Positions 1-64,000 of a stretch of DNA of 64,000 nucleotides are shown here, piece by piece. Both the position numbers and the translations under genes were made by a program. The notes beneath the pieces are model-generated. The model was not told the DNA's origin. It searched no databases and saw only the letters and a list, made by a program, of their open reading frames with translations. The stretch is from Pseudovirgaria hyperparasitica. Taxonomy: Eukaryota. Location: assembly GCA_010093815.1 (NCBI GenBank), contig ML996566.1. One strand, given 5' to 3'. Positions within the stretch are counted from its first letter, which is position 1. Every line of letters starts with the position of its first letter.

Positions 1-810
1 GGGTGTGACTTTGACCCAAGTAAACATGACCTGCTCCTAACCTTATGCGATCTTACACATTCGGTTCGGGCAGCCGCCTGCGCAATAATAACATTAACAC
101 AGCGCTCCTTCCAACAGAATCCAATCGGAGAATATCAGTCTGGAGACTTACCCCTCAATCACGATGTACAGATTGCTTGGCCAGTCCATACTCACTTGAA
201 AGACTGACTTACTGTACCGACATGCATACGCATTGCTTCCTTGAGCGCATTACCGGTCCCACATATCTTACTCTGCCTGCATGATCTACTTCTTCATAGC
301 CATAGTGAGTAGCTGGGCTTCGACAGCGCAATGAGCGGAATGTTTCCCCATCTCGCGATGGCCGCTACCCATTACGACAGTGCGGTACCGGGTGTTCTCT
401 TCTTCACCATCCATCAAGGTATCTAGTCCTACGGGATTTTTGCATACGCCTGAGCGCTTATTCGACCATGGTATGGAATTTGTAACCAATCCCTGAGCAT
501 TGAATCCGCTCCATGGACACAAGTAACATGGTCTTGCTCAACCTCGCCGGGGATTTTGCTTGATTCAACGTAGCGGCTGGCTGGCTGAGAGAAATGTGGC
601 GAGCTGAGATATGCGACTCGATGGGAGATGTTGTGACTAGCTAAGAGAAATGTGGCTCAATGGAAGACATGCATGCCAGATGTGCCTAGAGACTAAAGAG
701 TTATTGCGGTGGGGATGAGATCGGACCAAGTCTGGATGAGAGCAGCGCAGACTGCGGTATCTACTAGCCAGCAGAGGAGAAGAGTATTGACAAGCGAGGA
801 CAATGGTATG

Positions 811-818
811 TATATAAA
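811..818 (+). promoter_or_regulatory. TATA box (TATATAAA) of the gene at 930
   Basis: Canonical TATATAAA about 120 nt upstream of the ATG, followed by a CA-rich 5' UTR. Confidence 0.6.
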
Positions 819-929
819 GGGCCCACGGAAGCTCGAAAGTGCAGGACATCAACACACACTCCTCACAACTCCAACATAGCAAAGAACTCTTTCACACAAA
901 GTCCACCATCAATCCAAGCCATCTCCAGA

Positions 930-2581
930 ATGTCTGCCGAGAAGGTCAACCAACTCTTCTGGCTCAACTACGGCCAAGCTATCAAAGACAAAGCCGGAGC
1001 GAACTTTGGTTCCACAGGGGTCTTCTTCCTTGCCTCCGAGACTCAGAAAGGACCTCTGGCTGGCAATGATGTCCTGGATGTATACACCAACAGGGGTATC
1101 TATGATGTGGGCAACAACTTGCTCGCAACCGACAACCTCTTCTACACCCCATCGAGCCTTCACGGTTATGTGGAAGCACTCTCCACGTGAGTAAAATCCC
1201 ATCAAGCACTGCTAGCCAAGTACATTTTGCTAACGAGCATAGATTCCTCTGGTGGGTGGATCTCGTAAGTGGACAGCCCCTATCCAAGCACATGAATCAT
1301 CCCAGCCAACTGACGACGACAGGGCGGCAAATCCAACGTGAACCTCGACTCAGCAGAGCGACAGGCCCTGCTCGACCTCGACGCGTCGCAGAAGTGGCAG
1401 CTAACGGAGATGCGCAAGGCCGCAGCCCAGTTCAAGGAGGAGAAAGAGCTGGGCCTCGTCCCGACTGGTGACTTCTACGACTGGGTGCAGAACGGCAATG
1501 CCACGGCCTACAGCGCCGCCGTGAAGGACGTCAAGGACAAAGGCCAGGCTCTCGCCATGATCCAGGGTCAAAAGGCCGGGCCCATGTCCCCAGCACGCGA
1601 CGCTGATCTGTCTAAACTGACAAAGGCCCTCGACCAGTCCAAGGACTACCCCGGGTAAGCATCTATCTTATCCTCCCCTCGAGCAAACCCCGCCCCCGGC
1701 CGTCTGCTGACACTCACCTAGCTTCAACTTCGCATCCGCCATGGGCAACCCGCCCAACCCGGCCGAGCTCATCCGGAAGCAGAAGTCCGGCGAGAAAGTG
1801 CCGGACCCGCCAACGTCGCGCATCCCGGTGTACAACGCGCCACTATACAAGAAGGCGGTGCAGGACGCCATGCAGTATGCCATTGACTCGAAGCACGAGC
1901 CCAAGAACTCCGTTGGCATCGAGATCGACCTGGGCAAGAGCACGTCCGACTTCCACTTCGGCCACACGCAGGGCGGCGCATCCGTCGACGTCAGCTACGG
2001 CGGCTGGTTCAGCTTCAGTGCGAATGCGTCCCACGAGGAGGAGTCGCAGACGCTGGATACGCATGACGAGGGCTCCGAGGTGAGCGTCAAGCTGCTGTAC
2101 GACACTATCGAGAAGGTGCCCATCAGCACAGGCGACTGGTAAGTTTCTTTTCTCTCACGAGATCCCCGGCCCCCTCTCCTTTCCCCTCCTTTGCCACGTG
2201 CTGACACAACTCTTTCAAACCAGGCAAATCGACGTGTCCAAGTACAAGCTGCGCGACGACGCGCCCAAGGACACCAGGACGCTGGCCAAGGTCAACGAGA
2301 TGGTCATCGTGACCTATCTGGGCTACGAAATCACCGTCGGCACCAAGACGGCCAGCAGCCTCGACACCAAGTTCAAGCAGACCACGTCGGCCGGCGGCAG
2401 CGTCCGCGTGTTTGGCATCCCCATCGGCCTGGGTGGCAGTGGCAGCTCGACCGAGGAGCACAACACGCACGTGGCCAGCTGGGACAATGCGAAGAAGACG
2501 TTCAGGGTCCTCCCGGCGCCGGACAATGGGTTTGCAACCATTATCGGCGTGATCGGTGAGAAGTTTACGCTTGCTACCTGA
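930..2581 (+). CDS. Uncharacterised 461-aa protein, candidate beta-pore-forming protein; exons 930-1186, 1243-1264, 1323-1654, 1722-2138, 2224-2581
   Basis: Four introns with GTRAG donors, CTRAC branch sites and YAG acceptors join four ORF-track fragments in frame (1386 nt). Strong C/G third-position bias. No signal peptide. Function is inferred only. Confidence 0.85.
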
Positions 2582-4461
2582 GCGGTGGTCTGGGGTGGTG
2601 ATTGAGGGCGCAGGAATGGAATGTGGGCTCGGTTGCTTTTGTGGACGCTCCTTGGATCTTGATTGTTGGGTTTTTGCTGCTTGCTAGTGGTCGTGTCTCT
2701 CGTTCAAAAAGGGGCTGTTGGTTTGGTTTCGTAGCTACAAGGTATCAAAATACGGATAGGACGCTGGTCTTCCTAGCATGACGCTTCCTTGATCGATGTG
2801 CCCCCTTGATCGGAAAGCCCCTTGAATCGACAAGCACTTTGACATAGCTGTAGAGTACGAAGTGATATTTACGAGGCAAGGAAGGTAGCGAGTGCTTGTT
2901 GAAAGATGGATAGATACGAGACCATGATATAGCACTCTCCTACCTAGGTCTCTACTTGCATGAGCTCATATCACGTTAAAGTGCATGTATCATTTGGACG
3001 ATTATAGACTGCAATGCACACTGCGATTAAGATGGATACAAGGCAGTCAGTGTAGGCAGGTGAGACGCATGAACGATGATATGAAACTTTAATGCATTAT
3101 CTTTGTTGTGCTTCAATGTTAGTAGTGTAGGCTTGGTATGACGTCTGCCTGGGATTAGTGTTACTGCAGCCCGTCCACGGTGGCATGCCCAGTGTGGACA
3201 TCCCGATGAGGCAAGTGTGAAAAGCTAATGTTGAGGCCTGAGGCCTGGAGGGTTAAAGCCCTCAAGCTAAGCCTAAACAGGTAAGTCAATGACTGGCGGG
3301 CGTACCTAGGTAATCTCGGGCTGCTGCATATGTAGGTGTAGGTGTAGGTAGGTAGGCATAATTACATGCAGGCATATCGCCCACTCACTCACCTGATAAA
3401 GACAACGAAACAAAGAAGTAACAAAGATGATGGTCGATGGCGATATCAAAGGCCAGGCCCCCCGAAGTAAACTGCGGATGTAAATCTACTCAGACGTAAC
3501 GGCGGGCTCTCTCTCTCTCTTTCTCTCAGGAAAGGACAGCGAGGGGCAGCCGAAAGGGGGATGAAGCGGGCACACACGATGCAAGACCCTGAGTGGCTGC
3601 AGATGGACCGGGGGGGAGATGCACCAGTAATGCAAGCGTGCAGGGTGCAGCAAAGTTGCGGTGAGTGAAGGGAGCGTGTTGTTTCGCTGCAGGTGGGCGG
3701 AAAAGGGAGGGAGGGGGGACAGTCTGCTGGCACTGGCGTTGGAGGCTTGTGTTTTGGGTTGATTTGATTTGATTTGATTTTGGACTTGGTATGTATGTAT
3801 GTGAGGGAATGTGGAAGAATTTTCAGTACGAGTGACGGAGAGTGGGGAAAGGTGTCATTTTGATGTTGATCTAGTTAGGTATAATTACGATGGATATGTG
3901 TGTGTGTGTATGTATGTATATTTGTTTGTTTGTTATGGTACCTATTCATTCATCTAGCAGACGGGTAGACAGCTGTAGCTTGTTAGCTAAGGGGGTGAAG
4001 GTAAAGGGCGGCGTCGACGGGAGGAGGGCCGGCGGGACAAGGCAAGGCACGCAACAAGCAAATACGGTTCCATGTTTTACGTTTATGCATTCAATTTAAC
4101 ATCGACATCATCATCGTCATCTTCATCGGACAGTTGTGTTGTATATATGTACTGTATGTACTGTATGTATGTATATCCACACAGGGCGGCAGACGCGGTG
4201 GAGACGATGCAGGTAGAGTCCACTATGGTACATGGTGGAAAGTAACAACGCATCATTTTGGTGGTGAGAGAGAGGGATGAGGGATGATGGAGCTACGCTA
4301 CGCTACGCTACGTAGGCATCATCAGTAATTAGTAGTACCCCGCCAGACGAGACCGAATTCTTCTGATGCTTTTTCCACTCTATGCGATGCATCATTGTTG
4401 ATGATGATGATGTTGTTGTTGTATAGTCAGTACCCGTGACTGAGGTGGGATACCAAGATAA

Positions 4462-4591
4462 GTAAGTGTGTGTACCTGGGCCAAGAAACAAACAAACAAG
4501 TAATTAGAGAGGGGAAGGTGCGACCGGCGCCAATCGCAGCCCCGTTTCGGCTCTGACGACGATACACAAACTGATTTTTCGCCTTTTGCAG
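4462..4591 (+). other. Possible 5' UTR intron of the large gene at 5413
   Basis: GTAAGT donor, CTGAT branch and polypyrimidine TTTTGCAG acceptor upstream of a long CT-rich leader. Confidence 0.35.
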
Positions 4592-5412
4592 GGTTTTCCG
4601 TCAGGGTCACCGTCCATCCGTCAACCACCAACCATCATCCACCATCCACTCTACATACACTCACCTGTCAACAAACCAAACCACTACTCCACCCACCCAT
4701 ACACTCTACCATACACTCATCAACTGACCACTCACGCGCCAGCCAGCTGACTGCTGCTATTCTGGTCCAACCACACGTTACCCTAAACCTTCCGTCTTCT
4801 CATCCGCAGTCCTGAGTCCTCCTCTCTCGTCCCTCGTCCCTCGTCGTCCCTGGGAAGTCTGGTACTGGGTCACCACACACTCAACCAAACCGCCTCAAGC
4901 CCTACGCTGTGGCGCATCACGACATTCCAGTCTGCAACAGCAAACTTGTCGACGTTCTGGAGATTTGTTTGACTACACCCTTGCGAGCTCGAGCCACCGC
5001 TGCTTCCTTGTACCTTTACCGTAAGGCCTTCTGTCGCCAAATCGCTCTCTCTCTCTCTCTCTCTCTGTCTCGACTTTCTGCGCGTACGCCTACTGCTCCG
5101 TGTGACACGATAAGACATCTGACCAACCCGCTACCTCCTCCAATCCCATCCCTTCGTCCTTGCCTGCGCCAAATTCCACGAGCCACAAACAGGTGAACCT
5201 GGTCGCATTCACTCCTACTCTCTTCGCGTCCGCCATTGCCTCTCTCCAACGCTACTCTCTTCGCGAGATTCGTCGTCTCTACACTCCAGCCAACCTTTAG
5301 CTGTACCTGTCCGCCACACCGCCAGCTATCCCCATTGCCTTCATGTGCCCGTCCGCTTCCACCCCGTCCAAACGCGCCCGTCAATTCTCTCTGTCCTGCT
5401 ACGGCCTTCGCC

Positions 5413-8400
5413 ATGCTTGCCTGTCCCGCCGTATACGTCGACGCCTGCCCTTCTCGAAGCCACAATGCAGAACAAAGGACCCGGGGCCAATCGGCTGAGC
5501 ATGCTGTCTGCGCAAAGACTACAGAAGCAATGACCGAGACGTTCAAGAGTCTGGCTAATTCAATGCGCTATTGTCTCCACGAAGATTCTGGACAAGCTGG
5601 CAGTCTATTGGACCTATTCGTTCCTGTCGCTACCCGTCTAGACCCTTCACCTCCATCTTATGCCGATTCCGCCTCTGATCTCCCCCCAGACTACACCTCA
5701 ACAGATGCTGCTGCCGCTGCCAAGACTGTGGAAAGCAGATGGTGTCTGGAATCTTGCCCATCGCCTGCACCGCCGGCATACCAACCCACAGGTCCTCTGT
5801 ACATCCCATCGCCTCTTCCAATTGCCTGCCCCAGACCGTGTCTAGACTCAAAATCTCTTGATGGTGTTCGTATGCACGGCAAGAAGAAGAAGAAACCCGC
5901 AGCTACTGGCGAGTGGCCCGGTGATAACAATAAGACGAACAACGGGGCCGATGGCGGCGAGAAGGACGAGAATGCTGATGGCGACAAGCCCGCAGACTCT
6001 GCCGGCGCTGGTGGAGGCAATGACGGCAATGGCGGGAATGACAACAATGGCGGCGGTGACGATGACGAATGGGGTAATGAGTGGTCCAGTGGTAACAAGA
6101 AGAAGAAGAAAGGCAAGAACAAGAAACCCGACGAGGAGGAGGAGAAGCGAAAGAAAGAGGAAGAAGAGCAGAAGAAACGCGATGAAGAGTCCCACAAGAA
6201 GGCTGAAGAAGAGGCCAAGCGCGTAGCCGATGAGGCTGCTGCTGCTCCTGCTGCTACTGCTGCTACAACAATAGACAATGATGGCTGGGCTGAGACGAAT
6301 GGCGACGAGCCCTGGGGTTTTACGACTACGACATCAAAGAAGAAAAAGAAGAAAGGCAAGACCGAGCCAGCTGCAGTTCCTCCTCCCCCCAACGACGAGA
6401 CGTCAGTGAACAAATTCGAGGAAGTATCTCTCGACGATCCACCCCAGGTCGACCTTAACCTTGGCGAACTCACGAGCGGCGACGCAAGTGGAGGCGGAGG
6501 CTGGGCCACGAATTGGGACACCCCCTGGACCTTTGACCCAAAGGATGAGCAAAAGCAAGCGGACGCTAGTCCTTGGAATTTCTCTCGTATTGATAGCACC
6601 AAGACTAAAGACAAGGATGAGCAGACGAACACTTCGTTTGGTTTCAGCTTAGATCTTGGCGACGTAGGTTCTTCTGCTGCGCCGGAGAAATCGAAAGAAG
6701 ATAAGAATGCTGGTGAAGAGGGTTGGGACTTCAACTGGGATACTACCTCAGGCAACAACAAGAAAAAAGAAAAGAAGAAAGGAGCTGCATCCAAGGCTAC
6801 CGACAATGCGCCCACTGAGCCTGAAAATGCCCAAGTCAGTACAGAGGAACCCGAAGATGACATTTGGTCCTCATGGGGTCCTGTAGGTACAAAAGCTGAC
6901 AAGTCCAAGAAGAAAAAGGCCATTAACGCCATCGATGAAGCTAACCAAGAGCCTGAGCCAACTCCACACCCTTCCCTGCCAGAACCCGACGCCAAAGCCA
7001 ATGACTCTCTCGGTTTCACGGTATCAACGAGCGGCAAGAAGAAGGGCAAGAAGAACAAAAAGGACGAGTCTGCACCACCTCCACAGGAACCAATTCCTCC
7101 ACCTGAGCCTGAACCGGTGCCCGAGCCCGAGCCCGAACCAGACTCTGTTGCCAATGGGGAAACGACGCCAGCAGATGACATTTGGGCAAGCAACACTTGG
7201 GGCGTGACAGTCAAGGACAAGAAGAAGCTCAAAAAGGCAGGCAAGCTCGGCAAGGACCCGGAACCTATCAAAGAGGATAAGCCAGTCACTGAAGACCTAG
7301 TCGACGACAAACAGCCAGACGACTGGACAGACGTGTGGGGTGCTGCCAAGCTCAACAAGAAGAATGACGAGACTGATCTGACGCCAGCCCATGATTCCTG
7401 GACATCGACCACGATCGGGGGGAAAAAGGGCAAAAAAGGCAAGAAGGGTGCGGTTGAGCCTGTCCACGAACCGATCTCGAAACCACAACCGAAGCGAAAC
7501 GAATTTGCGCCGTCTGAAGATTGGCCAGAATGGGGGTCCAGCAACGACAACAAGAGCCAGCAAGACGCACCTCCCGCAACTCTGGATGTTTCAGGAGAGG
7601 AAAAGGGTTCTTCATGGTCATTTGGGTCCATGATATTCGGAAAGAAGACCAAAGCTATCGAGTCTGGAGTTGGAGATGTGACAGTACAACAGGCCGATGG
7701 CGTGGAAGAACCAAGAGGTGATGCCGACGGGGACTGGTCTTGGGCTTCAAGTACAAAGTCCAAGAAGATGAAGCCAGAGAAGACAGTTGCCGAAGAAATC
7801 ACGGACGGTGCCGAAGCTAGCACTCCCATTCAGCAACCTGACAAAATCGAGACAGATTCGAATGGTCCAGACGAGACTTGGGGCTGGGGAGGTTCTGCCA
7901 CTCGAACCAAGAAGAAAGGCAAGAAAAGCGGATTAGATAGCTCTGTACCTGCCGCATCCAAGCCAGCCGATGACAAGGAGACCTTGTCGATCGAGCCTGC
8001 TCCTGAAGACCCTGCCCCTGTCGAAGACGATCCCTGGACAAACCTCACGGCGGCCAAGCCCAAGAAAGGCTCTAAGAAGACTGCCGGGAAGATGGAACCT
8101 ACCGTAGTAGAGAAGTCAGATGACATTGTCGCCATTGTCGATGAGTCCAAGCCGGAACCTGCGGAAGAAAAGTCAGCAGCAGCAAAAGATGCGTTGGGGA
8201 CGAAGGCCACCAAGAAGGAAACGCCCAGAGAGAAGAAGGCCAGGGAAGCAAAGGAGAAGAGAGAAGAAGAGAAGCGCAAAGAAGAAGAGAAGAAGGAGAA
8301 GTCGAAGAAGGCCAAGGAAGAGAAGGCACGGATAGCCAAAGAAGAAAAAGAGCGCCAAGAGCAAGAAGATCTTGAGCGTGAGAAGGAAGAGGAAGCGAAC

Positions 8401-11400
8401 CGGATAGCCAAAGAAGAAGAAGAGAAAGCCAAAAAAGAGAAAGAAGCTGCTGCCAAAGCCAAGGAAGAGGCAGAAGCTGCAGCCGCGGCTGAAAAGGCCA
8501 AGGAGGAAGAGGAGGCAAAGACGAAAGTCGAAGAAGCCCCGAGCTGGGGATTCTCTACCAAGCCCAAGAAAGGTAAGAAAGCTAGAGAGGAGGCCGAGCG
8601 TAAGGCGAAGGAGGAGGCAGAGCGTAAAGCCGAGGAAGAAAAAGCCAAGGCGGAAGAAAAAGCCAAGGCGGCAGAAGAAGCCAAAGCAGAGGAAGAGGCC
8701 CAAGCAGCAGCAGCAGCAGCAAAGGCAAAGGAAGAGGAAGAAGCCAAGAAGAAAGCCGACGAAGATGCCTTGTTCGGCCATTCTAACAAATCTGCCACAA
8801 AGAAGGGCAAGAAGAACAAGGGACCTGCTAAAGCTGTCGAGCTCACGCCCGAACCGCCACTACCGTCGCCTCCCCCAGCAGAACCAGAGGCCCTGATTGA
8901 CATCGCGGAAGACAAGCCTGCAGCGAAAGAGGGTGGCTGGGGCGTGGGGGCATTTTGGGGGGTTAGCCTGAAGAAGACACAGAAAGTTGGGGAACTCAAG
9001 GAGATCGACAAGGCTGTCCAAGAAGAGTCGTTTGTGGATGACCCTCCTCTAGAAGAGACGGCGACCGGCTCGAAGTCTGATGATGTCGATCCACCTCCAC
9101 CAGCCGAAGAGGCGCCTGCAGAGAAAGTCCCTTCAAAGTCTAAAAAGCTTTCGGCGGCAGAAAAAGCCAAGGCCGAGAAGGAAGCGAAGAAGAAGGAGAA
9201 GGAGGAGGAGAAGGAGGCAAAGAAGAGAGAGAAAGAAGAGGCGAAGAAAGCGAAAGAAGCAAAAGAAGCAGAAGAAGCAGAGGCGGCTGCTGCTGCTGCT
9301 GCCGCCGCCGCCGCCGCCGATGCTGCCGCTGCCGCTGCGATCGAAGAGCCTCCGCCAGTGGAGCCTCCAGCCATTGAAGTTGTAGAAGCAACTCCCAAGA
9401 AGTCCTCCAAGAAGACGGAAAAATCGTCAAAGGCCACGTCAAAGTCCAAGAAGAAACACGTCGAGCCAGAGGTTGTCGTTCCTGAATCCGAACCCGATCC
9501 GGAGCCCGAGCCTGAGCCTGAACCTGAGCCTGAGATTCCCAAAATATCTACACCCATCCCGGGCGGCTTTCCCGAAGATGACGACTTTGTGGAGATTGTC
9601 GAGGAACCCCCCAAGGAAGAGAAGCCGAAAAAGACGTCCAAGGCTGAGAAATCTGACAGGAAACTAAAGAAATCTGCAAAGTCGTCCAAATTGTCGGCCG
9701 ACATTGCGGCGTCGCCCCCTCCTCCTCCACCGCCGCCAGCCCCTGTCGAGCCTGTCGAGCCTGTCGTGGAGCCTGCCGAAGAGCTTGTCGAAGAGCCCGT
9801 CGACGATGTCGCGCCAGCCCAGCCGCCAACACCACCGCCTGAGCCCGAGGTCAAAGATGAATCGGCAAAGAAGGAGCGTGCGAAAGTGGTTCGGGACAAA
9901 GGCGCAGCTTCGTCTTGGGGATTCTGGGGGTCATCCGGCGCGGCGGCGGCGGCGGCAACACCGGCTGGCAAGAAGAAGGCCAAGGATGACAGCGCTGTCT
10001 CTAGCAAGGCGAAATCGTCTTCTGGCCTGCAGCGATCCAAGTCAGTCAGAGCGGCGTCGAGTAAACATACGGATGGGGAGAAGTCGTCAAAGGACTCGGC
10101 GTCTGACCAGGCAGCCAAGACACGATCCTCTAAGCCGCGCGCGTCACGTGGCTCGTCGAGCTTCTCCATGTTCAGCCCCGCTCCTGTCATTCCGTCGCGC
10201 ACCCGTTCCACCAGACAGACTGCAACACCCAGAACACAATCACGACGCACATCTGTCGACCGAGACGCCGGAATGCTGTCTCCGCCTCCATCTGATGCCG
10301 ATGCCGCAAAGATATCGTCCAAGGCCGCGAAACTGATGGGAATGAAGGCCGCCACGTCGAAGCGCAAGTCAGCTAGCGTTCCAAAGGGCAAGAGAGGTAA
10401 GCCAAAGTTCATCAACTGATCCATATATGCGAGGTATCCAGCGACTGACCCATACCTTGTAGCCGTTCCGGATCCTTATGCGATCTCTGATGATGACATG
10501 ATCATGGTCGATGCTGACCCTGGAACGCCTACGCCGCGCAACAGAAGATCCAAACGCGACTCGAAGATGGAGTCTGCGCCGCCCCCACCGGGAGAAGCGA
10601 ACTTGATGGACTTTGAAGCATCTGCGCCAAACGACGCTGCGGCCTTTGAAACTCCAGCCTCGAGGGCGCCACCAATGCGTCGCAGTCAGTCGACCGCCAA
10701 GAAGTCGACGGGCGGAGGTCTGCTAGGTATGTTTGGACTTTCTTCGAAGAAGCAAGTAGTAGAGCCAGCAATAGATGATCGCTTCGATCGTAGACGAGGC
10801 TACGAGACCGACGGAGTGGTCTCGTCATCTCGTCGGAAGCGTTCTACTGTACCCGAGGATACGGACGATCCGAAACGTGCATCGCGTCGTGAGAGCACTC
10901 GGCAGACTCATCGTCGCAGGCCGTCGGATACGGACGGCGCGGTAACTGATGCCATGCCCGGCGCAGCTACCGATGTTGACGAAGATGCACGCCGAGCTGA
11001 GCGCCGAGCGGCCAGAAGGGCCGAGAAAGAGGCCCGTGCAGCAAAACCTCTGGAGGCTGAAGACCGCGCAGCACGACGTCGTGACCGCGAGCGGGAAAAA
11101 ATCCGAGCGGTAGAAGGGGATCGCAAACGTGCCAAAGATTCACGCGATCGTCGTATGCGGGAGGATGCCGAGGCCGATGCGCAGAGACAGGAAGACAAGC
11201 GTCAGCGCCGTCGGGAGCGTGAGGAGCGGCGCGCTGCCGAAGAGCAGCGTGACCGGGAGCTGAAAGAAAGCGAGGAACGTGCCAAAGAGGATGAGAAGCT
11301 GCGTGAGAAGGAAGAGCGGAGGGCTGCCCGTCGACGCGAGCGTGAGCGTGAGAGTGCGGCCGCAGCTCTTGCAGGCGTTGATGCATCTGCATATGAGCGA

Positions 11401-12066
11401 GACCGTCCGAGGCATTCCGAACGCCGTAGAAGCCACATGGATGATGATCCTGTCCGCCGCCTCCGCCATGAAGATCGGAAAATGCGACGAGTCTCCGAGA
11501 TGGACACCGAACGTCGGTCCAAGCATCGAAGCTCCCGCGCGCCTCCTGCTGACGCGGTTATTGACGACTATTTTGACGCCCGCAATGGCGGCACTGCCTC
11601 GCGCAAAGCGCCAGCCGAGACTCCGTACCTTTCCACCGGAAACGACAAGACTTCTTCGTGGGTCCATAGCATCACCACCGAGCCACCACTGCCACCGCCC
11701 GAGACTGCCACAGTCATTGACGCACCGCCTGGAAAGGACCATCCTGATGGCGAGGACGGTGAGGCAACTGACCCGGAGGAGATTCGGCGTCGTGCGAGAC
11801 GCGATCGTCGCCGTGCGGAGCGAAACGACCGCGAACGCGAGAGAAGCGGCAAGGAGAGAGAGCTGCCTCGCGAACGGGAGCGAGATCGCGGCGACCGGGA
11901 CCGAAAGAGCGAGAGACGTCGCAGCACCTACGATACCGTCCAGCGCAGCAGTGACGGAAGCCATGGCGACGACCGCAAGCGACGCAGCCATGCGTATCCC
12001 GTCGAGCCTCCTGCGCCGATCGCAGGGGGCAAGAAGACGAGCTGGTTCAAGAAGTTTGGCATTTGA
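5413..12066 (+). CDS. Very large (~2195 aa) low-complexity, disordered protein with acidic-Trp/poly-Lys repeats and E/K and E/R helical tracts; exons 5413-10396, 10463-12066
   Basis: ORFs 5236..10419 and 10498..12066 join in frame via intron 10397-10462 (GTAAGC...CTGAC...TAG), giving KR-AVPDPYAISDDDMIMV. The first in-frame ATG is at 5413; the start is uncertain. Confidence 0.85.
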
Positions 12067-12726
12067 GAGCGACAGTTACAGGCCTTTATGCATCATCTAT
12101 GTTTTGTTTTTCCAACATCTAGGAGTCTTTGCTTTGCGATGGAGCCGTCAAAGCCATTTGTTGTTTTTATTAGCATATCTGCGAGAGAGAGAGCTATTGG
12201 ACCTGAGAGCCGTTGGACGTGATAACGATATACCCCCTACTTCTTGGCATGCAGCATTCGAGCGGGAGTTTTTAATTCGAATATCAAGATTCGTGTATCT
12301 ATGTATGTATTAGTCGGTAGAGCCGGGATCATTACCGGTTTCCGTGAAACATATGTACGACCAACTAGCGATAATACCCCCGATACACACACTGTTAACC
12401 ACCTGCTTCTTGATCAACATTCGGATCTGCGTTATGTGAGGCGATAGCTTTGAATACCGAGCTCGGGCTGTCTGTCTGCTTTGTGCTTTGCAATCTGTTA
12501 ACTGTTCATTTTTGTTGTGTTTTGTTATTGTTGGTTGTCGTGGTAGATACCCCTTTTAATTTATTATTCTTTTTCTTCTCTTTTCTGTTCAATGTTAATT
12601 AGGGGTAAAGAGAAGTTCTTTTTTTCACGGGGGCGGGACCGGTTTCCCTTCTACTATTATCGGAACTCGATGGTTCTACTTGTCTTTGTCTATGTCTATG
12701 TCTACGTTTACTCGCTTTACTTATCA

Positions 12727-12772
12727 AATAATAATAATAATAATAATAATAATAATCATAATGATAATAATA
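12727..12772 (+). repeat. (AAT)n microsatellite
   Basis: Ten perfect AAT units followed by degenerate units. Confidence 0.95.
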
Positions 12773-12850
12773 AGATTAAGCCGCTTGGTGGCAGTTTGGC
12801 CGCTGAAAACGGCGGTTATAACGGTATTTTTCGGCGGTATCTCAGCCAGC

Positions 12851-13105
12851 GGTCTAACAAGCATTTCTACCGTGCTCGAGCCCAGCACACAACTATCCAT
12901 ACTCGCCGTATCTATCCTACCTACGACTACCGCGGCGAGCACCATCATGTCGTCGCAGGCCTCCGTCGTACCGCCCTTAATACTCCCTGGATACATGGAG
13001 CCCGCTTGCAATCGTACGCGCCTAGTGTCTACTCCTCGCTAGAACCGTGCCGTACCGTAACTAGACACCTTTATAAAAGTACTTAAAACCGTCCTGCCGT
13101 CCATC
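12851..13105 (+). repeat. Diverged repeat copy A (LTR-like relic), homologous to 15756-16020
   Basis: Shared blocks include ATCCTACCTACGACTA, GCACCATYATGTCG, TGGAGCCCGCT and GAACCGTGCCGYACCGYAACTAGA. Differences are mostly C/T and G/A transitions. Confidence 0.8.
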
Positions 13106-13355
13106 TCCCTCCGTTCAGGATGGAACCTTTGCCAAGTGGCTTGAATTCATAGAAAAGGCTGACCGAGTCGATGTTATCAAATATCAAGAGCCAATTATCA
13201 TCTAATGAGTCTCAGTCAATTCGTTCTATCCTTGTCTTCGTAGATAACGGCCTAAGCGACCCCGCCAGCGAACAGCACCTCTGAGTAGGCAGCTATTCCC
13301 TTTCGCATACATTCCACTAGGCTGAGCTTTCGATCATAGCCTGAAGCGTTCTGCC

Positions 13356-14996
13356 ATGACCGCCCTGAAAGAGCGACTTGATCGCATCGTGCCTAGCATA
13401 GAGCGGATTTGCGATGTCTCAGGCATCGCCGGCTTATCGTTGGGTATTATCAGTCGCGGTCAAATTGTCACTACAATACATCACGGCTACAAAAACATCG
13501 ATAACAAAGCGAAGCCCGACGATGACACTGCGTATGGAATCGGATCGTTAACGAAAGGCTTCACCGCGGCGACGTTGGCAAGTCTCGTTGACGAAGGAGC
13601 TGTCACGTGGGACACGAGCATCAAGAGCATCATACCGGACTTTCGCACCACCAGTGCTGAAGTAACTGAGAGACTGACAGTCAAAGATGCGCTAGCCCAT
13701 AGAATGGGTCTCACGCGTTCCAACCAGTTGTGGCATGGAAAGGACAACCACATTCTCATCGAGAAGAGTCACGTCATCAAGCACTTCACCACCATGCGAA
13801 ACACCCAACCTTTCCGCTCGAAAATGCACTACAATAACTGGGGATATGCGCTTGCTGGGGCTGTAGTTGAGAAGTTGACCGAACAAGACTGGGGAACGGC
13901 GGTCACCGACAGAGTGCTTCGTCCATTTGGCCTAAGCAAGACATACACGCGTCCCCATGAAAGTGCAGACTTCGCTTCACCGTACGCGGCTTTGGACGAT
14001 AGGACTTGCGTTCCTCTTGAACCTTTCAAAGTGAAAGCTGGCACACTCATGGATTCATCACAAGGCTTATGGAGCACGGTGACCGACATGCTTCAGTGGT
14101 GTTCGAAACTGTTGAGAGCCAATGAGCAGCAGAACAACAAACAAGACGTGGACAACGAATCTATGATCCAGCTTACCGAGATCTTTTCACCGCAGATCAA
14201 GATATCCGACGATGAGAAGGGACCGTTTTACGGCTTAGGTTGGGCCTTGACGGACCTGCCCTCGCCCATGGGCGCTCTCGGCTGCAACCCGGGACTTATC
14301 TCACACATGCCTACGGTCGGCAAGAGCTCAAAGGAAAGGATCATATACTCGCAAGGAAGCCTTGCTGGCTACACAGCGAATCTGATACTAGTCCCTGGTC
14401 AAGATGTTGGAATCGCTGTCCTGACCAATTCTATTGCTCTGAATGACGGGGCCGATTGGGTCGCTCAAGCTGTACTGGAGGCTGTCCTGGACGAGCAGCA
14501 GCCTAATGACTTCGTACAGGCTGCTACAACAAGTGCTCAGAGCATGGTGGACAAGTTTCCACAGATGGAGAAACGTCTTCGAGAGTCCCAACATTCGGAC
14601 GCACCACCCAAACGGCTGACGGAATACACGGGGGTGTATCGCAATGACATCAAAGATTTCTGCATTGGCATCCGTGAAGACGGCAGCCACAACGCTTTAG
14701 CATTATACTTCCAAGACAAAGACTCGCAACGATGGCCACTAAAACACTACCAAGCGGACGAGTTTACATGGTTGATGTCGCATGACGAAGCAGTCAGGCA
14801 TGCAAGGTTCCCGTATCCGCCCGAGAAGATTTTCAAGTTCGGCTTCGAATCGTCAAACGGTCAGATTTCGGGCTTGTGGTGGACTCACGACCTTGACTCG
14901 GAGCCTGAGTTCTTCCAAAAGACATCGGGACCGAGGGACGCCGGCGTGGGGTCATCGTCGGTGGGATACGAACCTGCAAGTTTGACACCCCGCTGA
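13356..14996 (+). CDS. Serine beta-lactamase/transpeptidase-like (AmpC-family) hydrolase with C-terminal extension, intronless, 546 aa
   Basis: SxxK motif in YGIGSLTKGF, LAHRMG, YxN motif in MHYNNWGY, and motif III region YSQGSLAG. Confidence 0.9.
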   Translation: MTALKERLDRIVPSIERICDVSGIAGLSLGIISRGQIVTTIHHGYKNIDNKAKPDDDTAYGIGSLTKGFTAATLASLVDEGAVTWDTSIKSIIPDFRTTSAEVTERLTVKDALAHRMGLTRSNQLWHGKDNHILIEKSHVIKHFTTMRNTQPFRSKMHYNNWGYALAGAVVEKLTEQDWGTAVTDRVLRPFGLSKTYTRPHESADFASPYAALDDRTCVPLEPFKVKAGTLMDSSQGLWSTVTDMLQWCSKLLRANEQQNNKQDVDNESMIQLTEIFSPQIKISDDEKGPFYGLGWALTDLPSPMGALGCNPGLISHMPTVGKSSKERIIYSQGSLAGYTANLILVPGQDVGIAVLTNSIALNDGADWVAQAVLEAVLDEQQPNDFVQAATTSAQSMVDKFPQMEKRLRESQHSDAPPKRLTEYTGVYRNDIKDFCIGIREDGSHNALALYFQDKDSQRWPLKHYQADEFTWLMSHDEAVRHARFPYPPEKIFKFGFESSNGQISGLWWTHDLDSEPEFFQKTSGPRDAGVGSSSVGYEPASLTPR

Positions 14997-15467
14997 CTAT
15001 AGATAGCACAAATGAACACTCTCTAACAGCTACCCGTACACGTAGTCTTCTGTTGGCTCTGGTGGTGGCTGGCATCGCTCTCTACTACGCCTGTTTGCGC
15101 GGAAAGGGTCGAAGTTGGCGTGACATCAAACGACTTTGAGTACGAGGGCGTTCGACCAATCCTTTCCGTCGATCGTGCCCGCCTATCGTGCTGTGACGCG
15201 TGAGCGGTGTGTTGTTTGTGTGTCGCCAGTGGCTATGCGCACAGGAAAGGTGGCGCGATTAAGCATTTGACGAATTGGTTTTCATCGCCTGGCACGTAGC
15301 ACGTCGACATGTACTGGCGTACGTGTCATAGATATAATCATAAGCCTGAAAATCGATGTGCGCCCGATTGCAACATTCGTTCTTGCAGCCGCATTCATGA
15401 AAAAGCTGGAGATCTGAAGGCCACGTGTCCCGAACTAAACATGATCGTTCCTAAGGTCTGAAACATC

Positions 15468-16111
15468 TGTATGTATGTAAGTTCATTAGGCCATGCACCA
15501 CGTGGGTATGGGCCGTTACTATGTGCCAGCTATGTACATCCTACACCACGCGGTAGCTCCACTTCAGAAGCCAACTATGAGAGCCGATTATCCGACTAAA
15601 ACTCCTATGCTCAACGCAGGAAAAGAGAGAGAGAGAGTTAGGTTTAGCCTGCATGGTTAGCATTATGTGACCTTTATCCATAGGAGAGCTCCAATGTCGC
15701 GCGCTTCTTAAATAGCTACATGCTTATAAAGGCTATCTAGTTATAGGCTATTTAAGGTTTATTAGTCGTTTCTGCCTTAAGCACTCGAGCATAGTATACA
15801 ACTACTCGTCGCATCCTACCTACGACTATTAACACGACCAGCACCATTATGTCGATGCTCCTTTGCAATGTAGACTGATCGACAGTACGGCCATCGGACC
15901 CGTGGAGCCCGCTCGCGATGGCACGCGCCTGGTGCCTCTCTCCTCCTTGCTGGAACCGTGCCGCACCGCAACTAGATACTGTTACAAGAGTACTAAGTAA
16001 ACATTCCTCGTCGTTCCATCACTCCATTGTGTCTGTAATTATCCTTTACCTCCTCCAGTTTGTTATACTCATAATCTCCGTATGAATTGCTACTAGAGCC
16101 TTGATAGAACA
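15468..16111 (+). mobile_element. Probable solo LTR (644 bp) containing repeat copy B (15756-16020)
   Basis: Starts TGT, ends ACA, flanked by CATC on both sides (15464-15467 and 16112-16115). TpA-rich interior; partial homology to 12851-13105. Confidence 0.5.
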
Positions 16112-16305
16112 CATCTGAGCCTCAAGCTTGAAGTCATACCTTTGCAAACACCTACGGGCCGGAGGCAATGAACCCCTAATTAGTTGGAGAAAGCAGAGAG
16201 ACACAGGTGAGCACTGGAAAAGGATGCGTTGAATAGCATCCGATGGGTCTTCGAGCTAGGCATCAGTGCAGCCAACATCACGATGATATATAGCGGCTCT
16301 ACACC

Positions 16306-17781
16306 ATGCTGAGATTTGGCCCACGCGCATGTACTCGCTTCAAATTTTCCTCTCACATCTCCCAAATTTCGCGCTTCCAGAGTACGAAAATGAATGCCAG
16401 CGAGCTCTTCGAGGTGGAGCGCCTTCCGTGGTATAGCCATAATCAGTTTTATCCAGCACGACCTGGTGAGATTCTCGATTCTAGCTTCAGGGTTATGGAT
16501 AGGAAAACTCGGTTACGGTGCATACTCCACGGTCTGGCTGTGTCCGGATATGGATCCGGTATGTTTGGCGTTCTTCACCTCCACCCACCCACCCTTCAAA
16601 GTCTGACCTTCCATGGATGCACAGAGAACGAGACGCCGGCTTCGTCGCTGTCAAGATTTGTACCCGAGATGCCGAAAAGACCCCACAGCTCAATCGAGAG
16701 CTAGACTTTTACGAGCATGTCAGTTCGATGGAATCACAGCATCGCGGCCAAGTATACATCCGCGGACTGTACGGCGAATTTGAGCTCGACAGTCCGACTG
16801 GCAAACATTTGTGCTTTGTTCATCCACCCATGCACATGACTATTCGACAGCTCCAGTATTACTACCCAGCACACAAGCTCGACGTTCCGCTTCTGAAGTG
16901 CACGCTAGCCAATGTGCTACAGGAGCTGTCGTTCTTACACGACGAGGCCAAGGTCGTACATGCAAGTACGGCAAGACGATGCAACATGATTTGAATCAAA
17001 ACTGACAAGTTAGACATCGATCCTGGAAATATCATGCTGACTGTGCATGATGACACTATTCTGGGAAACTTCGAGAAAGCTGAAGCAGATGACCCGTCAC
17101 CAGCCAAAGTGATGGACGACACACGCACCATTTACCGTTCCCGTAAGCTTCCCCCCTCCTACGGGCGATCTCTGGGGCCAACCAGTTCTCTGTGACTTTG
17201 GCGAAGCGCGGATAGGAGATTCCCACTCTGGCTTGATTCAGCCTGAGCTATACCGTGCACCAGAGATAATCTTCGAGATGGAGTGGGGCTCCAAGGTGGA
17301 CGTCTGGAGTGTCGCCACGTTGGCAAGTATTCAAATACTATTATTATAAGGAAGTCGCAATGACTTACTCCTGATTAGGCATGGGACTTGTTTGAAGATA
17401 AGCATCTATTCGACGCCCGTGACAACGAGGGCAACCCATCAGAGACACACATCATGTTTCCGAAATGGTTGCATACCTTGGACTGCCTCCGCTCGAATAC
17501 ACGCAAAGCAACCATATGACATACAAGGTCTTCGACAAGCAAGGTCAGTCATTGAGATCGCCCCCGATATAGACTATGCTAAGTTTAACAGGACACTGGA
17601 CGGGTGGCTCCAGGAGTGTAGCTATTCCGAAGATCTCACTCGAGGAACGAGTCTCGGTGCTTGAAGGGGAGGAAAGGAAGTGTTTCTCGATTTTATACGT
17701 TCGATGCTCAGATGGCGGCCGGAAGACAGGAAGTCGGCGACTGAACTGCTGAAGCATCCGTGGATGGCCGGCACTATGTAG
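16306..17781 (+). pseudogene. Frameshifted SRPK-like (CMGC) Ser/Thr protein kinase
   Basis: Kinase motifs lie in different frames: FYPARPGE, GKLGYGAYSTVWL, FVAVK, LCDFGEAR, QPELYRAPE, DVWS, LRWRPEDRKSATELLKHPW. Frameshifts near 16497, 17155 and 17673. The spliced catalytic loop reads HANIDPGN, lacking the HxD Asp. Confidence 0.85.
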
Positions 17782-17918
17782 TTGCGACGACGATCAAGCG
17801 ACCATTGCACTGCAAAGTCATTCTCGCCGAGTTTTTGTATTAGTTACATGTTTAGGATCGATCTACAAGAACATATGTTTCATGTCATTATCGACGACCG
17901 TTTCATGTCATCTTCGTA

Positions 17919-18301
17919 CATTGACTAAGTTAGCCTCTTAGGGGGTGCGAAGAAGTTTTTTATACCTTCTTTAATATAGTTTTAATAGAAGAGGATAGAT
18001 AGATCGATATATGTTTAAGTATACTTCATCCGAGAGAATAAAGCCTCTTATATTATTTAATATCTCTTATAACTATTTCTGTAACACTTAATATACTTTT
18101 GATATAAGTACTATTCTAGTATATCTAGTATACTCATATATTGATATATGTTGTCATATAGCTGCTCTATAGAGCATTGGTATATGCCTACGATTATTCT
18201 TTTTTCCATTTCATTAGGAGCTGGAACAGTCTATCCGCTATCAAATCGAAGGTATAAATCAATAATAACAAGGATAGCGAGTATTTAGCGCTTAGTCGAT
18301 G
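17919..18301. mobile_element. AT/TpA-rich RIP-degraded transposon relic, possibly a MITE
   Basis: Abrupt AT-rich island rich in TA dinucleotides. Imperfect terminal inverted repeat CATTGACTAAGT / GCTTAGTCGATG (10/12; both mismatches are transitions). Confidence 0.45.
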
Positions 18302-18575
18302 CTAGGGTAGTGGTGTGGTACCTTGGGAAGTTGCGTGCACTGTTTGTGGATGTCAGCTGTGAATCATGCGACCCCGAGTTCGCTGGAGGCGCCGCGTTCC
18401 TGCGTACACACACAGATATGACGCAAGGAACAGCGCGCCGTAACCCTCAGTATGTCATCCTATACTTCTTCACCGGTCCTCAGGGAGTATATGTACGTGC
18501 ACTAACCCCCTGCTGCATCTTGCATCTTGCATCTGCTAGAAGCCTTCTTCGCCAAGCCACACCCCCTTTCCAACA

Positions 18576-20195
18576 ATGCAGCCTCTGAACCACTCTCCCC
18601 CTTTATCTTCCGTTCTACTTCCTCTTCTCCTCCTCGATACCCTCCCGCTGCTTTGCACCGCCTACCCAGACCTCTACAGCATATTCCAATCGCGCCTCTC
18701 CGAAGATTCCGAAATCTACCTCCCAACCGACCTGACTCCGCGCTGGACGACACATGGCGCGCCCAACTTTGCCATTGGCGTGCGACCGGCCACGGAAGAC
18801 GATGTAGTTGCTGCGCTACGTACTGCGGTCGAGAATGATATGCCGTTCCTCGCCACCGGCGGTGGCCATGGGTATACGAGCTCGTACGCAGACTTGCAAG
18901 GGGGTGTACAGATCGACATGAGTGGATTTGATAGCGTTGACGTGGATGAGCAGTCGGGAGAGGTTGTCGTGGGCGCGGGTGCGGTGTTTGCGGATTTATT
19001 TGGCCCGGTGGCGGATGCTGGGAGGGAAATCCGTTAGTTCTACCCTTCTCCATTCCGATTCTCCGTCCTGATACATCCGCGTTCCTCCCGGATAATCACC
19101 GACTGACCACACCCCAACCCAGAAACCGGCTCCTGCTCATGCGTAGGTGTCATCGGAGCCACCCTCGGCGGCGGCATCGGCCGCTACCAAGGCCTCCACG
19201 GCCTCATCGTCGACGCCCTCCTCTCCGCCCGCGTCCTCCTCGCAAACGGCACCATCGTCGAGGCCTCCCACACCTCCAACCCAGACCTCTTCTGGGCCCT
19301 CCGCGGCGCCGGCATGAACTTCGCCATCGTCCTCAGCGCAACCTACACCACCCACCCGCAAACCAACAACGGCACCGTCCTCAACGTCGACATCGCATAC
19401 CCACCCGCCGCCGCCCCCGAACTCTTCGCCTTCCTCGCCAGCTTCTCCCAACGCAACAACGCTTCCGCCACCGGCCTGCCCCCCGCCCTCAGCATCGTCC
19501 TCGCAGTCTCCTGGAACGACGACCTAGCCGGCATGAACATCGTCCTCAACGCCATCTTCGCCGGACCCGCAGACACCGGCCTCGCACACCTCGCCCCACT
19601 CCTCTCCTCGCCCACCCTGCAACCCCTACGAACAAACATCACCACCGCACTCCCCTGGCGCGCCATCTCCACAACCGCCTCCTTCGGCAGCGACGCCGCA
19701 GAATGCGCCCGCCCGGTCCACCGTAACATGTACGGCCTCAGCATCCAACGCATCGACATCCCCGCCTTCACCGCCTACTTCGACACGCTCAGCACCCTCA
19801 TGCACGACGAGCCCACCACCCGCCAAACACACTGGATCATCGAGGGCTTCCCTAATACCGCGGCCCGGGCCGTGCCGAGCAGCGAGACGGCGTATCCGCA
19901 CCGCGACGCGTTCGCGCATCTGTTGATGGCGTATGTGTATCCGCGGCCGGGCACGCCGGGGGCTGTGGAGGGGTTGGAGGAGAGGATTGATGGGCTGGCG
20001 CGGGAGGCGCGGGCGCAGTTGCAGGCGGGGGGTGCGCATGAGGGCGTGTATGTGAGTTATGGGCATGGGGATGAGGGGGTTGCGGCGTGGTATGGGGAGG
20101 GGAATTTGGGGCGGTTGAGGGAGTTGAAGCGGGTTTGGGATCCGGAGGGGTGGTTTGGGTGGAATAATGGGGTTTTGCGTGCGCATGATGGGTGA
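18576..20195 (+). CDS. FAD-binding oxidoreductase, berberine-bridge-enzyme/VAO family, probably secreted, 509 aa; exons 18576-19032, 19123-20195
   Basis: ATGGGHGY, TGSCSCVGVIGATLGGGIG, PDLFWALRGAG and C-terminal YVSY...RLRELKRVWDP. Hydrophobic N-terminus. Intron GTTAGT...CTGAC...CAG. Confidence 0.92.
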
Positions 20196-20456
20196 GTGTG
20201 GTGGTGGTGGGAGGGATGGATGGATGGATGGATGGTAGGATGGGGTTTGGTGGACTGGAGACGTAGGTTCTGGGTGGTCTGGCTGGCTGGTAGGAGTTGT
20301 TTGTGTGTAAACTGGATTGTGTTGATGCAAATACTCCACAGAATTCTACTGACCATACATCCGCCTCATCGATTTCTACTTTCAAGCATTCTCACAAAAA
20401 CCCGTTGCCTGTCGTTTCTCTAACACTGCTCCTCACGTCTCATAGTCGGTAATGAC

Positions 20457-23400
20457 TCAAGCAGACGCTGCTCTTGTTTTCGGGAGCTTGCTCATGTCAA
20501 ATTGCATGATTTTGAGCCCACCTTTTCTGGTGTAGAAAGCTAGCCACGACTCGTAGATTGCAATTGTGGATCGATTCAATTGAAGGTTTGGATGGATTCT
20601 CAGCACTCGTCTTCCCATATGCGTTATCCAATCCCCGGCTCTGTCATTCTGCTTCATTAACCCAAAGCGTGAGTGACAACTTACCTCTTTCTCACTCGCC
20701 GATACAGGTCTCAATTTAAGGCAATGATGTCCCGTCGCGCTCTCAATCTTATATACCCCGGTACCTGTCCTGACAAGGTCATTTGCCTGTAAGAAAGAAA
20801 AACGGGTTTGCGCTCTGAGGGAACCTCTATCGTCAACATCCCACTCTTGTTTAACCATTTGGTTCGACTGCAGCGACCATATGATCACCCGACTGTCATA
20901 GTGCAGTGCTAGAAACCGTCCATCGGGGGATATGGACATGTCCTCGATAGCAGAAGATCCACCTTCTATATCTATAACTCTGCGTGGCTCAAGAGTCGAG
21001 CTGAGTGCTGTATCAGCACTAGTGTGCCATAACATGATCTTGGGACTGGTCATGCCCTTTTCGACTAACAACATTGCTAGGAAATCCCCGCTTGGTGATA
21101 ACACTAAATCCATCAGCCTGGAGGCCTGCTGTCGAGTCTCCCACGACTGGTCGTCCTTCAAGGAATCCTGAACGCGTACCACAATTTCGTCACTGTCTGT
21201 GAATCCAATGGCAAACAGTGTCGAGTACTTAGAGCTAGCAAACATGAATGAACCTGGAAGATCATCAAAGCGTCTGAGAATCATACTTGCACCCAGATCG
21301 TAGACCGCGATCATGTTACCTCCGTCGATAAGGAGAATTCGGCCTTCAGCAATGAAGCGCATTCTGTAGATATGTTCTGGGAACGACTCATCGCTCTCTT
21401 GACTCGTCGTCATATCCCAAATTTTCACAATGCCGTTATGTGTTCCATATGCGACCATGTTGCCTTCGCTGGTGAATGTTGCGGCCATGTACACTTCACC
21501 TGTCATCGAGAACCTCAACACCCCTGTTGAAGTATCATATATACATATTCTGGATGGACGGTCCTCAATGATCATTAAGGCGGTACTATCGGCAGAGAAG
21601 AATGCTCTGCAGCAGGAAGAGGATTGAATCGGCGAGCGTACTTCTCCAGATCTCAAGTAGCGTACCGCTAATGTACCGCAGACCATACTTGCTGTTTTCT
21701 CGTGTTCCTCGTAATCAAGAATCAGTTCCGCGTCTTCCGATAACCACCATCTTTGGCTTCGTGGGCTTGTGTGCTGTCTCGTCGGCTCATGTAATAATCC
21801 TGTATTGATGTACCATAGTCGTATGCCAAAATCTGCCCCCCCGAGCAACACAAGCTCGTTCTGCTCCCGAAAGCGAAGTCGAAGGTGGTCTCTACGATCT
21901 TTACTGCCTTTTTCACTACTCAGAACTGATATGAACGTTGCGTCCAGTATTGCTTGGACAGTTCCTGTATCTGTATTCCACACCTTGATCGTACCACCAT
22001 AGCAGAAAGAGGCTAGCGATGACCCTGAAGGCGCACAAGCCTCTGTACATTCTGCCTCTATATTGTGTTGTTTCGGATCAAGTGTTCGCAAGTAGCGAAT
22101 GTTGGGTCCAGATACGTTCCATACATGGTATAATGTAAACATCTCGTGTCGGCGTGGTGGATCGTGTTTCTTCCATACGGACGACGCTGTGACCAGTTTG
22201 TGATCTCCAAAAAACAAAATTCGTTGATAATAACACTCTCTGTCATGAGGGTGTATCTGAGCCGACATGTCCTTGCTGAAGGTAAACAACGGCTCGCCAT
22301 TTGATGTATCCCATAGCACGATGGTACCATTATGTGTAGCTGAGATTAGTCTTCGACCATCGGATGAGAAAGCTATAGCTGTTATGCCAGCCTTATGTCT
22401 GATAAGTGTTTGTAGGTATGGGCTCCAATTGAAACCAAGGTGTGGTTTCGTAATAACCCATTCTGGTTCCTCTTGTTGGTAGAGCTTGCGTACTTTGCTT
22501 TCAGACGGACTTAATAAGAGTCCTGAGGAGTATATCTGTAGTGGAGCATTCTCTAAGCTCACTGCATGGTATCGAATAAATCTGAGAGCATCTTTTGCGA
22601 GGTTGACGAGCCCATCCTGTCCTTTGAACGTCTATACTAGGTCAGCACATAATCTTCGTAGTAAAGTGAAAGGACGAAAGACCTCAGCTGTGCGAACCAC
22701 GATCGCCATGCATCGGATCCCTTGCATTAGATTCTTCAGTAAAACGAGTGCTTCGATCCAAAACAGATAGATTGTCCTTAGGAATACATCCAAAGCACTT
22801 CCATTCGTAAAATGTGTAACAGAGGCAGGTTCTTTTTCCAATAATGCGGCAAGGTGGTCTGCCCAGTGGAGACATGAATATGCAATCGGACTAAGAGGGT
22901 TCTGAGCCGGAACTTCAATTTCCTCTAAAAGAAGACCCTCTCCGTCGATTCCATATAGGTTACGCTTGAGGACTTTCTTCATAACTTCAAGTGATTTCGA
23001 GTATATCTTGGCGTGCTCGCCCATCTCAGTGCCAGCTGCTCGACCAAGAATGTAATCCTTCGCCGTCTGATGTACGAAATACAGCGTCTCATTCTGTATC
23101 GAAAGGAACGAACCACATCTTCCAATGATATCGAGAAGAGCCACTCGGTCATTTGCGGCTTCGTCCAGGCCTTCAGCAAGCGTGCCCATCTCCAGAAGTG
23201 TGACTGGCCGCCGAACAAACGTCGCAACGGATAAGACAGACTTGCAAGCTTCAACATAAATAGAATCGCCTTGTTCAATGCACTCCATCATATAATCGTA
23301 AGTTTCTGTCAAGGTGGCTGGAACTTCCTTGATCTTCCGAATGGCACCCCAGGGGCCCATATTGACAAGACTCTGGCAGACCAAAGCCACCCAAAGGAAA

Positions 23401-25510
23401 GTCCCATGTGCATTTGAAGTCAAATGCTCCCGAATCTGAGATACAAGGTCTTCTCTATACTTGTGCAATGTACGCAATTCTTCCACCTTGTAGTTTATGT
23501 AGAAATCGACGGCTGATGACATGTGCTCGGAGTTAGGTGCGAGCCGCAGATGTGCCAATTTCGGTATCTGTTGAACCAGAACTTCGATTTCGGACCAAGG
23601 TCGACTAGCAACAAGCCAGTTAAGATTACGACTTTCAGTCATTGTCTGCGAGATGAGGTTCAGGAGTCTATCTCGATCGGTCCGACATTCGTCGAGAGCA
23701 TCGACCAGTATATATATTTTGCGAGACTTTACGTCTTGCAGTATGGACTTGAAGATACCGGTCAAAGCATACCAGGCATTGTTACCCTCAAAGAGAGATT
23801 TCCCCGTCTTTTCGTATTGCTGTCTCACATGTTTGAGAAGAGAAGGCTCCTCGTCAATCAAGAGATAGATAATCCCTCTTAGGACAGCAGTGGCGTTATT
23901 CGCGTTTGTATCCGATGCCTGGCAAAAGAAATACGCCAAAACGTAGTCGCGGTAGGGCAAGACCCGAAGACGGTCAATCATGCCGCAGAGGAGCATAGTC
24001 TTGCCTTGTCCAGGATTACCACTGAGCCATAACGATTGAATGCCATCATCATTCAGCCATCGTTGGTATTCGGAGTTATCAAAGATCCACTCGTAACATT
24101 CGCTCACTAAACCTCCTTTCATTGACTCTATACGCTCCTTATCCAATAAGGGCGATCCTGCGCACAAATCTCGTATGCAGGCCTGATCTTTGTCAGTCTG
24201 TCTGTCTTTCTGATACTCTCTTGTCTGATTTCGAACGGCTGACACGGCGTCATCAGCTCCTTTCATAAGTGCAGTCAATGTATCCTGCACTTGTATCGAA
24301 TAATATATATTGACATCATTCTTAACAAGTGTTTCAGCTTGTTCAATGTCATGGATCTGACCAGCCCAATCATCAAATAGGAGGAAGTCGTTGACTATCG
24401 CCTTTACGCGTCGACGGTAGTAACTGATAACGCTCTTCATTTGATACAATAGAAATTTTGAATAGAGGTCCACAACATGCTGTCTGACTTGAATTTGAAG
24501 ATTCGATCCGTTGAGGATAGAGTCCTCCGCGCCAAAGAGACTGATGGCAAGGCTTTCGTACCATTTGGCTCTCAGTATGACGTACTCTAGCCCTTGTCGA
24601 TTTTTCAGTGCCTCGCCGATAGGGTTTTTGATGACCTGTCTTATCGTAAGCAATGTTATCCAGATAGTTGCAAAGTCAAACTGACTTCGATTGCAATGCA
24701 GACGCACGCCCAGGCAATGGCAGCTTCAGTCGATGCCTGAACAGATTTCTTAGCTGCACCTTGGATAGCCTCAATAGCATGGAGGCCAGAATTAAGCTTG
24801 TGTTTAATTCTAGTGTCCTTGTCCGTCCTTTTCAAACCTCGCTCGACTATGCTCTTCATTTGCTTGCGACGCTCGTCAGGATCGCGTACAATGAGGTTTT
24901 TGAAAGATTTGATAGCTTCCGTATCAATTGTGCCTATCATCTTGGCAGAAAGAATGGTCTCGTATCTGCTCGTCAGCTCAGGCTCAGCTTCAGACGCCTT
25001 CTCATAGGCCTCATCCCACAGATCCGCCGGCGCAATCCTAGCGGACTTGTCTGTAGGAAAGCGGCCATCATTGTGTGTGTTATTTGCATCTCGAGTAACC
25101 TTGACCAACTCATGGGCTCTATTCACCAGGAATCGCTGGTTAGTATGGTTGATCTTGCTCTGTTCGACCGATCTCGTTGAATTAGATTCTTCCTTGTCTG
25201 AAATCTTCTGCTGAACGTTGGCTGTCTTCTGTCGTGCTTTTGACTTCATCAGATCGGGGCTTTCGTTATCCTGGGCGTTGTGCTGTTCGTTTGCGGCTTT
25301 CTCTCGTCCAGAAGAATTGAGTGCAGGACTTTCGCCGATGGTTTCAACATTGACAGCGTCTTCATGCAATTTTTGGCCCGTGGGAGGCACAATTTGACTT
25401 GTTGTGGTATGTAGTGCAGGCTGAGCGTGGTTGGCCGGCGGCTGGTCCTTTATTGCCTTGGCTTGTGGCTTCTCATGCCTTCTCAAAAACTTCTGGAACG
25501 ATTTCTTCAT
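20457..25510 (-). CDS. Fungal NLR (HET-E/NWD-like): NACHT N-terminal domain + NACHT NTPase + degenerate WD40 repeats, ~1650 aa; exons 25510-24686, 24635-22683, 22631-20457
   Basis: DLWDEAYE N-terminal motif, Walker A GNPGQGKT, Walker B YILVDALDEC, GTFLWVALV, YFVHQTAKDY, NAPLQIYSSGLLLSP and WD repeats (AIAFSSDGRRL...LWD). The intron 2 donor position is uncertain. Confidence 0.9.
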
Positions 25511-27971
25511 CCTAATTCACATGCCAGAGGCCGTTGAAGAGGTATAAAAGCCTCTGAAAGTCTCCAGAGTGAAGTCAAAACTGAATTCTCTCTATCGCAC
25601 AAAGCTATTAGCAAGGCCCTCATTGACGCCATGAGCGCAATGTCACATATTGGGGCGATCTGGCACGGGCGGCTAGGTACGAAGCCTGATAAGTCGTCGG
25701 CGGCTCCATTTTCTGCAGCCAAGATGAGATAGCATGGGTCTTTCTCCTCTCGAAGATGGTTGATTGGCGGGCATGGCTGCGACTTAAACATGCTTGCGGC
25801 GCAGTACGCGAGGCTGTACTATTTCAGCCTTCAAGGACTGTCTGTCTGACCCCAAGAAGAAGCGCGTCGCAAAAGCAATGCACGATGAAATGTACGTGAC
25901 TTCAGGAGTACATTCAGGCGTGCCCGTGATGGGAGAACGTCTGTTAAGTCAGAACTGAGAAAGTCAGATCATGGTCTGTGCTCCATACATGCGGGCCGAT
26001 TCCTTGCTTGCAATGGCAAGACCATGTCAATTGGCTACACAGCCTTGAAGGTTTGTCTTCGTATACGTTAAAATCTGGAAATAAGAATTTATTTAGGCAC
26101 ACGATAGTTGCAGATTAACAGCGATTCGCGAAGAGTAATATATGAATGAATTATTTCTGCTCGAGTAATCCTTGTGGCTCTCCGCACGCATGATTCAGAA
26201 TTGGCATCATGCAATTTCACTTGCTATGTCGGTATATACAAGGGACCATTCGTTGCAACTGTTTACTACGTGTCAGACCATAATACGCCATTAAGAGATC
26301 GCGGGCTCTGACACGTGAAGCGTGCCTCGAAATACGACTACGTCATTCATAAAATCATAGGTTAGACAGCTCGGCGATTATTTGTGGTGTGGCGGTCTCT
26401 GTAGATGTAGAAGTTGATTGATACATGTACGCTTAGTCACGAGTACTACTGCCTAGTGCGCCATTGTATGTTCTAGGGCCAGAGTCGATGAGTTTGCTCT
26501 ACATCCTCTGCTGGATCCATGAACGTCGTTCTTGGATGGATGTTGTGATACGAACCCTATCTCGTGCTGACAATGCTGAGCGTTCATGATCACCTTGAAC
26601 TCCATGAAGGTCGTCAGATCTTGGACTTCCGACAGTGGGGTGAAGTGCGACGCTAGTTGAAATTGTGCTCTGGTGGCAGATCTAAAATCTTCACGGACCA
26701 CACTCCTTGTCAACACGGGAGAGTTGTTCGCTGCTACACACTGGTGTCTCTTGACAGCTTGGTAATGGATGGAAAATGTCCGTACGAACCATAGGGGATA
26801 TGGATCAAAGAAGAGGCACATCCTCTACCCAATGTTGAACAGTCCTCAGCGGCACATGCTGTTCGTGCATGATCCCGTGACTGGCTAAATGGAATACATT
26901 AACCAAGTTTTGAAATTCTGTTCTCAGATTTTAGATTCAAAAATCTGAGACGATAGGTTCCTTTCAAGCATTCTGCTACAAGTCGTTTTGCAATGCGTCC
27001 AGTCTTGTTTCATTGCTTTGTTCACTAACCCCCAATTTTCGGTGTCTAGTATGTCTTCATTCAGGAACGTAGAGATGTTAATGAGTATGGTGTCCATATT
27101 TTCTCACAAATAGTTTTGACTCTGACTGATGAGTTTCAGATAGTTCCGGGCACGGTCTCCAGATCTCGGCTTGAGTGCGGACATCAGCGGTGGATGAAAG
27201 TTCTACATAGGATGGGTATCCGCTAACTGCTAGTTCTTACTCCTCTGCCACTTTGTGGTCTGTGCAGATTGCTATAATCAGCACACTCGACTATATTTGC
27301 CACAACTGATTCTTGCCACCCTCTCTTCCAAGTAAAGATTTCACTGACTGTATGGTTAAATATTATATCTTGTGTACCAACAAAGATATTCTAGTCCTTA
27401 GAGGACTTTTAGGATACCATTTCGTCCGCCCCAAATCTAAATCTGCTTAGGGTACTTGGAGAGAGACAAGCTTGCCGCTCAATCAAGGTCATTCAAATGT
27501 ACTAATAAGATTCTAGTGTTCTACTACTGCAATCTTGATATCCATATCGCTAGATCGACGACTATTTGATAAAGCCTTGTCTATCACCCCTCTGAGGTCA
27601 CTGGGACGCTCTTGTCTTCCTCTCAGGGGCTAGAAATTTCTACTACGCTGATTTGCTTTTATATCATTGGGTGGTACACTACAGATGTCATTGCTTTAAC
27701 TTCAGACCCATGTTCGACCAGCTGGGCTACCTCACCAATGTTTGGTAAGGGGACGTGCAGTTCCAACCCCTACCGGCGCTCGCTACATATAACTCAAGAA
27801 TTGCCATGTTTCATGGATAGGATATTCTTTATTTTCTCCTGTCACTACCATAAATGAATTCAGCGTTTTGAACCCTGCCACCAACCAGTCCCTTTTCTCG
27901 ATTCCATCACGTAACGACCCTTCCTCGAAGGACCAGAGGGAGGCTGGTGCCACAGGTGATGCATTGACAGA

Positions 27972-29375
27972 ATGGTAGAAAACAAAGGGATCACATTGGC
28001 CATAGTGGCAACTGTATTCTGCATTGCGGCTTTCATCGCAGTGATATTACGATGTTATACTCGGCTACGGATTGTAAAGGCATTTGGACTGGATGATTAC
28101 TTCATGGTCGCCGCTGAGGTATGCGATGGAAGCACACCGCTGGAATGGCCTGTGCTTCTCTTATTCGTGTGCCAGGACTAACAGGCGACCACAGTTCTTC
28201 CACCTCTGGTTCACATCACTGGTCCTTTCGGGCGTCTACTATGGCACTGGCCGACACATGTGGGATCTTACACCAGAAAATGCCGTCACAGCTTGCAAGG
28301 TACGCGTTGGCCTACGTCCGAGTCAACTGCATTGGTACTAAGCAATCGTAGGTATGGTGGCTTTGCTATCTTGGCTATTGCATGTCTATGATCTTCGCTA
28401 AGATCGCTATTGGTCTTTTCCTCCTTCGAATCGCTGTCCAGAAATCTCATATTAGTATTATCTGGTTCACTATCATTCATTCCATCGTTGCTGGGACCGT
28501 TTTTTTCTTTGTTGTCATCTTTCAATGTTACCCTGTCTCTTATTACTGGACTTCCGTCATCCCAGGTGGTAAAGGTTCCTGTATTTCTTTACATGTCTTC
28601 ACTTCACTTGGCTATCTTTATGGGACTGTATGCGCCTTAGGCGACATGATATATGGTATACTGCCAATATTTCTCATTTGGAATGTTGATATCGACCGCA
28701 AGACGAAATTTATCCTGGTGCCTATCCTCGGCATGGCTGCAATGTAAGCCCAGCAAACACAAACACCACATACGCTACTGACATAAAATCAGTGCGAGTT
28801 GTGCCGCTCTCGTCCGCATGGCCTACATGAACCAGCTCCTGGAGCCTGACTTTCTATGTGAGCATTGATTCTTGCATACCTTCTCTGCGCGATAAATTTA
28901 ACACTACCTAGGGTCGACTGTAGACATCGCCATCTGGTCCACCATCGAACCCGGCCTTGCAATCCTTGCGTCCAGTTTAGCCACACTCCGGCCACTTGTC
29001 AAGCAGCTCAGCTCCCGCTTCTCGGCCCTCAAATCTGTCAATAGTAAAGACCTAGACTCACCCGCCTGCAACACCGATCCGACCACCAAATGTCGACGCG
29101 CTCTATCATTCTCACAGCAGACGCAGACTTGCGATCAAACAACTACTATTGGTATCTGGGCTGAGCATGAGCCGCGAGGCCGGACGAAGATGATGATGGG
29201 AGATGTGGAAAGTCAGTGGTCAGACAGCCAGACGGTGGCGGTAAGTAAAAAGGAGAGGGCCGGGATTGGGCGCATTACGGTACAAACAGATATCGAATTA
29301 ATGGACTCCGCGACATTGGTGGGAAGTCCGACGACTATTTGCGCGCCGGGGACCCCGAAGGTAACACGTATATGA
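27972..29375 (+). CDS. PTH11-like (fungal rhodopsin-domain) integral membrane protein without CFEM; exons 27972-28118, 28195-28299, 28352-28743, 28793-28857, 28912-29375
   Basis: LRCYTRLRIVKAFGLDDY, GTGRH, FAKIAIGLFLLRI, FQCYPVSYYW and WSTIEPGLAILASSLATLRPL. Four canonical introns keep frame. Confidence 0.92.
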
Positions 29376-30921
29376 GCTGGGCGCATGATCGTCTTACCTC
29401 TTCTGTATGTTATAAATATATATATTGGTTAACTTGTATCATTCAATGAAATATGATTGTACATTGAGGGTTGTGAAAATTCAGACATGCAGAGATTACA
29501 AGTGTCTAATGGCTACCACATGTCCGTTGATCATTATGACTCGTAATTTGGTAGACTAGCTAGGAGCCACGTAAACTTCCGTCGTTCCTCACGCTTGCCT
29601 AGTCGGCATGAGTATGATCATAATTATAAGCACTATATACATCAACGTATAGCACATTCCGGACTCAAGGGGCACTGATGACCATACATGATTAGGATGT
29701 CCTGTGCCCGATATCAGTCTGCACCAAGGGAACAGGCTATGATTACTTTACCCAGAACAAAATTACACATCACAGCTTGTAGGTGGATGACGAAACTCAC
29801 TCCCCTCAAATAGCTCTATTAGTCACAGACTCTTATCAAAAACTTCACATAATTCGATATAACTTGACGGGAGCAAGTACAACGATTCCTTGGGCTCATT
29901 ACCCTCGTTCCACGATCTGCAGGTGTGCTTACCCTGCAATACCTCCTTACTACCCTATCTCCGAGGCAAAAAGGCTGAAGATATAGGTTACAAAGTCATG
30001 CAATACGCCCATAATCCCTCAAGCTTCTAGTTGTTAAATTCTTGTTTCGAATCCAATTGACAACTTGTGGTTTATTGCTACTGGCTTTAAATTCATGACA
30101 ATACTACCTAAATCTCAGAAAAATAAGCGCTAATAAATGAAGCTACAGAGTTTAGTAGACGTCCGGATATGGATCGAAAATGCTTCATGGATAAATGTAT
30201 AATGGAGGGAACTTGTAAGGACTGGCAACTTAACCACGATTATCTACGCTTCAAGCACATTGATAGTATGTCCCTTTGCAAGGTATAACGACCTCCTTAA
30301 TCTACTTACATGAAATTCCGAGTCCACCCCTCAGAGCCTAACAACTACTTTTTGGAAAGTCATCTTCCACCTTCGTCGCCGCCACGTCTTCTATATTCCG
30401 TACCACCGTTACTTCAATGTAGAGCCGGAAAGATTATTGCCTACCCGCGGCCCGGCAAGAGTGCCATCGGCATCGAACCATGGACTATCTGCATCCAATA
30501 GGGTGCTCCCCAATGGCTATTGCTTCATCGCCGGCTCCGATAGCTTCAAAGCAACTTTCAAGTCTCCTAAGTCAGCGATAATAATGATTTTTAGTCTCAT
30601 AGCTACTGTGGCATTCGAGGGAAGATTTTTCCAGATTAAAGGCAGGGCAGAAGCCGAGCAGTAGAAGCGATTCCACGGTGCTGTTTGAGGATGTAACTTC
30701 AAGAAGGATAAAACAGATAAAAGTACGTGTGACACATAGTGCGTAGTGAAAACAGACAGTGTTGCAGGCCCGGGGTGAGTGTTGGTGTAGTTCCGATCGC
30801 TGGTAGGGGAGCCTTAAGATAGCGCTATGAAGACATACAAGCATTGTCTCACAACGCATGTATCTTAGTATTATGTCTGGCTGCTCGAACACATAATAAT
30901 ATACTTATCTCTTCGATTCTA

Positions 30922-32100
30922 TCAATCATTGATTAATTCCCTCAGGGTCCACTCAATAAATTCTTTTTGTGTCCTCAACCACTCTCTTGCCCCCTCAACC
31001 CGGTAAGAACCCTCCTTTTCACTTTCACCTCTTGCCCGGATAACCTCTTCGCAAGCTCTATCCCGCAAGATTTCGACTCTATAGCTCGCAAATTGCCCAA
31101 ATAGCACCTTTCTATCACTGATATTCCTTACATTCGTCATCACGCTCTCATCTTTGACGTGGGGATCTCGCGGTCTGAAACTTGTCACCATACTAATTCT
31201 CTCCTGCCCACCCTTCGCCGCCGTAGCTTGATGCTCCACATATCTGCCCTGCATAACTACTGCGCTCCCCAACTCGGGGCCTCGCGCCTTCATAATGTCT
31301 CCATCCGCGGCACGGATGTACGTCTCGCCCCCAGACATGCCAGTGCATGGAGAGAGCATTAGTACACATACGAACGGGTAGCAATCCTTGTGCCATCCAA
31401 ACGCACTCTCGCAGTACTTTCCCGGCGTTATTTGTTGACCTGGTGGGGTGCAGTCGTTCTCGGAGCCGTCGGCGCGCACGACAATGTTTGTATGGCCAAT
31501 GTCGTAGTCAAGCGCTGGGACAAGATCGATCCCTGCGATAGTGGATATGAGGGAGATGACGGTGGGGTGGGTCCAAGCCGCATGGGTGAATGGTGCGTGG
31601 CTGTTGCTATCAGTTCGTTCATATACGTGTGAAGTGGCCAAAGGGTCTTACTTTGGACACTGCCCTCTGACCTGTCCAGTCTTACTCCCAGTCTGACAAT
31701 GAAATTTATCAAGCACCTCCTCGTCGAACACTTCTGCTCTCATTTGCCGAATCGCCTCTTCGTTAAACAATGGAAAAGGCTCAGAGAAAGCATTAGGCGA
31801 GATTCCCACATTGCTTTTGCCGAGATCAGCGAGAAGGTGTATTTTCTTGGGAGCTTCATAGTTTAAGTGTTTGGCTGGGTCGAAGACAACTTTGCCTGAG
31901 ATCTTGGCCGAGTCGATCAGGTCGCGTGGAAGATTTGTGAAGCGATCGAGTTGGTGCGAAATGGTAGAGAGCTTAGCCACAGCATGTGAGTCAGATGTGG
32001 AGAAGGAGTCCTGACGCACTGTTTGTGGGTAGATCCCTTGTGTTTGGAACATATTTCGTAGAGCCTGAATTACACTTGGACTCTGGATGACTTGGAGCAC
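30922..32100 (-). CDS. Fe(II)/2-oxoglutarate dioxygenase-like protein; exons 32100-31652, 31600-30922
   Basis: WHKD (HxD), GGET, VEHQA (distal His) and ERISMVTSFRP. Intron GTAAGA...CTGAT...CAG joins two ORFs in frame. The start could be at 32052. Confidence 0.8.
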
Positions 32101-35100
32101 ATAGATACTACTGGGCTGGAGAAGATACCGTGATATTGAGAGATATACAGGACGCGTAAAGGGGATCCGTATATAATACGAAAAACATCAGAATGGATCC
32201 TAGATTGTACATAGAACTTGCACGCGCCAGGGATCGTGGAATAAGAGATTGCCACGTCTTCTGACTTTTCAGGAAACAGAGTCCGAGATCGTAATCTTGA
32301 AGCTTATCGGCTGACACACCGGGCATCGATACGGCAGCTTGGGTTTCGCTGTGCTGTCTTGATTCCGAGGTAGTACTGCATCGCGATTGGTATATACACT
32401 TGAAAGTCATGGAACGAGAAAGTGGTCATCACGGACAGAGGAGAGATCGCAGCTTTGACTATCGGGCCGCTGTAGACGTGCATGAAGAATAGAGCGAGGA
32501 CCATTCCTTCTGATACCGCTGACATCCTGGTGTGGAATGATCCTAGTTGGAGGGCGGTTACCATGAGACCGCCCTCCATCATGCGAAATTACCAAGCTAG
32601 TAGACCACAGTGCTGATGACTGCATCGAATTAGTTTATGAAAGAATCTGTCCGATTTGTTGTGGATTATGTTACTTGGGAAGTCTTAGTCTTCCTAACGT
32701 GGTACTTGTTTCGCACTTTGATACTCGATTCGGAAATAGCTTGGCGAGCCTAATCGACCATGTAGGGAAAAAGCTATAAATAGAACTTGTTACCAAGAAA
32801 TAGTGTCGTTCGCTTTGTACAGTGTAGATCCATTTACAGGATTGTGCGAAGAGTGGTTGATCGTTCGATATCTCTGTCCCAATATGGTCCAGCTAGCCCA
32901 GAGTGTATTGGCTCAAGTCCATGGAGTCCAACAACCACTTTTGGTGATTTTCCGCCGTTTTTCGCGCAATCGAGATGGAGTTTTGGGTAACAATATGAAT
33001 CGCTGTTAAGGAACCAAAGAAGAACCACGTGGCTGCTGACGAGGCTCCTACGGCTCTCTCCCAGCCAAATAGGATCTCTGATGAAGCCTTGCACGCACAA
33101 GTTACAGGTTCCAGCACCAATTTAATCTTCATTCAACGTCCTAGGAACCGCCATGTCTAGCCAATCTTCCTATCTTCGTGTGGTTATACAGCGCTGCTAA
33201 GCGGCATCAACAACGAGCCACCTGAGATGGTCGTATAGTTTCAGTAAGTCGTCTACAAGGCACTTAAAATTCATCTCACGGCCTTGATGTTTCGTATTGG
33301 GATGAGGCAGTATCATTACTTTGGGCCAAGAGTCGTGCCTACTGTGATATTTGTCACATGCAAATATGAGGTTGTGGTATCCTCAATTCATTGTCTTGCT
33401 AACTTATGGTATATTGCGTTCGCCCAAGCGTCTACAACCAGGGTTAGAGTTTGCATCGAAGGGTGTACATCAAGACTGCCTTTGAGGTTTTGCATTGGAG
33501 ATTCACACTTTCCTTTGTTCTGCTAGTCACTTGTGTCAGTGGCACTGTTCTACATGACATCAAGACAATACATGATTTCCCGCTTTGGGCACATATAGAT
33601 GGTGCAGCAGCCACATCCTCATTCTTCATAGCTTTGGTGAGCACGAATATACATACCAAGTATTGTCACGCTATTGTTGCGAAAAGAAACCTCTTGATCC
33701 GGGATACTGACGTATACTATAGCTCCAGAATACTACATAGTCTCGCTGCGAGGGAACCGTTTCCGAGACAAAACAAAGTAATGGTCGATCCCATACGTAG
33801 GCACAGTCTGGATTATCCACCGTTTGGCGTTTTTGGGCGCAAAATGGCACTCTTAGACATTTCAAAGTGCTCACGAGTCTTGTCAATGGTGGAGTACCTG
33901 TCAGCTACAACGCTATCGGAACCACTTGATCTTCTCTTACTGATCAAGCTATGCCCAAACCATGGACCGTACGAAATCGCAATGTTGTGGTTGGAGACTA
34001 CCTTATGTTGGCTGAATCGGATTGATTGGAGTAATGCTCATTTTTCTCTGCTATGGATACACCTCTTTGGCCTCCCTATACAACTCCTGTTACTACTGTA
34101 TCATATCAAAACTTTCCGCTATTCTGTACGCCAGAGGTGGATACAATCGATGTGTATTAGCTATAGAGTTACACGAGGTAGATATGGTCCTTGATATTCT
34201 CGAAGTGAAGTTGTGTGACGCTTAAGAACAATGCCTTGAAGATATGATTTAGGGCAGAGATTGCGGACCAGTGGCTTAGACTCTGTCAATTAAGATCGCT
34301 CTCAGTCAGACTTCCAGGACTTAGGATTCACAAGACGCAAGCATGGAAAGCAGTATGAGTGTTATTGCCATCATACTAACCAGCATCGATTCATAGTCAT
34401 CGAAGAGCTCAATCTCGATTCCCAGCATATGTAACCGTCCCATAAAGAGTATGGTCCTCGCTCGTAGCCAAGTGGCACTACTCCATGTTGGGCGTATCCT
34501 TCGCAGCAGCGGCAATGGGTTTGACATCTGAACAATTATGAAGAATGATTCAGTTGCATGTGGACTCTCGTGCTGCATAACAACCGAGATTCTGTACATA
34601 TGCGTATGTCTATAATCACATAGGAAAGCTTGGCAGCCGGTGAATGTAACTATGGATATACGGATCGCTTGGGCGCTGCACGTTTACGGCTTGCTTCGGC
34701 TGATATTTTATTACGTGGCCTCATTGGACCAGAAGAGTTCTAAGTTTAAAGCTCTAAAAGGATCGCGATTACGTTATCATATTGATTCCTATAGTAGAAA
34801 ATGTAGTAGAAAATTGAGGCTTGCAGATATTAGCATATCACGAAAAACTAGATGGATTGTTTGAACATCGCTCCGACTAGAGTTACTCAGGAGGATTTTC
34901 ATCGAAAACAATCGGTCAATCTCTAGTAAACAAACTTACTCGCTGACATGACCGGTATGTTCCCTCAACCGACCACATATTGCTTGATTCAGCGGATTGT
35001 CTGACATATATTGTTATTGCTTCGTAATGCAATATCTTACACGGCTTATCTGGTTAACCTACATGGCCAGACCCCCAGCTTTGCAGTCTTCCGGATAGCC

Positions 35101-35111
35101 TCGAGAAGAAT

Positions 35112-35794
35112 TCAGCGCTTCTTACCAATATTCTTCTTCGCGGCCTCGGTGTTCTTGAATGGAAAACCACTTGTACGCTTGTCGGCGCCAGTCTTGCGGC
35201 TGATCCTGCCATCACTACTTGCAAACAAAAGACACCATAGACCAACGGCCGCCAGTATGGTGCTGACGCCTGTGGAGAGCCCAAACGCAAAAGATCCCTC
35301 TTCAGTCCACATTGCATAAGTATAGAAGCCCGCAACGGCGTGGTAAACTAAAGTTATGCTCAGAGTAGGTATCGCGAACGGCGCCTTCGGGTCTGATGGA
35401 TCAGTTGTTACACCATTGCCTACAATATTAGCTATGAACAGCCAAAACATACACATCACCAACCGATTTGTAGCCTAGAGCTTAGCGGTATCGATCCAGT
35501 AAGAACTAAATTGAGGATACCTAGGGCTAGGAGAGTGAAGCCAAGAGATCGCGAAAAGTATGTTTCGAGTACGGTTGCCTCTCGGACCTCAGGCGAGAGG
35601 ATGGTCAGAATGATGGTAGGCGACGCCATGAGCGGGATGGCCTGGATTATATTCCATGCTGTCGTGCCATAGGTATAGGCTGCCATGTCAGTAAAGGTCA
35701 AGTGAGGCTACAAGACGCTGCCAAACCGTAGTAGACCTTGCCAGGTTGTTAGAGGCATATCTCGAGAGGGGCGAGTTTATTTCCTTACATCCAT
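35112..35794 (-). CDS. Conserved-looking fungal small membrane protein; exons 35794-35789, 35736-35727, 35679-35464, 35419-35112
   Basis: Spliced product reads MDVYYAYTYGTTAW..., with about 4 TM segments and a basic tail RISRKTGADKRTSGFPFKN. Three GT-AG introns keep frame. Confidence 0.8.
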
Positions 35795-36196
35795 TGCAGA
35801 TTCTGGACTGCGGTTTTCTGGCGCGAGTTGAAGAGGTGATGATGTCAGTTATGTAGAATCGAGGTTCTATGGGAACAAAAGCAAACAATGAGGTTACAAC
35901 TTCCTAAGTTACAGTGCATGTGCGTCATTTCATGCCTGAGGCAGTAGTGTTTTCATCAGTAAGCTAGCGGAGCAGACCTGAGCTCGAAAACTACACCGCA
36001 AAACGAACGCGTTTATCCAAGTCGTGCATTCCCGGTGCTCACCAAGTCGGCTTTTCAAGTATCACGTTTTAGCATTATTAGTGAGTAGATTTAATGATAT
36101 TACATTGGATATTGAATGGTCTTGATGAACACGTAAAGATGCCAGTGGCAGAGCTGTATATAGCATAATCACAGGCGCAACAAATCTATTTGGCAC

Positions 36197-37691
36197 TTAT
36201 TTCTTAGCTGCTCCGGCCTTTATGAGCAAGATATCTCCGTCCTGAACAACGTAGTCCTTGCCCTTGGTCAAGATCTTGCCCTTCGCCTTGACTGTAGCTT
36301 CATCCCCTTCTTCTTTCAAAACACTATAGTTATATACTATAGCCTGAATGAATGTCTTTTCAAAGTCGCCATGAATCACGCCAGCAGCTTGGGGTGCCTT
36401 CGTACCGTTCCTAATGGTCCATTGTCGTACTTCATCTGCACCAGTGGTGAAGAAGCTTCCTAGGTGCAATGCCTTCCTCATAGTCGTGATGACCTTGGGT
36501 AACGCTGGCGTTGCGCCAATTCTCTCGAGCTCCGCGGTTACTTCAGCTTCGGTCTCAAACTTGCTAAGACGTTTTTCTAGTTCAACAGAGATGGGCAAGA
36601 TCGGGTCGCCGGCGGCATGATCCACTGTCCATTTTTGAATTTCCTTGAGATACTTATTTTTTTTGCGAAGATAGTCCTTCTCGCTCATGTTCAGTAGGTA
36701 GACGACAGGTTTCGCGGATAGGAGGAAGAGAGGATTGATGACCTCAACCTAGAGTACCAATTAACAATCGTCCGGCAGCGCATGCTGACTTGAACAACGT
36801 TTGCAGTGCTTCGTTCAGACAGGGACATCTTTTCATAATAACCTCTTTGCGTTGTATATAATGAGGCATTCAAAGAGCTGGGATTATAGAGCAAATGCTC
36901 TTTGTCATCAGTTGAAAGGAGATTTGGGGCATGAAGAACCAAAGATCAAGTACCTCTTTCGGAGTCCAGTCGCCCTTCCGCACATCCTTGCCATCTTTCA
37001 ACCAAGCAAGGATCTTTTCAACGGTAGCTTCCTCCTCTTTAAGTTTCTTCATCTCCAGACTTTGGCCGCCGCGCCGTGTCTGCTTCTTGAGATTCTCAAG
37101 TGCCTTCTCAGAGAACTCGATGTCTTTGATTCGTAGCTCATCAGCGATAATGTCCAGATCACGAACAGGTTCAACGTCGCCTTGTACGTGTATGATACTT
37201 TTATCGTCGAAGCAACGAACGACCTGAAAGATAGCATCTACAGCGCGTATGTGAGACAAGAATGCATTACCAAGACCTTCTCCGGTGGATGCACCCTTGA
37301 CGAGACCAGCAATATCATAAATGGTAAGGTGGGCAGGAACCCTGGACTTGGGGTTATATTTGTCGCACAGCCAATCGTATCTGTCATCTGGTACTATGAC
37401 ACGGGACTCTTCTGGATCAATGGTGGCATAAGGGTAGTTCTTTGCGCAATTAGCTCAATGGTCAGGACGTTAGGAAGAGTCTGACGAACGTTGGGATTAC
37501 CAAGAGAACATTTTGTGATGGCTTGAAAGAGCGTCGATTTACCAACATTGGCAAGACCCACCTGGGTAGGTGTCAGTTTCGTTACTACAACACAGACTGC
37601 AGTGCCTCCTACATACTAGACCAGTCTTTAGGTTGTTGCCAGGTCGTCCGAGAAGAACCTTATCCTCGGCTTGGCGTTTCTTTGGGGGCAT
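36197..37691 (-). CDS. OLA1: Obg-like ATPase 1 / YchF; exons 37691-37617, 37561-37490, 37439-36954, 36748-36197
   Basis: GLANVGKS P-loop, YPYATIDP, DIAGL, NMSE variant of NKxD, and TGS-domain text KAPQAAGVIHGDFEKTFI...DGDI. Confidence 0.96.
36810..36916 (-). ncRNA. Intronic box C/D snoRNA, snR69-like, with a second snR38-like guide
   Basis: Lies in the 205-nt OLA1 intron 3. C box TGATGA at 36910-36905; guide TATAATCCCAGCTCT then D' TTGA at 36873-36870; C'-like TGAAAA; guide GATGTCCCTGT then D box CTGA at 36818-36815. Both guides are complementary to conserved LSU rRNA segments. Confidence 0.8.
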
Positions 37692-38214
37692 TTTCCTTTT
37701 GGTATAGAATCGGATGATAAGCGGGGTGATGGAGAAGGTACAAATATGAGTCCTCAAATAAGGAAGCTGAGGAGTAGATGCAGACCTTGCTGCTATATGA
37801 AAAAAGCTGGGTATCTGAGAAAAGAAGATAGGATTAGAAACAATTGAAGCCGTCGTGGCGACTGGGGCTCGAGGAATAACTCGAGCGCAATGTCAGGTTG
37901 TGGTCTGCAGCTGTTGACACAGCTGCAGTTTTTCATCTGGTGTGCTGTGTGTAAGATGGATTTTCATTTAAGGAGCAGTGACCCTCCCTCGGCCTCTCAT
38001 CGGGTTGCAGCGCGCCACAACAAGTGAGGCTGAAGGTCCCTTGTTGCCTTCTACAAGGAAGCACATTACGTCAAGGAAGATTGGCCTTCCATTGCTCGGG
38101 ATGGTGTTTGTCGCGTGTCTACACTATTGTTCTTCTACACCATAAGGAGAAATATTCGATCAGCGACGCCATAGGTGCATACTTGCAATCTCAAGTCAAT
38201 ACATACTCGCTAGC

Positions 38215-39056
38215 ATGTCCTCATCCAGCTCGCTACCTTCATCTGGCATAACGAAAACTCCCAAGAGGACCTCGACACATCGTCCAACACGATCAGCACA
38301 GCGAACAGAAGTCAAGATAAACGTATACGACCTGCTACCCGTCAGTGATCTTGCAGCGTGTTCTACAAGTAAATGCTAAAACGTTGTAGCCAGGTAGACT
38401 CTCCTCCTTCTTATGGACAATAGGTGGCTCCCTACTCCATTCTGGCGTTGTCATCAATGGCAGGGAGTACGCGTACGGAGGTCATGACAAACAAGGCTTG
38501 ACAGGAGTTTATTGGACTCGGTACGACTGTTTGGGTTCTGTATAAACGCACACACTGATACGCACTGGAAAGACCGAAGTCAGAGCCCCCAGGCGGCACA
38601 TTCCGCTGTGAGCTTCTTCAAGGATTCTCATTCCTCGCCGATAACGAGCTCGATATCATCATCCAGGAAGCGTCCCAAAAATTTCAGGGTACTTCTTACA
38701 ACCTCCTCACAAACAATTGTAACCACTTCACGTCATATCTTTGCCAGGCTCTTACGTCTCGACCTGCGCCCTCATGGCTCAATAGAGCGGCAAGCATTGG
38801 TGTAGCATTACCATGCGTGGTGCCTAAAGAGTGGATCGCGCCGCCTGATCACGAGACTGCAGAAGGCGAGCTGCTAGACGAGGAAGACGACGAAAGCGCG
38901 GCTATGCTTCGGAGACACAGGGCAGATGTAGAACATCATGCTTACGATGATATCTCTCGACATCGTGGGAGCATAGATCGTATGGAAAGCAGAAATGAGG
39001 GACTCGACACGAGTGGACGACCCATGCCACCGGCCGAGCGGGCTCCTCGGAGATGA
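38215..39056 (+). CDS. PPPDE/DeSI (DUF862) deubiquitinating/deSUMOylating peptidase; exons 38215-38340, 38390-38520, 38573-39056
   Basis: INVYDLLP, LLHSGVVI (catalytic His), EYAYGGH and YNLLTNNCNHF (catalytic Cys). Confidence 0.92.
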
Positions 39057-39319
39057 GGTTCGTAGATATTAAACATTGAGCGATGGGAAGATTCGAGGCG
39101 TATGGAGTTATTTTGAAGTCGGTCAATCCGCTTTGTAATCTATGTTGACTGGCCGCGGCTCCTTCAGTATTAGGGAGCTGCAAACACCTTCATTAAAACG
39201 CCCTCGAGTGGCTTCTATGTTATGTACATGAGCTTTCGAGCTCGTGATAATGTAAAGTACACGCGTCAGTAGCATACGTCGACAATGGCATGGCGCACCG
39301 AAAGATGCTCGTAAAGGAC

Positions 39320-40063
39320 TCAGCCCAGCCTCCTTGGCTTTGAACCTCTTGGACCTCCATGGGCAATAGGTGTGACATCAGTCACTTTCCTGACCTTATT
39401 CCTTATAACCATACCTTCTGTTCCCACTATCGCCTTCGTGGCTCCCTCTCGACCTTGACCAAATCCTCTGAAGGATAGATGGACTTGTTTCATATTCTCA
39501 CGGAGCGAATTATTCCCTGCAATCTTGTTCAATACGAACGCAGCCAGCTGGTATCCTGCGTCGAACGTTTTCCGACCAGACTTCCTAAATCCCAAGTTGC
39601 CGGTGCTCACATTGATGATCGCTTCGTGCTTCGGATCCGTCAAAGTAATGTGCGTGTTGTGTTTATGGCTATAGATGTGCAGACAGTGAGCAGGCTGCTC
39701 GCCAACCAGGCTCTGGGTAACGTCCATCCCTCTTAACATGCCCAGTAATTCATTTTGTCTTTTCTGGTGACCTTCAGGATCTGTGTTGCGAATAGTTTCA
39801 TTTTCACGAAGCTGTTTAGCCAAGGTGTCTTGACGAGCTCCCTCCGACAGATAATTGTCCACTAGATCTACTCCTCCTTTCCGCGGAGGGTCTTTGCGAG
39901 ACTGTTCACTAATAAGATCATCGAATTTATTATCTCTGCCTCTGCCCTCGATTGAACCGGTTGCCGTCGTAGAGAATGATTGGAGTGGTAGAAGTGGCCT
40001 CGTGCGACATGAAGAGATCGAGGAGAGGATAGTTCGCGTTATTGGAGTCCGGAGGGCGCTCAT
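39320..40063 (-). CDS. Mitochondrial ribosomal protein uS11m (yeast Mrps18-like)
   Basis: S11 motifs HKHNTHITLT, STGNLGFRK, FRGFGQGRE and DVTPIAHGGPRGSKPRR. Arg/Ser-rich presequence. Confidence 0.92.
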   Translation of the reverse strand: MSALRTPITRTILSSISSCRTRPLLPLQSFSTTATGSIEGRGRDNKFDDLISEQSRKDPPRKGGVDLVDNYLSEGARQDTLAKQLRENETIRNTDPEGHQKRQNELLGMLRGMDVTQSLVGEQPAHCLHIYSHKHNTHITLTDPKHEAIINVSTGNLGFRKSGRKTFDAGYQLAAFVLNKIAGNNSLRENMKQVHLSFRGFGQGREGATKAIVGTEGMVIRNKVRKVTDVTPIAHGGPRGSKPRRLG

Positions 40064-40346
40064 TGCGCTGTAGACGATGAATGAATACCGAAGCGTAGAG
40101 TATGCCGTAAGCACCAAGTGAGGTCAAGAATATTTCCAGGTAAAGACAATAAGACGTATTTGCGCGGACTATGTTATTCGTTCTAGTCTTTCGGGCGCAC
40201 GGATCACCAAAGACCAATTTTTAGATCGACAAACGCAAACACCATCACTCGTACGTATACCCTCACATACACTGTGGCTGTTGCACCAAGTTTACATATC
40301 AGCTGTAGGTAGACCACTACTATCATCATTAATTTTCGAAAGGAGC

Positions 40347-42048
40347 ATGCGAAACTTCTCCATGGGCCTTGCGCCGCCTCACCTCGCAAGTGGCGCGTCT
40401 CGAGCTCCGTCCTCCTTTCTTCGCAATGCCATTATTCACAGGAGATATTCCGTGACTGCTATACCAATTCGACCTACCGACCGACTTAGAGGGTTAACGA
40501 CCAAAACCCCCTCATCTAGCCTTAGATTTCTCAAGCCACTCGCTCTTTCCTGTCCTCTCTCAATCCAGTCCACATTGTTACCAAATTTCAGATTATATTC
40601 CCGGTCTTCTCGGGACGCCCAGGGACAAACTGACTTACCGAAGAACTCGCCTAGTGAAGGAGATCGCACCGCCAAGGCAGACAACACGGCCAAGGATACT
40701 GCTATTCCCAAGTCACCAGGAGGGGACTTCAAGGCTGAAGGAGAGACAGGGAAAGAAGAAGCCAGAAAAGAGGAAGAAAAATCTGATGATAAGGAGAAGA
40801 AGAAAGAAGAGCCTCCACCACCTCCGCCTCATGGTGATAAGACGCCATGGCAAGTGTTCACTGAGACGCTGCGATCTGAATTCAAGGCGTCTAAAGAGTG
40901 GAACGAGTCCACCAAAGCTTTACAGTCCGGTATGGACGACTTTACTGCGAATCCTAATGTCCAGAAAGCGCGGACTGCATACACACAGAGTAAAGACGCA
41001 GCTTCTACAGCGACTTCAGCGGCGTTCAGCAAGACAGGCAAGGTGCTGGGACACGGTGCTGCTTGGACGTGGGATACAACAGTTATCAAAGGTGTTAGAC
41101 AGGGAGTGAATGCTGCTGGACGGGGAATTGAAAAGGCCACGCGACCTGTTCGGGAAACAGAGGCTTTCAAAAGCGTCAAGAATACGTTAGACGATGGAAG
41201 CTCGTCGCGCTATGGTGGATGGACGGAGAAAGAAGAGCGTAGAAAAAGACGAGAGCTACGGGAACTCAACGAGCTCCAAAGGACTGGCGGACGCCGGTTG
41301 GAGAAGATGGAAGAAGACGCTGAGTAAGTGCACCATTCTCATGTGCTTGAATCTTTCTAACAGATGTTGCAGAGCAGGCACAAATGTGACGCTCCACAAA
41401 GATGCTAAATGGAATGCGAAATGGAGCGAGTTTAAAGACTCCAGTCGTGTTATGCAAGGCTTTTTCTCTATGAAGTCGGCCTACAATGAATCAGAAAACC
41501 CATTTGTTGCAACTGCGCGAGGAATTTCTGATCGCATCGCTGGATTTTTCGCCGAGAACGAAACTGCTCAGGTTATCAAGAAGTTTCGCGAGATGGATCC
41601 GAACTTCAAAATGGAGCCTTTCCTCACAGAAATGCGAGAGTACATATTGCCAGAGGTTCTGGATGCATATGTCAAAGGTGATATCGAGACTCTAAAGCTA
41701 TGGCTCTCTGCAGCCCAGTATCAGGTGTATGCTGCACTCATGCAGCAGTATACCACTGCAGGACTCAAGTCTGACGGCCGAATTCTGGATATAAGGAACG
41801 TAGATGTACTGTCATCACGGATGGTCGACCCAGGCGACGTTCCTGTATTTATCGTCACCTGCCGGACTCAGGAAGTGCACGTTTACAAGAATGCGAAATC
41901 CGGAGACTTGGCGGCTGGACAAGACGACCGTGTCCAACAAGTCACATATGTTATCGGCATGACGCGGTTACCTGACGAGGTTAGTAACCCGGAGACGAGA
42001 GGATGGCGAATGATTGAGCTGCATAAAAGTGCACGGGACTATCTATGA
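40347..42048 (+). CDS. TIM44: Mitochondrial import inner-membrane translocase subunit Tim44; exons 40347-41323, 41373-42048
   Basis: Presequence, TPWQVF, FFAENETAQV, YILPEVLDAYVKGD and CRTQEVH...GWRMIEL. Confidence 0.95.
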
Positions 42049-43165
42049 ACTCCTACGTCAACTTCAAATTGTACTACTACCACTGAGGAGCTACCACAGG
42101 CCTAAATGGTCTGGCCCGGCGCGGTTTGTCTTGTGTGTGGGCCGTTCGATGTGCATAAATACTTGGCGTCTTTCTCAAAAGCAAGGCATTTCACAGCGTT
42201 TTCTTGTACTCATATGCCGCCCGCTCGATAATTGTGTTGTACATGGGAGTAGTAAGGCTTCTTAGTATCTTCTTGTATCCTACCTTCTTGCTCAGAGGGT
42301 ATCATTACGTTCCCCACTCATGTCTGTACATATACCACCAAAAGACCAACGCTGCAGGGGCTGGGGTGATGAAGAGCTTCTACGCAGGATTTAATATAAG
42401 CCAGTCATTGAATCATTGATCCATCACTTTGCTTATATCTAGAGTGAAGGCTCGATAACAAGCTCTATCATTCCGTGGTTGTATCTACACAGTATACATT
42501 TTTGTATACTTCGTGGCCAGTCCGTAGACAGCCAATATGGAGATAGCTCGATGTCGTTTCCTCCGAGATTATGCAAAATTTATAGATCATCGACGTCTAT
42601 TCGGGATAAGCTACCAGTGGTTTACAGTCGGGAGGGCACAACGTCTCTCATAGCGTCAATTAATACACCCGGCAGAGCGAGCACTCTACGCTAATGAATG
42701 AATATCAATTCTTGGCAAGCCTAAGAAAGTACTGGGTCATTCTGGAGCACTATGCAGATTATCCCGGTACTGTCGAGCGAAACGGCAATCAAATCACAAA
42801 ACACTTATAGCACCCGACTTTAGTTGTCTCCGAAACGCTTTGCTAGTGACCTATGCTAAATGAGGATTTATGTATATCACTATCACGAAAATGGTCATTG
42901 GAGAAAGCTGACGTTGCGTAGACCGTCGGTGTCGCCGAGTAGTGGGAGTGTAAGCGATTCTCATCATCATGGAACCTCTAGAGACGTCGTCACATTGACG
43001 GAGGTCGATAATAATCGGGCCCGCTCCGCAGGCTAAGTCCGCTCCGCTCTTGAGTAGGCAGGACAGGGCTAGCTGGAGAAATGGCCCGAGCTTTCCAAAA
43101 TTTGGTCGAAACTAAGAGTCGTACTGTTTAAGCACTGTCGCGTCCGTCAACACCACTGAACCATT

Positions 43166-44671
43166 ATGGCTGAGAGGGAGGCTGCCTCGCCCAAATACGA
43201 GGCGCCAGTGGCGAAGCCTGCTGCTTCTACAGCGGTAGAAGCACCTAAAGGCAATCCAGTCTTTCGTATGATGGGTCTGTCAAGCTAACTGCCCAGCGCG
43301 TCAGCCGTACTAATGAGGACAATAGGGTTGCCAAACATAAAAATGAAAATTCCCTCGCGGAATTGGTTGATATTTTGGACAATAGTGGGCTCTTGGACTG
43401 GGGCAGTCGTATACGACCGCCAACAAAAGAAGCGCATACAGCGGAAATGGTGCAATGTGGTTGCAGACCTCGCAAAACAACCTCTACCACCTACCGGCCT
43501 TCCCCGGAAGTTATCCATATTTCTCGCAGCGCCGCCCGCTGATGGACTTATACCGGCTCGAGATCATTTCAACGAGTTCATAAAGCCAATACTCAATGCC
43601 GCAGCTCTTGATTGGGATGCGGTGGAAGGTAGAAGAGAAGGAGATATCCGAGCCGGCCTCGCAGAGCGTATCAGGAAGCTAAGAAAGCAGAAAGGAGAAT
43701 ACACCAATGAACCTCTTATGGATGACGATCTTGCAGCGTTGCTAGACGCGATCAGGGAAAGAGGCGGCGTCACCCGCCATGAAGCAGTTGAGGGTGACAT
43801 CGTGATCGGTCGACATGCGTGGAAAGAGTATATCAGGGGATTGCATGAGGGTTGGCTGGGACCCATAGACCCACCATCGTCACCGCCAGAGCCCACCATT
43901 GAGACCGTAGTCACATCGTCAACAGAAACTTCAGATGAGGCTCCTACAACAGCAGCCAACGCTGATGAAACACACACAGGAAGCCCGCTATCCAACTTAC
44001 CAGCGGAAGAGGCGAAGTCTTCGCCAGATGAGGCTAAGGAGAAGGAGGAGGAAGCACAGAAGAAGGAAGAGGAGCTGAAATCCAAGAAGAAGAAGCAACC
44101 ACCACCGACCAACCAAACCAGCGATTATCCCACGTCGCATTTGTCACCCGTATGTCCTAACGAATTTCAACCATCAGTCGCCATTCAATTGCCACATCTA
44201 CTCGGCTTCCTCAATACGCCTATTCGAATGTGGCGCTTTCTGAACAAAAGAGCCGTAGCAGACGATGTTGGTCGACAAGCTGCCGCTGCAGTGTTTGCCG
44301 TCTACCGTCCGTATGAGTCGCCATCTCACACGCAGCATTTTTCAGGGGCCTCAGCAAGCTCAAACCCTCCACACCAAACGAACGAAGTAGAGTCTGGCAG
44401 CTGGGAACAGGCAGTCCTTCTAAAGCGAGAAGAAGCCGACTGGCACAAGTCGGTAAGACAAGAGGCTAAAGAGGATCCTGAGTTTAATAAAGAAGGTCGA
44501 GAAAGGATATGGACAAGACCGATGGTGCTTGACGAGCGTATTGCTGATCGCATGAGAAAGTTTGAGCTCAACGAAGAGCTCGAACGAAGAGCAAGAGAGG
44601 TTGAGAAAAACCTTAGACCATGGTACTTCTTTGGCTTCGCTGAGAAGAAGCCCGACGAGACGGAAGAGTAG
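43166..44671 (+). CDS. TIM54: TIM22 complex subunit Tim54; exons 43166-43274, 43326-44671
   Basis: NPVFRMMGLP, PSRNWLIFW, IVIGRHAWKEYIRGLHEGWLGP and LGFLNTPIRMWRFL. Confidence 0.93.
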
Positions 44672-44802
44672 GCCTCGACAGTGGCTACTTGTACTATACT
44701 TGTTGATACTGGTGGGCGTGCTTGTACGCAGTAGACGTCCATAGACCATTTTGAGATTCATGTAAACAATATTGGCACCCGATGCCCCCGGATCTAATCA
44801 GC

Positions 44803-45919
44803 CTATACACACCTCCTTGTAACAGTCCTGAGCACCAATTCCTGCACCACCCAAGCCAACTGTCTCCCATCTCCCCAAAGCCCATCATGCTCCCCTTCCA
44901 TAGGCCAACTCACAACCTCTCTCCCCACCCACTCTCCCACATGCCTTCTCTTTCCCTCCGTATGCGCAATCTTCTTACTTCCACTCCCCTCCTTCCGCGC
45001 CCACTGCTCGCGCGCGAGCTTCTCAACAAATTCCTCACTCTGCGCATCCTCCACCAACCCATCCTCTCGACTCCACCCTACAAGTACCACCTTACCCTCT
45101 TCCCATCCATACATCCCCTGCATCGGACTCGCCTCCAGCCACTCCCTCTCATCCCGCCCAAACGCACCTTCCACAATATCCCGATACACAGGCGAATCAG
45201 CATGCCTGGCCACAAACGCGCCTAGGTCGAAAATCCCCGCCAACAATCCCAAGGCAATTGGGTGCACACGGTCTTGCTGGCGAGCCCGGTCAAGTCCAAG
45301 GCCAGAAACATATTGCGCCGCCAATGTCGCACCGCACGAATGTCCAAGCAGTACGAACTGCACATCTCGGCCTACGCCATACTCGCGCACCAGATGTGCA
45401 ATCGCGTCGCTGACGTCGCGGATGTGTTCTGGATGCTTGACGTCCGGACTCAGGCGGTAATTCAGACTTGCGAAGCCGGCGATGTACGGGCGGATATCCA
45501 CGCCGTCGTCTTCATATGTTCTCCGCTGCGCAGGATCAGGAAGTGAGGGCGCCGGTGGACACGGATTTGGGAGGTCGGGGATAGAGGATGGAGATTTGTA
45601 GAGGTAGTTTAGTAGAGGGAGGATTTCAGTCGATGTTTGGGTTGGGTCTCGCCAGGCGCCGCCGTGAATGAAGCTGTAGCTTGTTAGTCGTGTATATAGC
45701 GAAGTGTGCGGGGGAGAGGGGCAGATCGGTAGTAAGGACGTACAGGACCCATATTGCGGATTTGTCGTGATCAGGAGGGGAGGAATGGGGTAGGAAGATA
45801 TCGAGGGTGTTTAGAGGGGACTTTTGGCTGCCGTAGGGAACATTTGGGAGGTATTGCGGGTACGTGGTGTTGGACGCTGCGGAGGTCTCGGAGGTGCTGG
45901 CCATCGCCGCAGGCTTCAT
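44803..45919 (-). CDS. Kynurenine formamidase (Bna7-like alpha/beta hydrolase); exons 45919-45744, 45673-44803
   Basis: FIHGGAWRDP, LNYRLSP, GHSCG nucleophile elbow and GEHD. Confidence 0.85.
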
Positions 45920-46249
45920 GGAGTAGATTTGGCACCGTGGCTTCGAGCAAGCTTAGTGGTAAGAGTATGTAGGATCAGTTGGAATCTGCGAGCCAATGTT
46001 CTAGTTGTAAGGTTGGAACATGTATACACGGCTTCTGTTTCGGCCCGTGCAAACTTGTAGAGGTGTAGTGGAGCATGGATGTCCGCGGGCCGTGGTGACA
46101 GGCAGTGTTATGCTTGAAAGGAAATGTTTGGTTTCTGGTGAGATCGAGTATGCTACATAGGATTGCCACCAATCGCTCGTGCTTGAGAAGAGTTTTTATG
46201 ATACACGGAGAAGAAGAGGTCTTTGATACTTGCAAACCAAACTTTGCTT

Positions 46250-47588
46250 TTACTTTCGTTGGGTGATTTGGTCGAAAGTACTCAGGACAGAGTCTGTAAC
46301 GTCGTTCCTCCTCTTGCTAGCCTCATCAACCTCTCTTTCAATATCTTCGATGTTTTTTGGTTGACTGGTCGAGCTAGTCAATTTTCCAGCGATGGCTTTG
46401 GCCTGCCCTTCGCTAACTTTGCCATAGACAGCCATGGCAGATGCAATCATGCCACCAATGTCTCCGACATTTCCAGGGACAACGACTGATGTCCCCTCCT
46501 TAGCAAGCCGGCCAAAGGCATCCACATACTTTTCTGCCACACTCAGGCTGATAGCGCCTTGAGCTGCATCTTTACCATCGGCAATGGTCTGTGCGACAGC
46601 AGCAATCCCAGCAGCGGTCGCATGCGCCTTCATTCTTATAGCCTCAGCCTCACCAGTAGCCATATTGATTTGTTCTGACCTCAGAGCTTCGGACGCGAGA
46701 ATGACACTTTGTTTCTTTCCTTCTGCGATGTTGATCGCGCTCTGCCTTTGACCTTCAGATTCTAGGATCTCGGCTCTCTTGCTCCTCTCGGCGGTGACTT
46801 GTCGATGCATAGCCTCCACAACAGGCTCTGGCGCATGTATGTCTCGAATCTCGTAACGCAGACAGACAACACCCCAGTCCTGCGCTGCCTCGTTAATCGC
46901 GACGGTGATTTTGGTGTTGAGCGTGGAGCGCTCTTTCAGGACATGATCAAGAGTAAGTTGCCCTATTTCCGATCGCATCGTAGTTTGCGCCAGCTGCGAG
47001 ATGGCATATTCTGCATCCTCTACACCATAACTGTACTGAAATCAGCTCGAGTATCTCGTCTTATGTAATGAGCTAAGCCCACCTAGCTTTGTATGCGTCG
47101 AACACCCTTGTATACAGTACACCATCCAGCTGAAGCGTGACGTTGTCGGCTGTGATGGCACTCTGGCTCGGAATCTCCAATGCAGCCTCCTTCAAGCTCT
47201 TCACATAGGCTATCTTATCTATTACAGGGACTAGGATAGCTAGACCTGGTTCCAAAATTCTATTAAACTTTCCCATGCGCTCAACTATCCAGGCGGTCTG
47301 TTGCGGCACAAATCTGACGACAGTGTTTGCGGGCAGGGACGCTCGCTGGAAATAGGATGTCGGAGCTCCACGTGAGTTTCCGGGAATGTTGAAGATGCTG
47401 CCGGGAGCAGGGAGGGAGGTGTTGGGCGTGGAGCTGAAAGCGCGGAGGGCAAGACATGCTGGTTGTCGTATTAATGTAAATGTTATTGCGGCAAGGGAAG
47501 GACGGCTCGATGCTGAGAGGGATGTGGCGGAGTGTCGAAGTGCAACCATTGCAGGCGATCTGGCCATGATGAGGCGCGCTGGCGCCAT
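46250..47588 (-). CDS. Stomatin-like protein 2 (SPFH/band 7), mitochondrial; exons 47588-47083, 47030-46250
   Basis: FVPQQTAWIVERMGKF, SAITADNV and AMHRQVTAERSKRAEILESEG. Presequence present. Confidence 0.95.
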
Positions 47589-47846
47589 GGTCGGAGAGAC
47601 AGTTATGAGGTCGCTGTCGCCTATGAAGTGGAAGTGTTGCGTTCTAATTTGTGCCGTGGTGATGAAATACTTTTATACAGACGCGGAGCGACCGGTATGA
47701 AATATTCGCAATGGGATACAGACGCGTACGCCTATGGTACCTGTGAGCAAGCTCCGGCTGACATAATTAGAAACTTTACTACCAGGTGAGGTGCTCGTCA
47801 ACTTGGGAAGTTCAATCCAAGCTCTGCTCAGTATACACGTTGTGCC

Positions 47847-48884
47847 ATGATGTCGCGGCATCACTTCTTTCTCTCATTCCGGTCATTCATACTATTCGAG
47901 CCAGCACTTCGTAGGAGCTGCCAGCAAAGGACCTTCTCCGCCTCCCCCAGAATCCGTTCAGTCGAAGCCTCCAGGCCTGCACCGCAGACTCCCGCTCAGA
48001 AGCAGTTTCCCCATCGTCTTCCAGAAGGCCGTGGCGATGAGGAATTTGAACCGAAAATGCTGGGCCGGCCAATTGGCTTCAAGCATCCTCCTAAGGCTGG
48101 AGATAACTCGGGCAAAGATACCAGGTCTTTGAGCAAGAAGCGAGAAGATTTTGTAGATTACGACAAGCATATTGAAAAGAGGAAGGACTTGTGAGTGTAA
48201 TAAACTGGCACTTTGGTGTGATCTGATGTAAGAGCCAGGCAAGGTCAATTGTTACGACCATACTTTATGGACCATCGCAATATGAAATATCAGCGCGGGA
48301 AAGCGTGGATTGGAAATGCAAGGCTGTTCAAGGCTAAATTCGCATTATACTTTCCGAACTTTCACGGATTTACACTCGAATCGTCTTCCCCTACGGACAC
48401 GACGACGGTTCTCAATGGCAAGGTCTCCATAGTCAGCGTTTACTCCAGCCAATGGGGATCGAACCAGGTTGAAACTTTCGTTGGAAAGAAAGAGAATCCC
48501 GCTGTAGAAGCTGCTCTGGCTGCATATCCGGGCGTGGCGCAACGAGTGGATATCAACGTAGAAGAGAATTGGCTCAAACAGATGCTTCTTTGGTTGTTCA
48601 AGCCAAATTTGCGTAAAGTGACGCCAAAGGACCGACATGGCAAGTACTTCATTGTCACTAAGGGCGTATCAAACGAGATACGAGAGACGATTGGACTGAT
48701 CGCGAACGCAAAAGTCGGCTACGTCTACTTGGTGGACGAGAAGTGCCGTATTCGATGGGCAGCGTGCGCCGATGCCTCAGAGAAGGAAAAACGCACGTTA
48801 TCCGAAGGCGTGCATTGGTTGGTCGATGAGAGGAACAAACCATTAATCAGCTCAGCTACTCAAGCCGATAGCCTTCAATCATGA
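47847..48884 (+). CDS. ATP10: Mitochondrial ATP synthase assembly factor Atp10; exons 47847-48190, 48239-48884
   Basis: LGRPIG, ALYFPNFHG and VGYVYLVDEKCRIRWAA. Confidence 0.92.
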
Positions 48885-49030
48885 TAGTTCCCTACCGATC
48901 GTATGTAAACTATGTATAAAAAGGACTATATATACAACTATACCCAGTTCCACACCGCAATTCAGAACACCGTTCATACTCCAAGCTCCTAAACTCCCAG
49001 AGATGCACTCACATAGACTGTAGCGATATA

Positions 49031-64000: not shown

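Follow-up and report, generated by a model that had tools for sequence, protein, structure and literature searches.

Introduction

Yeast snR69 is an independent gene and is not carried in an intron. Two intron-encoded box C/D snoRNAs of filamentous fungi are among the known systems closest to the locus described here. The first, Afu-304 of Aspergillus fumigatus, was recovered by Jochl et al. (2008, PMC2377427) as two cDNA clones of 106 nt and gave a northern band of approximately 95 nt; the entry for this RNA places it in sense orientation in intron 2 of Afu1g09800 and lists a single predicted target, Cm2925 of the 26S rRNA, and a separate snoRNA, Afu-328, is entered for Gm2792. The second is CD27 of Neurospora crassa, listed by Liu et al. 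(2009, PMC2780460) as a homologue of snR69/snR71 that uses box D' for Am2904 and Cm2906. In the same list, the snR38 homologue CD23 also uses box D', for Gm2773, and guide lengths run from 10/0 to 16/0.

Two further reports bear on the question of how many sites one such RNA can contact. In a passage of van Nues et al. (2011, PMC3116282), snR69 is given as the one yeast snoRNA whose extra rRNA complementarity adjoins a D or D' box. Canzler, Stadler and Schor (2018, PMC5824354) describe, in the section relevant here, fungal box C/D families that gained lineage-specific second targets.

The locus analysed here lies in a 64,000-nt stretch of Pseudovirgaria hyperparasitica DNA (contig ML996566.1, assembly GCA_010093815.1), called the window below. 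Judged by its sequence, the 205-nt OLA1 intron in the window holds a box C/D snoRNA of the known, curated and cloned family Afu_304/snR69. This RNA resembles Afu-304 in its box order, its D' guide core, its sense intronic site in a protein-coding host, and its predicted target, the same C of the 3' portion of 26S rRNA. It differs in three respects: the host intron is numbered second in A. fumigatus and is the third of the gene in the window; the stretch adjoining box D reads gaaauCCuauC in the Afu_304 model consensus and GAUGUCCCUGU in the window; and a second target, which the published record for Afu-304 does not give in the part that covers this RNA, can be proposed here.

Results

The host gene and its long intron

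The snoRNA lies in the third intron of a four-exon gene on the minus strand (Table 1). In profile searches, exon 3 (36954-37439) matched positions 32-187 of the TIGR00092 profile (YchF, redox-regulated ATPase), and exon 4 (36200-36748) matched positions 189-366 together with Pfam PF06071 (YchF-GTPase_C), the TIGR00092 profile running on contiguously across the exons that border intron 3. We take OLA1 to be the eukaryotic name for YchF. In view of the Rfam match, Afu1g09800, the host of Afu-304, is presumably the OLA1 orthologue; a literature search on the function of Afu1g09800 returned nothing usable.

Direct reading of the minus strand places the start of the intron, GTACTT, at 36953 and its end, CTCTAG, at 36749. 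Its 205 nt are approximately four times the length of either upstream OLA1 intron; these two measure 55 nt (37616-37562) and 50 nt (37489-37440). Logan contigs from two runs, X3 and X4 (one contig each, approximately 1.45-1.5 kb), lacked exactly 205, 50 and 55 nt, and the skipped segments had CT..AC ends on the plus strand, equivalent to GT..AG in the direction of the gene. The contigs of the DNA-type runs X1 and X2 were continuous through the introns. X3 and X4 represent one sample, from a study that differs from that of the likely source sample, and their contigs are transcript-like; among the listed runs holding OLA1 sequence, none is on record as RNA. Because the X3 and X4 contigs skip exactly these bases, the 205-nt intron is real and spliced, and with sister introns of 55 and 50 nt it is indeed much longer than its neighbours, as the sequence-only reading had stated. 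The intron sequence itself is absent from the X3 and X4 contigs, which are therefore uninformative on a mature small RNA.

Table 1. Coordinates of the host gene, the intron and the elements of the snoRNA in the window.
Feature	Position	Strand	Remarks
Host gene YchF/OLA1	36197..37693	-	four exons; introns 55, 50, 205 nt; Pfam PF06071 + PF01926, NCBIfam TIGR00092
Intron 3 of the YchF/OLA1 gene	36749..36953	-	205 nt, GT..AG; snoRNA host
Box C/D snoRNA, Rfam Afu_304 / snR69 member	36812..36915	-	RF01511 53.6 bits, full model 1-107
Box C TGATGA	36905..36910	-	direct reading; GATGA columns invariant in 60 aligned orthologues
Hairpin AGAGC-AUUU-GCUCU, box C to D' guide	36888..36901	-	RNAfold stem of at least 4 bp in 60/61 orthologues
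D' guide AUAAUCCCAGCUCU	36874..36887	-	core CCCAGCUC at 36882-36875; +5 base 36878
Box D' TTGA	36870..36873	-	TCGA or TTGA in most relatives
Internal hairpin GCCUC ... GAGGU, D' to C'	36841..36867	-	stem of at least 4 bp in 60/61 orthologues
Degenerate box C' TGAAAA(GA)	36828..36835	-	direct reading; C'-like TGAAAA 36835-36830
D-adjacent stretch GAUGUCCCUGU	36819..36829	-	pairing bases 36827-36819; +5 base 36823
Box D CTGA	36815..36818	-	direct reading; invariant in 60 aligned orthologues

A member of the Afu_304/snR69 family

An Rfam scan of the 64-kb window returned one snoRNA match: RF01511 (Afu_304) aligned over its full length to 36915-36812 and scored 53.6 bits, well over the gathering score of 35 (E = 2.9e-06 with all 64 kb searched). 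The same stretch reached 27.3 bits with RF00475 (snosnR69), under the gathering score of 50 for that model, which marks a difference from yeast snR69. The C, D', C'-like and D boxes were all located in that order, with a spacer of 10-11 nt between box C' and box D. The proposal of a box C/D snoRNA in this intron, made from the letters alone, is thus borne out both by its boxes and by the covariance model. Its description as hidden has to be dropped, and the RNA is not new: it corresponds to Rfam Afu_304, cloned in 2008 from A. fumigatus, and of 80 related OLA1 loci, 75 have it in the same intron. We regard it as very probably the local copy of intron-encoded Afu_304, the filamentous-fungus counterpart of yeast snR69.

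Conservation in orthologous OLA1 introns

Relatives were gathered by a metagenome scan with exon 4, which yielded 80 OLA1 loci whose product is 69-80% identical to that of the window. The snoRNA was present in the same intron at 75 of them (73 complete, and two, L004 and L039, cut by a contig end). Four loci (L013, L027, L033 and L059) have exons 3 and 4 joined without an intron and may be transcript-derived contigs, and one (L031) is cut at the intron itself. Every related metagenome locus that shows OLA1 intron 3 therefore carries the snoRNA there.

Identical snoRNAs were collapsed from 74 to 61 distinct sequences, the window included, and 60 of these were aligned with MAFFT; the sequence of L061/L062, which has a long insertion, was omitted from the alignment and retained in the per-sequence counts. 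Four elements are invariant among the 60 aligned sequences: GATGA in box C, CCCAGCTC in the core of the guide, the TG that opens box C', and box D. For the D' guide, the core CCCAGCUC is likewise unchanged in 60 of 60. In box C', the A following the TG is nearly invariant, relatives having TGAGAT, TGAGAG or TGAAAA, and the alignment columns that precede box D are not conserved (n = 60). The five bases after the D' core, counted over all 61 sequences, are GTCGA in 20, TTTGA in 13, TTCGA in 13, GTTGA in 9 and others in 6.

Folded one by one with RNAfold, 60 of the 61 distinct orthologues form the hairpin between box C and the D' guide, for which 17 stem variants were counted, and 60 of 61 also form the hairpin between D' and C', again with differing stem sequences. 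RNAalifold applied to the MAFFT alignment returned zero consensus pairs, the loops of unequal length being misaligned there.

Twenty loci spanning the variants were scored with both Rfam models, and 16 reached a gathering score at the position of the snoRNA: 10 with Afu_304 only, 5 with snosnR69 only, and 1 with both. That the intron RNA of 5 relatives passes the snR69 gathering score alone, and that of 1 relative passes both, is a point of likeness to yeast snR69. Because the same intron RNA scores as either family depending on lineage, this result indicates that RF01511 (Afu_304) and RF00475 (snosnR69) form one orthologous group.

The placement of the snoRNA within the intron is also kept. 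Orthologous introns have a median length of 204.5 nt (range 184-252, 58 of 60 measured). Box C lies 43 nt from the 5' splice site in the window, with a family median of 43, and box D lies 66 nt from the 3' splice site, with a family range of 62-81. Distances of this kind fit an intronic snoRNA whose release depends on splicing.

The D' guide and the snR69-type target

Targets were assessed on L119, whose fungal-type LSU is complete, contains a group I intron and comes from another source than the species' own rRNA. It was obtained by searching with a 20-nt LSU primer, which led to 40 eukaryotic LSU fragments sitting in prokaryote assemblies; among viral contigs the primer gave no match.

The D' core CCCAGCUC pairs with LSU GAGCUGGG, and the register CCCAGCUC-U-UUGA puts G36878 at +5, facing the C of GAGC. 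In L119, the best LSU duplex of the D' guide is found at GAGCUGGGUUUA, with -17.5 kcal/mol; it is short, consisting of 8 Watson-Crick pairs, a U-U mismatch and 3 further pairs. The sequence GAGCTGGGTTTAGA was found in 26 of 30 eukaryotic LSU fragments of sufficient length.

Compared with yeast snR69, the D' guide core is AACCCAGCUCU in the model and AAUCCCAGCUCU in the window, with the same +5 target; facing the first U that follows GGG, the window guide presents a U, whereas the yeast-type guide has an A that pairs there. N. crassa CD27 resembles the window RNA as an intron-encoded box C/D snoRNA and snR69 homologue that uses box D', and differs in that its entry (PMC2780460) predicts two neighbouring sites from one element, whereas no second D' register is evident in the window.

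The sequence-only reading had described the D' guide as snR69-type and aimed at the C of GAGCUGGG, and this assignment stands: the best LSU duplex falls there, the core is invariant in 60 of 60, and Afu-304 has been assigned Cm2925. We hold with high confidence that the RNA is an snR69/Afu_304 orthologue predicted to guide methylation of this C.

In L119, the +5 bases of the two proposed guides, D' and D-adjacent, are 133 nt apart. The same distance separates Gm2792 from Cm2925 in A. fumigatus and Gm2773 from Cm2906 in N. crassa. Because this spacing equals that of the published site pairs, the two site assignments made earlier are right. Both target sites presumably lie in the peptidyl-transferase part of domain V.

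The D-adjacent stretch and the snR38-type site

The bases UGUCCCUGU pair over 9 bp (1 G-U) with LSU ACAGGGAUA in L119, beginning at the base flush with box D, and the +5 base, 36823, stands opposite the second G of ACAGGGAUA (GGG), the snR38-type site. ACAGGGAUA is also the best LSU duplex of UGUCCCUGU, at -13.8 kcal/mol, with runners-up at -13.0 and -12.5. In register, the window agrees with the known snR38-type RNAs (yeast snR38, Afu-328, CD23 and C. elegans ceN61): complementarity to ACAGGGAUAAC adjoins box D with the second G at +5, and UGUCCCUGU-CUGA corresponds to GUUAUCCCUGU-CUGA in the ceN61 consensus.

The window also differs from the snR38-type RNAs. Two of the 11 guide positions differ in the window, giving one G-U and one mismatch. 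The complementarity extends over 9 pairs including the G-U and then meets a mismatch, as against 10 or more in the N. crassa list, and the window element precedes box D of an snR69-type RNA, whereas CD23 is entered as using box D' (PMC2780460). Of curated snR38-type models, only ceN61 (RF01647) aligned, with 14.7 bits (E = 4.3) where its gathering score is 60; the match is not significant.

Across the family, the complementarity is confined to the window. Ranked among LSU windows, the snR38 site falls at percentile 0.002 for the window and at a family median of 0.335, and a percentile of 0.02 or less at this site was reached by 1 of the 61 distinct orthologues, namely the window itself. The closest relatives among these loci (78-80% exon-4 identity) have ACAUCCUAU or GAAACCCGUU in place of the D-adjacent stretch, and the snoRNA most similar overall, that of L023 (71% identity), has AAAUCCUCGU before box D. 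Among the 61 distinct orthologues, the candidate second guide is thus seen in this genome only, the relatives in this comparison having at most 80% exon-4 identity.

To gauge chance, the same 11 nt were shuffled 3000 times, and in 488 shuffles a 9-bp match (at most 1 G-U, start position 1 or 2) occurred somewhere in the 3454-nt LSU, with a mean of 0.204 sites per LSU; such a match is present in 4 of the 61 natural sequences. A D-adjacent match of this quality is common; what is unusual, with an estimated chance of about 0.002-0.003, is that it coincides in register with a known site. In this estimate we assumed approximately 37 known LSU methylation sites, as in yeast. Two things raise the figure: the core GUCC(C) is common to many relatives and by itself gives 4-5 of the 9 pairs, and the finding was chosen because of the match.

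The earlier claim of a dual guide divides. In orthologous OLA1 introns the boxes and the D' guide core are kept, and in the window the complementarity to the snR38 site, with the second G at +5, is as described; the D guide occurs in 1 of 61 and is not a property of the family, and the Afu-304 entry gives one target (PMC2377427).

Alternative readings of the D-adjacent stretch

That the D-adjacent stretch is a working methylation guide in this lineage, with one snoRNP acting on the C of GAGCUGGG as well as on the second G of ACAGGGAUA, appears unlikely, though not to the point of being dismissed; the accompanying idea, that it would duplicate or take over the role of a separate snR38-type snoRNA, is similarly doubtful. 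Nine contiguous pairs with 1 G-U, starting at the base that adjoins box D, set a known site at +5; the duplex is the best that the stretch makes with the LSU and ranks in the top 0.2% of LSU windows; and the 133-nt spacing of the two +5 bases is exactly that of the published site pairs. With 0.204 matches per LSU in shuffles, an in-register hit on a known site would be rare, but the shared GUCC(C) core makes chance likelier than this naive figure, and the match is the very reason for which the finding was selected. The pairing is modest in length and stability: nine pairs with a G-U stand below the 10-16 perfect pairs tabulated for N. crassa (PMC2780460), although the conserved D' guide itself works from only 8-9 pairs, and the next LSU sites are almost equally stable. 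Box C' is degenerate, and just 10-11 nt separate it from box D. Canzler et al. (PMC5824354) have described fungal box C/D families whose idle guide region acquired lineage-specific second targets, and what the window shares with those families is a conserved D' target combined, in a single lineage, with a candidate further target ahead of box D; the extra targets described there are conserved clade-wide, whereas here the match belongs to one genome, 1 of 61 distinct orthologues compared at 80% exon-4 identity or less. Separate snR38-type snoRNAs are moreover entered for both A. fumigatus and N. crassa (PMC2377427, PMC2780460).

A tethering role, in which the D-adjacent stretch would hold the snoRNA on nearby pre-rRNA and aid the short D' guide without directing methylation, we consider quite improbable. 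Its partner would be either ACAGGGAUA or AUAGGGAACGU, the latter immediately 5' of the D' target, where the window stretch pairs with -11.1 kcal/mol and one bulge, in the top 3.2%. This role would accord with van Nues et al. (PMC3116282), who count snR69 with the snoRNAs that have additional rRNA complementarity beside the methylated site, and a subgroup of relatives pairs with GACAGGUU, approximately 25 nt 3' of the site (L019, L043, L049, L050 and L051 in the top 0.3-0.4%, L073 at 2.1%). Against it, ACAGGGAUA lies 133 nt from the D' target and not beside it as in the published cases, and the median flank percentiles are unremarkable, at 0.26-0.59. The best LSU site fell within the 245-nt region spanning both sites in 6 of 44 distinct sequences, compared with 3.1 expected, the sequences being related; as a role for the whole family, rRNA tethering was set aside on this weak signal. 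To the reading that the intron holds no functional RNA, and that boxes and complementarities arose in a long intron by chance, we give practically no weight. It is contradicted by an Rfam score well over the gathering score (53.6 vs 35), by the invariance of boxes and guide and the presence of the RNA at 75 of 80 related loci, by two covarying hairpins, and by a homologue that was cloned and gave a northern signal according to its entry (PMC2377427). For the D-adjacent stretch, the probability left over by the second guide and the tether falls to its being idle.

Discussion

The snR69-type assignment of the D' guide leads to the following proposed mechanism. The snoRNA would be transcribed within the OLA1/YchF pre-mRNA and, as is typical for its class, would be freed once the 205-nt intron has been spliced out, its ends being trimmed as far as the protein-bound C/D boxes. 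The invariant D' guide CCCAGCUC would then pair with LSU GAGCUGGG and direct 2'-O-methylation of the C five bases from box D', a nucleotide that would correspond to Cm2925 of A. fumigatus and Cm2906 of N. crassa. Across the Afu_304/snR69 family, the 11-nt segment that separates box C' from box D varies freely, and in this genome it may carry by chance, or may recently have gained, a 9-bp match to the snR38-type site. One observation counts against a view of the RNA as snR69-type alone: the D-adjacent match is in exact register, which argues against a mere spacer.

We remain sceptical, without being dismissive, that an OLA1-hosted snR69-type snoRNA has gained a second working guide, so that one RNP would methylate a pair of nucleotides 133 nt apart in the core of LSU domain V. 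If it has, the RNA would be redundant with, or would replace, the stand-alone snR38-type snoRNA of other filamentous fungi, and it would represent a guide gain caught in the act on the idle half of a single-guide snoRNA. Such a case would show cleanly, on a small scale, how methylation guides come to be redundant near the peptidyl-transferase centre, and it would not constitute a new kind of system: because the gain of second targets has already been described in the relevant part of Canzler et al. (PMC5824354), a dual guide, even if true, would be a variant of a known theme.

What the locus holds beyond this candidate second guide is already known in kind, a member of a curated snoRNA family in the intron where that family usually lies, and its annotation is routine. 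That annotation has useful by-products. The location in an OLA1 intron is documented at 75 loci with tightly kept distances to the splice sites, and Afu_304 and snosnR69, hitherto two Rfam families, are indicated to be one orthologous group. The D-adjacent half of the snoRNA, in turn, evolves freely and would provide raw material for guide gain.

A conserved hairpin in the guide spacer and the Rfam assignment of the snoRNA

Box C/D guide spacers are commonly depicted as unstructured. In 60 of the 61 distinct orthologues of the OLA1 intron snoRNA, a set comprising the window copy and those from the metagenome loci L001–L080, with identical sequences collapsed, box C is followed by a short hairpin ahead of the D' guide (Table). 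Folding of each of the 61 sequences individually yielded 17 different stem sequences, demonstrating clear covariation within the guide spacer. This hairpin may set the effective spacer length.

Twenty loci spanning the observed variants were then compared with Rfam. The same intron RNA reached the gathering score of RF01511 (Afu_304) in some of the sampled lineages and that of RF00475 (snosnR69) in others, and the RNA of locus L075 reached both. Afu_304 and snosnR69 therefore look like a single orthologous family; in Rfam, snosnR69 is placed in clan CL00051 and Afu_304 in no clan. In loci L061 and L062, a longer snoRNA variant of about 124 nt was observed, in which the 5' hairpin is missing and the interval from D' to C' contains an extra hairpin that is long and stable (−29.6 kcal/mol). 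This variant scored below the gathering threshold of every Rfam family.

Table. Coordinates of the RNA features described
Feature	Sequence	Position	Strand	Rfam match
Hairpin between box C and D' guide	window	36888–36901	−	
snoRNA variant	L061 and L062	about 2300–2435		
tRNA gene	window	61242–61324	+	RF00005, 46.3 bits

Predicted pairing with LSU rRNA

The D' guide, which is aimed at a methylated C of LSU rRNA, reads AAUCCCAGCUC in 41 of the 61 distinct orthologues, placing a U opposite the first U 3' of GGG in the rRNA. Because of this U–U opposition, the working duplex may comprise only the 8–9 pairs closest to box D'. At the same guide position (36883 on the minus strand of the window), 18 other distinct orthologues carry an A capable of pairing (TAA in 14, AAA in 4). 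One LSU rRNA fragment, L088, reads GAGCTGGGATTAGACC roughly 150 nt downstream of the primer site, with an A replacing the first T after GGG, a T in all other LSU fragments; perfect pairing is predicted between this sequence and the AAUCCC form of the guide. Since both the L088 record and its sister L110 appear error-rich, this A may be an assembly artefact.

A subgroup of orthologues (L019, L043, L049, L050, L051, and L073) carries AACCUGUU or CUCCUGUU adjoining box D. These stretches are complementary to LSU GACAGGUU, located some 25 nt downstream of the methylated C, with the pairing ranking in the top 0.3–0.4% of LSU windows for the first five loci and at 2.1% for L073. This could represent a lineage-specific accessory pairing or an additional guide.

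Additional observations

The LSU fragments, retrieved with a 20-nt LSU primer, lie within at least 40 prokaryote genome records (L081–L120, filed as bacterial or archaeal assemblies), where eukaryotic rRNA presumably reflects contamination or mis-binning. The LSU of record L119, on a 24-kb contig of a bacterial-labelled MAG, is complete and of fungal type, and it includes a group I intron (RF00028, 109.5 bits). Four related OLA1 loci (L013, L027, L033, and L059) have exons 3 and 4 joined with the intron absent; all are short contigs and may be assembled transcripts, not intron-less genes. Elsewhere in the window, a tRNA gene spans 83 nt against the 71 positions of its model and thus probably contains an intron.
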